Translations under genes and position numbers: made by a program
In this document: one piece after another, positions 1 through 64,000 of the stretch
How positions within the stretch are numbered: the stretch's first letter is position 1
How the letters are laid out: each line of letters begins with the position of its first letter
Notes under the pieces: generated by a model
Told to the model about the DNA's origin: nothing
Database searches by the model: none
Seen by the model: the letters and a program-made list of their open reading frames with translations, nothing else
Assembly (NCBI GenBank): GCA_015064845.1
Contig: SVRL01000001.1
Location: 10,346-74,345, forward strand
Direction: 5' to 3'
DNA: 64,000 bases
Source of the DNA: Oscillospiraceae bacterium
Lineage (GTDB): Bacteria > Bacillota > Clostridia > Oscillospirales > CAG-272

Positions 1-1
1 C

Positions 2-604
2 GCCATCAAAAATGCGCGTGAAAAGGGATTTTTCGTCACTTACAACCATCCCGTGTGGTCCAGAGAAACGGGTGAAAATTACAATGCTTACGAAGGCATG
101 AACGCCATGGAAATCTGCAATTTCGGTTGCGTGATCGCAGGTTATCTCGATTACGTGCCTCAAATCTATGACGATATGCTGGCGCACGAAAAACGCATCT
201 ATTGTATCGCAACGGATGATAACCACAACCGTTTCCCTGCCGATCATCCCAGAACGGGCTCCTTCGGCGGTTTCACGGTTATCAAAGCGGAAAAACTGGA
301 ATACGAAACGATTGCAAAAGCTTTGGTTGACGGTCATTTCTATGCTTCGCAAGGACCTGAAATCCATTCTCTTTGGGTAGAAGACAATACGATTCACGTT
401 ACTTGCTCTCCTGCCGAACGTGTCATTCTGACCTGCGGACAAAGACGCGCGCAAATCGTTCTGCAAGACGAGCTCGGCGCTCCCGTAACGGAAGCGGCAT
501 TCCCGATTCAGCCGCAGGACGGTTACGTTCGCATCACGGTCGTAGATGAAAAGGGACGTCCCGCTGACACAAACGCATATTTCACTGACGAAATCTGCGA
601 ATAA
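2..604 (+). CDS. PHP-domain (CehA/McbA-like) metallohydrolase, 5'-truncated by window edge
   Basis: Frame is open from base 2 (AIKNAREKGFFVTYNHP...). It contains NHP and ATDDNH motifs typical of PHP-fold metallohydrolases. Confidence 0.7.
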   Translation, partial: AIKNAREKGFFVTYNHPVWSRETGENYNAYEGMNAMEICNFGCVIAGYLDYVPQIYDDMLAHEKRIYCIATDDNHNRFPADHPRTGSFGGFTVIKAEKLEYETIAKALVDGHFYASQGPEIHSLWVEDNTIHVTCSPAERVILTCGQRRAQIVLQDELGAPVTEAAFPIQPQDGYVRITVVDEKGRPADTNAYFTDEICE

Positions 605-622
605 TCGCATTATGAAAAACTT

Positions 623-664
623 AAAAGCGTTGAAACGGAAAAATCCGTTTCAACGCTTTTTTTA
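623..664. terminator. Bidirectional intrinsic terminator
   Basis: AAAAGCGTTGAAACGGA-loop-TCCGTTTCAACGCTTTT perfect stem between convergent genes. Confidence 0.9.
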
Positions 665-677
665 CCGACCGTATATA

Positions 678-2330
678 TTATTGCAAAATTTCCACACCGT
701 TCGGCGCATTGATCTTTGTAGAAATACTGCCGTCTGCATTTTTACGGTGTTCCACCGTCAGTTTACCAAAAGGCGTCGCCATACCGCCCCGAACGTGTTT
801 CAACGAACCGAGATGAGGTTTGATCTCAATTTTGGTACAGCCCTCCCCGACAATATGCAGCCCGAGCACATATTCCGTCAAAAAGGCAACGGGACCGGAA
901 GACCATCCGTGACAAAGACTGTGGCGGAAGCCCTTATAACAGTATTTTCCGTTATCTCCGTGAATATCCACCTGATTTTTATCACAAATTTCATCCAATC
1001 GGCAAGCATTTTCCACCCATTTTATATCAAAATCTTCCCAGAATGTTGTCGCTCCGAGATCAAGCATGGCACAGTAATACGTTTTCAGCGCATCCAAAAT
1101 TTCTTCTTCCGGACAACATTTCGACATTCCCGTTAAAATATAATAACTCATAAACGTAGAAAAGCCTTCCGCACCGCCTTTTTGCAACCGTTCGATACAA
1201 TCTTCGCCGGCAATATCTGCAAGAAGCAGTAACGCCGCAATTTGCTTCAAATCTCCGCAAGATTCTTTTTTATTTTCAGCAAGATTTCGTACCGCTTTAC
1301 ATTCTTCTTTCAATTCTTCTTCTCCGAGAACGGAAAGAATTTTTTCACAAGCGCGCATACAAAGAATCAAAAGTGCTCTTGTTCCCGCTTTTGCGGAAGG
1401 AAATCCCTTAGACGGCCAATCAATAAAATCACTTGCAGTAAAATCGCCGTTTTCATCCACATTTTCAAGAATCTGTCGAATCAATCTTACGGTATAATCC
1501 TTTTGTTCCTGCAAATATTCTCTTTTACCCGTATAAAAGACCCATTCTTCCAAATTGATCAGCCACCAGAGCGAATATGTGGCAATGCCGTTGATCCATG
1601 TCGGCAAAACCGTATTATGCGCAGAAAGCGCAAGTCCGTTATAAATCTGCGGAACATCTCCCCATACGTATTTGACGGTTTTCAATTCGGGAGAAAGGTC
1701 TCCGATCCAAACCAATCGGTCGCGCTTGATGCCGTCCCAGATTTCATTCTGCAAGCACAAATGACAAGTATACGCTGCCGTATCATAAATGCGGTTTAGC
1801 GTTTCATCGTCGGATTCAAAACTTCCGATATATTCATATGGCTGATAGATCAACATCGCCTGAACGGTTTTGAGCTGAACCTTGGCAGGAGTCAAAAGCT
1901 CCAGATAAACAAAACGAAAGCCCGTTGCCCCATATTCGCTTACCGTCCAGCTTTTGCTCGTAAACTCAAAATCACGCATGCTATGGTCATTGGTTGCGTT
2001 TTTTTCTCCGATGTGAGAAAGTGCTTCTCCCGCAGACTCACCGAAACAAATACGGAATTTGACCTCTTCTTCTCCCGTACGGATACGGAATAAGGAAATC
2101 GAAATGCCTCCGTGAAGCTCCGTACCGAAGTCCAACAAAATTCCCGATTTTTCCTCTTCTGTGGAGATCATCGTTGTAATTTCAGGCTCATGCGTACCGA
2201 TCTGACGGTTTTTATAACGCAAAAGCCGCTCTTCTCCCTTCCAGAAACCTTTGGTCAGAAGAATTTTTTTCGGAACCAAATATTTTTTGACACGGGTATC
2301 CGTATCGTTAAAACGTATTTCTTTTAACAT
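678..2330 (-). CDS. Alpha-L-rhamnosidase (GH78-like)
   Basis: DGIKRDRLVWIGD, GATTFWE and SLCHGWSSGP motifs; lies near rhaA/rhaB. Confidence 0.85.
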   Translation of the reverse strand: MLKEIRFNDTDTRVKKYLVPKKILLTKGFWKGEERLLRYKNRQIGTHEPEITTMISTEEEKSGILLDFGTELHGGISISLFRIRTGEEEVKFRICFGESAGEALSHIGEKNATNDHSMRDFEFTSKSWTVSEYGATGFRFVYLELLTPAKVQLKTVQAMLIYQPYEYIGSFESDDETLNRIYDTAAYTCHLCLQNEIWDGIKRDRLVWIGDLSPELKTVKYVWGDVPQIYNGLALSAHNTVLPTWINGIATYSLWWLINLEEWVFYTGKREYLQEQKDYTVRLIRQILENVDENGDFTASDFIDWPSKGFPSAKAGTRALLILCMRACEKILSVLGEEELKEECKAVRNLAENKKESCGDLKQIAALLLLADIAGEDCIERLQKGGAEGFSTFMSYYILTGMSKCCPEEEILDALKTYYCAMLDLGATTFWEDFDIKWVENACRLDEICDKNQVDIHGDNGKYCYKGFRHSLCHGWSSGPVAFLTEYVLGLHIVGEGCTKIEIKPHLGSLKHVRGGMATPFGKLTVEHRKNADGSISTKINAPNGVEILQ

Positions 2331-2589
2331 ACTGTTACCTCATTCTTCTCATTCTTTATAGGACATTGAAACAGTCTTTCAATCATTCATCAATATAACG
2401 AACGAAATTCATAATATCAATGAATGCTTTTCTTCCCTTTGCTTATATTTTTTAACGAAGGAAAACACTGTATCTAAAGATATAATAACACAAAGAACCA
2501 TTTTTTTCAATGCGTTTTTTCTTTTCCATACAATAAAATTGTCCGTATATTCAATGAATATACAGACAATCATTTTTCAGAAAATTTTC

Positions 2590-3708
2590 TTATTTATTCT
2601 TTTCACGAACATCATCCATCAAAGCGTGAATGCGATCAACGGGGTTCAAAAGCGAGCTGATAGAAGCATCCTGATTCATATTTTCGATAATATATGCAAC
2701 AAACTTACTCATATCGACCTCTGTATACCAAGGACGTTCCAAAATTGCGGGAGCGCGATAATTGAGGTTGGTTGTAAAGATTCTGTCAATCTTTCCTTCT
2801 TCATAAGCTTTATCGAATTTTTCGGGACCGGATGTAAACAAACCGAAGGTGGCAAAAACAAATACGCGGCGTGCACCTTTTTCCTTGAGCTGTTCCGCAA
2901 GATCCAAAACGGATTCACCGCTTGCGATCATATCGTCAACAACAATCAAATCTTTTCCTTCGACGGGCTTTCCAAGGAATTCATGCGCTTCAATGGGGTT
3001 TCTGCCATCGATCACAATCTTATAGTTGCGGCGTTTGTAGAACATACCGAGATCCACGCTAAGCAGAGAAGAATAATACATAGATCTGGACATTGCGCCT
3101 TCATCGGGAGCGATAATCATTGTGTTTTCAGGATCAAAGGTAATATCGGGATATTCCGTAACAAGTGCCTTCAGCATCTGATATGCGGGACGTACGTTAT
3201 CAAAACCACCATAAGGAATTGCCTGCTGTACGTTGGGGTCATGGGCATCGAAAGTAACGATATTGGTAACACCATTATCCACAAGTTCCTGCAAAGCCAT
3301 CGCACAGTCGAGAGATTCTCTCGCAGTTCTGCGGTGCTGTCTGCCTTCATAAAGCATAGGCATGATCAAAGTTACTCGACGAGCCTTGCCACCGATTGCA
3401 CAAAGCATACGTTTGATATCCTGATAATGATCATCAGGGCTCATGGGAACATTCATGCCGTACATTTTGTAGGTCACACCGTAGTTGAAAACGTCAGCAT
3501 AAATATAAACGTCATGTCCTCTCAAAGTCTCGTGAATAATCGCCTTGCCTTCACCGGAGCCAAAACGAGGGCATTCCGCATTGACAAGATACGTAGAACG
3601 ATCTGCTTCATCACGCGAACTGTGCAAATAACCGTCAACCTTTGAAAGAAAATCTTCGCAGCCTTTCATACCGATAATGCTGAGTTCACCAAAATATTTC
3701 TGATCCAT
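2590..3708 (-). CDS. prs: Ribose-phosphate pyrophosphokinase
   Basis: RFGSGEGK, LYEGRQHRR, and VVDDMIASGES PRPP-binding loop. Confidence 0.92.
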   Translation of the reverse strand: MDQKYFGELSIIGMKGCEDFLSKVDGYLHSSRDEADRSTYLVNAECPRFGSGEGKAIIHETLRGHDVYIYADVFNYGVTYKMYGMNVPMSPDDHYQDIKRMLCAIGGKARRVTLIMPMLYEGRQHRRTARESLDCAMALQELVDNGVTNIVTFDAHDPNVQQAIPYGGFDNVRPAYQMLKALVTEYPDITFDPENTMIIAPDEGAMSRSMYYSSLLSVDLGMFYKRRNYKIVIDGRNPIEAHEFLGKPVEGKDLIVVDDMIASGESVLDLAEQLKEKGARRVFVFATFGLFTSGPEKFDKAYEEGKIDRIFTTNLNYRAPAILERPWYTEVDMSKFVAYIIENMNQDASISSLLNPVDRIHALMDDVREKNK

Positions 3709-3783
3709 TTTTTAGTCCTCCTTATGCAGGTCGAATTTTATATGAATTTTATTGATTATAAATTAAATGAGAAAGCTATTATT

Positions 3784-5076
3784 TTAAAGATTAAATGCCC
3801 GTTCAAGCTCTCCGAACGCCTCTGGATCAATGCCGTGAGGTTCTTCTCCGAAAGCCGAAACTTCAATCAACGCTTTTGCGCTGTATTCCAGCATTTCCAA
3901 TTTATCAAATGCTTTGAGCAAAGAAGTTCCTGTCGCAATCACACAGTCATTTTCAATGATTGCCGTTGGATTTTTTCCCGTAATTGCTTCAGCAAGCATT
4001 TCCGCAGACGTAAAAGAAGAGCCCACCGGATATTTCTGTACATTTCTCAAAGAAATGTAAATTTCCGGAAGCAAGCGAATGTCCAATTCTTTGTCCGTAA
4101 CGGCATACGCCATAGCAGAAGCCGGACGGGCTTCAATGATACTTTTGACAGAAGATTCCTTTGCATAAACTGCTTGATGAAAAACAACCGTCGGAGAAGG
4201 AATCTTTCCCTCTTCCCGTTTACCGTCTTTGATCCAAACCAATTCTTCCGGTCGGATATCCCGACGATCTTTTTGATCCGGTGTAATCAAAAAAGAACCA
4301 TCAGAAAGTTTACATGAAAAAACGCCGCCTTCGCTTGTAATATATTGCTTTTCGTACGCACGACGGATAAAAGAACAAAGTTCTCTTCGCGCCAGGAGTT
4401 CTTCTCCGAAATGTTCAGACGAAATAAACTCCCCCATCCCTGCCGCAACTTCCCGATTGAAATTGTCTTTATCATTCTGAGAAAGAATCGAGATTTTACC
4501 GCCTATCATTTTTGCATTTTTTTGTATATCGGAGCAAAGAACCAATGTTTCAAAAGCTTGAAATGCCTGATAAAGCGTTATATCTCCGATAACAATACCG
4601 TGACGTTCCATTAAAACGGCATTGATACCCTTTGCAAATTCTGCCGAAAGCTTGTCTCCGAGCGCCGAACTTCCAGGAATCTCGTAAGACACGGAAGAAA
4701 CGGGTTTCATTGGAGCCCTCGTATCGACAAGCAAAGATGTATTCGGAATTTGATTTAAAAGACTACCCGCAATCACAGTGGGTGGGTGCGCGTGCAAAAC
4801 CGCTTTGATATCGGGACGTTTTTTGTAAATTGCCAAATGAAAAGGATATTCCGCAGAAGGTCTGTAAATTCCGCTGATCGTACCGTCCGGCTTAATCTGC
4901 ATAATATCTTCCCTGCGCAAATTACCCTTGTCCACGCCGCCCGGACTGATCCAAACCGTTCCCTGTGCATCGCGAACGGAAAGATTGACACCCAAAGCCG
5001 TTGTCATATTGTGATCGTAAATACGATTCATCAGCGTAACGATCTGATCTGCGGGATGAAGCATTTCAAACATCAT
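3784..5076 (-). CDS. Class II aldolase/adducin-family protein with two tandem domains (candidate rhamnulose-1-phosphate aldolase)
   Basis: PSAEYPFH...LHAHP...ERHG Zn motifs in the first domain and a degenerate second domain; directly downstream of rhaB-rhaA. Confidence 0.8.
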   Translation of the reverse strand: MMFEMLHPADQIVTLMNRIYDHNMTTALGVNLSVRDAQGTVWISPGGVDKGNLRREDIMQIKPDGTISGIYRPSAEYPFHLAIYKKRPDIKAVLHAHPPTVIAGSLLNQIPNTSLLVDTRAPMKPVSSVSYEIPGSSALGDKLSAEFAKGINAVLMERHGIVIGDITLYQAFQAFETLVLCSDIQKNAKMIGGKISILSQNDKDNFNREVAAGMGEFISSEHFGEELLARRELCSFIRRAYEKQYITSEGGVFSCKLSDGSFLITPDQKDRRDIRPEELVWIKDGKREEGKIPSPTVVFHQAVYAKESSVKSIIEARPASAMAYAVTDKELDIRLLPEIYISLRNVQKYPVGSSFTSAEMLAEAITGKNPTAIIENDCVIATGTSLLKAFDKLEMLEYSAKALIEVSAFGEEPHGIDPEAFGELERAFNL

Positions 5077-5131
5077 GGCAATCTCCTTACATCCAATATC
5101 AAAAAGGGAAATCGGTCAATTTTTTAAAAAT

Positions 5132-5225
5132 ATTGGGACTTATTTGAAAACCCAAAAACAATTTTCCCTAATAAAACAGCTGAAAAAACGAGCTGATCTT
5201 CTCATTTTTTCAAATAAGTCCCAAT
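5132..5225. mobile_element. MITE-like element with perfect 19-bp terminal inverted repeats
   Basis: ATTGGGACTTATTTGAAAA (5132-5150) and its exact reverse complement (5207-5225) bracket 56 bp of non-coding DNA. Confidence 0.5.
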
Positions 5226-5227
5226 GC

Positions 5228-5259
5228 CGGACAGAAACAGGTAATCCCGTTTCTGTCCG
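5228..5259 (-). terminator. Stem-loop downstream of rhaA
   Basis: CGGACAGAAAC...GTTTCTGTCCG inverted repeat; no clear U-tract. Confidence 0.5.
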
Positions 5260-5289
5260 AAATCAAGAAAATAAATTTTCTAAAAAAGA

Positions 5290-6543
5290 TTATCTCTTGG
5301 AAAGAACTTCTTTTTCGTAAGCCTTTACTTCGTCGAACCAGCTTGCATCGGCAGCAACGCCTGCACGAGCGCAATATTCAGCCCAAACAGCGCCGTAAGG
5401 AAGCATTTTAACTTCTTCCTGCATAACCATAAGTTCTGTAAAGTTGCTTTCGTCCTGCAATTTCGCAAGCATAGCATTGGGTGTGCAAAGTGCCATCAAG
5501 AGAGCTTTCTGGAAACTTCTGAAACCAACTGTCCAAGCGGAAATACGGTTGATGCTTGCATCGAAATAGTCAAGAGCGATATAAGTACGGTCAAGAGCAT
5601 CGCAACGAACGATTTCCTTTGCGATTTCTTTGGTTTCGTCATCAAGAAGAACAACGTGGTCAGAGTCCCAACGGATGGGTCTGGTTACGTGAAGCGCAAT
5701 CTCATCGAAGAAGCAGAGGAGCGCGGGAATCTTATCGGAAACAACTTCCGTGGGATGATAATGTCCGTTATCCATGAGGGGCAGACATTTATCTTTATTC
5801 ATAGCGGCAATGCTGAGTGCGAATTCTGCGCTGCCGGAAGTGAAAGCTTCTACGCCGATACCGAATACTTTGGATTCCACGCAGGGTTTAACCTTGTTGA
5901 AATCGAACGGTTCGGAAAGAATCTGTTCGATGGAATCTTTGTAACGCATTCTGGGGCCCATACGGTCTGCGGGAATATCCTTGAAGCCGTCACCTGTCCA
6001 GATATTCATAACGCAAGGAATTCCTGTTTCTTCAGCAAAATACTGAGAAATGCGGATACAAGCCTTACCGTGAGCAATCCAGAAATCACGGACTGCTTTG
6101 TCGGGATGGCTGAGCGTCAGGCCGTCCTTCTGCATGGGGTGAGAGAAGAAGGTGGGGTTAAAGTCGATACCCATTCCTCTTTCTTTTGCAAATTCAACCC
6201 ATTTCTTGAAATGCTTGGGTTCAAGCTTGTCGCGGTCAGCAAAACCGTCTTCGAAAATAGCGTAGCAAGCGTGAACGTTAAGTTTTTTCTTGCCGGGGCA
6301 AAGGGACATAACCTTGTCCATATCTGCCATAAGCTGTTCGGGAGTGGTTGCTTTGCCGGGATAGTTGCCCGTTGTCTGAATACCGCCCGTAAGCGCTCCG
6401 TCGTTGTCGAAACCGCCTACGTCGTCGCCCTGCCAACAGTGCAGAGATACGGGAATGTTGCTCAGTTTTTCAATCGCAGCTTCAACGTCAATGCCGTAAG
6501 CCGCAAAGCTTTCTTTTGCAAGTTCAAATGCTTTTGTAGACAT
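5290..6543 (-). CDS. rhaA: L-rhamnose isomerase
   Basis: SLHCWQGDDVGGF, TGNYPGKA, VESKVFGIGVE, GHYHPTE and RWDSDHVV motifs. Confidence 0.96.
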   Translation of the reverse strand: MSTKAFELAKESFAAYGIDVEAAIEKLSNIPVSLHCWQGDDVGGFDNDGALTGGIQTTGNYPGKATTPEQLMADMDKVMSLCPGKKKLNVHACYAIFEDGFADRDKLEPKHFKKWVEFAKERGMGIDFNPTFFSHPMQKDGLTLSHPDKAVRDFWIAHGKACIRISQYFAEETGIPCVMNIWTGDGFKDIPADRMGPRMRYKDSIEQILSEPFDFNKVKPCVESKVFGIGVEAFTSGSAEFALSIAAMNKDKCLPLMDNGHYHPTEVVSDKIPALLCFFDEIALHVTRPIRWDSDHVVLLDDETKEIAKEIVRCDALDRTYIALDYFDASINRISAWTVGFRSFQKALLMALCTPNAMLAKLQDESNFTELMVMQEEVKMLPYGAVWAEYCARAGVAADASWFDEVKAYEKEVLSKR

Positions 6544-6557
6544 AGTAGATCCTCTCC

Positions 6558-6596
6558 TGTTTTTATTTTTATGTTTTTATTTTTATGTTTTTATTT
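6558..6596. repeat. 14-bp tandem repeat (TGTTTTTATTTTTA x ~2.8)
   Basis: Directly read; lies between the rhaB stop and the rhaA ribosome-binding site. Confidence 0.8.
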
Positions 6597-6605
6597 ACGG
6601 TTTTA

Positions 6606-8090
6606 TTATTTGCCGATGAGCTTCAGGAATCTGCCGTATGCTTCATCCCATGCAGCTTTCTTTTCGGTTTCGGGCTGATATTCCTTGATTTCAAAGGAAT
6701 TTGCAATAATTTCTCTTGCTTCCCACATATCCTTGATTGCACCGAGAGCGATTGCCTGCGCCGCAATGTTACCGATTGCAGTAGCTTCTACGGGGCCTGC
6801 GTAAACAGGTCTGCCGCATGCGGTTGCCGCAAACTGAGAAAGCTGTTCTTCTTTTGTACCGCCGCCTACGATGTTGATCGCGGGAATTCTTTCGCCGCAC
6901 ATTTCATCAATGCATTCAACGGTATAACGGTAACGCATAGCCAAGCTTTCGAGAATGCAACGAACGATTTCACCCTTGGTCTGAGGAACGAACTGACCGG
7001 TTTCACGGCAGTAATCCGCAATTCTCTTGGGAATATTGCCGGGAGTTGCGAATCTTGCATCGTCCGTATCGATAAAACAACGAAGCGGTTCTGCTTCAGC
7101 AGCCATCGTGGCAAGTTCTGCAAAGGAAATCTTTTCGCCTTCTCTTTCCCACTGACGTTTGGATTCCTGTTCCACCCAAAGACCGGTAATGTTCTTGGAG
7201 AAGCGAATGGTATCACCGTAACCGCCTTCATTTGTGAAGTTATATTCTTTGGATTTTTCGCTGATAACGGGATCTTTGGTTTCCGTACCCATAATAGACC
7301 ATGTACCGGAAGAAATCCAAATAAATTTTTCGCTCTTCGCGGGAACAGCGAGAACCGCACTTCCCGTATCGTGTGCGGCAACGGAAATTACCTTGGGATT
7401 GATTCCACCGAATTCTTCGGAAAGAGAGGGCAGGAAATTACCGCAAACCGTGCCGGGGGGAACGATCTTGCTGAACAGCTTATCGGGAAGATTGAACTTC
7501 TTGATCAGCTCATCGGACCAATCGCGTTTCTTTGCATCCAAAAGCTGGCTGGTGGAGGCAATGGTGTATTCCGTCTGCTTATAGCCTGTCAGGAAATAGT
7601 TGAGAAGGTCGGGCACGAAAAGCATATCCGAAGCGATATCAAAAATTTCAGGGCTGTTTTTCTGTACTGCCAGAAGCTGATAGAGAGAGTTCAGTTCCAA
7701 TACCTGAATACCGGTAATGTCATAAACCTCGTCTGCGCTGACATAAGCTTCGGAATACGCGGGAATACCGACGGTGCGGAGATCGCGGTAATGAACGGGA
7801 TTTGCAAGGAGGTGACCTCTTTTGTCAAGAAAACCGAAGTCAACGCCCCACGTATCAATACCGATGGAATCGATATCTCTATCTTCACCGGTTGCGCATT
7901 TGCGGATTGAGGTTTTGATCTCATGCAAAATGCGAACAATATCCCAGGTGTACTGACCTGCAACCATAACAGGTTCATTGGGGAAACGATGATTTTCTTC
8001 GAGCGTGATTTTCTCGCCGTCGAAGGTGCCAACAATACCGCGGCCGCTGGATGCGCCGAGGTCAATGGCAAGCATTTTGATTTTTTTCAT
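6606..8090 (-). CDS. rhaB: Rhamnulokinase (FGGY family)
   Basis: LAIDLGASSGR, GIDTWGVDF, ISSGTWS and FTNEGG motifs; adjacent to rhaA. Confidence 0.93.
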   Translation of the reverse strand: MKKIKMLAIDLGASSGRGIVGTFDGEKITLEENHRFPNEPVMVAGQYTWDIVRILHEIKTSIRKCATGEDRDIDSIGIDTWGVDFGFLDKRGHLLANPVHYRDLRTVGIPAYSEAYVSADEVYDITGIQVLELNSLYQLLAVQKNSPEIFDIASDMLFVPDLLNYFLTGYKQTEYTIASTSQLLDAKKRDWSDELIKKFNLPDKLFSKIVPPGTVCGNFLPSLSEEFGGINPKVISVAAHDTGSAVLAVPAKSEKFIWISSGTWSIMGTETKDPVISEKSKEYNFTNEGGYGDTIRFSKNITGLWVEQESKRQWEREGEKISFAELATMAAEAEPLRCFIDTDDARFATPGNIPKRIADYCRETGQFVPQTKGEIVRCILESLAMRYRYTVECIDEMCGERIPAINIVGGGTKEEQLSQFAATACGRPVYAGPVEATAIGNIAAQAIALGAIKDMWEAREIIANSFEIKEYQPETEKKAAWDEAYGRFLKLIGK

Positions 8091-8149
8091 AGTTTATATA
8101 TCCTTTCAAATAAATTCTTTCAATTTTCAAAAGCATTGCGGAAAATTTT

Positions 8150-10582
8150 TTATTTCAATTCCGCAATGGCAACACCCGTATCGCCCTCTCCGAACGTACC
8201 GACACGAACGGAAGCCACTCTCGCGTCTCTGCGGAGAAAATCCGTAACGGCTTTTCGGAGCGCTCCCGTACCTTTTCCGTGAATGATACGAAGCGATTTT
8301 ACTCCCGCGCGTTTGGCATCATCGATATACTTGTCCAGAAGGAAGCAAGCATCATCGGCGTAATTGCCGCGAAGATCAATTTCCGGATTGAACGCCGCAA
8401 TTACACGGTCGCCAACGCTCTTGGCAGAAGACTTTTTACCGTTTTTATCTGTGAACGTAACCTTAACGCCGTCGATCAGCATAAGATTTTTGATATTGGT
8501 TTTCGTTTTGATAATGCCCGCCTGAACCTGCACGTTTCCTGATTTATCGGGATCGGAAAGCAAAATGCCCTTTTGACCGATATTGACCAAAACGACTTCA
8601 TCGCCCTTTTTCAAAGGACGGGGAAGTTCATAGCCTTCCGCAGTTTTCGGATCAATGGGATCCAATTTATCACTGTTTGCTTTCAGGTGGATTTTAATAT
8701 CTCTGCGTGCCGCATCAAGAGATTTCGCAAGATTTTCGCTTTCTCTCTCCTTTTTTACTTTTTCAAGCTCGGCAAATATATAATCACTGGAAAGTTTTGC
8801 GCTTTCCACCATCCGAACGGCAGTTGCTCTTGCTTTTTCAAGCTCTTTCTCCGCTTCTTTTTCCCTTTTCTCAACAAACTCGTCCATCTCCGCTTTCTCG
8901 CGTCTGGCCTGTGCAAGAAGCATTTGTGCTTCCGTCTTGGCTTTTTCCATCTCCATGCGTTCCTGTTCCAAACGCTCGATCACGCTTTCGAAACGGCGGT
9001 TTTCACCGGAAACATAACTTTCCGCACGCGCAATGATGGATGCGGAAAGTCCTAATTTTTGAGAAATGGCAAACGCATTGGATTTGCCGGGCGCACCGAT
9101 AATCAATCGGTAAGTAGGGCGCAGAGTATTCACGTCAAATTCACAGGAAGCGTTGCAAACGCCTTCCGTATCAAGCGCATAAGATTTCAATTCCGCATAG
9201 TGCGTAGTTGCCGCACAAAGCGCTTTCTTTTCTCGGACAGCCTCAAGAATGGAAACCGCCAAAGCTGCACCCTCAACAGGGTCCGTACCTGCACCAACTT
9301 CATCGAAAAGAACCAAACAGCGATTTTCGATTGCGGCAAGCATTTCCACAATGTGAACCATGTGCGAGGAAAATGTAGAAAGGGATTGCTCAATGCTCTG
9401 TTCATCGCCGATATCGGCAAGAATATCATCAAATATGCACATCACGGATCCATCGGCAACGGGAATATGCAATCCTGCTTGCGTCATAAGTGCAAACAGT
9501 CCCAAGGTTTTGAGTGTCACGGTTTTACCGCCCGTATTCGGCCCCGTGATCACAAGCGTATCGAAATCAATACCCAGCGAAACGGAAATCGGCACCACCG
9601 TATCTGCGGAAATCAACGGATGCCTTGCGCGAATGAGCGATAACTGTCTTGCGGCGGTGATTTCGGGCGCAATACCGTCCATGCGGAAAGAAAGCTGGCT
9701 TTTACCGAAAATAAATGCGAGTTCCGTCAGATTGCGGTAATTTTCCAGAATTGCGGAAGCATTCATGGCAATATCCGCAGAAAGTTCGGCAAGAATTCTT
9801 TCAATCTCATCCGCTTCTTTTCTTTCCAAAAGACGCAATTCATTGTTGGATTCCACAACGGAGAGCGGTTCAATAAAAACCGTTGCGCCCGAAGCGGAAG
9901 TATCATGAACCAAGCCTTTGATCTCGTTTCTGTGCTCCTGTTTTACGGGAATCACGTAACGTCCGTCACGAACGGTTACGATCTGTTCCTGTAAAAATTT
10001 AGAATAAGAGCCTCCCGAAATATATTTTTGAAGGGAATCTCTGATTCGATTGTTTTCATGGCGCATCTTTCGTCTGATTTCATAAAGCTTATCGCTTGCC
10101 GTATCCGCAATCATATCTTCGCTTGCGATACAGCGTGAAATCTTATCTTCCAATTTCTTATTCGGAACGAGGCTATGGAAATATTCGTCGAGGACACTTT
10201 GCGCCGTATGGTCCTCGTTTCTGTATTCTTTGACCGCTCTCGCCGCGGAAAGCGTTCTTCCCACGGAAAGAATTTCAACGGGAAGCAGAACCGCTCCTTT
10301 ATCGGCGCGCTCTGCTATGGAAGTAACGTCGGCAAGTCCGGAAAGAGGAGGCATTCCTTTTGTGATCTGCATGTTCTTTGCCGCATCGGTTTGCTCCAAC
10401 ATACGGCGGACTGTTCCGATTCCGCGGGAAGGACGCAATTCTCTGGCAAGCGCCTTGGAACCTTCCGTCGGACAAACCGAAGCAAGCATTTCTCTTATCT
10501 TATCAAATTCGAGCGTAACGATCGCTCTTTCAAAATTTCTGTATTTTCCCATCGTTTTCATTGTTCTTTCATTATCATTCAT
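8150..10582 (-). CDS. mutS2: Endonuclease MutS2 (start codon uncertain)
   Basis: ITGPNTGGKT Walker A, QSLSTFSSH, coiled coil, and C-terminal Smr domain (IIHGKGTG). Confidence 0.95.
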   Translation of the reverse strand: MNDNERTMKTMGKYRNFERAIVTLEFDKIREMLASVCPTEGSKALARELRPSRGIGTVRRMLEQTDAAKNMQITKGMPPLSGLADVTSIAERADKGAVLLPVEILSVGRTLSAARAVKEYRNEDHTAQSVLDEYFHSLVPNKKLEDKISRCIASEDMIADTASDKLYEIRRKMRHENNRIRDSLQKYISGGSYSKFLQEQIVTVRDGRYVIPVKQEHRNEIKGLVHDTSASGATVFIEPLSVVESNNELRLLERKEADEIERILAELSADIAMNASAILENYRNLTELAFIFGKSQLSFRMDGIAPEITAARQLSLIRARHPLISADTVVPISVSLGIDFDTLVITGPNTGGKTVTLKTLGLFALMTQAGLHIPVADGSVMCIFDDILADIGDEQSIEQSLSTFSSHMVHIVEMLAAIENRCLVLFDEVGAGTDPVEGAALAVSILEAVREKKALCAATTHYAELKSYALDTEGVCNASCEFDVNTLRPTYRLIIGAPGKSNAFAISQKLGLSASIIARAESYVSGENRRFESVIERLEQERMEMEKAKTEAQMLLAQARREKAEMDEFVEKREKEAEKELEKARATAVRMVESAKLSSDYIFAELEKVKKERESENLAKSLDAARRDIKIHLKANSDKLDPIDPKTAEGYELPRPLKKGDEVVLVNIGQKGILLSDPDKSGNVQVQAGIIKTKTNIKNLMLIDGVKVTFTDKNGKKSSAKSVGDRVIAAFNPEIDLRGNYADDACFLLDKYIDDAKRAGVKSLRIIHGKGTGALRKAVTDFLRRDARVASVRVGTFGEGDTGVAIAELK

Positions 10583-10805
10583 TCTTTCCCGAAGCAACCG
10601 CAATTTCGGAAATCGGTTTCTCCTGCGGTTCTCGTTTTAAAAGATCGTAACAAAAACTTCTGCAAACATAATCTTTGCGAACAATTCCGTGCTTTTCACA
10701 TATAACATCCGTTGCTTCTCCCGAAGAACGTACGATCACTGTACCCAACTCACAAAAAGCACAGCTTTTTTCAATTCCCGCTTCATACGTCGATCTCTTT
10801 GCCAT
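10575..10805 (-). CDS. Small Cys-rich hypothetical protein
   Basis: GGAGG RBS before ATG at 10805; CxxC...C...C pattern; stop overlaps the mutS2 start. Confidence 0.7.
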   Translation of the reverse strand: MAKRSTYEAGIEKSCAFCELGTVIVRSSGEATDVICEKHGIVRKDYVCRSFCYDLLKREPQEKPISEIAVASGKNE

Positions 10806-10866
10806 AAGAACCTCCAATCTCCCTTTTTCGGTACGGGCGCACCATGGGCAGTCTATCTCATATATA

Positions 10867-11955
10867 TTATACAGCATTCCTTTTCATTTTTCCACACTTT
10901 TTTGAAAAAAACTTAATTTTTAATAAATTTAAAAGATAAACGGAACAAAGAATCGTCAAAAACAGAACAAATATCAATTTTTCTCCATTTTTCTGCTCGG
11001 AAAGTACAAAAAACAGAAATGAAAAAAGGGGACAAAACATACCTGTCAGCAATTTTCCTGCAAAATAAAGTACAGGAGAATAAAAAGCAGCCTCTGTTCT
11101 TTCCAGAACTTGCATGAAAACGGAAACTCCTCCGAATCCGAGCAAAACGCCTCCGAGCACCAACAAGGCTTCCATAGAAAACGCAGAAGATGAAAGTTCC
11201 AGAAAACCGAAAGAAAGCTCCATCAAACCGCCGAGCAATGCACGCACACCCTTTCCGACAGGAAGACCCAAAAGGGCGCACGTATCAAAAAGAACCGTAT
11301 TGACGAAAGAAAAAAAGACAACCAATCCGCAAACGGAAAGCATTGCAGAAACACTTTCCTTCACAGATGCACTGACTGCGCGTGGGACGGAAATACGGGA
11401 AAACGCAATTGTGTTTTCCGATTCGAGCACACTTCTTCGAAAAAAAGCCGTCAAACAAAGCCCCGTCCATGCCGCCGCAGATTGCGCCAAAAAGAAAATT
11501 ACTCCCTTTTGCGCATCTGAAAACAGCGTAGCCCCAACAGTACCAATCAAAAATGAAGCTCCTGCTTGATTGCAAAACGGCAAAATGGAAGCCGCTTCTC
11601 TTTTGGAAATTTCTCCTCTTTCGCAAAATTCCGCAAGCATGGCAGCCCCCGTTGGGAATCCTGCAAAAGAACCAATCAGAAAGGCAGAAAATCCGCAAGG
11701 ACTCAGTCCTGCCGTTTTTAAAAAAGTTTTTAGCGGCAAAGCAGAAATCCGATCGGCAAAACCAGTTTTTACTAACAGTTTGGAACAAACGGAAAATAAT
11801 GCAAGCGATGGCAAAACGGAATGCACAAAAACAGAAAGCGCGCGTCTGACGGTTTCCATCGTCCGTCCGGGCATAAAAACCGAATAAGCTGTCAGCCATA
11901 TGACTGCCAATAAAAAAAGCAAGGAGGAAAATCCATCCTTTTTTTGTCGTATCAT
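10867..11955 (-). CDS. ylbJ: Sporulation integral membrane protein YlbJ-like
   Basis: VLPSL, GFPTGA, N-x-G and GFGGVSVFMQ motifs; many TM segments; GGAGG RBS. Confidence 0.7.
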   Translation of the reverse strand: MIRQKKDGFSSLLFLLAVIWLTAYSVFMPGRTMETVRRALSVFVHSVLPSLALFSVCSKLLVKTGFADRISALPLKTFLKTAGLSPCGFSAFLIGSFAGFPTGAAMLAEFCERGEISKREAASILPFCNQAGASFLIGTVGATLFSDAQKGVIFFLAQSAAAWTGLCLTAFFRRSVLESENTIAFSRISVPRAVSASVKESVSAMLSVCGLVVFFSFVNTVLFDTCALLGLPVGKGVRALLGGLMELSFGFLELSSSAFSMEALLVLGGVLLGFGGVSVFMQVLERTEAAFYSPVLYFAGKLLTGMFCPLFSFLFFVLSEQKNGEKLIFVLFLTILCSVYLLNLLKIKFFSKKCGKMKRNAV

Positions 11956-12070
11956 GAGAACCTCCCGCATATAGTGAACTGAAGACATTTTACAATAAAA
12001 CATTATTCTTCAGTTTACGATAATATTCGAGGTTATACGATTTTTATTTACTTCGGGAAAGGAATCCAAA

Positions 12071-12364
12071 ATGAAAAAAAAGAACCCTGTATCTGCCCAT
12101 ACACCGAAGCCTTCGCCGATTTTGCGCGAAACGCTTGAAATTGCAAACCGATGCGAACTTCTCCTGTGCGGTGTTCTCGGCATCGAAGAATACCAAACGG
12201 AAAAAGTACGCCTACGAACGGAACGAGGAATCGTGGAAATTTGCGGTACTTCTCTTATGCTTTGTTGGGCAGGAGAAAAAAGACTACTATTGCGCGGTTC
12301 CCTTGAATGTCTTCGCTTTGAAAACAGACCGCCCAAAAAAGGAGGCTACCGTTCATGTCATTGA
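12071..12364 (+). CDS. yqfC: YabP/YqfC-family sporulation protein
   Basis: GVLGIEEY...VRLRT...VEICG pattern; immediately upstream of yqfD. Confidence 0.7.
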   Translation: MKKKNPVSAHTPKPSPILRETLEIANRCELLLCGVLGIEEYQTEKVRLRTERGIVEICGTSLMLCWAGEKRLLLRGSLECLRFENRPPKKGGYRSCH

Positions 12365-13533
12365 TCGAATATTTTCGAAGCCCTTACCGTGTTTTTGTTC
12401 GGGAAGATGATGCCCGTCTGATCCTTGATTTCCTGATTGCTCACAATATTCCTTTCCACGGTCAAAAAAATGATGAAAATACCTTCTCCGTTTTGCTTTA
12501 TGCTCCCTATTACAAAGCTTACAGCAAGCTGAGAGGAGAAAAGAGATACAGAAATGAAAGCCGAAAGCGTTTGGGATTTTTTGCACTGACGGCACGTTAC
12601 CGTAAACGGAAAGGTCTTCTCGTTGGTTTTCTTATGGCAACGGCACTGCTCGTTTTATCCTCACTCTTTGTTTGGGATATTAAAATAGAAGGTGCAGATG
12701 TCATTCATGAAAAAGTGATTATGGAAGCGCTGGAAAAACGGGGGGTATATCTCGGTACATTCATTCCTTCTTTGGATACGGAAATCACGGAGCAAGCATT
12801 GATTCTGGATGTGGAGGGACTTTCCTACGTCAGCATCAATCTTCGCGGAACCGTGGCGCACGTGGAAATCCGCGAACGCCACAACGAAACAGAAATTATC
12901 GACAGACAAACACCTTCCAATCTGATCGCAACGGCAGACGGACAAATCGAAGCGCTTCAAATCACGGGCGGCGTTGCTACCGTCAAACTCGGAGAAACCG
13001 TCAGGAAAGGAGATCTTCTCGTCAGCGGTATCATCGACTCTGCCGCGCTCGGTTATCGGCTGGTCCGCGCCAGAGGAGAAGTACTTGCACGCACAACAAA
13101 AAACTACCAAGCGAATATCCCTTATGAAACGACGGAAAAAGTCTACACCGGCAAATTTTTTTCGCAAAAATCTGTAAAATTTTTCTCAAAAACGATAAAA
13201 CTTTTCGGAAAGGATAGCATTTCCACCTCAAGTTGTGATAAAATAGAATCAGAAAAAAGAATTTATCTCTTCGGCTTCATTGCTCTCCCCATTTTTATCA
13301 CGGAAACCCATTTCGCGGAATATGAACTTCTCCCGAAAACACTGACAAGGGAGGAAGCACTCCGTCTTGCCGGAAAGCAAATTCTCGCTATGCGTGAAAC
13401 CGAGCTTTCCGATGCGGAAATTCTCGGCATATACACATCAGTCAACGAAGACGGAAATACCCTGCAATTGATCCAACAGGTGGAATGCATCATTGATATT
13501 ACGGAGGAAATAAAAATCGAAACCGCTCAATAA
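12355..13533 (+). CDS. yqfD: Sporulation protein YqfD
   Basis: TM segment followed by FVWDIKIEG, NLIATADG and GDLLVSG motifs; yqfC-yqfD-phoH synteny. Confidence 0.88.
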   Translation: MSLIEYFRSPYRVFVREDDARLILDFLIAHNIPFHGQKNDENTFSVLLYAPYYKAYSKLRGEKRYRNESRKRLGFFALTARYRKRKGLLVGFLMATALLVLSSLFVWDIKIEGADVIHEKVIMEALEKRGVYLGTFIPSLDTEITEQALILDVEGLSYVSINLRGTVAHVEIRERHNETEIIDRQTPSNLIATADGQIEALQITGGVATVKLGETVRKGDLLVSGIIDSAALGYRLVRARGEVLARTTKNYQANIPYETTEKVYTGKFFSQKSVKFFSKTIKLFGKDSISTSSCDKIESEKRIYLFGFIALPIFITETHFAEYELLPKTLTREEALRLAGKQILAMRETELSDAEILGIYTSVNEDGNTLQLIQQVECIIDITEEIKIETAQ

Positions 13534-13578
13534 AAACGCAAGACTCTTTGATCCCGAGCCGTTTTCCGAGAGATAAAC

Positions 13579-13681
13579 AAAAAAGCGGGCAACGCCCGCC
13601 GGAGGTTGCTTGTCTATCTAAACTTTGCTCATATTCAAACAATGTAAAACGGCAAGGTTGATTTTATGCAATTTCCTATAG
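13579..13681 (-). repeat. Dispersed ~100-bp structured element, copy C
   Basis: Minus strand reads CTATAGGAAATTGC...CCTTGCCGTTTT...ATAGACAAGCAACCTCCGGCGGGCGTTGCCCGCTTTTTT; aligns with 61601-61702. Confidence 0.9.
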
Positions 13682-13705
13682 TATAAAAAGAAACGGAGAT
13701 ATCCT

Positions 13706-14737
13706 ATGCTTGAAAAAATTTTATTGACCGATTCTGCGGAACAAACTGCCGCGCTGTTCGGCAATTTTGACCGCAATATCAATATGATCGAAAAAAATTT
13801 CAACGTTAATATTACAAACAGAGATACGGAGAAAACGCTCGGCGATGCCATTGTGATCCGCGGCGAAAACAGCGATCACGTTCTGAATGCCTTTACCGCG
13901 CTGGAATACCTGAAAAACATGACCAAGATGGGAACGGAACTCAGCGATCAAAGCGTAGATTACGTCATTGCTATGGTCAAAGGCGGCGAAAAGCTGGAAA
14001 ATTTCGGCGATGACTGCATTTGCGTAACTACAAAAGGCAAACCGATCAAAGCAAAAACAGTAGGTCAGAAAAAATATGTGGATGCCATCAAAAAAAATAC
14101 GGTTATTCTCGGTGTCGGTCCCGCAGGAACGGGAAAAACCTTTCTTGCCGTTGCCGCTGCCTCCACAGCGCTGAGAAACAAAGAAATCTCCCGTATTATT
14201 TTAACACGTCCTGCCGTGGAAGCCGGTGAAAAGCTCGGTTTTCTGCCGGGCGATCTGCAAACAAAAATAGACCCCTATCTGCGCCCGCTTCACGATGCGC
14301 TTTTCGAAATGCTCGGTGCAGAAGCTTATCAGAAGCATATTGAGCGCGGAACCATTGAAATCGCGCCCCTCGCCTATATGCGCGGACGCACGTTGGACGA
14401 CAGCTTCATCATTCTGGATGAAGCGCAAAACACAACGCCCGAACAGATGAAAATGTTTCTCACACGACTCGGCTTCAATTCCAAAGCCGTGGTTACGGGC
14501 GATATCACACAAACAGACTTGCCTGTCGGCACAAGAAGCGGTCTTGTGGAAGCCATGAAAATTTTACGCGGCATCGAAGGCATTGCCATTCATGAATTTA
14601 CGGAACGGGACGTTGTACGCCATAAATTGGTTCAGCGAATCATTCTTGCTTACGATCAATACGAGCGTGAAAGAAAGGAAAAAGCCGAACGTTTCCGCGC
14701 CGTTAAAAAAGACTTTTCGGGAAAGGACAAAAAATGA
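13706..14737 (+). CDS. phoH: PhoH-family ATPase
   Basis: GPAGTGKT, RPAVEAGEKLGFLPG and RGRTL...DEAQN motifs. Confidence 0.95.
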   Translation: MLEKILLTDSAEQTAALFGNFDRNINMIEKNFNVNITNRDTEKTLGDAIVIRGENSDHVLNAFTALEYLKNMTKMGTELSDQSVDYVIAMVKGGEKLENFGDDCICVTTKGKPIKAKTVGQKKYVDAIKKNTVILGVGPAGTGKTFLAVAAASTALRNKEISRIILTRPAVEAGEKLGFLPGDLQTKIDPYLRPLHDALFEMLGAEAYQKHIERGTIEIAPLAYMRGRTLDDSFIILDEAQNTTPEQMKMFLTRLGFNSKAVVTGDITQTDLPVGTRSGLVEAMKILRGIEGIAIHEFTERDVVRHKLVQRIILAYDQYERERKEKAERFRAVKKDFSGKDKK

Positions 14738-15216
14738 AACTGAAACTTTATTTTTCCAACGAACAGAAAAAAATCAAAATTTCTTTCAAAATACGCCATT
14801 TGATTACCAAAGCGGTAAAAGAAGCATTGAAACAAGAGGAATTTGAATATTTTGCAGAAATTTCCGTCAGCTTTATTGATAACGAAGCCATTCACAAGCT
14901 CAATCTGCAATACAGGGAAAAAGATAAACCTACCGACGTTCTTTCCTTTCCCATCTGGGAAAAGGATGAGTTGGAAGACGGAATTGCTTTTGACGGACAC
15001 GCCGTAACGCTCGGCGATATCATCATCTCCGCAGAACAGGCAAAAGCCCAATCGGAAGAATACGGACACTCATTGGAACGCGAAATCTGCTTCCTTGCTG
15101 TACATTCCGTTTTGCATTTGCTCGGTTACGATCATGAAACCTCAGAAGAAGATGAACGTTATATGAAGCAAAAACAGGAAGACGTCTTGAAAAAAATCGG
15201 ACTTCCGAGAAAATAA
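14734..15216 (+). CDS. ybeY: rRNA maturation RNase YbeY
   Basis: PTDVLSFP and HSVLHLLGYDH motifs. Confidence 0.96.
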   Translation: MKLKLYFSNEQKKIKISFKIRHLITKAVKEALKQEEFEYFAEISVSFIDNEAIHKLNLQYREKDKPTDVLSFPIWEKDELEDGIAFDGHAVTLGDIIISAEQAKAQSEEYGHSLEREICFLAVHSVLHLLGYDHETSEEDERYMKQKQEDVLKKIGLPRK

Positions 15217-15312
15217 GCGGCGAATCGCCGCTCTCGGTCGCCGCCGTATTTTAGTTTTTTGCAAATTTGAAACTTTGCTTAATGGGCGGAATTCATCTGC
15301 GCAATTTCTACC
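15215..15312 (-). repeat. Dispersed ~100-bp structured element, divergent copy E
   Basis: Minus strand reads GGTAGAAATTGCGC...CCGCC...GGCGGCGACC...GCGGCGATTCGCCGCTT; same length and stem order as the other copies but lower identity. Confidence 0.6.
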
Positions 15313-15356
15313 GTTAAAAATTTACAACAAATATTGAAAGAAAAGGAATCAAAAAT

Positions 15357-16259
15357 ATGAAAAAAAATCTTTTTGCTGCATTGATTGGCAGACCAAACGT
15401 CGGAAAATCCACTTTGCTCAACCAATTGCTTGGCGAACACGTTTCCATCGTATCTCCCAAACCTCAGACCACACGTACAAAAATTACGGGAATTCTGACA
15501 AAGGATGAAACACAATTCGTATTTCTGGATACACCCGGCATTCACAAACCGAAAGACAAACTCGGCTCCTATATGATGAAAGTTGCCGACGGCGCGGTAT
15601 CGGACGTGGATATCGTTCTTTTACTTGTGGAAGCAGGCGACCGTGTCGGCCCCGTGGAAAAGGAACTTCTCCGCCGTTTTGAAAATTCTCACACACCCAC
15701 GGTTCTTATCATCAATAAAACCGATATCAGCAATGCCAATCAGATCGGTGATACGATTGCGCGTTTCTCCGAAAATCATACCTATGATGCCGTCATTCCG
15801 ATTTCCGCGAAAAACGGCGAAAACGTAGATATCATTTTGGAAGAAATCGAAAAATTTGCCATGGAAGGTCCTTGGTTCTTCCCCGACGATATCATCACGG
15901 ATCAGCCCGAACGTGTCATCGCTTCTGAAATCATCAGAGAAAAACTGCTTAATGCCCTCGGCGATGAAATTCCTCACGGTACAGCCGTTATCATTGAAAG
16001 TTTTAAGGAAAAGAAAGACAAGAATAAAAATGAAATGATCTCCATCCGCGCGGAAATTTTCTGCGAACGTCCTTCTCACAAACCGATCATCATCGGCAAA
16101 AACGGTGAAATGCTGAAAAAAATCGGCTCTTTCGCCAGAGAAGATATGGAACGCTTTTTCGGTGTAAAGGTGTTCCTGGATCTTTGGGTTAAAGTCAAAG
16201 AAAATTGGAGAGAAAGTGCGGCAGTCGTTGCAAACTTCGGCTTCAAGGACGAAGAATAA
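15357..16259 (+). CDS. era: GTPase Era
   Basis: GRPNVGKST, PQTTR, DTPG and NKTD motifs; C-terminal KH domain. Confidence 0.97.
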   Translation: MKKNLFAALIGRPNVGKSTLLNQLLGEHVSIVSPKPQTTRTKITGILTKDETQFVFLDTPGIHKPKDKLGSYMMKVADGAVSDVDIVLLLVEAGDRVGPVEKELLRRFENSHTPTVLIINKTDISNANQIGDTIARFSENHTYDAVIPISAKNGENVDIILEEIEKFAMEGPWFFPDDIITDQPERVIASEIIREKLLNALGDEIPHGTAVIIESFKEKKDKNKNEMISIRAEIFCERPSHKPIIIGKNGEMLKKIGSFAREDMERFFGVKVFLDLWVKVKENWRESAAVVANFGFKDEE

Positions 16260-16296
16260 TCTTTTCCGAATATAAACGATCAAGGAGAAAGACTCT

Positions 16297-17127
16297 ATGA
16301 CGGAAACGATCAAAGGTGTTGTACTGCGGGAAACGGCGATTGGCGATTATGATAAGATCATGACGGTTCTCACTGCCGACCGAGGCAAGCTTTCCGTCTT
16401 TGCAAGAGGAGCCAAACGGTTAAAAAGCCCTTTGTTTACCGCCACCCAAATTTTTTCTTATTCGGAAATGACCATTTACCGCTCTGCAAATCATTACTAT
16501 CTGCGCTCTGCGGATCTCATTGAAAATTTTTACCGTATGCGCGATTATCTGGAAGGTTCCGCGCTTGCAGGTTATATTGCGGACGTGGCTGCGGATATTG
16601 CCGTGGAAAATCAAGATGAAACGGAACTTTTGCGTTTGGTCCTCAATTGCTTTCACGCCATTTCCATGCGCAAAAAACCGCCTATGCAAATCAAAGGCGT
16701 ATTTGAATTACGCGCCGCCACAAGCGCAGGATTTATGCCCAATCTGGTTGCTTGCGCAGGGTGCGGAAATTCCGATCTCGAAATTTATTATTTTGACGTA
16801 AACGACGGTGTATTCCGTTGTGAAGAATGTTATCGCACAGAAGCGCTGATTGCTGAAAAACTGGCGCAAAGGCAAAGCGAACCGGATGCCATTTATCAAA
16901 CAACAGGGCAAACCATTGCCTTGATTTCTCCTTCTGTTTTTGCCGCCATGCGTTTTTCCGTCTATTCCCAAGCGCAAAGAATCTTTTCATTTGAATTAAA
17001 GGACAAGCAAACGCTTCTGGATTTTTCCAAAGTTGCGGAAAATTATTTGCTTTGCCATCTGGAAAAAAACTATGCCACACTTGAATTTTTTCACGCAATC
17101 AATGATGTTTCCGCAAATATAAAATAG
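16297..17127 (+). CDS. recO: DNA repair protein RecO
   Basis: N-terminal OB fold (GVVLRE...ARGAKR), CxxC...CxxC Zn finger; era-recO synteny. Confidence 0.93.
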   Translation: MTETIKGVVLRETAIGDYDKIMTVLTADRGKLSVFARGAKRLKSPLFTATQIFSYSEMTIYRSANHYYLRSADLIENFYRMRDYLEGSALAGYIADVAADIAVENQDETELLRLVLNCFHAISMRKKPPMQIKGVFELRAATSAGFMPNLVACAGCGNSDLEIYYFDVNDGVFRCEECYRTEALIAEKLAQRQSEPDAIYQTTGQTIALISPSVFAAMRFSVYSQAQRIFSFELKDKQTLLDFSKVAENYLLCHLEKNYATLEFFHAINDVSANIK

Positions 17128-17150
17128 CAAACCAATTGTCCTATGCAATC

Positions 17151-17209
17151 AAAAAGACCTGAAAAACAGACTTATCCCACAAGATAAGCACTGCCATCAG
17201 GTCTTTTTT
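17151..17209. terminator. Long bidirectional terminator-like hairpin
   Basis: AAAAGACCTGA...TCAGGTCTTTTTT outer stem with inner CTTATC/GATAAG stem; between convergent genes. Confidence 0.75.
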
Positions 17210-17230
17210 ATTCTCGTTTCAACATTGATA

Positions 17231-17995
17231 TTATGAATCCGAATCAATCTGATTGATAAATTCCTCAAACAAGCGCTGAAGCGTCTGATCTTCTAATTTT
17301 TTCCACTCCAAATTTTCACTGCTGTATCCATCGTCAACCGACTTACCCAAATCAATCGCAAATATGCGCTCATTGTTCGATGAATGGAAATAACTTACAA
17401 TTTTCGTTTCCCAAACAACATTTTCCGATTCGGAAAAAATAACTCTCAAATATAATTGTTTTTCATTGTCTTTCTTTGAAAATTCACGCTCGTATCCCTC
17501 TGCGTAATTGCTATCAACATCAAACACGGCGTGATTTTCTTCAGAGATCATTGTTTTGAAAGATTCAATCGCATCCGAATCACTTGATTCAAAAATAACA
17601 TCTTGTTCCTCTGCCTTGGTTACATCATAAACATAGAATTGTATTTTTTCAATCGTCCATTCATCAATGATTGAAATATATGTCTGCGGATTTTGCAAAA
17701 CCCTATCATAGCGAGAAGAAAGCCAACCGAATGTTTCGGAAACCGTCGCTCCGATTATTTCGGTTTGATTTTCACCGATAATGTTTTTGTACTCTAACAT
17801 ATAGGTTGTATTATTTTCTTCCGATTGGAATTTATATTTACCAATCCCTTTGGATACATTCAAATATCTCAAATGATAATCATAACAGCGATAATCTTTA
17901 TAATCTTCAATATTGGGGGAGCAGGAAACACTTCCTATCAAGATCGATACGATAAGAAAACTCACAAACAAAAATCTTGTCATACTTTTCATCAT
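17231..17995 (-). CDS. Hypothetical lipoprotein
   Basis: Signal peptide with lipobox-like SVSC; GAGGAGG RBS; AT-rich. Confidence 0.7.
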   Translation of the reverse strand: MMKSMTRFLFVSFLIVSILIGSVSCSPNIEDYKDYRCYDYHLRYLNVSKGIGKYKFQSEENNTTYMLEYKNIIGENQTEIIGATVSETFGWLSSRYDRVLQNPQTYISIIDEWTIEKIQFYVYDVTKAEEQDVIFESSDSDAIESFKTMISEENHAVFDVDSNYAEGYEREFSKKDNEKQLYLRVIFSESENVVWETKIVSYFHSSNNERIFAIDLGKSVDDGYSSENLEWKKLEDQTLQRLFEEFINQIDSDS

Positions 17996-18079
17996 AATCC
18001 TCCTCATTCAAAGCAAAGTGTCAATTCTTGTCATAATTATATCATTTCATGTTTCGAATTACAAGAAATTTTGCAAATC

Positions 18080-18107
18080 TTTACAAATTCTTCACATATT
18101 CTTTACA
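18080..18107 (-). promoter_or_regulatory. WalR/OmpR-type direct-repeat box (three half-sites)
   Basis: Minus strand TGTAAA-N5-TGTGAA-N5-TGTAAA. Confidence 0.5.
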
Positions 18108-18169
18108 TATTATTGTATTTTATCCGCATTCTAAAGCTTACAGCTCTTATAAATGAGTGATACAAATTA

Positions 18170-18198
18170 AAAATCCCTGCTCAAAAACAGGGATTTTT
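18170..18198 (-). terminator. Intrinsic terminator
   Basis: AAAATCCCTG-loop-CAGGGATTTT. Confidence 0.75.
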
Positions 18199-18216
18199 GC
18201 ATAAGCTAACGTAAGT

Positions 18217-19452
18217 TCAATAAACAAGTTCAATATTTTCAAATTTCTCGATTTTGCCGTCGGAGCCGATGGTGCCGATTTTCATAGCTTTATCCCATGA
18301 TTTTGCAATTCCGTCACGGACACCGATCCCTTGCCCCTCTATGATCAATTGATTTCCGCATATGATAGCTTCACGGGAAATAAATTCAAATTCGGGGTTG
18401 TCATATATACAAACACACTCTGTACCATCATATTTCACACGATAAAGCTTACCGTCGTTATCTTTATACAATTCTATTTCTTTGCCTTTGGAATTCGTAT
18501 AGGTTCCAACTAATATCTCTTTGGCTTGACAGAAATATATGTAATTTTCATCTGCAGCAATAACGTTATAAACATTTGATTCTAATCCAAGCATTTCATT
18601 GCTGAGCAGAGTGGTTTCTCCAGTTTTCATATTGTACATTTTCAATCCGATAACTTTTCGGTTATTGTAATTACTTTTATCATCGTATTCATTTTCGAAA
18701 AATAGACTTCCATAAAAATAATTGGTTATTGGATATGTTGTAAATTCAACTTCTGTCAAATCGAGATTCGCTTTCAAATAATCTCCGACAGGAAATACTC
18801 TTCCATACATTTTATCATTATAAAAAAAATGCGGCAAAATACAATTCCCCGTCTTTTCTGTTAGATTTTCCATTTCCTTCGTTTCAACATTGAAGCGAAG
18901 AATACAAGCATTTCCATTTTCATCCGCATTCATAGGAACATAAATATATTTATCATAGGCTGTGAAACTCGGAGACCAAATAGAACGATTCAGTTCTTCA
19001 AGCGAATAGGATTCCTCGCCGTATTCAATTTTTAAATCGCTTCCGTCAAACGCAAAGGAATAAATTTGTCCGTATTTTGTTGCAGTATAAAAACGATTAT
19101 TGATAAAAAATGTATTTTTTAAATCAAAAGAATAAATTTTTTCTGTATCCATTGGGTTGGCAAGACATTTTCCACCGGAATGGTCACAAAGCGGATCAAA
19201 ACAATAAACATATGCTTTTCCGTCTGCTTTGCTGTAATAGAAAACGTAGCCGGACTGTTCAAAGAGTATGCGAGAAGGAATGTCAATAAATTCACTCGCT
19301 CCATTTTGGATGATGATATCTTTTAATTCGGAATCTTTTGGTTTTTCTTGGTTTTGTGTTTTTTCTGACGTGGTTTCATTCGGCGGTGTTTGGTTGCAAG
19401 ATGTTAAAAATAACATCATGCACGTGAGTAATAAGGAAAATAATTTTTTCAT
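18217..19452 (-). CDS. Hypothetical lipoprotein, probable beta-propeller (DUF5050-like)
   Basis: Lipobox LTSC; CFDPLCDH motif; repeated YIY/LYR beta-blade patterns. Confidence 0.7.
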   Translation of the reverse strand: MKKLFSLLLTCMMLFLTSCNQTPPNETTSEKTQNQEKPKDSELKDIIIQNGASEFIDIPSRILFEQSGYVFYYSKADGKAYVYCFDPLCDHSGGKCLANPMDTEKIYSFDLKNTFFINNRFYTATKYGQIYSFAFDGSDLKIEYGEESYSLEELNRSIWSPSFTAYDKYIYVPMNADENGNACILRFNVETKEMENLTEKTGNCILPHFFYNDKMYGRVFPVGDYLKANLDLTEVEFTTYPITNYFYGSLFFENEYDDKSNYNNRKVIGLKMYNMKTGETTLLSNEMLGLESNVYNVIAADENYIYFCQAKEILVGTYTNSKGKEIELYKDNDGKLYRVKYDGTECVCIYDNPEFEFISREAIICGNQLIIEGQGIGVRDGIAKSWDKAMKIGTIGSDGKIEKFENIELVY

Positions 19453-19516
19453 ACATATTTCTCCTTGTTTCTTCGATTTTTATTTATTGTACCATATTTT
19501 CGGGAAAAAATAAAGT

Positions 19517-20124
19517 GGATTTTCGGGGGCGTAAAGCTGTAACTTAAATGTTTAGGAAATGCTGATACGTTTAAGTATTAATACCCGGATCATATTCTTG
19601 GTAAATGTACCCTTCCCAAATAGTTTCAGAATCGTAACCAATTTGGAATTCGGCATCAAAACTTATAATAGTTTTTCCGGAAGAAATATTTACGAACTCA
19701 TCCAAAGTTTCCCCACGCTGTTTAGGGACAAGCAAACGACGTGAAATAGTAAAGAAATCCTGAGTACCATCATCATAATTCACTGCGCATTGCGCATGAA
19801 GCAGATACATGTTTAATTCCTCATAATCATGATTGGTAAAAGTAACGCCATAATTCAAAAAACGCGTGTTGGAATTAAAGTAAATAAATCCTTCTGCTTC
19901 TGCAATCGTATTCCACGGATTGTAAATATAAAATTTATCTTCAATATTAATTTCATCATCAGATTCAACTGTAGAAACATCTACAACAGTAGCAAAAACA
20001 GAGATTGCGCAAATCGCAAAGATCATCGCAGTTGCAAGCAGCACTGCAAAAATTTTTTTAACAGATTTCATTTGGAAATCCTCCTTATAATTTAATTTTA
20101 AGATTTTCGCGCCCCCGAAAATCC
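19517..20124. repeat. Perfect 15-bp inverted-repeat pair bracketing one gene
   Basis: GGATTTTCGGGGGCG at 19517-19531 and CGCCCCCGAAAATCC at 20110-20124. Confidence 0.8.
19571..20071 (-). CDS. Hypothetical secreted protein
   Basis: Sec signal peptide ending VFA; AGGAGG RBS. Confidence 0.75.
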   Translation of the reverse strand: MKSVKKIFAVLLATAMIFAICAISVFATVVDVSTVESDDEINIEDKFYIYNPWNTIAEAEGFIYFNSNTRFLNYGVTFTNHDYEELNMYLLHAQCAVNYDDGTQDFFTISRRLLVPKQRGETLDEFVNISSGKTIISFDAEFQIGYDSETIWEGYIYQEYDPGINT

Positions 20125-20205
20125 TTGGGAGAAAAGCTCCCTTGTATAATAAATCAAAAAATTTTTATTATTTTTTGACTATTATCAAAAATGTTTGAAT
20201 ATGAA

Positions 20206-20619
20206 TCAGCCGTACGTTTTGGTATCTTCAAACGTAACCACGTCATCTGCGCCGCCCGCGCCGGAAAGCACATACTCTACGGTGCATCTGTAAGTACCTG
20301 TCTTTTCAAGCTGGTATACGTATGTATTGATGTAAGAACTTCCATAGACAATATTAGTGTCGTCTACAACATCTTTCCAAAATATCAGAAGATTTCTTTT
20401 TTCAATTTTAATGGTAATGGTTGCCACTATCAGATTTGAGTCAAGTCCTTCATAGTTGACAGCAACTCTTGCTTCTCCTGCATCTGTAATATTGAACGAT
20501 GTAGTTGTAAAGAGAACATTATTATAGCGAGGCATAATTTCGGATGCCATTACCAAGTTTTGAGAAAAACAAGCGATTGTAAAAATTACAGCTAAAATTA
20601 AACAAATTTTTCTTTTCAT
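20206..20619 (-). CDS. Hypothetical secreted protein
   Basis: Signal peptide ending VMA, followed by IMPRY; beta-rich mature region. Confidence 0.75.
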   Translation of the reverse strand: MKRKICLILAVIFTIACFSQNLVMASEIMPRYNNVLFTTTSFNITDAGEARVAVNYEGLDSNLIVATITIKIEKRNLLIFWKDVVDDTNIVYGSSYINTYVYQLEKTGTYRCTVEYVLSGAGGADDVVTFEDTKTYG

Positions 20620-20650
20620 GATGTATTTCCTTTCTTTTCATGTTTTTATT

Positions 20651-21340
20651 TTAGGGCGTTTCATATTTTTGAATTGATTTTATAATGAGTATAATTTCTT
20701 CATCTGAAATATCTTTTGAAGTTATAAGTGAGAAAAAATATTCATTTGTATTCCAAAAATAGGATTTTTTATCTTGAGCAAAAGATATTGCTATTTTTAA
20801 ATCATCAACAAACAGCGTTTGAAAATTTGAATTTTCATTGTCGATTGTAATTTGACTATCTAAAATAGTTTGATATAAAATAATTCTTTTTTTTAATTCA
20901 TTTTCCCAAGTAATCTGATTCCACTCTGTTTCTGTTAGACATTGTTTCAATATATACCCCTCAGGAATATACGTAGGCATATAGATGGTTTCCAAAGTAG
21001 AGGGGGCTTTTTGTACGTCATCATCTTCAAAGTAAATCTTAACGTAAGATTCATAAAATTCGGAAACCCAATGCAAAACACTTCCCTCTGCCATAACCGT
21101 TACAGAACCGAAAAAAATCATAAGAGCAGCAGCAATACCAACGGCACGTTTTCCTGAAGTAATGAAAAATCTACGGATTGGAGATCGCATTTTTCGAATC
21201 AATCGACTCATATATTTTAAGTATTCTTTGGAATAGACAATTTCTTCTTCCGTTGGAGGATGTTTCTCCAAATATACCTGATCGCTTAATTCAAAAGCTT
21301 CTTTCAAGCGTTCTCTTCCCGATAATTCCTTATCTGTCAT
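20651..21340 (-). CDS. DUF4367-like membrane-anchored protein (putative anti-sigma factor)
   Basis: Single TM and PTYIPEGY motif; overlaps the stop of the upstream ECF sigma gene. Confidence 0.75.
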   Translation of the reverse strand: MTDKELSGRERLKEAFELSDQVYLEKHPPTEEEIVYSKEYLKYMSRLIRKMRSPIRRFFITSGKRAVGIAAALMIFFGSVTVMAEGSVLHWVSEFYESYVKIYFEDDDVQKAPSTLETIYMPTYIPEGYILKQCLTETEWNQITWENELKKRIILYQTILDSQITIDNENSNFQTLFVDDLKIAISFAQDKKSYFWNTNEYFFSLITSKDISDEEIILIIKSIQKYETP

Positions 21341-21890
21341 TCAGATTCCTCCCCTCCAGCATTTGTAAAAGTTTGATACGGCCTCGATAAAGTCTTGTTT
21401 TCACTGTCTCCTCCTTTAAATTTAATATTTTTGAAATTTCTTTTACAGTATGATTGTGCAAATAAAAATAGTTCAAAATATCACTGTATTTCTCCTCCAA
21501 AGAATTGATACATTCAATGATAATTTTAACGTCTATTTTAGCGCATACGTTAAAAAGAATGGTTTCATAATCGTAAGTATCCTTTAAATCTACCAAAGCA
21601 ATATCACTTCTCCTTTCTTCTTCTTTTCTTTTTTCTCGGTAAAATGTAATTGAACGATTTTTGGCAACTCGAAATATGTATGCTCTTATCATTCTTTCAT
21701 TCTTTGCCCGATAAAATTCCAGATTCTCGGCAATACTCAGCCATGTTTCTTGCATAATGTCTTCTGCATCTGAGTGATTTTTTACCATATTATAAATCCT
21801 TTTGAAAATGTCATCTCCATATTTCTCGTAGAGCATTTCAAAATAGATTCGATCTTCCTCATTATCAAGCAAAGATAGACATAAGAACAT
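21330..21890 (-). CDS. ECF-type RNA polymerase sigma factor
   Basis: DAEDIMQETW region 2 and EISKILNLKEETVKTRLYRGR region 4. Confidence 0.92.
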   Translation of the reverse strand: MFLCLSLLDNEEDRIYFEMLYEKYGDDIFKRIYNMVKNHSDAEDIMQETWLSIAENLEFYRAKNERMIRAYIFRVAKNRSITFYREKRKEEERRSDIALVDLKDTYDYETILFNVCAKIDVKIIIECINSLEEKYSDILNYFYLHNHTVKEISKILNLKEETVKTRLYRGRIKLLQMLEGRNLNDR

Positions 21891-22052
21891 ATTTTATCAC
21901 CCCCCCTTAAACTGAATTTCAACAATATAATTATATTGGAATTATATTGTTAAGAAAATCTGTCGTCTAAAAATGTTGCTGCTTTGATTTTTTTGCCCTC
22001 TATATAATACAATCTAAAATTGAAGCAAAAAAGTTTCAAAAAATTCAATTTG

Positions 22053-22069
22053 TTTACAATTTGTTTACA
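22053..22069 (-). promoter_or_regulatory. WalR-type box
   Basis: Minus strand TGTAAA-CAAAT-TGTAAA upstream of the ECF sigma gene. Confidence 0.5.
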
Positions 22070-22126
22070 ATTTCATTGAAAAATACCGTTTTTTCTTTCC
22101 TTTTTTTGAAATACGCCTGTAAATAC

Positions 22127-22161
22127 AAAAAATCCCGATTAAAAATTCAATCGGGATTTTT
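22127..22161 (-). terminator. Intrinsic terminator of the ABC operon
   Basis: AAAAATCCCGATT-loop-AATCGGGATTTTT. Confidence 0.85.
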
Positions 22162-22169
22162 CATTGTAT

Positions 22170-24356
22170 TTAGTTTACACCCTTTTCATCAATAGCTTCG
22201 CCGTTAAGCACTTTTTCCGTATCAGAGAAAAGCTTACTGATGGTTGTGGTACGGATATAAACACCGTCTTCCGCCGTATCTATTTCTTGCTTGATCTGTT
22301 CTTTTTGACCGTCCGAAGTCAGTTTGTAAGTGGTCTTGGTAATTGTGGGAACAACATACATACGAGTGGAATTCAACTGCACATGACCGCTGTTTTCGTC
22401 AACGTATTCAAGATAATAGAAATCATATCGATACGTCGTTTCTACATACTCGCCGTAAGCGGCAACGGGAAGATATTTCGTTACCTTTACAACGCCGCCC
22501 TCATCCTTATATTCCAAGGGTTTTTTATATCCATCGTTCGGGTCTTCCGTTTTGAGGAAGAAGCGTCCCGCTTCAATATCATAAAAGGCATTCTCATAAA
22601 CGATAGGATCGCCGCCTTCAATTGCGGAAGGAACAACAACCTTTGTGCAAAGAATATTACCACCCTGGTCTCGCATAGGATTGCCGTCGCGCTGACCATA
22701 TTCATTATATTTATAATAAGTCAAAGGATGGTCCTTGGGAGATGTTTTGATGGAAATATGCGCCACGGGTTTTTCAGCAACACGCAGATCTTCATTTTCC
22801 TTATTTTCATAAAGGTCAAATTCTCTTGTCAGCAACACGTAGAAAAGACTTCTGAATTTTTCAAATTCGCCCACATAGTTAATACCCGTATTTCCGACGA
22901 TTACATATTCCGCATCATAAACAAGGGGAATCTTTTCGCCGTTTTCCGATTCGGTATAGATCGTTTCACCATTGCTGACTTTCGAAACGTCAATGTGCAA
23001 ACTTCTTTCTTTACCGGAAATTTCAAAACGGGTATCAGTTTCCCAACCTTTCATCTCACTGTAAATATCAATCATTTCCGTATTTGTCAGATATTCATAG
23101 AAAAGGTAAGGACTTGTAAATTTCGCAAGCTGCCAATCAATAAATGCATAAGTTTCTGCCGAAACTTTGCCGACGATTTCATAAAGAGGAGAATATACGT
23201 AATAAAATTCTGTTTCATCCAAATCCGTCTTCTTCTCACTGAAATACAGAATGGATGCCTTTTTATCATAATCTTTATCGTTGACGTCCGCACAGTTAAA
23301 GGTAAGAACCGCATAGTTTTTATCTGTGAAAGCCTCCAAACGATCGTGATCCAGATCCATACCGAAAGCTTCATAAACTTCGGGCTCGTGAATCTTATTA
23401 CCGTAAGCAACGATTTCATACGCTTGAACGTATGCCAGATTGATCAAAACCTGATTACTGTAAATATCTTCGTGAATGATATACGCTTTCGGGTAAATCA
23501 TCTGGTAGGTGGTGGGGTTGACGGCGTTGGTCAAGTCTTCCGAAATTCCGACTTGAATAATAACTTTACGTTCGCCGTTTACCATTCTTGTAAGCGACAA
23601 GTCGTTTGCGGAAAAGATTGTGTTACCGATATAGGGTGTCAAATCCGCCGTAACAATTTGGTTGCTCGTGCCGAGAACGGTTTCGGAAAGCGTAGACTGC
23701 AAAGCATAAATAATATCATATTCCGTTGTATTACCGTTTTCATCGGTTACAATATTCTTTCTGCCTTCCAAACGAGCGTAATAGCCCGAAGATGTTGCAA
23801 GAGATTTTCCGATATAAACGCGGTAAGAATTTCCATCGTTCAAAGTAACTTCAAACCATGCGGGATCGGAAGTCTCGTCAAGACCGTAATTCGCAAGGTC
23901 TTGTTCTGTTGCGGTTACGTTTACACGCTCCTGACCGGGAATATAATTGGTAATCAATACACGAACGTCAGCAAGCAAAGTGGAAAGCGCTTCTTCATTG
24001 ATGACGATATGTTCGCTGCCTTCAATCTGATAAGACGTGGTTTTATCTTCTTTTGTATAACGGTTCAGTTTATAATGCTCCAAACTGTTTTTGATTTCCA
24101 CGGATTTAATATCTGAACGTTCATAAACCGGCAAAATATAAATAGCGGAATGTTGATAAACCTCGCCTTCAAAAAGTTCGGGGATATACTCGTCTTTTTG
24201 CTTCAAAAGCGGAGCAATTACGGCAAAATAAACAATTACACCAACCAGTGCAATCGCTGCAAATATAATTGAAATTCTGGCTGTTTTCTGAAGCGAGGTT
24301 TTTTCAACCTCGCTTTTGGTAAACAGCGCTTTGATTTTTTTCCAAAAATTCATCAT
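22170..24356 (-). CDS. DUF4340-like membrane-anchored extracytoplasmic protein
   Basis: N-terminal TM; DLANYGLD and YIGK...GYYAR pattern; ATGA overlap with the upstream gene; AGGAG RBS. Confidence 0.7.
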   Translation of the reverse strand: MMNFWKKIKALFTKSEVEKTSLQKTARISIIFAAIALVGVIVYFAVIAPLLKQKDEYIPELFEGEVYQHSAIYILPVYERSDIKSVEIKNSLEHYKLNRYTKEDKTTSYQIEGSEHIVINEEALSTLLADVRVLITNYIPGQERVNVTATEQDLANYGLDETSDPAWFEVTLNDGNSYRVYIGKSLATSSGYYARLEGRKNIVTDENGNTTEYDIIYALQSTLSETVLGTSNQIVTADLTPYIGNTIFSANDLSLTRMVNGERKVIIQVGISEDLTNAVNPTTYQMIYPKAYIIHEDIYSNQVLINLAYVQAYEIVAYGNKIHEPEVYEAFGMDLDHDRLEAFTDKNYAVLTFNCADVNDKDYDKKASILYFSEKKTDLDETEFYYVYSPLYEIVGKVSAETYAFIDWQLAKFTSPYLFYEYLTNTEMIDIYSEMKGWETDTRFEISGKERSLHIDVSKVSNGETIYTESENGEKIPLVYDAEYVIVGNTGINYVGEFEKFRSLFYVLLTREFDLYENKENEDLRVAEKPVAHISIKTSPKDHPLTYYKYNEYGQRDGNPMRDQGGNILCTKVVVPSAIEGGDPIVYENAFYDIEAGRFFLKTEDPNDGYKKPLEYKDEGGVVKVTKYLPVAAYGEYVETTYRYDFYYLEYVDENSGHVQLNSTRMYVVPTITKTTYKLTSDGQKEQIKQEIDTAEDGVYIRTTTISKLFSDTEKVLNGEAIDEKGVN

Positions 24357-25933
24357 GAATGGCGTCTCCTTACATATACAATCAAACCGCAAACACCGAT
24401 GGCAACGGGAATTATCGCAACACAGGTAATGGTCCACGCATTGGCTTGTGCAGTGGAAACATCGGTCAGCGAAGTATTATCAAACGATTTATACGTGATA
24501 TTATCATAATAAACGGTATTATCCCACATCAATCGAAGGAGTTCAAGCATGATATTGCGGTTTGCGCAGGAAGATTCATATTCAGCAGAAAGGAAATCTG
24601 CGGAACCGATGGCAACTACATAAGTATCCACATTGGCATTCAGTTCCCAAATAATACGGGAAACACCCAAAAGCGCAACGGAACCTTCTATGGTTGTTTC
24701 GCCTTTAATCGTCTGCGCACTGCTGTAGGATTTCAAAAGAGGGAACGAAGTGGAAGAAGCGTTTGTTCCAGTAACGATTTCTCCGGAATCCAAAATTACA
24801 ACTTCTTTCGGCAAAGAGAAGATTGTGGAAGGAAGGTTGGATGTTCTGGAATTGAAAAGTTTTGAAAAGAATCCGGTAGACGTAGACTGTGCATCTGTAT
24901 TCGGATTATAAGTTTGAGAATAGTCCGCAAAAATTTTGGAAGCACCGGAACCGGAAACGGAATGAGAATTGTCTTTCACGGAATTGCCGAATCCCAATCC
25001 GTATTCGGACATGAAATCTTCCAAAGCTCTGAGCTTCGGAACTTCGGCATCTTCAACAACAATCATGTGTCCGTGATGATCTCCGAGGAACGTTTTCAGT
25101 TTGGTAATTTCGGAAAAATCCGTTGTGTGAACAAGGTCGGTCTTCGGACGGTTGATAATAACGATATCATCGCCTTTATTGGCATCAAAATTTTCATTGG
25201 AAAGATTGATTTCTTTGATTTCAAAACCGCCAAGTTCCAAAACTTCTTTCCAATCGCCGGCTTCTTTCAAAGTGGGTTCGCCGTGTCCCTGAAGATAATA
25301 TGCCGTGGGACGGTCTGCTTTGCCCGCCAAAAGAGCAACGGCAGAAAGAATTTTGGTTTCCGCATTATAACCGATATACGAATTTGTTCCGGTATCCATC
25401 ATAAAGAAAGATTTGGAAGTATATTTTTTTGCGGGAATATTGGGCAATGCATTTCCGTTTTCATCACAAAGCTCAAAAACAACGTCATCCATTGAAAGGG
25501 TATCCAATGCCGTCGCTTTATATTTTTCCGCATATTCGGGATGAACGGTTGTGTTATGCGCAACAAGGTTGATATTATCGTAATGATTAACCAATTCCTT
25601 GAAGGTTTGATAAAGCATGACCGTCATCTCGTTATAATTACGGAAAATGTCTTCTTCAGCAAGAAGAACGATATTTAAATACGTCTTTTCGCCGTTTTCG
25701 GAAATCAAAATTTTATCCATTTCTTCAATAAAAGCATCGGAAAGCGAATAGTAAGAGGATGCTGTCATATCCGTATACCAGCCCTGAACGGAAGAAAGGG
25801 AGGTTGCGATAATATTCAAGATAATAACGAGCGCAACAAAAATAACGGTAATGGTTACAGAAAGAGAACCGTATTTCAAATTTCTTTTATCTTTTGTTTT
25901 TACAGCGCCTTTGTTCTGATTTGTTTTTGCCAT
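24353..25933 (-). CDS. GldG-like ABC auxiliary component
   Basis: N- and C-terminal TMs, DMTASSYYSLS, YYLQGHGE and C-terminal VRRRHS. Confidence 0.8.
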   Translation of the reverse strand: MAKTNQNKGAVKTKDKRNLKYGSLSVTITVIFVALVIILNIIATSLSSVQGWYTDMTASSYYSLSDAFIEEMDKILISENGEKTYLNIVLLAEEDIFRNYNEMTVMLYQTFKELVNHYDNINLVAHNTTVHPEYAEKYKATALDTLSMDDVVFELCDENGNALPNIPAKKYTSKSFFMMDTGTNSYIGYNAETKILSAVALLAGKADRPTAYYLQGHGEPTLKEAGDWKEVLELGGFEIKEINLSNENFDANKGDDIVIINRPKTDLVHTTDFSEITKLKTFLGDHHGHMIVVEDAEVPKLRALEDFMSEYGLGFGNSVKDNSHSVSGSGASKIFADYSQTYNPNTDAQSTSTGFFSKLFNSRTSNLPSTIFSLPKEVVILDSGEIVTGTNASSTSFPLLKSYSSAQTIKGETTIEGSVALLGVSRIIWELNANVDTYVVAIGSADFLSAEYESSCANRNIMLELLRLMWDNTVYYDNITYKSFDNTSLTDVSTAQANAWTITCVAIIPVAIGVCGLIVYVRRRHS

Positions 25934-25957
25934 TTTCGGGAAGTCCTTTCTTCTGTT

Positions 25958-26674
25958 TTAAGATTTAGACCAACGGCGTCTTTCAAATACACGAATGGTA
26001 AGGAAAAGAAATACCGCCGAAAGAGAAATAAAATAAAGCAAAGAGTCGTAGCTGAAAAGTCCGTATGCGAAATAACTGTATCTGTTTGTAATGGAGATAC
26101 CGGAAAGAAATGCACGGATGGTTTCATTATTGATATAATTGTTCAAAGCACTGACGAAAAGCAGGAAAATAATTGCGCCGATCGTACCGAACGCAGAAAT
26201 AAACTGGTTTTCAGTCAAAGAAGAAATGAAAATACCGATAGAAATGAATGCGCTTCCGACAAGGAAAACACCGATCACACAACCCACGTAAAGCGCAAGG
26301 TTGGGAGTTCCGTACATAGCGAGAGGAATATAATAAATGATGGAAGAAATCAAAAAGCAACCACCGAACATGGCGAGCGCCGCCAGATATTTACCGAAAA
26401 CGATATCAGCAAGTGTAATCGGCGCAGTCATAATCAACTGATCGGTTCTCATTTTTCTTTCTTCACTGATGAGTTTCATAGTCAAAAGAGGAATGATGAC
26501 GATAAAAAGGAAAAGAATGAGGGAAAAATATGAAGTATAGTCCGCATTTTCTCCTGCTTGTACGGTTTGCAGCATAAAAAGGAAGCCGCTGACAGCAAAA
26601 AAGATTGCACTGAACATATAACCGACAGGAGATGTAAAATAGGAGCGCATTTCGCGCTTAAAAATAGCAAGCAT
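25958..26674 (-). CDS. ABC-2 permease (GldF-like)
   Basis: KREMRSYFTSP and PLLTMKLISEERK motifs; about six TMs. Confidence 0.88.
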   Translation of the reverse strand: MLAIFKREMRSYFTSPVGYMFSAIFFAVSGFLFMLQTVQAGENADYTSYFSLILFLFIVIIPLLTMKLISEERKMRTDQLIMTAPITLADIVFGKYLAALAMFGGCFLISSIIYYIPLAMYGTPNLALYVGCVIGVFLVGSAFISIGIFISSLTENQFISAFGTIGAIIFLLFVSALNNYINNETIRAFLSGISITNRYSYFAYGLFSYDSLLYFISLSAVFLFLTIRVFERRRWSKS

Positions 26675-26692
26675 GAATTAAAATCCTCCTTA

Positions 26693-27658
26693 TCAAGCTT
26701 TTTTTGCCGTTGTATCTTCTGCCTCATCTACAACGGAAATAAAAATATCTTCCAGATTTGCACCTGTGAATTCCAAGGAAAGAATCGGCCAGGAACGTTG
26801 TGCGAGCATAAAGAAAATCGGCTTACGAACGTCAATTTCATTTTTGCTTTCCACAATAAAGGTTGCGCTTCCGTCTTCGTGTTCCACGGAAATTTCCGCA
26901 TAAATCACACCGGGAATCCTCTTGAGCGCATTTTGAACCGTAACCGCAGGACCTTCGATGCGAATGGCAAGTCGGCGGTTTCCGCGCAAAGCGCCTTCAA
27001 TATTTTCCGTCAGTTCATCCGCAACGATTTTTCCTTCGTTGATGATAAGAATTCTGTCACAAACGGCTTTTACTTCGGAAAGAATATGCGTGCTGAGAAT
27101 AATCGTTCTTTCTTTTCCGAGTTCACGAATCAGATTACGGATATCAATAATCTGTTTGGGGTCCAAGCCATTGGTCGGTTCGTCAAAAATAATAACTTCG
27201 GGATTTCCGATGATCGCGCCAGCAATACCCACTCTCTGACGGTAACCTTTCGAAAGGTTTTTAATCATACGATCCATCGTATCTTCAATTTTAACCACAC
27301 GGCAAACTTCTTCAATATGTGCTTTGCGGTTCAAATTGCATTTTTTCAAATCATATATAAAATTCAGATATTCTTTGACCGTCATTTCCACATAAAGCGG
27401 AGGTGTTTCCGGCAAAAAGCCGATTTTTTTCTTAACAGCCAACGGATGCTCCAAAATATCAAGTCCGTCAACCATTGCCTTTCCTGAGGTGGAAGAAAGA
27501 TATCCCGTTAAAATATTCATTGTCGTAGATTTACCCGCGCCGTTCGGTCCGAGAAAACCCACGATTTCGCCCTTTTTCACTTCAAAGCTGATGTCGTTTA
27601 CGGCGTAACGGTCGCCGTACTGTTTGATCAGGTGTTCAACCTTTATCATGGTATTCAA
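26693..27658 (-). CDS. ABC transporter ATP-binding protein (GldA-like)
   Basis: GPNGAGKST, LSKGYRQRVG and DEPTNGLDP motifs. Confidence 0.93.
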   Translation of the reverse strand: MNTMIKVEHLIKQYGDRYAVNDISFEVKKGEIVGFLGPNGAGKSTTMNILTGYLSSTSGKAMVDGLDILEHPLAVKKKIGFLPETPPLYVEMTVKEYLNFIYDLKKCNLNRKAHIEEVCRVVKIEDTMDRMIKNLSKGYRQRVGIAGAIIGNPEVIIFDEPTNGLDPKQIIDIRNLIRELGKERTIILSTHILSEVKAVCDRILIINEGKIVADELTENIEGALRGNRRLAIRIEGPAVTVQNALKRIPGVIYAEISVEHEDGSATFIVESKNEIDVRKPIFFMLAQRSWPILSLEFTGANLEDIFISVVDEAEDTTAKKA

Positions 27659-27855
27659 CCATTCCTTTCTTAATAATATTTCTCATAAGATAAAATAAAT
27701 TGCGTCGATTTTTCGAAATTCGGCGCAATGATGCAAACAGAAAACGCATTTCTCAGCCAAAAACTTTTTTAATGATTTTCCGTCATTCATAAACGGAGAT
27801 GGATTCTGTTTAGCAAATCGGTTGTTCCGAGAGAACAAAAAATATACACTGTAAC

Positions 27856-27884
27856 AGTATACCCTATTTTTTCATAAAAATCAA
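27856..27884 (-). promoter_or_regulatory. Putative sigma-A promoter of the ABC operon
   Basis: Minus strand TTGATT-17 bp-TATACT. Confidence 0.5.
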
Positions 27885-28010
27885 GTACAGATACCATCAA
27901 ATTTTATAAATATCTCCTATTTTTTTTAATTTTTTACATCATTTTTATGAACAATTTATTAAACCCACAATCATAAAACAAAATCCTGAAAAATTCATCG
28001 TTCCTCCCGG

Positions 28011-28033
28011 TTTTCCACAATTTTTGTGGAAAA
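28011..28033. promoter_or_regulatory. Inverted pair of DnaA boxes
   Basis: TTTTCCACA-N5-TGTGGAAAA, the same 9-mer that dominates oriC. Confidence 0.5.
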
Positions 28034-28063
28034 CAAAAGAAGAAGCTGACATTCCGATTAAAC

Positions 28064-28092
28064 AAAAATGGCTCCCCATGGGGAGCCATTTT
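28064..28092 (-). terminator. Intrinsic terminator of the S-layer gene
   Basis: AAAATGGCTCCCC-AT-GGGGAGCCATTTT. Confidence 0.88.
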
Positions 28093-28107
28093 CATGGAAA
28101 TTAATCC

Positions 28108-31100
28108 TTATTTGATTACGTAAACGACGTTGCCGATTGCGATGTATTCGAAAGAGGTCATGCCTTCGAATGTGCCATCAACAACTTCAAGGTTGCCCTT
28201 AGCGTTAACGGTAACGAAAGTTACGTTGAGAGCTTCGAGGTCAACATATTCGTTTTCGGTTTCAGTCATCTTAGCGAGAAGCTTGGTTTCGCCTTCGATG
28301 GTAACGATTTCAGCAGTCTTGGTCATGAGCTTGCCTGCGGTAACAACGTCAACAACTTCAACGATTTCGTTGTTTGCGTCAACAACATAGAAGTTGCCCT
28401 TAACCATGCCTGCAACCTGTTCAAGGTTCATATCGAGACCGAATTCTTCATCACCGGAGTTCATGTCGAGCTCATAGCAGATGATTGCATCCTGAAGTTC
28501 GCCTTCAATGGATACAGCGCCTTCGATTCTGATAACAAGTTTGTAGTCAACACCGTCATGAATGGTTTCAGCAGTGAGGTTAGCAAAGTTGTTGAAGTAT
28601 ACGATCTTGTAGCCTTCAGCAAGTTCGATGCCTTCTACGGAATCGATAACAGTGTATGTGGGACCTACGGGAGGATCAATAGGATCTACGGGAGGTTCGG
28701 GATCTACGGGAGGTTCGGGGGGAAGAGTTGCTTCGGGAATTTCTACGCCTTCGGGAATTTCTGCTGCGAGAACTTCGCCGTCAGTGATGATTGCGATAGC
28801 AGTGATTTCGTTATCAACAACCTTAGCATTCCATTCAACACCGAATACGCCCTTGCCTACGAGGTCGCTGTAGTTGTTGATGATGCAATCGAAGCCATCT
28901 TCGGAGGGAACTACGAATACAACTTCTGCGCCTTCAGCAACGCGGTAAGCGGTAACTTTTTCAGCTTCAACGTCAATGTAAATGCCGTTTTCACCGAATA
29001 CGATGGTAGCAGCGAGATCATTGAGAGTAATGTCTTCTTCAGCAACGGTGTTTACACCGAATACTGCTTCTGCGTTCCAAGCGTTTGCGAGACCTTCAGC
29101 AGTGAATTCAACGTCTTTGAGAGTAACGGGAGTCTTTTCAGCAGCTTCGAAGTATTCTTTATTGTTTTTGATCACGTAATCGTATTCATTTCCGTCCTTA
29201 ATGTACGTGATATCTTCTGCATTGAACACTTTCAATACAGCACCTGCGGGAACATCAATCTGCTGCTTACCAATAGAGATTACGGTTTCTTCGCTAGTAA
29301 TAAAGTAACCTTTTTCTTCAGTGTAGTTTTCTGCGTGTTCTGCATTGTTGGGATCAAAAATAACGAAATCATTCTTGTCTTCGCCGTTAACGGTACCTAC
29401 AATCAAAACTTCGAGATTGGACCAGTCAATCTTAAGACCGCTGGAAACGAGTTTGTATGCCTGAACGAATTCAACTCTTGTGTATTTGAGAGTGTATTCG
29501 TATGCGCCTTCAACGAGGGTTCTTGCGTAGTAGGGTTCATAGCCGATAGCTTCTGCAACGTAAACAACTTTTTCAGTTGCAACACCAAGAGTGTTTTCTT
29601 TGATGTACTCGGTCTTGTAAACAACTTCGCCGAGCTTGTGGCCGCCGTAAATGTCGGACCAGTCATCGTTCAAGCTTGCGCCTGTGCTGCAAAGGAGATA
29701 TTTGGACATAGCATCCTTGCAAACGTCAACGTAGATGAGGTCGGTTTCGCCTTCAACTCTTGTGTCATTTGCTGCTGCTGCGGGATTGAGGAGAGAATCG
29801 CTCCAGATTCTTGCATAAACCTTGTAGTTAGCAAGGTCGAACATAGAGGAAGCTCTTGCTCTTACAGTTTCATAGATAACGTCATATACACCGTTTTCAT
29901 CAACAACTGTGATTGCAACGTTGTAAGTATTGGTCTGACCTTCAACAAGTTCAGAATCAGTAACAAAGCCGGTGTTTTCAACTTTTTCGAAAGCACTTGC
30001 AAGGTAAACAGCTTCATTGCCTTCACCTACAGCGAACTTAACGCATCTGTCGTTGAGCCAGAGTGCAGTTGCATCGGTGATGTTGGTACCTTCGCCAACG
30101 ATACCTGCTTTGATAGCTTCTTCAGCTTCGTCAAGCATGGGGAAGTTGTTAGCGATGTTGTAAGAATATGTCTTTTCAGCGCCCTTGTAGCTGTAAGTAT
30201 ATTCAATTACTCTATCGGATTTGGTTGCGGGGAGTTTGATGTTTTCAACGAGAGTGTCGTCGCTGAGACGGATATTTACGAGGAAGTAGCCTTCTTCAGC
30301 GTATACGGTAACTTTTTCGATGATACCGGTCTGAATTGCGGAAGGAGCGAAAGTATTAACGATTTCGCCGTCGGGAGTCTTAACAACGAAGCTGAATTCT
30401 TCGCCGTCATTATTGAAATCGGAAACGAAGTCTGCGCTGTCTTTGATAACAACAGTGTCATACTTAACAACGTCGATTACGTTGATAACCTGACCGTATT
30501 CGTTGATTTCTTCTCTGTAAGTAACGTTTTCAGCAGCTGCACTGAATACTGCGTATACGCAACCTTCAGCAGCAGTCTTGAGGTTAGCGATTGCTTCTGC
30601 AACAGAAAGCTTGTCGCCTGTCATGTTCTTGGAGTAGAAGTAGATATCGCTGTTTTCGTCATTGGTAATGGTGTATTCAACACCTGCGAAAGAAAGGATA
30701 GCGCTCTTTACTTCGCCGTTTTCAACAACTACGTCTTTCCAGAAGAAGTCGGGAACGAGGTCATCAAGTCTGAGACCTTCTTCAGTCTTCTTGAGGAGGT
30801 AAGTGTTGAGGATAGTTGTGAACTGGTTGGTGGATTCGAAAGTGATTCTTACGATATCACCGGTGCGTTTGTTCTTGATTACGTTAACGAGAGAACCGAT
30901 AGCGAGAACGTCAGCAACGTTAACTGCTTCGTCGTCAGCCAATTCAAGAGCATCGCGAACGAGTGCTTCGAATTCTTCAACAGAGATGGTAAGAGTATCT
31001 TTACCGTTTACGCTCTGGAGAACAACTTCGGTACCGATAGAGATAACGAAGTATCTGTCTTCTCTGAGACCAACATTTTCAACAACTGCGGGAGTGAAGT

Positions 31101-31794
31101 AGTCGTTGAGTTTGATACCGTCAGCGGTACGGGAAGTGGGGTTGCCGGATTTTTCGCCGGTCTGGTTCATGATGGTAGCAACGATGTAAGCAGCTTCACC
31201 ATAGGTAAGTTCTGCATAGGGATCGTAGTGTCTGGTTTCTTCAAGGAAGATAGCATCGAATGCGTTGCAGTAGTTCTGAGCAGCGCGCATATAGTTATAT
31301 GCCCAGTTGTCAGCGCCTTCAACGTTTTCATAGGATACTCTTTCTTCATAACCCATCATTCTAACGATGATGGCAGCAACTTCACCGAGGATGATGGTTC
31401 TGTCGGGAGCGAATGTGTATTCGCCGTCGCCGTCGTCATCTTCACCAACAATGAAGCCGGACTGGTGTGCGTAAGCGATGGCAGCGAATTTGTCTTCACC
31501 GGGCTTAACGTCAGCAAATTTCATGTCTGTGCCAAGCCAGATTTCGTCGTCCCAAGCTTCGTCAAGAAGCTGGTGGGATTCAATCTTTGCCATCCAGAAA
31601 ACGAACTGTTCTCTTGTGATCTTCATTTCTGCCTGGCTGGGGCTGATGTAGTCAACACCGATATCCTGAAGATAATCAATGGCATCCTGATACCATTTTT
31701 CTTCGGAAGTACGCGCAGCAGAAACAGTTGCGAATGTTCCGACTACAAGAATTGCAGCAAGAACAAGAGCGAGAGCTCTCTTAAAGTTTCTCAT
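28108..31794 (-). CDS. S-layer / SLH-domain surface protein
   Basis: Signal peptide, SLH-like motifs (ITREQF; FADV...GFIVG...FAPDRTI), acidic composition, Pro-rich linker, strong codon bias, own terminator. Confidence 0.8.
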   Translation of the reverse strand: MRNFKRALALVLAAILVVGTFATVSAARTSEEKWYQDAIDYLQDIGVDYISPSQAEMKITREQFVFWMAKIESHQLLDEAWDDEIWLGTDMKFADVKPGEDKFAAIAYAHQSGFIVGEDDDGDGEYTFAPDRTIILGEVAAIIVRMMGYEERVSYENVEGADNWAYNYMRAAQNYCNAFDAIFLEETRHYDPYAELTYGEAAYIVATIMNQTGEKSGNPTSRTADGIKLNDYFTPAVVENVGLREDRYFVISIGTEVVLQSVNGKDTLTISVEEFEALVRDALELADDEAVNVADVLAIGSLVNVIKNKRTGDIVRITFESTNQFTTILNTYLLKKTEEGLRLDDLVPDFFWKDVVVENGEVKSAILSFAGVEYTITNDENSDIYFYSKNMTGDKLSVAEAIANLKTAAEGCVYAVFSAAAENVTYREEINEYGQVINVIDVVKYDTVVIKDSADFVSDFNNDGEEFSFVVKTPDGEIVNTFAPSAIQTGIIEKVTVYAEEGYFLVNIRLSDDTLVENIKLPATKSDRVIEYTYSYKGAEKTYSYNIANNFPMLDEAEEAIKAGIVGEGTNITDATALWLNDRCVKFAVGEGNEAVYLASAFEKVENTGFVTDSELVEGQTNTYNVAITVVDENGVYDVIYETVRARASSMFDLANYKVYARIWSDSLLNPAAAANDTRVEGETDLIYVDVCKDAMSKYLLCSTGASLNDDWSDIYGGHKLGEVVYKTEYIKENTLGVATEKVVYVAEAIGYEPYYARTLVEGAYEYTLKYTRVEFVQAYKLVSSGLKIDWSNLEVLIVGTVNGEDKNDFVIFDPNNAEHAENYTEEKGYFITSEETVISIGKQQIDVPAGAVLKVFNAEDITYIKDGNEYDYVIKNNKEYFEAAEKTPVTLKDVEFTAEGLANAWNAEAVFGVNTVAEEDITLNDLAATIVFGENGIYIDVEAEKVTAYRVAEGAEVVFVVPSEDGFDCIINNYSDLVGKGVFGVEWNAKVVDNEITAIAIITDGEVLAAEIPEGVEIPEATLPPEPPVDPEPPVDPIDPPVGPTYTVIDSVEGIELAEGYKIVYFNNFANLTAETIHDGVDYKLVIRIEGAVSIEGELQDAIICYELDMNSGDEEFGLDMNLEQVAGMVKGNFYVVDANNEIVEVVDVVTAGKLMTKTAEIVTIEGETKLLAKMTETENEYVDLEALNVTFVTVNAKGNLEVVDGTFEGMTSFEYIAIGNVVYVIK

Positions 31795-31898
31795 AAGGTA
31801 TTCCTCCTAAAATTTTTTATAAGCAGCTCAATGGCCACACTTATATTTAATCATATCATACTATATGATTCCAAATTTTTCAAGAAGTTTTTGCAAAT

Positions 31899-31915
31899 TG
31901 TAACACAACTGTAAC
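31899..31915 (+). promoter_or_regulatory. WalR-type box
   Basis: TGTAAC-ACAAC-TGTAAC about 105 bp upstream of the S-layer start. Confidence 0.55.
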
Positions 31916-32121
31916 ATAACGACGATTTAAACAAAATCAATCATCTGTTTTTGTATCACTTGAATAATAAATGGCGCGAAAAAGGAAAGATGCAAAAATA
32001 AAGCGTAACATTTTAAAATTATGATGTGATAGCAAAGCCTTAAATTGCTTCAATAAAAAGAACCCTTTGTATCACTACATTGGGTTCTCTTCAAAATTTC
32101 AAGTATCAAATTTATTGGTTT

Positions 32122-34764
32122 TTATCCTCGAATAATATTATCCAACGATGTGCAACCGCTAAAAGCATATTCGCCAATATTTTGAACATTCGAAGGAATA
32201 TATATGGTTTTCAGTGCCGAACAATCCTCAAAAGCACAATCGTAGATATCCCTGACACCTTTTCCGATGGTTACATCGGTAAGAGATACGCAACCGTAAA
32301 AAGCTTTCTCTCCTATAATTGCAATGGAATCTCCGATTACGACACTTTCAAGTGCAGTGCAACCATAGAATGTAGCATATTCAATGGAAGTCAAACCGTT
32401 TCCAAGCACTACTTTTTTCAGTTTTTTGCATTCTTCAAACGCGCCTCCCCAAGATTCTTCTATCATAGTTACACTATCCGGAATAATCAATGCCGTAATA
32501 CCACAACCATAAAAAGCTTTGCCACCTATTGTTTGCAATCCTTCATTTAAAATCAATGTCGAAAGTCCCGAACATTCCGAAAATGCGCCTTCTTTGATTG
32601 TTTGAACGTTTGAAGGGATATTGATTGATGTCAACGATGTGCATTTTTCAAAAGCGTAATCTTCGATAACTTGAACCCCTGTCCCAAAATTAATTGATTT
32701 GAGATTGCTGCAATTGGCAAATGCTGCCCGAGCAATCGTTCGAACCCCATTTCCAATAGTAATAGATTTAAGTGAGATACAACCATCAAAAGCTTGCTCT
32801 CCTATGATTGTAACAGATTCTCCCATTACGACACTTTCAAGTGCAGTACAACCATAGAATGTAGCATATTCAATGGAAGTTAAACCATTTCCAAGCACTA
32901 CTTTTTTCAGTTTTTTGCATTCTTCAAACGCGCCTCCCCAAGATTCTTCTACCATAGTTACACTATCCGGAATAATCAAATCCGTAATTCCACAACCATA
33001 AAAAGCTTTGCCACCTATTGTTTGCAAGCCTTCATTCAAAATCAAAGTCGTAAGTCCCGAACATTCCGAAAACGCACCTTCATTGATGCTGTAAATGCTC
33101 GGAGGAACAGTAAGAGAACGAATACCTTTACAACCTTCAAAAGCATATTCACCAATATATCTGACCGGTATTCTGTTGATATGAGAAGGAAGTATCAATT
33201 CACCAGAAGAGCCAAGATAGTTCGTAATCGTGATACTGTCGTTTTCTTCAAAATACTCAAATTCATTCGGAGATGCTGCTCCTTCCAAATTTGCATAAAT
33301 TGCAGGAACGGACAGTGTCAGATCAAAGCTGTAACAATGAACTTTAACCGTATTGAATCCATCTTTTGTCATAACGGTATTCTCAAGCGAAAAATCTGTT
33401 ATTTGAAATGTTGTTCCATCGGAAACAACAGCAATCAAAACAACATCCTCGGCATCTACAACTTCGCCTGTCAAAAGGCGCTTACCTTTATAACTTGCAT
33501 TAATAGAGAGTATGCGCAAATATTTACCGCAATTACATTCATTCAGACAATTGCGAACGGTTCCCTTTTCGTTAACTTCCCAATCACCCCAAGTATGTCC
33601 CAATTCGTTTACATAACTGTCGGTATAACTCTTGTTGCATACAGTGCAAGTATGCGTGGTGTAACCTTTAGCTTCACAAACGGGGGCAGTAACCACAGAA
33701 TGATATTGACAATCGGTTTTGGGCAGAATAACGGGAGCAACAATTATTTCATTGCAAACAGAACATTTCACACCTTCCGTTTGACCTGTTTCAGCACAAG
33801 TTGCTTTTCTGCTTGCAATTATCGTTTCTGTATGAGGCAATTTAGAGATGATTTTTTGTGCTTCCAATACCTCCCCGCACGCCGAACATTTCTTACCTGC
33901 CGTCAAACCTGTTTGAGAACAAGTTGCCGCAACTCCTTTGATAATGGTTTCTGTATGAGAAATTTTTTCGATTGGTTTTTGTTCTTCCAATACTTCCCCG
34001 CATGTCGAACATTTCTTGCCTGCTGTCAGACCTGTTTGGGAACAGGTTGCCGCAACTCCTTTGATAATGGTTTCTGTATGGGGAATCTTTTCTGTTGTTT
34101 TCTGCGCTTCCAATATTTCCCCACATGCCGAACATTTCTTGCCTGCCGTCAAACCCGTTTGGGAACAGGTTGCCGCAACGCTCGGAACAACTTCTACAAT
34201 ATGTTCTGTCTTATCTGTTACCTTCTGCAATACCAATACTTCCTTACAAACGGAACAATGAGAACCTTCTGTCAAACCCGTTTTTTGGCAAGTGGCAGAA
34301 ACCGCACTGTCGATTACTTCGATATGCCCCAAAGCATCGATACTTTCTTCTTTTAAATCATAGTATTCAATATCGCCCACTTTAATTGTTGCCGTGTACG
34401 TTTTTATGCCTTTTTCCATACAAGTGGGGGCTGTTGTAATTTCATTCGCAATATCGGCAACCAAGATTTTTGTATGAGAATGATCCATAACACAAGATAA
34501 AGTTGCGGTTGCAGATTCAAAGCCCCGCCAATCCCACTCGATATTATCTTTATCATAATTATGTTGGATAATATCAACTTCGTCAATTTGTATTACCTTG
34601 CACAAGGAACATTTACGCTGTTGTTCTCCCTTCATAGAACATGTCGGCTGAACGGTTACTGACCATTCACCCCATTCATGCGTACAGTCTTTGCTATTAC
34701 AAGATGAAAATGCACAAATAAAAGTAAGCAGACAAACAAAAATCATTACAATTCTTTTCTTCAT
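32122..34764 (-). CDS. BspA-like leucine-rich-repeat lipoprotein with Cys/His-rich repeats
   Basis: Lipobox FSSC; ATC-x3-G-x3-G-x2-C-x2-C repeats; C-terminal IGxxAFxxCxxL LRR_5-type repeats; GGAG RBS. Confidence 0.88.
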   Translation of the reverse strand: MKKRIVMIFVCLLTFICAFSSCNSKDCTHEWGEWSVTVQPTCSMKGEQQRKCSLCKVIQIDEVDIIQHNYDKDNIEWDWRGFESATATLSCVMDHSHTKILVADIANEITTAPTCMEKGIKTYTATIKVGDIEYYDLKEESIDALGHIEVIDSAVSATCQKTGLTEGSHCSVCKEVLVLQKVTDKTEHIVEVVPSVAATCSQTGLTAGKKCSACGEILEAQKTTEKIPHTETIIKGVAATCSQTGLTAGKKCSTCGEVLEEQKPIEKISHTETIIKGVAATCSQTGLTAGKKCSACGEVLEAQKIISKLPHTETIIASRKATCAETGQTEGVKCSVCNEIIVAPVILPKTDCQYHSVVTAPVCEAKGYTTHTCTVCNKSYTDSYVNELGHTWGDWEVNEKGTVRNCLNECNCGKYLRILSINASYKGKRLLTGEVVDAEDVVLIAVVSDGTTFQITDFSLENTVMTKDGFNTVKVHCYSFDLTLSVPAIYANLEGAASPNEFEYFEENDSITITNYLGSSGELILPSHINRIPVRYIGEYAFEGCKGIRSLTVPPSIYSINEGAFSECSGLTTLILNEGLQTIGGKAFYGCGITDLIIPDSVTMVEESWGGAFEECKKLKKVVLGNGLTSIEYATFYGCTALESVVMGESVTIIGEQAFDGCISLKSITIGNGVRTIARAAFANCSNLKSINFGTGVQVIEDYAFEKCTSLTSINIPSNVQTIKEGAFSECSGLSTLILNEGLQTIGGKAFYGCGITALIIPDSVTMIEESWGGAFEECKKLKKVVLGNGLTSIEYATFYGCTALESVVIGDSIAIIGEKAFYGCVSLTDVTIGKGVRDIYDCAFEDCSALKTIYIPSNVQNIGEYAFSGCTSLDNIIRG
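32336..33081 (-). repeat. Intragenic duplication of ~260 bp (offset 489 bp) in the LRR region
   Basis: EGAFSECSGL...YGCTALESVV block occurs twice with near-identical DNA. Confidence 0.85.
33850..34190 (-). repeat. 123-bp (41-aa) tandem repeat, ~3 copies
   Basis: VAATCSQTGLTAGKKCS(A/T)CGE repeated; DNA anchors at 33901, 34024 and 34147. Confidence 0.88.
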
Positions 34765-34868
34765 AAAAACTCCTTTTCCTACATTTATAATTATATAAAC
34801 AAAAATCAGCATTTTACAAAATTTCATCGGCATATCACAAAGTCTTGCAAAATCACTCTTTATTTACA

Positions 34869-34897
34869 ATTATAATTCCATAAAAGAATTATGTCAA
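34869..34897 (-). promoter_or_regulatory. Consensus sigma-A promoter of the LRR gene
   Basis: Minus strand TTGACA-17 bp-TATAAT. Confidence 0.8.
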
Positions 34898-34930
34898 GCG
34901 TTTTTCACTATAATTCTGTTTTGGAATTAT
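34872..34930. promoter_or_regulatory. Two palindromic operators ATAATTC-N7-GAATTAT
   Basis: Exact copies at 34872-34892 and 34910-34930 between the divergent LRR and XRE genes. Confidence 0.7.
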
Positions 34931-34993
34931 AAAAAATCTTCCAAACCATATAATTTTTACATCAAAATATATCAATCAAGGAAGAATTATTTT

Positions 34994-35254
34994 ATGAAAA
35001 TCAGAAAAAAAGAATATGGTGACTGCAACATGGTAGGAAAAAATATTGAATATTTAAGAAAAGAAAGAGGCATTAAACAAAAGGATTTTATTTCAAAAAT
35101 GCAAACGATGGGACTTGATATCAATCCAACAAGCTATTCCAAATTGGAAGGACAAGTTCGGCTTGCTTCAGATAAAGAAATTTATATCATAGCAAAAATA
35201 TTAAATGTCAGCATTGATGCTCTCTTCGCTAATGTTGAAGATTCCTCGTATTGA
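34994..35254 (+). CDS. XRE-family helix-turn-helix regulator
   Basis: VGKNIEYLRKERGIKQ...YSKLEG...IAKILNVSIDALF. Confidence 0.88.
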   Translation: MKIRKKEYGDCNMVGKNIEYLRKERGIKQKDFISKMQTMGLDINPTSYSKLEGQVRLASDKEIYIIAKILNVSIDALFANVEDSSY

Positions 35255-35280
35255 TTGCAAATTACAACAAGCTTATAACA

Positions 35281-35314
35281 AAAAAAGGACGCCCCGAATG
35301 GGCGTCCCAAAAAA
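35281..35314. terminator. Terminator between the XRE gene and pheT
   Basis: GGACGCCC-loop-GGGCGTCC with an A-tract (U-tract on the minus strand). Confidence 0.75.
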
Positions 35315-35315
35315 T

Positions 35316-37751
35316 TTATTTTCTGATGGTAATACCGAGAATACGTTCTACGCCGCGCAAAATCTTTGCTGCTGCTTTATCTGCTTCTTCCACCGTCAAG
35401 GTGTGGTCCGCGCTGCGCAGAGAAACAGAGAACGAAACGCTCTTTTTGCCCTCTCCGAGCTGAACACCGCGATAAATATCAAAGAATTTGATATCTTCGA
35501 TCAAAGAAACACCGGAATGGCGCATAGCATCTTCGATTGCACCGACTGTAACTTCTTCATCGCAAACAAAGGAGAAGTCTCTTGTGCTTGCGGGGAATTT
35601 CGGCAATGCTTTATAAGATTTTTTGCTGTTTGCTTTTGCAAAAATATTTTCAAAATCAAGTTCTGCCAGATAAACCGCACGGTTAAAGGTGTAATTCTGC
35701 GCCACAACGGGATGCAATTCACCCATGATACCGAGAACGGTTCCGTCAGCGGCGGTAATTTCCGCACATCTTCCGGGATGGAAAGTTGCTTCATCCGTTT
35801 TTGCCGTGAATTTTGCGGAAATGCCTGCACAAGCAAAAATTTCTTCACACATACCCTTTACAGTATAGAAATCGCCCGTACCGTAAAGACCGATCATGAT
35901 CTTCACACGTTCGTCGGGAAGCGTACCTTCCAAACCGTGGATATTGGTAACCATGCCTTCCCTGGGAAGGAATACTTTTGCCATTTCGTAAAGAGCAACG
36001 GAATCGTTATCCTTATTGCAGTTGATTTCCAAAGTTTCGAGCATGGAAGGAATTGCAGTTGTACGCATGGTTTTCGTATCTTCGCCGAAAGGATTCATGA
36101 TTTCAACGGATTTACGGCGGATATCATTTTCAGCAAGACCTGCTTTATCGTAAAGCTTTGCTGCCATAAAGGAATATGTGTAGATTTCATCCAGACCGAA
36201 ACCAAGCAAAACGCCGTGAAGCTGTTTTTGCAAGGTTTGCTTTTTGGTCAAACCGCCCTGTGTCATGGAGGAAACAATATTTCCTGCCTGAATTTCGTTA
36301 TAACCGTAGATACGGACAACTTCTTCCGCAATATCGTTCATGCAACGAACGTCATCACGGTAAGAAGGAACGGTAATCACACCGTCTTTTACTTCAAAGT
36401 GCAAGCTTTCCAAGATGCGAACCATTTCTTCTGCGGAAAGGTTGATGCCAAGGAATTTGTTCATTCTTTCGGGTTCGAAAGGCACTGTTGCGATTTCTTT
36501 TTTCACGGGATAGCAGTCGATCATACCGCCGACGATTTCGCCCGCGCCGAGAAGATTGACAAGTTCACAAGCGCGTTCCAATGCACCGATTGTATTTTCA
36601 CTGTCAAGACCTTTTTCGAAACGTGCGGAGGAATCTGTACGCATACCGAGTTTTTTAGCGGTAATACGAACGGAGCTTCCGAGGAACATGGCAGATTCAA
36701 AAACAACAGTCGTCGTTTCTTCCGTGATTTCACTGTTTGCGCCGCCCATAACACCTGCAATCGCAACAGGCTTTTTGCCGTCTGCAATGACAAGCATATC
36801 ACTTTCCAGATTTCTCTGCTGATCGTCAAGCGTCATGAAAACTTCTTTATCGCCTGCGGTACGGACTTCGATATGTTTACCGTCCAGACACTTATAGTCA
36901 AACGCATGCATAGGCTGACCGTATTCCAGCATGACGTAATTTGTAATATCTACAATATTATTAATAGGACGAATGCCCGAAGCGCGCAATCTCATGCGCA
37001 ACCAAAGCGGAGAAGGTTCGATTTTTACGTTTTTAACCACACGCGCACTGTAACGGAAACATTTTTCCGTATCCTTGATTGCAATATCAAGATAATCGTT
37101 GATATCGCCGTCGGATTCCTTCACAACGGGGGTGGGGATGCGAAGTTCTTTCTCAAAACTTGCCGCGCTTTCTCTTGCAAGACCGATTACGGAAAGACAG
37201 TCGGGACGATTGGGTGTGATTTCAAATTCAACCGCTTTGTCACGCATAGCAAGCACGTCCACGATGTCGTCGCCGGGCTTGTAAGAAAGCTCGGAATATG
37301 CGTTGAGGATCAGAATACCATCCGTGGGAGCGCCGGGCATATCGTGGAGAGTAAGACCGAGTTCTTCAATGGAGCAGAACATGCCCTCGGAGATCATACC
37401 GCGAAGCTTGCCGGATTTGATTTCATGTCCGCTTGCAAGCTTAACCACTCTTTTTTCATCTTTGGGGCAATAGCAAACGGGAACGTATGCGCCTTCAAAA
37501 ACGTTTTTTGCAGCCGTGATGATCTGCAAAGTCTTTTCTCCGCAGTCAACCTGGCAAACAACCAATCTTTCCGCATCGGGATGCTGTTCAACCTTGAGGA
37601 TTAAGCCGACTCTGACACCGCTTACTTCGGAACCGCAAAGCTCATAGCCTTCCACCTTGGAACCGGTATCCGTCATTCTGTCACAATATTTTTTGATATC
37701 AATATCCGAACAATCCACGAAATCGGAAAGCCAATTCATAGACAATACCAT
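35316..37751 (-). CDS. pheT: Phenylalanine-tRNA ligase beta subunit
   Basis: tRNA-binding OB fold, EITPNRPDCLS, RFEKG and C-terminal FDX-ACB domain. Confidence 0.97.
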   Translation of the reverse strand: MVLSMNWLSDFVDCSDIDIKKYCDRMTDTGSKVEGYELCGSEVSGVRVGLILKVEQHPDAERLVVCQVDCGEKTLQIITAAKNVFEGAYVPVCYCPKDEKRVVKLASGHEIKSGKLRGMISEGMFCSIEELGLTLHDMPGAPTDGILILNAYSELSYKPGDDIVDVLAMRDKAVEFEITPNRPDCLSVIGLARESAASFEKELRIPTPVVKESDGDINDYLDIAIKDTEKCFRYSARVVKNVKIEPSPLWLRMRLRASGIRPINNIVDITNYVMLEYGQPMHAFDYKCLDGKHIEVRTAGDKEVFMTLDDQQRNLESDMLVIADGKKPVAIAGVMGGANSEITEETTTVVFESAMFLGSSVRITAKKLGMRTDSSARFEKGLDSENTIGALERACELVNLLGAGEIVGGMIDCYPVKKEIATVPFEPERMNKFLGINLSAEEMVRILESLHFEVKDGVITVPSYRDDVRCMNDIAEEVVRIYGYNEIQAGNIVSSMTQGGLTKKQTLQKQLHGVLLGFGLDEIYTYSFMAAKLYDKAGLAENDIRRKSVEIMNPFGEDTKTMRTTAIPSMLETLEINCNKDNDSVALYEMAKVFLPREGMVTNIHGLEGTLPDERVKIMIGLYGTGDFYTVKGMCEEIFACAGISAKFTAKTDEATFHPGRCAEITAADGTVLGIMGELHPVVAQNYTFNRAVYLAELDFENIFAKANSKKSYKALPKFPASTRDFSFVCDEEVTVGAIEDAMRHSGVSLIEDIKFFDIYRGVQLGEGKKSVSFSVSLRSADHTLTVEEADKAAAKILRGVERILGITIRK

Positions 37752-37773
37752 AAAAATTCACACTCCTTTTCCA

Positions 37774-38784
37774 TTAAAACTGACGCAAGAAACGAACGTC
37801 GTTTTCATACATCAAACGAAGGTCATCGATGCCAAGTCTTGCCATTGTGATTCTTTCCACACCCATACCGAAAGCAAAACCGGAATATTCATTGGGATCA
37901 ATGCCGCAGTTGGAAAGAACGAAGGGGTGTACCATACCCGCGCCGAGAATTTCCATCCAGCCTTCGCCTTTGCAAAGACGGCAGCCTTTACCGCCGCAAA
38001 CGAAGCAGGAAACGTCAACTTCCGCAGAAGGTTCTGTGAACGGGAAATGGTGAGGGCGGAAACGGATTTTGGTTTCGGGACCGAACATCTGCTTTGCGAA
38101 AAGCTCAAGAATACCCTTGAGGTCGCCCATGGTAATACCCTTGTCTACAACAAGACCTTCAACCTGGTGGAAAATAGGAGAATGTGTCGCATCCGCGGGG
38201 TCTGCACGGTAAACACGTCCGGGAGAGATGATACGGATCGGAGGCTTTTTGTTTTCCATAACACGAACCTGAACGGGGGATGTCTGGGAACGAAGCAAAA
38301 TGTTATCCGTAATATAGAAAGTATCCTGCGTATCTCGCGCGGGATGGTTTTTGGGAAGGTTCAAAGCTTCAAAGTTGTAATAGTCATACTCTACTTCGGG
38401 ACCTTCCGCAACGGAAAAGCCCATACCGATAAAGATTTCGCGGAGCATTTCTTCCGTCTGTGCAATAGGATGGCGGTGTCCGACAGTCTGGATTTTGCCG
38501 GGCAAAGTAACGTCCAATTTTTCCGTCATCAAACGGCGTTCCATTTCCTTTTTCTTCTGTTCTTCCGCTTTTTTCGTCAAGGCCTCTTCAATGGTAGCTC
38601 TGACTTCGTTTGCAAGCTGACCGATGATCGGTCTTTCCGCGGGAGCAACCTTGCCCATACCGCGAAGGACGGCTGTAAGCTCGCCCTTTTTGCCGAGATA
38701 TTTGATGCGAAGCTCTTCCGTGTTTTCCGAAGCTTCGATTTCAGCAACTGCTTTGATGCGAATCTGTTCAAGCAATTCTTTCAT
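37774..38784 (-). CDS. pheS: Phenylalanine-tRNA ligase alpha subunit
   Basis: [23 protein letters not shown] and [10 protein letters not shown] motifs. Confidence 0.97.
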
Positions 38785-38863
38785 AAAACGTATTTCCTTT
38801 CGCGAATAGTAATAATAAATGGTATGTGAGCCGCGTTTTACCGTTTGTTTTCCAAATAAATAT

Positions 38864-38964
38864 AAAAAAGTGGGCAACGCCCACTCGAAGTTGCTTGCCT
38901 ATTGCAGTTTTTTCTATATCAAAACAACGCAAAACGGCAAGGTCAATTCGAGCAATTTCCTATA
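38864..38964 (-). repeat. Dispersed ~100-bp structured element, copy D
   Basis: Minus strand TATAGGAAATTGC...CCTTGCCGTTTT...ATAGGCAAGCAACTTCGAGTGGGCGTTGCCCACTTTTTT. Confidence 0.9.
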
Positions 38965-38968
38965 ATAT

Positions 38969-39222
38969 AAAAAACTCCCGTCCGCAGCAAAGGGACGGGA
39001 GCCAAAAGCTTCCGCGGTACCACCCGATTTTCCCGAAAATATTCTTTTCGGAACACTCAAATTACGCCGATAACGGGGCTTTCCGTCTGATGCTACTTTA
39101 TTTTCACATCAGCCACTCCAAAGCGAAAGGCGCACCGCGACGGATAATCCGATCTCAGCAAATTCGGATCTCTCTGTGAAGCCGTTTTCTGCGGATAGCC
39201 GCTTTTTCACCGTGTTTTCATA
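38969..39222 (-). ncRNA. T-box riboswitch (Phe) leader of pheST
   Basis: Minus strand shows AGAGA and GCTGA stem-I motifs, candidate TTC specifier, T-box AATCGGGTGGTACCGCG, and CTCCCGTCC...GGACGGGAG-TTTTTT terminator. Confidence 0.92.
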
Positions 39223-39234
39223 ACCATATGAAAT

Positions 39235-39263
39235 AGAATATCACAAACTTTTGTATTTTGCAA
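39235..39263 (-). promoter_or_regulatory. Putative sigma-A promoter of T-box/pheST
   Basis: Minus strand TTGCAA-17 bp-TATTCT with extended -10 TG. Confidence 0.55.
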
Positions 39264-39328
39264 TAACATTTTCAAAAATTTTAAATATTTTTTTATTTTT
39301 CTTTTGTAAAAATTGTTGGAATTTGATA

Positions 39329-39380
39329 TTGACAAATTTTCTTTTTTCCTATATAATATAGATTGTAAATAATTTGTTAA
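39329..39380 (+). promoter_or_regulatory. Consensus sigma-A promoter followed by a WalR-type box
   Basis: TTGACA(39329)-17 bp-TATAAT(39352), then TGTAAA-TAATT-TGTTAA at 39364-39380. Confidence 0.75.
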
Positions 39381-39427
39381 ATTTTTTACACAATTTTAAT
39401 AATTTATTATCACGGAGGAAATGACAA

Positions 39428-39766
39428 ATGAAAAGAATCCTTTCTATCGTACTCGCACTCGCTGTTCTTGCTACCATGTGCTTGGCATTCGCTTCCTGCG
39501 GCAAGCTCTCCGGCACATATGAAGCTAGCGGTCTTCTCGGCAAAACCGAACTCACTTTCAAAGGTGACACCGTTACCATCACCAAAGGCACCATCGAAGC
39601 TGAAGGTACTTACGAAATCAAAGACGACAAAATCACCATCGAAATTGAAAACGACGGCAACCTCGGTTGGGATGATATCCTCAAAGTTTTCAACGGTGAA
39701 CACGATTTCGAAAAAGGTAAAGATTACATCAAGATTGGTAGCACCAAATATACAAAAGCTGACTAA
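39428..39766 (+). CDS. Small hypothetical lipoprotein
   Basis: Lipobox FASC, GGAGG RBS, strong promoter, all-beta pattern (GTYE twice). Confidence 0.85.
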   Translation: MKRILSIVLALAVLATMCLAFASCGKLSGTYEASGLLGKTELTFKGDTVTITKGTIEAEGTYEIKDDKITIEIENDGNLGWDDILKVFNGEHDFEKGKDYIKIGSTKYTKAD

Positions 39767-39796
39767 TTCTTAAATTTTTATCTGACAGTTAAATCA

Positions 39797-39848
39797 AAAA
39801 GCAAACGGCAGTTTTTACCGAAAAGGTATTGAACTGCCGTTCTTTTTG
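39797..39848 (+). terminator. Intrinsic terminator
   Basis: AACGGCAGTT...AACTGCCGTT followed by CTTTTT. Confidence 0.75.
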
Positions 39849-39922
39849 CAGTATAATTATAGAAGTCGGTTCCGGTAAATCGACTTTTATATTAAGAATC
39901 AAAAAAGAAAACGGAGATTATT

Positions 39923-42900
39923 ATGAAACGCCATATCGCTCTCATTTTAGCTGCAATCATGATTTTTGCGCTCTGCTTTACTTCATGCAACAACACCGGA
40001 ACGGTGGAAAGTACACCGTCGAACGGAAACACAGGCACAAGCGCAAAACCCGAAAACAGCTCAAGTTCACAAACGTCCGGATCTTCAGAAAGTTCCAAGC
40101 AACCCGAAAACACAACCGCAGGATGCTCGCACAACTATGGAGATTGGATGACAACGAAAGCACCCACCTGTATGGAAAGCGGAAGCAAAGTTCGTATTTG
40201 CTCAAAATGTTCCCATGCGCAAACAGGAGAAGCAGCCGCTCTCGGACACACGACAGAAACGGGAATCTGTGAACGTTGCGGAGAAAATATCGGACAATCT
40301 CTCGCAGAAGCCATCCGCAGTGTCATCGAAATTTATGAAGTTTACGTCAGCAAAATCGATTCGGCAGGCGGCGTAAACATGGGAGTTGCTTTTACCAACA
40401 AATCGGATAAAACAATCAAATATATTCATTTTTACGTCAGACCTTATAACGCGGTCGGTGATTCACAAAAATGCGAAATCCGAGGATACAGCCGATTTGA
40501 TGCCTATATCACAGGTCCTCTGGAAGGCGGACACGAAGGATACAGCCGTTACGGCGAAAATACATCGGGCGGACATCATTGGGATGCATGCTGGTACAAC
40601 AATTCCATTTCCTATATTGACTTGGAAGGTGTCAAAATCGAATATATGGACGGTTCCACATATTCCTTGAACAGCGAAGAAGTAAAACTTGCTTTTACGG
40701 ATTATCCCATTATCGACGAGGTTGAAGATCTCGGATATAAAACGGGATTTTCCTACAACTCCCAGGATGAAACATTTAATTTTAGACTCATGCTGGTAAA
40801 CAGACATCATGTTTCTTTGGCAAGGAATGCAAAAGTAGACGTCCGTTTCGTCAACGGCAACAATGAGATCGTATTTTCCAAAACGTACCGCATCGATGAA
40901 GCTGACTTCGTTGAAGACCAAGAATTCAGCTTGGGAACAATCAAATATGCTTCTTTCTCCATTAATGACTGGGAAATTGAAGGAGGCACCACCGGTTCAG
41001 GATATTTGTATTACAAAGTATACAGCGATGACGGAGAATTCAGTTTTGAAGAAAAATCCGAATTTACCTCTGATTTGCCCAAAGAAACCGAATCCTACGA
41101 TACCTACCTCAATACTGAGGGACTTTCCTACAACGGATACTACCTCACGCTTTATACGAGCAACGGTTCCCTGTTTGCCATTCATGACGTAACCGAAACG
41201 ACCAAAAACTCCAAAATGACGATCACGGTCAGAGGAATCAAACTGGCAGGCCCCAAAACATATCAAAATCCGATTAAAATGACAGTTCTGGCTCCCAACG
41301 GATTCATTGCGGGAACACTCACGGGAGATCCTTGGGCATACGAATCGGGAGATACCTTCTCTTATACCGTAACACTCAACAACGTCGGAGACGGCGAATA
41401 TACGCTTTGCTTTGACGAACGCCTTTGTGACAGTAACGGTCTTTACTATAACATCAGTGAAAATCTGAATGCTTTTTCAGCATATCTTTCCAATCAAACG
41501 GTTGAACATCTCGTAGTTCCCTCCTCTTTTCTCAATCTTCCCGTAACCGCGCTCGAGACTCCTTGGAATATTGAAAATTCTTCTTTGAAATCTATTGAAA
41601 TTCCCGCATGCGTTACCATAATCGACGGCGGTATCTTCTCAAATTGCAATAATCTGACTTCCATTACCGTAGCTCAGAACAACCCCGTGTACCACAGCGC
41701 GGGAAACTGTATCATCGAAACCGCTTCCAAAACGCTGATTGCGGGATGCTCCACAAGCGTTATTCCCGCTGACGGCAGTGTAACCTGTATTTATTACAGC
41801 GCGTTCGACGGAATTCACGGATTGAAGAACATCGTTATTCCCGAGATCGTTACGAAAATCCTCGACGGAGCATTCCAAAATTGCACCTCGCTGGAAAGCA
41901 TCCAATTGCCGAGCAGCCTCATTGAATTGGGATCTATGGCGTTCAGCGGATGCAGATCCTTGAAATCCGTAACCGTTCCCGAGAAAATTACGGAACTGAA
42001 CGCATATCTTTTCTCAGAATGTACTTCTTTGGAAACCGTCGTATTCGAAGGGGATGTAACAGACATCTATACCGGCGCATTTTATCTCTGCTCTTCGCTG
42101 AAAACCTGTGATCTTCCCTCCTCCGTCACTTATATATCTGATTACGTTTTTGAAGGCTGTACGCTTCTGACAGAAAAAGAAAACGGTCTGTTCTACGTCG
42201 GTAATTGGCTCGTTGGTGCTGAAGATGGTATTTTTGATGCCGATATCCGAATGGGTACCATCGGTATTGCAGGAAATATTTTCGCTTTGCAAACGACATT
42301 GAAAACGGTTTATATTCCCGCAAGCGTCCGCCATATCGGAAATTACGTATTTGAATCTTGTTCAAATTTAAGAAAAGCAACGATTGAAAACGGTATTGAC
42401 CATCTGAGCGCAGGATTATTTGCTAATTGTTACCGTTTGGAAAAAATTATTTTTACAGGTACGAAAGCGCAATGGGAGGCCCTTGAAAAGAATTCCTCCT
42501 GGTTCAATGGCAAACTTACCGTCATCTGTACCGATGGAGAAGAAAGCTTCGCTAATATAAAATCCAACAGTTCTCACATCTGGTGGACAAACGTTTCCTC
42601 CGGACAGGATCGTTGGAACTTTAACAATCCCTATATTAAGGGAAGCACGCTTTATATTCCCTGTACGCAAGTTATTTTTGCCGCGCCCTTCTCCTGGAAC
42701 GATAAAACCGATTCGGGAAAACTGACGGGAGAAGCAGCCGTCACGAATTATTTCAACGGAATCAAAGCAAAAGTCAGCGGTACGTATGAGAAAAAAGAGT
42801 TCTCAGCCAATGAAGCGCAAAGCTTCATTCTGGAAATTCCATTGGATGAACTGAATCAAGAAAAACCCGAAGAATTGTATTTACGTTTGGAAGCACTTGT

Positions 42901-42949
42901 CAACGGCAAGCTCTCTTACGTTTTGATCAATTTCGAAATCAACTGGTAA
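39923..42949 (+). CDS. BspA-like LRR surface lipoprotein
   Basis: Lipobox FTSC, S/T-rich linker, PTC...C-x2-C module, LRR_5-type repeats. Confidence 0.87.
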   Translation: MKRHIALILAAIMIFALCFTSCNNTGTVESTPSNGNTGTSAKPENSSSSQTSGSSESSKQPENTTAGCSHNYGDWMTTKAPTCMESGSKVRICSKCSHAQTGEAAALGHTTETGICERCGENIGQSLAEAIRSVIEIYEVYVSKIDSAGGVNMGVAFTNKSDKTIKYIHFYVRPYNAVGDSQKCEIRGYSRFDAYITGPLEGGHEGYSRYGENTSGGHHWDACWYNNSISYIDLEGVKIEYMDGSTYSLNSEEVKLAFTDYPIIDEVEDLGYKTGFSYNSQDETFNFRLMLVNRHHVSLARNAKVDVRFVNGNNEIVFSKTYRIDEADFVEDQEFSLGTIKYASFSINDWEIEGGTTGSGYLYYKVYSDDGEFSFEEKSEFTSDLPKETESYDTYLNTEGLSYNGYYLTLYTSNGSLFAIHDVTETTKNSKMTITVRGIKLAGPKTYQNPIKMTVLAPNGFIAGTLTGDPWAYESGDTFSYTVTLNNVGDGEYTLCFDERLCDSNGLYYNISENLNAFSAYLSNQTVEHLVVPSSFLNLPVTALETPWNIENSSLKSIEIPACVTIIDGGIFSNCNNLTSITVAQNNPVYHSAGNCIIETASKTLIAGCSTSVIPADGSVTCIYYSAFDGIHGLKNIVIPEIVTKILDGAFQNCTSLESIQLPSSLIELGSMAFSGCRSLKSVTVPEKITELNAYLFSECTSLETVVFEGDVTDIYTGAFYLCSSLKTCDLPSSVTYISDYVFEGCTLLTEKENGLFYVGNWLVGAEDGIFDADIRMGTIGIAGNIFALQTTLKTVYIPASVRHIGNYVFESCSNLRKATIENGIDHLSAGLFANCYRLEKIIFTGTKAQWEALEKNSSWFNGKLTVICTDGEESFANIKSNSSHIWWTNVSSGQDRWNFNNPYIKGSTLYIPCTQVIFAAPFSWNDKTDSGKLTGEAAVTNYFNGIKAKVSGTYEKKEFSANEAQSFILEIPLDELNQEKPEELYLRLEALVNGKLSYVLINFEINW

Positions 42950-42955
42950 TATTGG

Positions 42956-43002
42956 AAAAACCGAGCCAAAAGTCTGCGGTTAGCGATTGGTTCGGTTTTT
43001 TT
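42956..43002 (+). terminator. Intrinsic terminator
   Basis: AAAAACCGAGCCAA...TTGGTTCGGTTTTTTT. Confidence 0.75.
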
Positions 43003-43039
43003 ACCAAAAAATTTCATAACCGTCAAAAGGACTTTACCC

Positions 43040-43068
43040 TTGACATTATGACTTTCATATATTATAAT
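43040..43068 (+). promoter_or_regulatory. Consensus sigma-A promoter of rny
   Basis: TTGACA-17 bp-TATAAT. Confidence 0.8.
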
Positions 43069-43167
43069 ATAAGATGATATATGACAGTTTTTTCCTTAAA
43101 ATTCTGCGATATATCTTTGAATTTTTAAAATAAATTGTAAAAAGAAAAAGGAGGTGCTCCACTCTCT

Positions 43168-44748
43168 ATGGACCCAGTATTGATCAGTGTAATTTGTGTC
43201 ATTGCCGGTATTGTATTCGGTACGGGCGCAGGCATTGTCGTCGGCAACAAAACCGGTTTTAAAAAAGGTTATCAAAACCGTTTGGAAATCGGAGAAAAAG
43301 CGATCGGCTCTGCCGAAAAAGAAGCGGAACGTATCGTTGCGGAAGCAAAGAAACGAGGCGATGCCAAATACAAAGAAATGGTTGTTGAAGCAAAAGAGGA
43401 TATCCTCAAAGCAAAAACCGAAGCAGAAAGAGAAAACAAAGAACGTCGTCAAGAGATCCTTCGTTTGGAAAATAAAGCTCTTGCCAAAGAAGAAACTTTG
43501 GAAAAGAAAATCGAAAATTTCGAGCGCAAGGACGAGCTTCTGAACAAAAAAATTCGTGAAAACGAAAAAATTCAGGAAGAAATCGAACAAATCAAATCTC
43601 AACAGCTTGAAAAGCTGGAAGAAATCAGCGGATATACGTCTGAAACGGCAAAAGCAGAACTTGTTTCCAAAATTGAAACGGAAGCAAAGCGCGAAGCAGC
43701 CGTCAAAATGACGCAAATTGAAGCAGAGCTCAAAGATACCGCTGATGAAAAAGCAAAGAAAATCATTACGGAAGCCATTCAAAGACTTGCTTCCGGACAC
43801 GTTTCCGAAACGACCGTTTCCGTCGTTCCCCTACCCAGCGAGGAAATGAAGGGACGCATTATCGGACGTGAAGGAAGAAACATTCATAAGATCGAAACGC
43901 TGACCGGCGTTGACCTTATCATCGATGATACACCCGAAGCCATCACACTTTCCTGTTTTGACCCGATTCGCAGAGAAATCGCAAGAATCGTTTTGGAAAG
44001 ATTGATTTCCGACGGACGTATTCATCCTTCCAGAATCGAAGAAACATTTGAAAAAGCACAAAAAGAAGTGGAACAGAGCATCAAACAAGCAGGCGAAAAA
44101 GCCGCTTTCGATACGTTTGTCAACGGTTTGCATCCCGATCTCGTCCGTCTGCTCGGCAGACTCAAATACCGCACAAGTTACGGACAAAACGTTCTCGACC
44201 ACTCCATGGAAGTTGCTTATCTTGCAGGCGCGATGGCGAGCGAGCTCGGTCTCGACAGTACCCTCGCAAGACGTGCAGGTTTGCTCCATGATATCGGTAA
44301 AGCACTCACACAAGAAGTTGAAGGTTCTCACATTCAGCTCGGTGTTGAGATTGCCCGTAAATTCAAAGAAAACAAAGACGTTGTGCATGCCATCGAAGCG
44401 CACCACGGCGACGTGGAAGCAAAAAATGTGATTGCAATTCTCGTTCAGGCAGCGGATGCCATTTCCGCAGCAAGACCCGGCGCACGCAGAGAAGACCTTG
44501 ACAGTTATATCAAGCGTTTGCAGAAGTTGGAAGAAATTGCAAATGAATTCAACGGTGTTGAAAAATCTTATGCCATCCAGGCAGGTCGCGAAATCCGTGT
44601 TATTGTAAAACCCGAACAGGTTGTCGATGCGGAAATCGTTATCATTGCGCATGACATTGCAAAGAAAATTGAAAATGAACTCGAATATCCGGGTCAGATC
44701 AAAGTTCAGGTCATCCGCGAAAACCGCGCGTTTGAATACGCGAAATAA
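43168..44748 (+). CDS. rny: Ribonuclease Y
   Basis: N-terminal TM, coiled coil, KH ([11 protein letters not shown]) and HD (LLHDIGK) domains. Confidence 0.97.
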
Positions 44749-44820
44749 TTTTATATAGATTTTAATATAGATTGTTAAAATGAAAATTTCGGCTTCGCCG
44801 AGAATATATAAAATGAAATA

Positions 44821-44857
44821 AAAACTCCGATACGAAAAAATTCGTATCGGAGTTTTT
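44821..44857. terminator. Bidirectional intrinsic terminator
   Basis: AAAACTCCGATACGAA-loop-TTCGTATCGGAGTTTT. Confidence 0.9.
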
Positions 44858-44871
44858 CTCTTAAAACAAAT

Positions 44872-45690
44872 TCAATCCAAACCAACCGCTTCAAAACCGG
44901 AATCCTTCAAAACGTAGATTTCTTTGAAACCGACGGATTTCAGAAGTTCCGCACTGTCATCAAAGCTTTGCTTCAGAAAATCGCCGTTGTGGCAATCGGA
45001 GCTGATGCAAGCGCCCCAACCGTGTTCCTTCAAATATTTCAAAATGAAGGGATGAGGATACGGGGTTGTTCTGTAACCGCGGGAAATCGCGCCTGTATTG
45101 ACTTCAAAAAACGGAATTTTTCCCGTCAGAGCATCCATCGCATCCAATGCGTATTTACGGTATACGGGAGAATCCACGTCAAAGAAATTTTCTTTTTCGG
45201 AAAATTTACAGATCAGATCCGCATGGCCGAGAATATCGGTTTTTGCAAAATTCGGAAGCTGCGCCAAGGTTTCATAATATGCTTTGGCATATTTCATACC
45301 GTCACCGCCAAAATAATCCTTGATAATTCCCGCAACAACGGGGGCTGTACGGTCAAAACCAACGTGTTTTCCGTCAATCAGAAGATAATGCGCGGCACCG
45401 ATCAGATAATCGTAGCCCGAAAGATCAATTTCGGAATACATATCAAATTCCAGGCCACAGAAAATATCAATCTGACCTTTATATTTTTCTTTCATTGCGC
45501 GAACTTCCTTTTTATATTCTTCCGTACCCGCAAGAGACATCGAATGATCGGGCGCATAGAACATATAAGAGTGTCCGGAAAAACCAAGGGAATCAAAACC
45601 AAGCCCAATGGCTTTTTGAATCATTTCTTCCACACTGTCCTTGCCATCGCAATACGAAGTGTGCGTATGTAAATTCTGATAATATTTCAT
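44872..45690 (-). CDS. Histidinol-phosphatase HisJ-family PHP protein
   Basis: NLHTHTSYCDG, GFSGH, GHAD and SSDCH motifs; AGGAG RBS. Confidence 0.85.
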   Translation of the reverse strand: MKYYQNLHTHTSYCDGKDSVEEMIQKAIGLGFDSLGFSGHSYMFYAPDHSMSLAGTEEYKKEVRAMKEKYKGQIDIFCGLEFDMYSEIDLSGYDYLIGAAHYLLIDGKHVGFDRTAPVVAGIIKDYFGGDGMKYAKAYYETLAQLPNFAKTDILGHADLICKFSEKENFFDVDSPVYRKYALDAMDALTGKIPFFEVNTGAISRGYRTTPYPHPFILKYLKEHGWGACISSDCHNGDFLKQSFDDSAELLKSVGFKEIYVLKDSGFEAVGLD

Positions 45691-45701
45691 GTTTAATCTC
45701 C

Positions 45702-47444
45702 TTATTCTGCAATAGATTCCATTTTCGCATCCGCTGTACGGAAAAAGGCATCCGTTGCCTTTCCGCGCTGAATCAATTCGTTCCAGATTACCCAAATTGC
45801 CGCATTCCAACCCTGATTGGCTTTCACGCCCTTTCCTTTGATTGTATGCATATATTCGTGCGTAGCACCGTCGTAATCAAGATCGATCATCAAACGCTCC
45901 GTCATATTCTTTTCCGCATCGGATACGCCGTGGAGATAAGCAGCAATATGAAAAAGCATTTCATAAACGTGGTAAGAACCGCCGTTTGCATATCTCCCCG
46001 TTTCAATGGTATCAAATCCCGGATGAACGTAACCGTTCAAACCGAACGCCTCCACAGGAAGATACGAACCGTCCGGCGCAGAAACGATCTTAATGCCGTA
46101 AGGCGTTTTGGAAGCGCCGTCGCAAATCTTCCGATATGTTTTTTCTACCATTTCATCAGAAATGAAAAGCTCGTCAAAAAGCATATAATACAATACTTCG
46201 CCAACCGTTATATCAAGCGCAAGAAATTGTTTTTTCTCGCTCATAGGGATATATTCGCCATTGAAAAGAGCGGAATAACGGGCAATCGCTTTCTCTTTGA
46301 GATCTCCGATATCGTATCCAAGACGTTTTGCGGCTTCCAAAGCGCAAACACAAAGTCCCTGATTATAGGCATCGATATCATCCAATTCATAACAGCAAAT
46401 ATCAAACCAATTACGAAAAGAACAATCTTCTCTGCAATTGGGATAATAACCGCCGTCTGCCGTAAATTTATTCATACACGCTTTGACGGTTTCAAACGCC
46501 TGATCTGCTCTTTTTTGATTGAATGTTTTTCCGTTTTTGAAAATTCGATAAGACCAAATCAGATAAATCAAAGGATTTTCCGCATCCTTAAATTCATAAT
46601 CAAGAGCGCGGTAACATTGATCCTGTGTATATTCATCCAAAATCCACGTTTGATAAAAAGAATCTCTGAAATATTGTGTATTGGCATATTCAATTCCCGC
46701 AACAACCCATTTATCGCTTCTTCCCGTTTCATTTTTACGAATGTGCATATAGTTGCACGCAAAACAAGCGGCACGATAGAGCGAATCGCTTCCGCCGCCC
46801 CAAACCTTTTCAATCATGAGAAAAACTTCACGTCTGATGGCTTTCAAGGTATGCGCATTGGAGCGAAACGCCACGAAACGAAACGTATGCGTTTTTCCGT
46901 TGCCGATTTTATGATAAATGGGTTCAAAATGATCGCTTTCCGGATAATTCGGCGCACCGCCCGGATCGCCCGAAGAGAGATAAAAACGGTTTTCATTGGG
47001 AAGGAGATGCTGTGTCGTTGCGTTTTCAAAATAGGAAGGGTTGTCCGAAACAAAAACTTCTGATTTTTCACCTTCGACAGCAGCTACCATCGGAATCGCC
47101 CCTCTTTGCATTTTGAATTGATAATTATGAACATTATGAGGGCTTTGACGGAAAATTCTTTCATCAAAGCAAGGACCTTTGAAAGAATAAAACTTGCATT
47201 CCCCTTTTCCGCAAAGAGAAATATAAACGGATGATTCTTCCTTTGCCGAAACCGTAATTTCAATGATTTTATAGATGCCCTTCTCTTCGCATCCGATATG
47301 AAATTCATACAGATCGGACACAATCGTTTTTTCGCCTTTTTGGGCAAATATATCAGCACATTCATCAATCAAAAAATTTTTTTCTTTGGTATGTAAAATA
47401 TAAGAGTATTTCATGATCGTTGTCCTTTTGGAATATTGATTCAT
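45702..47444 (-). CDS. Hypothetical protein, probable six-hairpin glycosidase fold (start uncertain)
   Basis: YFRDSF, YANGGS and C-terminal QGWNAA resemble (alpha/alpha)6 glycosidase motifs. Confidence 0.55.
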   Translation of the reverse strand: MNQYSKRTTIMKYSYILHTKEKNFLIDECADIFAQKGEKTIVSDLYEFHIGCEEKGIYKIIEITVSAKEESSVYISLCGKGECKFYSFKGPCFDERIFRQSPHNVHNYQFKMQRGAIPMVAAVEGEKSEVFVSDNPSYFENATTQHLLPNENRFYLSSGDPGGAPNYPESDHFEPIYHKIGNGKTHTFRFVAFRSNAHTLKAIRREVFLMIEKVWGGGSDSLYRAACFACNYMHIRKNETGRSDKWVVAGIEYANTQYFRDSFYQTWILDEYTQDQCYRALDYEFKDAENPLIYLIWSYRIFKNGKTFNQKRADQAFETVKACMNKFTADGGYYPNCREDCSFRNWFDICCYELDDIDAYNQGLCVCALEAAKRLGYDIGDLKEKAIARYSALFNGEYIPMSEKKQFLALDITVGEVLYYMLFDELFISDEMVEKTYRKICDGASKTPYGIKIVSAPDGSYLPVEAFGLNGYVHPGFDTIETGRYANGGSYHVYEMLFHIAAYLHGVSDAEKNMTERLMIDLDYDGATHEYMHTIKGKGVKANQGWNAAIWVIWNELIQRGKATDAFFRTADAKMESIAE

Positions 47445-47521
47445 CCTCCCGGAATTCCGAGAGGATGAACACCGCTCAATTGAACAATATTCGAAATATC
47501 CAATCGTTCAATTTTGTATTT

Positions 47522-48913
47522 TTACTTGCAAATACGGAGAATCGCTTCCGCAAAAATCTTGGCGTTAAGCACCAAATGATTCAAGGAAATATATTCGTCC
47601 GCGCCGTGAACGTGGTTATCTTCTCCGAGAAATTCCGCGCCAAATGCAACACCGCCTTCAATATCATGGACATAAGTGCCGCCGCCAATAGCAAGACAGT
47701 ATCCGGGGTTGCCCGTAAATTCGGTATAAACGTTCAGAAGCGTCTGAATAAATTCACTGTTTTCATCCACGTAATGCGGTTCAACACCTTTGTATTCCGA
47801 AAGTGTGAGTCCCGCGTTATTCAATGCAGATTCCAATTTTTCATGAACGGATGCTACGCATTCGCAAATGGGGAAACGTATATCAAACGAGCCTTCCAAT
47901 TCGCCTTTTTCATATCGGAGCATACTGAATACAAATGTCAGCGCGCCGGATTTTTCATCCTGCGCATTGATTCCCAAAGAAGCGCCGTCGCATTCGCCGT
48001 ATACAAAATTTTCAGAAAGCGTTGCAAACAAAGCCGCGCTTTCATCGTCAGTCTTCAAAGCGCCGAGCACACGGCAAAGAGCGGTAACTGCATTTTTACC
48101 CATATACGGAAGAGAAGCATGAGCAGCCTTTCCGTTTACCGTCAATCTTGCAAAATCGCCGTCCGTATGAACTTCCATGGTAACATCAGCAGGCAAACGC
48201 TTCTTTGCCGCAGCAATTTCAGCGGACGAAAATCCTTTGATGACGGCAACCGCTTTTTCGGGAACAGCATTGACTGCGACACCGGCCTGTACGGAAACAA
48301 TGGTTTTTTCTCCGTTTGCGCAAATTGTTTTTGTAAATTTACCGGGCATACGTCCCTTTTCGAGATTGATGACGGGATAGCTTGCATCGGGAGTAAATAC
48401 ATAAGGAGGAAGTGCTTCTTTTTTACGATAATAAACGAGATCGGAAGAACCGCATTCTTCATCCGTACCAACGATCAGACGTACGTTTTTGGAAAGCTTA
48501 CAGCCACATTCCTTCAAAGCACGGAGCGCAAACAAAACGGCAACAGCAGGACCTTTATCATCGGAAGAACCTCTGCCGTAAAGCTTTCCTCCGCTGAGAG
48601 TCAAAGCATAGGGAGGATATTTCCAACCGGTGCCTTCCGGAACAACGTCCAGATGGCAAAGCACACCAAGTTTCGTTTCCAGATTCGGATTCATATCTAC
48701 CGTTCCCACGTAATTTTCATGATTTGTCACAGTAAAGCCGCTTTCCTTTGCCATTTCTAACATTTTAGCAAGAACGCGTGCGTTTTCTTTTCCGTAGGGC
48801 ATATCCTCTTCAGGCGCGGATTTTACGCTCGGAATTGCAACAAGGGAAGAAAGACAGTTGATCATTTCGCTTACATGATCATCTATATATTTATTGATTT
48901 TGGAAGGCATCAT
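47522..48913 (-). CDS. pepV: M20-family dipeptidase (PepV/Sapep-like)
   Basis: HLDVVP, GRGSSDDKGP, GTDEECG, GGGTY and HGADE motifs. Confidence 0.88.
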   Translation of the reverse strand: MMPSKINKYIDDHVSEMINCLSSLVAIPSVKSAPEEDMPYGKENARVLAKMLEMAKESGFTVTNHENYVGTVDMNPNLETKLGVLCHLDVVPEGTGWKYPPYALTLSGGKLYGRGSSDDKGPAVAVLFALRALKECGCKLSKNVRLIVGTDEECGSSDLVYYRKKEALPPYVFTPDASYPVINLEKGRMPGKFTKTICANGEKTIVSVQAGVAVNAVPEKAVAVIKGFSSAEIAAAKKRLPADVTMEVHTDGDFARLTVNGKAAHASLPYMGKNAVTALCRVLGALKTDDESAALFATLSENFVYGECDGASLGINAQDEKSGALTFVFSMLRYEKGELEGSFDIRFPICECVASVHEKLESALNNAGLTLSEYKGVEPHYVDENSEFIQTLLNVYTEFTGNPGYCLAIGGGTYVHDIEGGVAFGAEFLGEDNHVHGADEYISLNHLVLNAKIFAEAILRICK

Positions 48914-48948
48914 TGTATCATCATTCCTTTCAAATATTTCTGAATTTT

Positions 48949-49605
48949 TTACTCTTCATCGCGAAGCAAAAAACTTGCTTCGCGTATATCTTCATAAGAA
49001 AAACCGTATCGCAAAAGAGAAGCGACAGCTTTATTCCTTTTTTCCGGCGTTTCAAAAATCTCAGTACCGCCCATAGAGCGGATACGCTTGGCGCAAGCTT
49101 CGGAAAAATCAAATTCACCGAACTCCAACGCTTTGCGAATCACTTCCTCCGAAAACCCCTTACGGAAAAGCTCCTGTTGAATCCGTTTTTTTCCGTATCC
49201 TTTTTTCTTTGCCAGATTTTCTGCAAACTGTGCTGCATCTTCAGTCTCACGGATATATCCTTTTTCAACCAGAAAAGAAACCGCTTCTTCCGCAATTTCG
49301 GAAGAATAGCCCTTTTTCTTCAGTTTTTCCGTCAATGCTTTCGGGGTATTTTTCGCATAGCCAAGCAAATCCAAGCCTTTTCTGATTGCGGAGTATAATT
49401 TCATGGAACGAAGAATTTCCTCGCACTGTTCTCTTTCAATCAAAATAGGTTCTTTCAAGAAAGAAGGTAAACGCAAAGAGGAAAACATGGAAGCGGAAAC
49501 CTTACCTTTGATATATTGAGATTCCTTTCCGTTGGAAATCTCCAAAGAAATTTCCGCTTCCTCGCCGTTCCCCAGCGCCTGAATTTTATATATGGAAATA
49601 CGCAT
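48949..49605 (-). CDS. recX: Regulatory protein RecX
   Basis: YGKKRIQQELFRKG and LLRYGFSY motifs; directly downstream of recA. Confidence 0.88.
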   Translation of the reverse strand: MRISIYKIQALGNGEEAEISLEISNGKESQYIKGKVSASMFSSLRLPSFLKEPILIEREQCEEILRSMKLYSAIRKGLDLLGYAKNTPKALTEKLKKKGYSSEIAEEAVSFLVEKGYIRETEDAAQFAENLAKKKGYGKKRIQQELFRKGFSEEVIRKALEFGEFDFSEACAKRIRSMGGTEIFETPEKRNKAVASLLRYGFSYEDIREASFLLRDEE

Positions 49606-50744
49606 TAATCGTCATTTTCGATATCGAGCAAACGGATATCGAAATCATCTCCGTCTTCGTCGCCGTTTCCTTCTTCGTCTTCATCCAAGGAATAGGTATC
49701 GTCGCCGGAAAGATCAAGATCTTTTCCCTGCAATTTGATTTTTTCTTCCAGTTCCTTCATCAATTCGGCATTTTCAGCAATGGCCTTTTTCGTATTTTCC
49801 TTACCTTGCGCAACCTTTTCTCCGTTATAAGAGAACCATGAGCCGCTCTTCTGAATAATACCGAGTTCAATGGCAACGTCAATAATTTCGCCCGCCTTGG
49901 AGATGCCCTTTCCGTAAATGATATCGAATTCCGCAACACGGAAAGGAGGAGCCACTTTATTTTTAACGACTTTACATTTTACACGGTTTCCGAAAACTTC
50001 ATCGCCTTGTTTGAGATTTTCAACCTTACGTACGTCGATACGAACGGAAGCATAGAATTTCAAAGCACGTCCACCGGTTGTAGTTTCGGGATTTCCGTAC
50101 ATAACACCGACCTTTTCACGGAGCTGGTTAATGAAAATAACCACGCAATTTGTTTTGGAAATAGAACCTGAAAGTTTACGGAGCGCCTGGCTCATCAATC
50201 TTGCTTGCAATCCAACATGACTGGAACCCATATCGCCATCGATTTCCTGTTGAGGAACCAAAGCGGCAACGGAGTCCACGACAACAACGTCAACTGCGCC
50301 GGAGCGAACGAGCGCATCCGTGATTTCAAGAGCCTGTTCGCCGCTGTCGGGCTGAGAAACAAGCAAATTATCAATATTTACACCCAGCGCCTTCGCATAA
50401 ATAGGATCCAAAGCGTGTTCCGCGTCAATGAAAGCCGCTTCGCCGCCAAGTTTCTGAACTTCTGCGGCAATATGAAGAGCAACAGTTGTTTTACCGGAAG
50501 ATTCAGGTCCGAAAATTTCAACGATTCTTCCCTTCGGAACACCGCCGATACCCAGCGCAAGGTCAAGAGTCAAGGAACCTGTAGGAATTGCTTCCACGCT
50601 CATATGCGCATTTTCACCGAGTTTCATGATCGTACCTTTACCAAAATCCTTTTCGATTTGGGAAAGTGCGGTTGCAAGTGCTTTTTTCTTATCCTCCGCA
50701 GAAACGGGGTATACCACGGCATTCTTCTTTTTCTTTTCTGCCAT
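49605..50744 (-). CDS. recA: Recombinase RecA
   Basis: [17 protein letters not shown] and [12 protein letters not shown] motifs; acidic C-terminal tail. Confidence 0.98.
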
Positions 50745-50817
50745 ATTGATTAAAATCCTTTCTTCAAGAAAATATACTTTAAGGGAAATATTCCCTGTCC
50801 TTTTTTATTTAATTGTT

Positions 50818-53346
50818 TTAAATTTCATCTTCGTCCGCGATAGGAAAACTGATTTCGGTAGCTTCCAATGCTTCATTTTTTTCAATGGAAGCTTCGATCT
50901 CAGCCGCTTCTTCCTCATCGGACTTCGTTGCCGCAAAGCTGATGATACGATTATCCTCTGCAAGACGCATGATGATAACACCTGCGGTATTATTTCCTTC
51001 ATAAACGGGGATACCGTTTACGGGGGTACGAATAATCGTACCATCCTCTGTGATAATCATAATATCGTCATTTTCTCCAACCGTTGCAATTCCTGCCAAA
51101 GCGCCCGTCTTATCGGTCAACCTCTGACAGATGACGCCGGAAGTACCTCTGTTATGCGCAGTATAGGAATCAAAACGGTTTCTCTTACCGAAGCCGTTTT
51201 CCGTCAACGTAAAGAGATGTTTGTTTTCGTCGACAATGGCAACGCCTACGACGCAATCTCCTTCACGAAGCTTGATACCGCGAACACCTCTTGCCGCGCG
51301 ACCCATAACGCGGGCATCCGTTTCCTTAAAGCGAACCGCTTTGCCTTCTCTGGTTGCGATTACGATATCATTTTCACCTGTCGTATGTTTTACGAAAACA
51401 AGTTCATCGCCTTCATCGAGATTGATTGCAATTTTACCGCCTTTTCTCTGATATTCAAAATCCTTGACGTTCGCGCGTTTCACAACGCCGTTTTTGGTTA
51501 CCATGACAAAGTATTCATTTTCGTCAAATCCGGAAACGGAAATCACGGAAGTAACCTTTTCGCCTTCCTGCATATCAATGACATTGACGATATTGGTACC
51601 CTTTGCGGTACGGGAGGCTTCGGGAATCATATATGCTTTCTTCATATACACACGTCCCTTATCCGTAAAGAGAAGCAGATAACTGTGAGAATGGACGATG
51701 ATAACGTCTTTCACATAGTCCTCTTCCTTTGTGGACATACCGATGATACCCTTACCGCCTCGTTTCTGAGCGGTATACGTCGCGGCGGGCGCGCGTTTGA
51801 TATAACCTGCGCCGGACATGGTAATCACACATTCATGGCGATCAATCAAATCCTCATCGATGATATTATCAATCGCATCCGCAATCTGCGTACGTCTGAC
51901 GTCGGAGAATTTTTCTTTAATTTCAAGCAGTTCTTTTTCAATAATTTCTTTTACCTTGGTTTCATCGGCAAGAATGGCTTCCAATTCCGAAATCAAAGCA
52001 AGTTTTGTTGCCAACTCTTCTTCAATCTTCAATCTTTCAAGTCCTGCCAAACTACCGAGTGTCATTTCAACGATTGCCTGAGCCTGAACTTGAGAAAGTC
52101 CGAATTTTTCCACAAGAGCATCTCTCGCATCCTGTCTGGAATTGCTTTTACGGATGGTATCGATAATTTCATCAATGGAATCCAAAGCCAATTTCAAACC
52201 TTCAAGGATATGCACGCGGGCGCGTGTTTTTTCCAAATCGAACACGGTTCTTCGGCGAATAACTTCTTCCTGATGTGCGATATAATTTGAAAGAATTTCT
52301 CTGAGTCCGAGAACCTTGGGTTCGCCATTGACAAGCGCAATCATATTGACGGCGCAAGTATCCTGAAGCTGGGTATATTTGTAGAGCTGATTGAGGATAA
52401 CTTGACCGTTCGCATCCCTCTTATATTCGATAACGATCTTCATACCGGCTTTACCGGATTCGTCGCGCAAAGCGGTAATTCCTTCCACGCGCTTATCTTT
52501 TACAAGATCGGCAATGGATTCCACAAGCATACTCTTATTGACCTGATACGGAATTTCCGTAACGACAATGCGGCGTTTTTTTTCATCAACTTCGGCTTTT
52601 GCGCGGACAATAATTCTGCCTTTACCCGTCTGATACGCCTGATAGATCCCCGTCGTACCGCAGATCATTGCAGAAGTTGGGAAATCGGGACCTTTGATGA
52701 AAGTCATCAGATCAACAACCGTCGCATCCGGATGTTTCATATAATAGATTGTACCGTCAATTACCTCTCCAAGGTTGTGGGGAGGAATATTGGTTGCCAT
52801 ACCTACGGCAATACCGACGGAACCATTCACAAGCAAGTTAGGGAATCTTGCGGGAAGCACCATCGGTTCTTGTCTGCTGTTATCAAAGTTTGGAGAAAAA
52901 TCAACGACGTTTTTTTCAATATCCGTCATCATTTCGTTCGCAAGCTTGGAAAGTCTTGCTTCTGTATAACGGTAAGCGGCGGCGCCGTCACCATCCACGT
53001 TACCAAAGTTTCCGTGACCCTCAACCAATGTATATCTCATATTAAAGGGTTGCGCGAGACGTACCATCGCATCGTATACCGAAGCATCCCCATGCGGATG
53101 ATAACGTCCGAGAACATTACCTACCGTCGTTGCGGATTTGCAAAACGGTCTGTCATACGTCAGTTTTTCTTGGTACATAGAATATAAAATTCTGCGGTGT
53201 ACCGGTTTGAGACCGTCGCGTACGTCGGGAAGCGCGCGGGATACGATAACGCTCATCGCATATTCAATAAACGATTTCTGCACGCGTTTTCCCATTTCCA
53301 CATCAACGATCTTCTGATTTTCGTAAGCTATATCTCTGTTTTCCAT
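50818..53346 (-). CDS. gyrA: DNA gyrase subunit A
   Basis: [16 protein letters not shown], catalytic YRYTEAR, and GyrA-box QKRGGKG (gyrase rather than ParC). Confidence 0.95.
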
Positions 53347-53503
53347 GTAATTAAACCTTTCTCCGCTTTTCTTTTCGCAAAGAAAAGCTAAGTAAAAGAA
53401 ACGGTCTGTTTCTTTCTTTTTTGATTTTTTTCGGGGCTTTTTCCCTCGGTTTCTTTCGCTTTTATCAGAGGGGATTTTTAATCCCCTCAATCATATTAAA
53501 AAA

Positions 53504-55477
<1,974 letters not shown>

Positions 55478-55508
55478 TTATTTTTCGGCATTCAAAGACA
55501 ATCGCACT

Positions 55509-55784
55509 TTATTTCAAGGGATCGTCCGCCCTTTGACAAAGGGTTTTCACGGAAAGCTGAGAAAAATAAACCCTGTTTTGTTTTTTTCGAGAAGATGCCG
55601 CCGTCTCGGCAGTCAGAATGAAAGCTTTCGGAAGCTCATAACTGATATTGACGGTTTCTCCTCTTTTTTCGCATCCCGAAAGATACTGCTTTGTGATTTT
55701 GGATATCGTTGCGGTATCCGTATCAAAAATACCGATGATATCTGAAATTTTTATATTTTTATTATTTCCTGCATGAAGATACAT
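55509..55784 (-). CDS. remB: RemB / DUF370-family protein
   Basis: MYLHAG...DIIGIFD...PKAFIL...VYFSQLS; canonical position before gyrB. Confidence 0.85.
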   Translation of the reverse strand: MYLHAGNNKNIKISDIIGIFDTDTATISKITKQYLSGCEKRGETVNISYELPKAFILTAETAASSRKKQNRVYFSQLSVKTLCQRADDPLK

Positions 55785-55797
55785 AAAAGCCTCTTTG

Positions 55798-56160
55798 TTA
55801 TAACAATACTATTGCAAGAGATAAAATATCGAGCGCAAGGAAGCAACCATTGAAAAAGCAAAGTATTTTGATGATTTTTACCACTTTCGGATTTTCATGA
55901 GAACGCAAAGAATGCGCAAAAAATATTGCAAGCAAGCCCACAGAAAGAATCCCCATACCGAAAAGCGGAACGGTAATATAGAACAGCGTTCCGTACAAAA
56001 ATCCAAAGAATGAAGATATTCCGTCGGACGGTACAACATTGCCCCAAATAACCGCTTCCGAAGCCATATTGACCATTAAAAAGGAAAATAACTCAAAAAC
56101 ACAGGTAAATACACAAGCCAATATAAATCTTAAATTTTCTTTCTTACCTGCATTCATCAT
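55798..56160 (-). CDS. Hypothetical membrane protein (about 3 TMs)
   Basis: Hydrophobic ORF tightly packed between its neighbours. Confidence 0.65.
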   Translation of the reverse strand: MMNAGKKENLRFILACVFTCVFELFSFLMVNMASEAVIWGNVVPSDGISSFFGFLYGTLFYITVPLFGMGILSVGLLAIFFAHSLRSHENPKVVKIIKILCFFNGCFLALDILSLAIVLL

Positions 56161-56161
56161 T

Positions 56162-57094
56162 TTAACCCTCAAAAATGCCGTAGGTTTCCATCATATGTTT
56201 GCCGATATTGTAAAGCAAAGTATTATACTGTTTTGCGAGATCAAGCGGTAATTTTTCAAGTTTACGGACGATTTCGCCTTCGTATTCAAAGGAATAACGA
56301 ACGGTCTTTACCGGTACGTTGACTTCAAAATTGAACGTACCCTTGTATCCGATATCGAGCAATCCCTGAATCAACGCGTCGTAGTTGACACTGTCGTAAA
56401 GCGACATATAAGGAAGTCCGTGCATATCAATTCTGTGATGTCTGTGAGACTTTTCAAAATAACCTGCATTGCTGTGAATATGGAGCGCTTTCAGTTTATC
56501 ACCGAGCGCAACCACGGAGCTGTACTGTTCGCAATCTTTTTTCCAATAGAGATTGGCGTGACCGACGTCCCAACAAGCGCCGAACATCGGATGGTCCAGA
56601 CAATCGATCATTTCTCTGAGTTCCGCGCCGTTTTTCAGATAATAATCCTGTTCGTAATGTCCGATATTTTCAAGCAGAACACAAACGCCGGTCTCTTCCA
56701 TATACGGAATCAAAGAGCAATAAAAATCCCTGTTCGCCGCCTGGAATTCTTCCTTGGATGCTCCTTTGATCTCGCCGGAATGGATAACGACCTGAGGAAT
56801 ACCGGCAATCTTACAAAATTCCAAAGAACGGCGGAAAACCGTCAACCAATCCGATTCGGGATCGAAAGGATTTACGATCGGCGCGTGAGCCTGAGGTGCA
56901 GTCATTCCGAGCTCGGCAAGATTTTCACGAAGTTTCTTTGCGTGAAGCTGTTCGTCATCCTGAATGTATTGGGGTCTGATCTCGTAATCCACGCAAGTGA
57001 AACCGCAATCACGGAAAAATTCGAGAACGGTTCTCTGTTCCTTGTCCGTATCAAAATAATGATTCAAAACGATGGGAGCCACTGAAAGTTTCAT
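56162..57094 (-). CDS. Sugar-phosphate isomerase/epimerase (TIM-barrel family)
   Basis: VVIHSG, LLEN, CWDVGH, LHIH and NFE motifs. Confidence 0.85.
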   Translation of the reverse strand: MKLSVAPIVLNHYFDTDKEQRTVLEFFRDCGFTCVDYEIRPQYIQDDEQLHAKKLRENLAELGMTAPQAHAPIVNPFDPESDWLTVFRRSLEFCKIAGIPQVVIHSGEIKGASKEEFQAANRDFYCSLIPYMEETGVCVLLENIGHYEQDYYLKNGAELREMIDCLDHPMFGACWDVGHANLYWKKDCEQYSSVVALGDKLKALHIHSNAGYFEKSHRHHRIDMHGLPYMSLYDSVNYDALIQGLLDIGYKGTFNFEVNVPVKTVRYSFEYEGEIVRKLEKLPLDLAKQYNTLLYNIGKHMMETYGIFEG

Positions 57095-57113
57095 AAACTA
57101 TACCATTCCTTTC

Positions 57114-58232
57114 TTACTGATAAAAATACGTACCGTTTTCTACGTATATTTTTTTTGCATTCGAAATACCTTTGAAGTCATTTTCGTCACAAGTCGTGAT
57201 AATAACCTGTCTGCCATGAAGTTCAGAAAGAACGTAGCGCTTTCTCTCTCTGTCCAATTCGGAAAGAACGTCATCCAGAAGAAAAACGGGATATTCTCCG
57301 CTTTCTTCCTTGGAAAGCTCTCCTTCAGCCAACTTCATTGCAAGCGCAATGCTCCTTTGCTGTCCCTGGGATGCGAAAATTTTCGCATTCATACCGTTTA
57401 GCTTGATTTCAATATCATCCTTATGGGAACCGCCGAGCGTCGTTCCGAGAATCATTTCCTTTTGCAAATTCTTTTTGAAAATATTCCTGTATTTTTCCGC
57501 ATTCACATTGCGGTCGAGCAAATCGTCATTCTCTTTGCCGGCAATGTGAGAAAGATAAGAAAAATCAACGGATTCTTTTCCGCCCGTCATATCGGAAAGA
57601 TATTGATTCACAAGTGAAAACAGTCTTTCGGCATATTGCGCGCGGACCTGTGTGATATATCCCGCATCGGATGCGAGCTTTTCTGAAAGAATATCTTCCG
57701 TCAGATGAAAACTTTCTCCGTGTTTTTCATAATTTTTAAGGAGAGCGTTTCTCTGCTCAAGGAGCTTTTTATACTCCATCAAAGCCGCAAGATACGGACG
57801 GTTGAACTGAGAAATCGCACTGTCGAGAAATCCGCGTCGTTCCGCAGGCTCGCTTTTTACGATGGAAAGATGCTCCGGACAAAAGAGAACCGCTTTGAAG
57901 TTTCCGATAAAATCGGACATCTTTGAAATTTTGATTCCGTTTTTGAAATTTTCCTTCGGCATATCGCGGAAAACACGGTAACTCATTTTGTTTTCCCGCA
58001 GAGAATCCCGATAAGAAATACTGATTTGGGCGCTGATCTGATCGGTTTTGATCAGATCTTTTTCCCTTGCGTGACGGAAGCTTTTACCGCTGCCGAACAG
58101 ATAGATTCCCTCTATCACGTTAGTTTTTCCCTGCGCGTTTTTTCCGTAAAGAATATTGATCTCTTTATCAAAGGAAAACGGAAAAAACTCTATATTCCTG
58201 TAATTTTCAAATACAGCGCAATCCAAATACAT
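57114..58232 (-). CDS. recF: DNA replication/repair protein RecF
   Basis: GKNAQGKTN, SQGQQRS and LLDDVLSELD motifs. Confidence 0.96.
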   Translation of the reverse strand: MYLDCAVFENYRNIEFFPFSFDKEINILYGKNAQGKTNVIEGIYLFGSGKSFRHAREKDLIKTDQISAQISISYRDSLRENKMSYRVFRDMPKENFKNGIKISKMSDFIGNFKAVLFCPEHLSIVKSEPAERRGFLDSAISQFNRPYLAALMEYKKLLEQRNALLKNYEKHGESFHLTEDILSEKLASDAGYITQVRAQYAERLFSLVNQYLSDMTGGKESVDFSYLSHIAGKENDDLLDRNVNAEKYRNIFKKNLQKEMILGTTLGGSHKDDIEIKLNGMNAKIFASQGQQRSIALAMKLAEGELSKEESGEYPVFLLDDVLSELDRERKRYVLSELHGRQVIITTCDENDFKGISNAKKIYVENGTYFYQ

Positions 58233-58236
58233 ACGA

Positions 58237-59415
58237 TCAATCTCTGAGTTTGACGGGAAGCGCCAGGTAGAGGAATTTCGAATCGCTTTCTTCCGTGTTT
58301 GCGCCTTCGATTACCATGATCATATAGGAGGATGTCAAAGAAAGCTTCAACTGTCCCGCATCGGTTGCACGGAGAATTTCAATCAAATATTTGCAGGGGA
58401 AACCGATTTCCAGATCGTTACCTGTTTTTTCAATATTGATCTCATCGAAAAAGTTTCCGGAAACGGAAAGAGCGCTGACACCGAGTATCTGATCCTTGAA
58501 ACTGAAGCGAACGACGCTCTTCGCCTGTCCGACAACGCGTTCTTCCGTAACAATGGAAGCGCGTTCGAGAGAATCCTCCAAAGCATCCCTTTCAACTTCC
58601 ACGAAAGTTTTGCTTTCTTTGGGAATGAATCTTTTATATTCAATATACGGAACGTCGATCAGACGGGAGAAGAGAATTGCTTCTTTATCCTGCGCGCCGC
58701 ATTTCATACCGAAGTAGAAAAGCGCGTGTTTTCTTGTCAGAGAAAATTGAATCGGTTCATCCTTATCTTCCAAAAGTCTGGAAAGTTCGGCAACCGTTTT
58801 AACGGGAATGATGAAACTGATTTCGGTTTCGCCGCTCTTCGTTGTGATATTGGTTTCGACTTTATTTTCACGGATGGCAACACGGTAGCTGTCGCATCCG
58901 ACTACGGTTACGCTGTTTTCCGTAATTTCAAAATAAAGACCCATGAGTGCGGGGCGGGTTTCATCTTGAGAAACGGCAAAAATAGTTTGACCGATCAGCT
59001 TTTTGAGCATTTTTTGAGGGAGGAAGAATTTTCGGTCAGGATTCAATTCGGGCATCTGAGGGAAGGTGTCGCCCGAGATATAGTGGATTTGGAATTTGGA
59101 ACGGCCGCTGGAAACGACAGCCATTCCGCTTTCTTCTTCGGAATTGGTTTCAATGGTTACGTTTCCGGGCATATACTTGACAATGCTGGAAAGTTTATTA
59201 CCGTTCATTACAATCACGCCGCCCGTTTCCACTTCGGCGCCGATCATAATTTTAATGCCTTTTTCAAGGTCATACGCGCAAAGCTGACATTGAGAATCGC
59301 CGACGGTGGTGATCAAAATGCCTTCAATGGAATTGATCGTTTTTTCGGTTGAAACACAGCCGAGCGATTTTGTAATAGCAAGAAGAAGCTCTTCTTTTTT
59401 GAAGGTTACTTTCAT
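58237..59415 (-). CDS. dnaN: DNA polymerase III beta sliding clamp
   Basis: FAVSQDETRP, DSYRVA, SRLID and C-terminal LALPVKL; downstream of dnaA. Confidence 0.95.
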   Translation of the reverse strand: MKVTFKKEELLLAITKSLGCVSTEKTINSIEGILITTVGDSQCQLCAYDLEKGIKIMIGAEVETGGVIVMNGNKLSSIVKYMPGNVTIETNSEEESGMAVVSSGRSKFQIHYISGDTFPQMPELNPDRKFFLPQKMLKKLIGQTIFAVSQDETRPALMGLYFEITENSVTVVGCDSYRVAIRENKVETNITTKSGETEISFIIPVKTVAELSRLLEDKDEPIQFSLTRKHALFYFGMKCGAQDKEAILFSRLIDVPYIEYKRFIPKESKTFVEVERDALEDSLERASIVTEERVVGQAKSVVRFSFKDQILGVSALSVSGNFFDEINIEKTGNDLEIGFPCKYLIEILRATDAGQLKLSLTSSYMIMVIEGANTEESDSKFLYLALPVKLRD

Positions 59416-60014
59416 AAAAGGGTTCCTTTCTTAAAATCATCAATCGAATTTTTAAGGAAAATCTGCTTTTGTAGTCGGGATGCTCTTTCCACAGCTCGGA
59501 AAAAGCAAAGATTTCCTTTTTCGTGCTTTGAAAATAAAATATTAACTGTTTTTTAGAAGTAATGGTTTTAGTTTGTGTAGAAAAGTTGGAAAAGTCCCAA
59601 AAAGACAGCCGGCGCCAGGGTTTTCGCATTTTGTTTTCCGTGGTTTTGCAAGGGGGAAGACGTACGGAAAACTTTTTCGTTTTGTGGAAAAAAACTTGCG
59701 CGCGGGAAGCTTGTGGAAATTCTTGAAAAGATGCGATGTGGAAAAGGAAAAAATGTGCAAAAAAATGTGGAAACGAGAAACGTGTGTGGGAAATCGGATC
59801 GAACGGGAAATCGTTGATGCGAAAATATGTAACGCAAATGCTGAGCAAATATCCCTCTTTTGAGAAAATGTTGAAAAGATGCTGTTCTTTTCAACAGAGG
59901 AAAAAAATTGCTGTCACAAAGCGTTTTTGCTTTTTCCACCTGTTTTTCCACAAGCTGTGGAAAAACGAAACGAGACATATCCACATATCGCCTTTTCTTT
60001 TCCGCGGACAGCCA
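59416..60014. other. Chromosomal replication origin oriC (dnaA-dnaN intergenic)
   Basis: About a dozen DnaA-box-like 9-mers (e.g. 59485, 59683, 59712, 59737, 59766, 59944, 59956, 59977). Predominant gene strand switches across this region. Confidence 0.9.
59531..59593 (-). promoter_or_regulatory. Probable unwinding element: tandem degenerate DnaA boxes, DnaA-trios, AT-rich tract
   Basis: Minus strand TTTTCCAAC-TTTTCTACA-CAAA-CTAAAACCATTACTTCTA then AT-rich DNA, resembling the Bacillus subtilis basal unwinding system layout. Confidence 0.65.
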
Positions 60015-61376
60015 TCATGCGAATTCGTTGCAGATGCTATTGATTTCATACTCAAAAGCGCTGTCGCCGGACATTTTGCTTTTGATGACATCAATGGAGG
60101 AAAGAATGGTCGTATGATCTCTTCCGAAAATTTTCGCGGTGTTCTGCAAGGAAAGGTTTGTCACGTTGCGAATGACGTAAATGGCGATGTGGCGCGCGAG
60201 CGCAATATCGGTCGTGCGTTTTTTGCCTTTGATATCTTCAATGCTGATGTTATAGCGTTTGGAGATATTTTCTATAATCTGTTCCGCAACGAGTGCGGGG
60301 GGAACGGTGCCCGAGATGACGCCGGAAAGAACGTTTCTGGCTGTATCTACGGTAATTCTCGTTCCGTTTACAAAGCTGTATGCTCCGAGTTTTTTGATGA
60401 CGCCTTCCAGCTGTCTGATGTTGCTTTTTACGTTTTCTCCGAGGAAATTCAGAACGTCATCGGAAAGATTTACGTTCAGAAGCTGCGCTTTTCGTTTCAA
60501 AATCGCAATGCGCAATTCTGTTTCCGGCGGTTGGATGTCTACGATCAATCCGCCTTCAAAACGGCTTTGAATTCGTTCTTCCAGGTGCTGGATATCCTTG
60601 GGAGGACGGTCGGATGTCAGAATCACTTGTTTTCCTGCGTCGTACAGGGAGTTGAAGGTGTGGAAAAACTCTTCCTGTGTGGAAACCTTGCCTGCGATGA
60701 ATTGGATGTCGTCGATCAAAAGCATATCGGCATTGCGGTATTTTTCCTTGAATTTGGTCGTGGTCTTTTTTTCGATGGAGCGAACCAGCTCGTTTGTGAA
60801 GTCTTCACCTTTGATGAGGATGATATTGAAATGCGGACGGGTTCTTTTGACTTCGTTCGCGATTGCTTTCATAAGGTGCGTTTTTCCGAGTCCGCTTGGA
60901 CCGTAAAGGAAAAGCGGATTATACTGTTCCGCGGGATTGTTTGCGACCGCGACGGATGCCGCGTGGGCAAGTTTGTTTGAACTTCCCACGATAAAGTTAT
61001 CGAAAGTATAGTCCTTTTCGGAGACGAAAGCCGTGTCGTGCGTAGGTTCTTCGTCTTTTTCCTTAACCGGTTCGGGCTCTTTTTTTACGGCGGGCTTTTC
61101 CGCAAGCAGAGCGCTTTCCAATTTGAAGGTCGATTTCGCAAAAACTTTGACGTCAACGTGGAAATTCAGCGTTTGTTCAAAGATCGCGGCGATATCGGGC
61201 GCGTATTTTTTATTCAAAAGATCCACGAAGACTTCGCTTGTGGTTGTGATTAATGCCCGTTCGTCATCGAAATATTCCAGTTCAAAATTTTTGAACCAGA
61301 GCTCGATAACGGCTTCGGGATATTTTTTCAGTATTTCGTCGTAAACGATATTCCAGATGGCTTGATTGGAGTTCAA
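60015..61376 (-). CDS. dnaA: Chromosomal replication initiator DnaA (probable TTG start)
   Basis: YNPLFLYGPSGLGKTHL, LLIDDIQF, QEEFFHTFN and GRDHTT motifs. Confidence 0.98.
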   Translation of the reverse strand: MNSNQAIWNIVYDEILKKYPEAVIELWFKNFELEYFDDERALITTTSEVFVDLLNKKYAPDIAAIFEQTLNFHVDVKVFAKSTFKLESALLAEKPAVKKEPEPVKEKDEEPTHDTAFVSEKDYTFDNFIVGSSNKLAHAASVAVANNPAEQYNPLFLYGPSGLGKTHLMKAIANEVKRTRPHFNIILIKGEDFTNELVRSIEKKTTTKFKEKYRNADMLLIDDIQFIAGKVSTQEEFFHTFNSLYDAGKQVILTSDRPPKDIQHLEERIQSRFEGGLIVDIQPPETELRIAILKRKAQLLNVNLSDDVLNFLGENVKSNIRQLEGVIKKLGAYSFVNGTRITVDTARNVLSGVISGTVPPALVAEQIIENISKRYNISIEDIKGKKRTTDIALARHIAIYVIRNVTNLSLQNTAKIFGRDHTTILSSIDVIKSKMSGDSAFEYEINSICNEFA

Positions 61377-61488
61377 AGTTTTATCCCTCTTTCCGTGTTT
61401 TGATTTTCGGCGCTTTCCGAAAAAGCGCAAAATAAGCCCTTTATATAATAATTATTATATATTATATCATAATAGTTATTTTAAATCA

Positions 61489-61579
61489 AGTGGAAAAAAC
61501 GAAGGTATTTCAGAGTTCTTCACACTTTTGAAAAAATATTTTGAAAAAATTCAAATAATTGTGGAAATTATGTGGAAAT
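61489..61579. promoter_or_regulatory. DnaA boxes upstream of dnaA
   Basis: AGTGGAAAA (61489), TGTGGAAAT (61560, 61571). Confidence 0.6.
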
Positions 61580-61600
61580 TATGATAGACTATTTGCATAC

Positions 61601-61702
61601 CATAGGAATTTGCGTAAAAATGATCTTGCCGTTTTGTATTATTTGAATATAGGCAAAGTTCAGATAGGCAAGCAACCTCCGGTGGGCGTTGCCCACTTTT
61701 TT
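61601..61702 (+). repeat. Dispersed ~100-bp structured element, copy A
   Basis: CATAGGAATTTGC...TCTTGCCGTTTT...ATAGGCAAGCAACCTCCGGTGGGCGTTGCCCACTTTTTT. Confidence 0.9.
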
Positions 61703-61705
61703 ATG

Positions 61706-61805
61706 CTATAGGAAATTGCGCAATTTAAACCTCGCCGTTTGTATCATATGAACACAAGATGATTGTCGGTAGGCGAGCAACTTCCGGTGGGCGTTGCCCA
61801 CTTTT
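61706..61805 (+). repeat. Dispersed ~100-bp structured element, copy B (tandem with A)
   Basis: CTATAGGAAATTGC...CCTCGCCGTTT...GTAGGCGAGCAACTTCCGGTGGGCGTTGCCCACTTTT. Confidence 0.9.
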
Positions 61806-61848
61806 CATAAGAAATCAAAAATCATTCATAAGAAAGAACGGATCAAAC

Positions 61849-62619
61849 ATGAAAATTTTAATTTTGGGCGATGTCAGCCGTGCTTCCTCCTGTAAATACG
61901 TATGCGAACGCCTTTGGCGTTACCGAAAAGAGCATGGGATTGATTTTGCCGTTGTGAATGGGGAAAACTGTGCAGAAAGCAACGGGATTGATAAAAATTC
62001 GGCAAATATGCTTTTTTCCGCAGGTGCGGACGTCATCACAACGGGGAACCACGCCTTTAAGCGTTATGAAGCAAAAACGCTTTTTGAAGAAGAAAAAATG
62101 CTGTTGCGCCCTGCTAATTATCCGGATATTGTTCCGGGAGAAGGGGCTGTTTTGACAGATGCTGCGGGCATGTCCATTCTTGTGATCAATCTTTTGGGGA
62201 TCGTTATGATGGAGCCCTTGGAAAACCCGTTTTTTGCGGCGGATAAAATTCTGGCTCGTTATCGGGGGAAATATGATATTTCCATTTTGGATTTTCATGC
62301 CGAAGCAACATCGGAAAAGCAAGCGCTTGCTTTCTATCTCGACGGTAGAGTGACAGCAGTTTACGGCACGCATACACATGTGCCTACGGCAGACGAATGC
62401 ATTTTGCCGAAAGGTACTGCATACATCACGGATATCGGTATGTGCGGACCGGAGTTCAGTGTTCTGGGAATCAAGCCGGAATGTATCATTGAAAAAATGA
62501 CAACGGGGCTTCCCGTCAAATTCATCCCTTCGGCCAATCCCGTTGTTGCGCACGGTATCGAACTGGAAATCGACCGTAAAACAAAAAAAGCGGTCTCTAT
62601 TCGGAGGGTTATGTTTTGA
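61849..62619 (+). CDS. ymdB: YmdB-family metallophosphoesterase
   Basis: ILGDV, VNGEN, TTGNH, DFHAEATSEK and GTHTHV motifs. Confidence 0.93.
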   Translation: MKILILGDVSRASSCKYVCERLWRYRKEHGIDFAVVNGENCAESNGIDKNSANMLFSAGADVITTGNHAFKRYEAKTLFEEEKMLLRPANYPDIVPGEGAVLTDAAGMSILVINLLGIVMMEPLENPFFAADKILARYRGKYDISILDFHAEATSEKQALAFYLDGRVTAVYGTHTHVPTADECILPKGTAYITDIGMCGPEFSVLGIKPECIIEKMTTGLPVKFIPSANPVVAHGIELEIDRKTKKAVSIRRVMF

Positions 62620-62620
62620 A

Positions 62621-63190
62621 ATGACGGAAAATATTGAAATACGAATGGCAAGTCCGGACGATGCGAAGGCATTGCTTGAAATTTATGCGCCGTATATTTT
62701 ACAAACGGGAATTACGTTTGAATATGAGGTTCCGAGCGAGGCGGTTTTTCGGAAACGGATCGAAACCGTGCTTGAAAAATATCCGTATCTCGTCGCCGTT
62801 GAGGAAGGGAAGCCCGTCGGTTACGCTTATGCGAAAGAGTTGGGTGAGAGAGCCGCTTTTTCCCGTTCCGTTGAAACGGTTATTTACCTTGGAAAAAATC
62901 GGAGAGGAAAAGGATTGGGTAGACTTCTTTACGGCGAATTGGAGCGCATATTGCGGCTCCAGAACGTTACAAATCTCTATGCCGCCGTTTCTTACCGGGA
63001 AAAGGAAGATGAAACCATTACGCACGCAAGTCCGCGATTCCATTTGTCGATGGGATATCAAAAGGCGGCGCATTTCAGCAAATGCGGTTATAAATTCGGC
63101 AGATGGTACGATATCGTCTGGTATGAAAAACATATTGCCGAACACGGAGAAGATCCGGCGGAATTTCTCCCCGTTGGGGTTCTTTTTTGA
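62621..63190 (+). CDS. GNAT N-acetyltransferase (phosphinothricin acetyltransferase-like)
   Basis: IYAPYI...ITFEYEVP, RGKGLG and GYKFGRWYD motifs. Confidence 0.88.
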   Translation: MTENIEIRMASPDDAKALLEIYAPYILQTGITFEYEVPSEAVFRKRIETVLEKYPYLVAVEEGKPVGYAYAKELGERAAFSRSVETVIYLGKNRRGKGLGRLLYGELERILRLQNVTNLYAAVSYREKEDETITHASPRFHLSMGYQKAAHFSKCGYKFGRWYDIVWYEKHIAEHGEDPAEFLPVGVLF

Positions 63191-63240
63191 GAACTGAACG
63201 AAATTATAACGAAAAACAAAGAAAAAGAGGAATATTGAAA

Positions 63241-64000
63241 ATGAGCATAATTCAGGATGAGAATCTTGCAAAAAGCGGTCACGAAAAGATCAATTGGGTA
63301 AAAAGTTATATGCCCGTGCTTTCCGCGATCGAAAAAGAATTTGAAAAAACGAAACCCTTTGCGGGAAAAAAGATTGCAATGTCCATTCATTTGGAAGCGA
63401 AGACCGCATATCTCGCAACGGTTCTGAAGGCGGGCGGCGCCGACGTTTATTCCACGGGCTGCAATCCGCTTTCTACGCAGGATGATGTGGCTGCGGCTCT
63501 TTGCGATTACGGCGTTAACGTATTTGCAATCCACGGCGCAGATGAAAAGACGTATACGGAACATTTGAAGGCTGCGCTTTCCTGCCACCCCGACGTTATG
63601 ATTGACGACGGAGGAGATTTTATTGAGTTGCTTCACGGAGATTGCAGAGAATTCGGGGATCACCTGATCGGAGGATGTGAAGAAACGACGACGGGGATTC
63701 ACAGACTTCGCATCCGTGAAGCGAAAGGTATGTTGGATTACACCATGATTGATATCAACGATGCGGACTGCAAGCATTTGTTTGATAACCGCTACGGTAC
63801 GGGACAATCCACGTTGGATGCGATCATGCACACTACCAATCTTGTGATTGCGGGAAAGAAAGCCGTTGTTGCCGGATACGGTTGGTGCGGAAAAGGAATT
63901 GCACGCCGTTTGGCAGGCATGGGTGCCGTTGTTTTCGTAACGGAAGTCAATCCCGTTCGTGCGTTGGAGGCGGTTATGGACGGTTTTACCGTGCTTCCCA
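63241..64000 (+). CDS. ahcY: Adenosylhomocysteinase, 3'-truncated by window edge (absent from the ORF track)
   Basis: Own translation gives MSIIQDENLA...SIHLEAKTAYL...CNPLSTQD...EETTTG...HLFDNRYGTGQS...GYGWCGKG. Confidence 0.95.
   Translation, partial: MSIIQDENLAKSGHEKINWVKSYMPVLSAIEKEFEKTKPFAGKKIAMSIHLEAKTAYLATVLKAGGADVYSTGCNPLSTQDDVAAALCDYGVNVFAIHGADEKTYTEHLKAALSCHPDVMIDDGGDFIELLHGDCREFGDHLIGGCEETTTGIHRLRIREAKGMLDYTMIDINDADCKHLFDNRYGTGQSTLDAIMHTTNLVIAGKKAVVAGYGWCGKGIARRLAGMGAVVFVTEVNPVRALEAVMDGFTVLP

Follow-up and report, generated by a model that had tools for sequence, protein, structure and literature searches.

Recent expansion of a ~105-bp hairpin-ended repeat family within a group of uncultured gut Clostridia

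The element analyzed here has its closest described counterparts among the small interspersed repeats of bacteria. SPRITE is a non-coding, interspersed repeat of ~105 bp found in one species group (Croucher et al. 2011, PMC3049150). The group A repeat bcr1 of the Bacillus cereus group is ~155 bp long and flanked by 5-bp direct repeats (PMC3184786, PMC6542083), and a third counterpart is formed by REP/REPIN sequences with their RAYT (TnpA-REP) enzymes and by the miniature elements derived from IS200/IS605 (PMC6006769, PMC3116915, PMC3333891). Group IIC introns insert beside DNA hairpins, for example those of intrinsic terminators (PMC3898094). Here and below, all of these systems are described from excerpts of the papers cited. 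The original studies of bcr1 are said to be those of Okstad 2004, Klevan 2007 and Kristoffersen 2011.

Our element is an undescribed repeat family of this already known kind, comparable to SPRITE, bcr1 and REP repeats, and it is set apart from SPRITE and bcr1 by their published descriptions, not by sequence. It resembles SPRITE in being ~105 bp long, non-coding, interspersed and narrow in host range, in ending with a stem and a T-rich tract that look like a terminator, and in having neither matching IS ends nor an established target duplication; SPRITE, too, is regarded as a selfish element that incidentally affects transcription (PMC3049150). The two differ in the stem, an 18-bp duplex followed by a long T-rich tract in SPRITE as against 6–8 bp followed by 4–6 T, and in abundance (~30 copies, PMC3049150, as against ~140). 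With bcr1 it shares the character of a Firmicute interspersed repeat confined to one group (tens to ~130 copies for bcr1), the non-conserved positions (between strains in the case of bcr1) and the compensatory changes, which in bcr1 preserve a two-hairpin fold. In the excerpts of PMC3184786 and PMC6542083, the mobility of bcr1 is tied to a T-rich TTTAT end motif, no transposase is known for it, and it is reported to be transcribed; at ~155 bp and with 5-bp direct repeats, it differs from our element of ~105 bp, whose flanking motif is AT(AC) preceded by a longer T-run and in which a copy-specific repeat was not detectable. REP sequences, as described in parts of PMC6006769, are similarly high-copy and extragenic, with a GC-rich hairpin core and a short conserved motif on the 5’ flank. 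They also lack terminal inverted repeats, as our element does, and a target duplication, of which our element gave no copy-specific signal in a permutation test. However, they are 20–40 nt long and typically arranged as inverted pairs, whereas our ~105-nt units are arrayed head to tail only, and no GTAG/CGTC tag of the REP type was seen. Taken by itself, the statement that the element is a mobile repeat can be made with considerable confidence, and the fuller reading that we prefer is probably correct: a non-autonomous, selfish DNA repeat, moved in trans, that lands at T-runs.

Copies in the window and their relatives

The window, by which we mean the whole 64,000-nt stretch of DNA that was analyzed, belongs to a genome of 2.44 Mb in 154 contigs (G000), as do all five of its copies, A to E. 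The first-pass annotation had assigned these copies their coordinates and strands; each sequence was read where it had been placed, and a covariance model found all of them, with E-values of 5e-33 to 1e-25 for A, C, D and E when the five-copy model was run on the window. Copies A (61601–61702, + strand; covariance-model match 61589–61708, 127.5 bits) and B (61706–61805, + strand) stand head to tail, A as the first unit and B as the second, in the intergenic region bordered by dnaA and a ymdB-like gene. Copy B, whose core is 74% identical to that of A, has the inner stem version CTCGCC/GGCGAG and corresponds to the covariance-model match G000:C6:72040-72161 (window 61695–61816). Copy C (13579–13681, − strand, 133.8 bits) is located between yqfD and phoH, and copy E (15215–15312, − strand, 101 bits) between ybeY and era, each antisense to both neighbors. 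Copy D (38864–38964, − strand, 125.2 bits), in the sense orientation, is located between the terminator of a T-box leader (38988–39219, − strand; Rfam RF00230, 93.5 bits with a gathering score of 93) and the start of pheS, and directly follows the T-run of that terminator. The downstream pheS gene (37777–38784, − strand; Pfam tRNA-synt_2d, E 5e-106) is single-copy, with 1 match genome-wide, and the operon is pheST, both pheS and pheT having been identified. The five copies have the common layout that had been claimed for them, TATAGGAAATTGC-spacer-CTYGCC-AT-rich middle-GGCRAG-CAACYTCC-GC hairpin-T tract, with a mean column identity of 75%, and the stem variants quoted for them (CTTGCC/GGCAAG, CTCGCC/GGCGAG and CCGCC/GGCGG) match the sequences. 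Copy E represents a divergent subfamily with the hairpin GCGGCG-ATT-CGCCGC, a type seen again in many other copies.

The five copies are real, but as a total five is far too low. In G000 the covariance model gave 138 matches at E ≤ 0.001 (among 150 scored candidates) and nhmmer gave 132 at E ≤ 1e-3, 88 of them full-length, with a unit length of ~105 nt. The genome contains 18 arrays of 2–4 units each, every one head to tail on one strand; neither head-to-tail arrays nor skew-linked orientation, both of which our element has, are reported for SPRITE in the excerpts of PMC3049150. Among 15 genomes of the same genus, 9 carry the element (4 to at least 87 matches each), other genera of the same family (n = 9) yielded one weak match, and the element was not found in any of 16 other families searched. 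No record in the plasmid and phage collections matched it. A single pattern match on a viral contig had no covariance-model match and is therefore attributed to chance, as are 15 of 56 loci from a pattern scan of the genome collection that had no nhmmer match. The earlier annotation had been unable to name a family, and the Rfam comparison agrees that no described one fits: at gathering thresholds the whole window gave the T-box leader only, and the best hit of a permissive scan of 61500–61900 had an E-value of 0.22 (16.9 bits, with a gathering score of 128). G000 also contains a second repeat family with roughly 100 ends, and copies of both families are found close to contig ends. Some copies of our element are interrupted by another repeat family; left-end-only matches are such interrupted copies and not IS ends.

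The window copies are absent from the orthologous sites of sister species and are therefore recent insertions, not conserved regulators. The A/B pair is missing in G015, G012 and G007, all of which have the element elsewhere. The site of copy C is empty in G015, G007, G012 and G003, that of copy E in G015, G007 and G012, and that of copy D in G007, G012, G003 and G005; at the last site G015 has just a short stretch resembling the 5’ end and no intact copy. In the reverse comparison, the flanks of 4 filled sites of G015 adjoin each other in G000, and the flanks from distant species, when mapped onto G000, proved to be mostly unalignable spacers. Within the species the search for an empty allele was negative: wherever contigs of other samples span C or E, the copy is present, and two metagenome pattern scans for empty A/B and D sites gave no match. 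Near-identical twins (≥95% identity) exist for 26 of the 88 full-length copies, and a tree built from 69 copies of three genomes has 11 changes of genome label, as compared to 31 to 38 in label shuffles (ten printed values of 200 shuffles), which means that copies cluster by genome. The element has multiplied to ~140 copies in G000 and, separately, in its sister species.

Paired stems and the two RNA-based readings

Pairing was scored on 100 distinct copies drawn from several species. The inner 6-bp stem is paired at 97.2%, with changes on both sides in four of its six pairs, and the terminal GC hairpin at 98.7%, with such changes in all six; these values were reached in 0 of 500 shuffles. The proposal that pairing is kept while the sequence changes therefore stands for these two helices, and does not extend to the outer pairing of GGAAATTGC with GCAACYTCC that had been put forward as possible: it reaches no more than 76.8% pairing, with a single pair broken in 91 of the 100 copies. 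The terminal hairpin is 15–17 nt long, with a stem of 6–8 bp followed by 4–6 T, and is the only compact hairpin, located at the 3’ end; the 5’ part engages in long-range pairing with the sequence immediately preceding that hairpin. From a 103-row alignment RNAalifold predicted the terminal hairpin alone, and from a MAFFT alignment alifold had predicted almost no structure. Compensatory changes alone cannot distinguish selection on a DNA hairpin from selection on an RNA fold.

The first-pass annotation had offered two readings, a non-autonomous REP-like mobile element and a multicopy ncRNA or cis-regulatory motif. The former agrees with the high copy number, the restriction to one genus, the empty orthologous sites and the clustering of copies by genome. 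The latter, which would make the copies small RNA genes or cis-acting RNA motifs selected for their fold, is in our judgment highly improbable. It could draw on the compensatory changes that keep two helices, on window copies that fold better than shuffles (z of −0.7 to −3.2 for the sense strand and −1.3 to −4.1 for the opposite strand), and on a 3’ hairpin and T-run at which a transcript would end; by pattern scan, this hairpin is terminator-like in A, C and D, with 7–8 pairs, a 3-nt loop and a T-run directly after. One RNA-library contig spans copy C exactly, in a kind of library in which DNA can be present. Against a conserved RNA function, however, there is no intact copy at the four window loci in G015, the remaining sister species in the comparison have empty sites, and the number of copies per genome ranges from 0 to more than 87 within one genus. 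Copies lie in both orientations to genes, the pattern scan found no promoter-like site in or directly upstream of A/B, C and D, another repeat family interrupts copies at no evident cost, and Rfam gave no match. Furthermore, the two strands fold about equally well, with mean folding energies over 100 copies of −28.7 kcal/mol (sense) and −29.9 kcal/mol (opposite).

An RNA could also serve as the vehicle, in a SINE-like or intron-like manner: reverse transcription of a terminated transcript would be followed by insertion at T-runs. The unit does end as a terminated transcript would, in a hairpin plus 4–6 T, copies often stand right after terminators as group IIC introns do (PMC3898094), and G000 has one reverse-transcriptase gene (RVT_1, a 645-aa frame at C132). 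We nevertheless find this route hardly credible. The search for reverse transcriptase was negative in G003, G004 and G005 despite their 46 to at least 87 copies, no upstream promoter was found, and the conserved T-run and ATAC leader lie upstream of any plausible transcript start. The ~100-nt unit is also far below the size of a group II intron; group IIC introns are described as much larger ribozymes that move with a reverse transcriptase, an enzyme that does not track our element.

Ends, insertion target and mode of movement

A T-run followed by ATAC stands before nearly every copy, and the run is often part of a host terminator: among the 65 copies not preceded by another copy, there are 21 whose upstream T-run directly adjoins an unrelated terminator-like hairpin, as compared to 99 of 1734 control intergenic T-runs. 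We propose a unit that comprises the T-run and ATAC leader, the 5’ box TATAGGAAATTGC, the AT-rich middle within the 6-bp stem, and the 3’ GC hairpin with its T-run. This unit would move as DNA, mobilized in trans by an enzyme encoded elsewhere, and would land next to a T-run followed by AT, often in the T-tract of a host terminator. The 3’ end of the element would rebuild the landing site, and therefore new copies could land right behind old ones, such stacked insertions producing the head-to-tail arrays with their fixed 10-nt junction. The hairpins, we suggest, would be kept because only copies in which they are intact get copied further.

The same flanks can be read as those of a classical MITE whose DDE transposase would very strongly prefer a T-run plus AT and leave an 8–10-bp duplication, visible as a T-run on both sides. 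Most copies do have T-runs on both sides, empty sites contain one T-rich stretch and filled sites two, copy D is flanked by the same 10 nt on either side, and in a few copies, including A/B, D and two others, an odd letter is common to both runs, which would suit a duplication of this length. The small size, the lack of coding capacity and the insertion polymorphism all fit as well. At the junctions, a target duplication and a carried T-run are both compatible with the comparison, which was made across species only 70–91% identical, so that end positions are approximate. We consider the MITE reading unlikely for the following reasons. First, the left and right flanks of the same copy match no better than those of different copies (6.14 vs 6.04 of 10; 388 of 2000 permutations as high). 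Second, terminal inverted repeats are absent: the ends, a T-run/ATAC leader and a hairpin plus T-run, are direct and not inverted, the left leader is far more uniform than the right tail, and the sole inverted pairing is the internal one that is 76.8% paired. Third, the search of G000 for an intact DDE transposase bounded by matching ends was negative: rve and DDE_Tnp_1 gave fragments only and DDE_3 and Transposase_mut gave no match. At last, the DDE model does not predict the orientation bias with respect to GC skew.

This bias is seen at 73 of 99 loci, where the sense strand is the G-rich strand; restricted to contigs of consistent skew, the count is 27 of 38 loci. Replication direction was read from GC skew only, in a fragmented assembly. 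By setting, the ratios are 14:5 for convergent and 10:4 for divergent spacers, 23:3 with lagging genes and 17:12 with leading genes. Single-strand processing at the lagging-strand template, of the REP/IS200/IS605 kind, would predict such a bias, and IS200/IS605-type miniatures are described with an orientation tied to replication direction, as in our element. Those miniatures have similar subterminal hairpins at both ends, in contrast to the single compact 3’ hairpin here. The skew-linked orientation, the absence of inverted repeats at the ends and the failure to detect a copy-specific target duplication together favor a single-strand, hairpin-recognizing mechanism; that it is of the HUH/Y1 kind and acts at the replication fork is possible, and we put it forward tentatively.

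The gene context was counted with crude long-ORF calls, which gave 57 co-directional, 19 convergent and 18 divergent spacers among 94 loci, and 1195, 298 and 304 among the 1797 spacers of the genome. The convergent share of the loci is about as predicted, unlike that of SPRITE, which the excerpted source describes as strongly enriched between convergent genes (15 of 30). Relative to genes, 20 copies are sense and 37 antisense, so both orientations are common. Between co-directional genes, tight spacers have a sense-to-antisense ratio of 5:17, as compared to 9:9 for wide spacers. Judging from its sequence, the 3’ hairpin of a sense copy would act as a terminator, as a side effect of insertion, and sense copies may be scarce in tight co-directional spacers because this hairpin would terminate transcription.

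No transposase gene bounded by the ends of the element was found. Y1_Tnp (Pfam) had 0 matches in G000, and its distribution across genomes does not follow that of the element; a TnpB search gave nothing above the cut-off, and an IS200-type TnpA of G015 has end hairpins that differ from those of the element. An IS110 domain match covered only the N-terminus of a 1414-aa ATPase-like protein and was judged false. The long dispersed repeats of G000, considered as a source of transposase, encode ordinary paralogues and were rejected. A RAYT-like ORF (G000:C35:6802-7338, 179 aa) has no copy within 1.5 kb, the nearest being ~6 kb off. It has repeated ends of its own, with end hairpins unlike those of our element, whereas the cognate RAYT of a REP family is described as flanked by the repeat. 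Across the genus, 2 of 12 RAYT-like loci have a copy nearby, which is about the chance level. Within the genus, and counting G000, the gene is present in 7 of the 10 genomes that carry the element and in 0 of the 6 that do not (Fisher p 0.011, for genomes that are related and hence non-independent); it is absent from three element-positive genomes, and outside the genus it occurs without the element in 8 other genera. The RAYT-like gene is thus a weak candidate for the mobilizer. The most specific version of our preferred reading, a Clostridial HUH-type element that homes to terminator T-tracts on the lagging-strand template, arrays itself and may be mobilized by the RAYT-like protein, is decidedly doubtful.

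Consequences for the host genomes

With ~140 copies of the element and roughly 100 ends of the second family in a 2.4-Mb genome, these repeats are relevant to the assembly and annotation of such gut bacteria, and repeats near contig ends probably contributed to the break-up of the assembly into 154 contigs. Copies have put terminator-like hairpins into operon spacers, into the pheST leader and beside a probable replication origin, and hairpins in such places are a likely source of expression differences between strains. Compensatory changes within a genome are no proof of RNA function, because hairpin-dependent mobile repeats yield the same pattern. The spread of the element in this group of uncultured gut Clostridia is recent. 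If the element is of the HUH type and homes to terminators, it would be a Gram-positive counterpart of REP/RAYT that differs in the architecture of its unit and is directed to a structural target; and if the single-strand, terminator-seeking reading is true, it would offer a tractable case of structure-directed targeting outside Proteobacteria.

Copy number and fold of the element

The first-pass annotation had described five intergenic copies of a ~100-nt structured element in the window, and reading out the sequence at each bore out the coordinates, strands and layout of copies A (61601-61702, +), B (61706-61805, +), C (13579-13681, -), D (38864-38964, -) and E (15215-15312, -), which align with a mean column identity of 75%. 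A covariance model built from these copies (R1) recovered A, C, D and E in a search of the window (E values 5e-33 to 1e-25) and copy B in the whole-genome search. The copies are real, but five greatly underestimates the scale: in the assembly (G000; 2,440,034 bases, 154 contigs, 43% G+C, the window being C6:10346-74345), R1 gave 138 matches at E<=0.001 among 150 candidates scored. An nhmmer profile of copies A-D found 132 hits at E<=1e-3 on 61 contigs, 88 of them full-length and 15 no further than 300 nt from a contig end. The hits group into 111 loci, including 18 arrays of 2-4 units; in every array the units share one strand and follow each other head to tail, repeating every ~105 nt. A weak, partial R1 match at window positions 11669-11726 (-) scored 12.5 bits (E 0.98) and could reflect either chance or a degenerate copy.

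To count base pairs, 103 matches from G000 and several relatives were fitted to R1, giving an alignment with 100 distinct rows. Two of the proposed helices are conserved: the inner stem (CTCGCC with GGCGAG) is paired in 97.2% with four of six pairs changed on both sides, and the terminal hairpin in 98.7% with six of six, although shared ancestry among the copies means that independent events are fewer than these double changes imply. The suggested outer pairing did not hold up, being only 76.8% paired, with 91 of 100 rows failing at one pair. Most of its mismatches are A-C (136 vs 26 G-U), which the opposite strand would read as G-U. The observed covariation was reached by none of 500 column shuffles, and sliding the partners out of register lowered pairing to 32-45%. 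Single-sided intermediates are almost absent: at one hairpin pair, for instance, 69 rows have C-G, 27 have U-A and no row has G-U. RNAalifold predicted the terminal hairpin alone from the 103-match alignment. Both strands of the window copies fold better than shuffles (z-scores -2.3, -1.8, -2.1, -3.2 and -0.7 for the sense strand, on which the element was first written, and -1.5, -3.3, -4.1, -3.9 and -1.3 for the opposite strand), and in 63 of 100 copies folding is more stable on the opposite strand. Together, these data show that the hairpins were preserved among copies that multiplied, which does not in itself demonstrate an RNA as the functional product.

Empty sites and gene context

Comparison with sister species of the same genus revealed sites lacking the element. 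In the closest, G015, the A/B site holds 14 nt in place of the 225-nt pair, between flanks 83-91% identical; the site is also empty in G012 and G007, and all three species carry the element elsewhere. Copies C and E are missing from G015, G007 and G012, and copy D from G007, G012, G003 and G005. At the D site, G015 has a short stretch resembling only the first dozen bases of the element, either a deletion remnant or an element-like target. In the reverse direction, 22 arrays in G015 loci were examined against G000: for four, the two flanks sit next to each other in G000, 7-47 nt apart; one region with two arrays is occupied in G000 too; one site holds 1.8 kb of other DNA; and for the remaining arrays the two flanks failed to map together. 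Twins at >=95% identity exist for 26 of the 88 full-length copies in G000. A tree of 69 distinct copies drawn from three genomes shows 11 changes of genome label, compared with 31-38 in the ten values listed from 200 label shuffles, and this clustering indicates that most amplification followed the species split, from several shared subfamilies. Judged from these sequence comparisons, the window copies are recent insertions, and the reading of the element as an ncRNA gene, raised in the first-pass annotation, is not supported since none of the sites holds an intact copy in the sister species compared. Among assembled contigs of public runs, those from further samples that span C or E carry the copy, with no joint skipping either, and two metagenome scans found no empty A/B or D allele. 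An assembled RNA-library contig spans copy C and its flanks without difference and may stem from DNA in the library.

Placement relative to genes was assessed with crude long-ORF calls made with the copies masked. The 94 loci with a gene on either side (57 co-directional, 19 convergent, 18 divergent) mirror the split of the 1797 spacers of the genome (1195, 298 and 304, respectively). Within co-directional spacers, antisense copies outnumber sense copies 37 to 20 (binomial p 0.03), and the antisense excess is concentrated in tight spacers (sense to antisense 5:17 where <=120 nt of spacer is left, 6:11 at 120-300 nt and 9:9 above 300 nt). Copies C and E lie antisense inside the yqfD-phoH-ybeY-era gene row. 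Copy D is an exception, lying sense between a T-box leader terminator and pheS-pheT; pheS is single-copy in the assembly. Either the D hairpin would terminate poorly or pheS-pheT expression would be reduced. Copies A and B lie beyond dnaA (60018-61430, minus strand), which is followed by an AT-rich stretch and repeated TGTGGAAAT motifs, and GC skew changes sign from negative to positive at ~60 kb. This region (60018-61848) probably contains the replication origin, with A and B inserted immediately next to it.

Landing sites, strand bias and candidate enzymes

A T-run with ATAC precedes nearly every copy, and this left leader is far more uniform than the sequence past the 3' hairpin. Within arrays, exactly 10 nt separate the hairpin of one unit from the 5' box of the next. 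The ends carry no terminal inverted repeats, and left and right flanks match no better within a copy than between copies (6.14 vs 6.04 of 10; 388 of 2000 permutations at or above the observed value), a few copies, A/B and D included, sharing an odd letter in both flanks. Empty sites have one T-rich stretch and filled sites two. An unrelated terminator-like hairpin abuts the upstream T-run in 21 of 65 copies without a preceding copy (two of the 21 resemble remnants of older copies), compared with 99 of 1734 control intergenic T-runs; therefore, the element tends to sit immediately past a host terminator T-tract, a context that its own 3' end reproduces. Adjacent array pairs >=94% identical (4 of 11) suggest local duplication, and the other seven, at 49-89% (A vs B 74%), suggest separate insertions or old duplications. 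In G015, an IS200-type element at C168 (L132:1100-2059) encodes a 153-aa TnpA and carries hairpins that match at its two ends. The 105-nt element has a copy there that begins 9 nt past the right-end hairpin, which fits a preference for landing after hairpins.

The sense strand coincides with the G-rich strand at 73 of 99 loci when skew is taken from 10-kb flanks, copies excluded (p 2e-6), and at 27 of 38 loci on the 17 contigs >=30 kb with consistent skew (p 0.014). All five window copies obey this rule, the skew being negative to ~60 kb and positive beyond. The bias is kept at convergent (14:5) and divergent (10:4) sites and beside lagging-strand (23:3) and, more weakly, leading-strand genes (17:12), and hence is no by-product of gene orientation, which would push the opposite way because that strand holds 63% of gene calls. 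The G-rich strand serves as template for the lagging strand and is single-stranded for short periods. According to PMC6006769, this template is where IS200/IS605 elements and REP-processing enzymes act. Given the skew bias, the lack of inverted repeats and duplications, and hairpins kept without G-T intermediates, we prefer a single-strand, hairpin-recognising mechanism, by which the element would have been moved.

Searches for transposases, reverse transcriptases and proteins like REP-associated tyrosine transposases (RAYTs) identified no mobiliser. In G000, Pfam Y1_Tnp had no match, nor did its distribution track the element across the genus; TnpB, DDE_3 and Transposase_mut were not found, rve was a fragment only, and the one DDE_Tnp_1 was interrupted. 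The assembly's only reverse-transcriptase domain lies at C132:2416-3030, inside a 645-aa open frame; as a mobiliser, this single gene was rejected, since it does not track the element. A weak IS110 match is false, covering just the N-terminus of a 1414-aa protein (C22:7667-11908) that presumably starts like a BadF/BcrA-type ATPase. Nine of the ten genomes of the genus that carry the element (counting G000) match this frame and none of the six that lack it does, a pattern suggesting that the species with the element constitute a sub-clade.

A 179-aa HUH/Y1 protein (C35:6802-7338) resembles RAYTs (E 3e-18 to NCBIfam NF047646, a score under its curated cut-off). A six-protein profile of its family matched seven of the ten element-positive genomes, G000 included, and none of the six element-negative ones (Fisher p 0.011, for genomes that are related and not independent). 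The gene is absent from three element-positive genomes, occurs without the element in eight genomes of other genera, and has a copy of the element nearby at two of 12 loci. It also has its own repeated ends, with hairpins that differ from those of the element. Its 50-75-nt flanks recur at at least eight other places in G000, some pairs ~170 nt apart as expected of gene-less derivatives, and related pieces lie at C68:1-255, C84:20473-20607 and C6:82621-82905. The gene with its recurring flanks looks like a third mobile family, and its protein is a candidate mobiliser of the element and no more. The second repeat family of G000 is MITE-like, with ~390-nt units, inverted ends of ~34 nt and 102 end matches genome-wide (e.g., C123:2900-3313, C21:12350-12742 and C142:10304-10357); many of its ends lie 100-250 nt from contig ends, several units interrupt copies of the 105-nt element, and no copy was seen within the window.

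Distribution and described relatives

Comparison with Rfam, as proposed in the first-pass annotation, matched the element to no family. At gathering thresholds the sole match in the whole window was the T-box leader (38988-39219), and a permissive scan around A/B gave a best E of only 0.22. Plasmid and phage collections held no match to the element, and a single pattern match in a viral collection was dismissed as chance. Among 40 relatives surveyed with R1, matches occurred in nine of 15 genomes of the same genus and were absent from the other six (counts in the genus: 4, 6, 11, 44, 46, 77, and at least 87 in four genomes); of nine other genera in the family, one gave a lone weak match (E 2e-4), and all 16 other families lacked the element. 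Scanning one genome from each species for an exact pattern gave 56 loci, of which 41 were confirmed by profile search; the other 15 lacked such confirmation and were set aside as chance matches. The confirmed loci belong to uncultured Clostridia-type genomes, with record titles naming goat, roe deer and water deer gut and a few further records labelled Eubacteriales or Lachnospiraceae.

The nearest described relatives in kind are SPRITE of Streptococcus pneumoniae (~105 bp, terminator-like, without a known transposase; PMC3049150), bcr1 of the Bacillus cereus group, which has up to 130 copies, compensatory changes and a TTTAT end motif (as summarised in PMC3184786, PMC6542083), and REP/REPIN-RAYT systems (PMC6006769). 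Group IIC introns, as described in PMC3898094, share with the element only insertion next to terminator hairpins. Since every testable family has one or more defining features that the element lacks, we file it as an undescribed family within the class of small interspersed bacterial repeats, on the basis of searches of Rfam and of genome, viral, plasmid and phage collections. In sum, the repeat is genuine and abundant, has been active recently as a selfish element and has kept its hairpins; it forms a new family, but its kind is already known.
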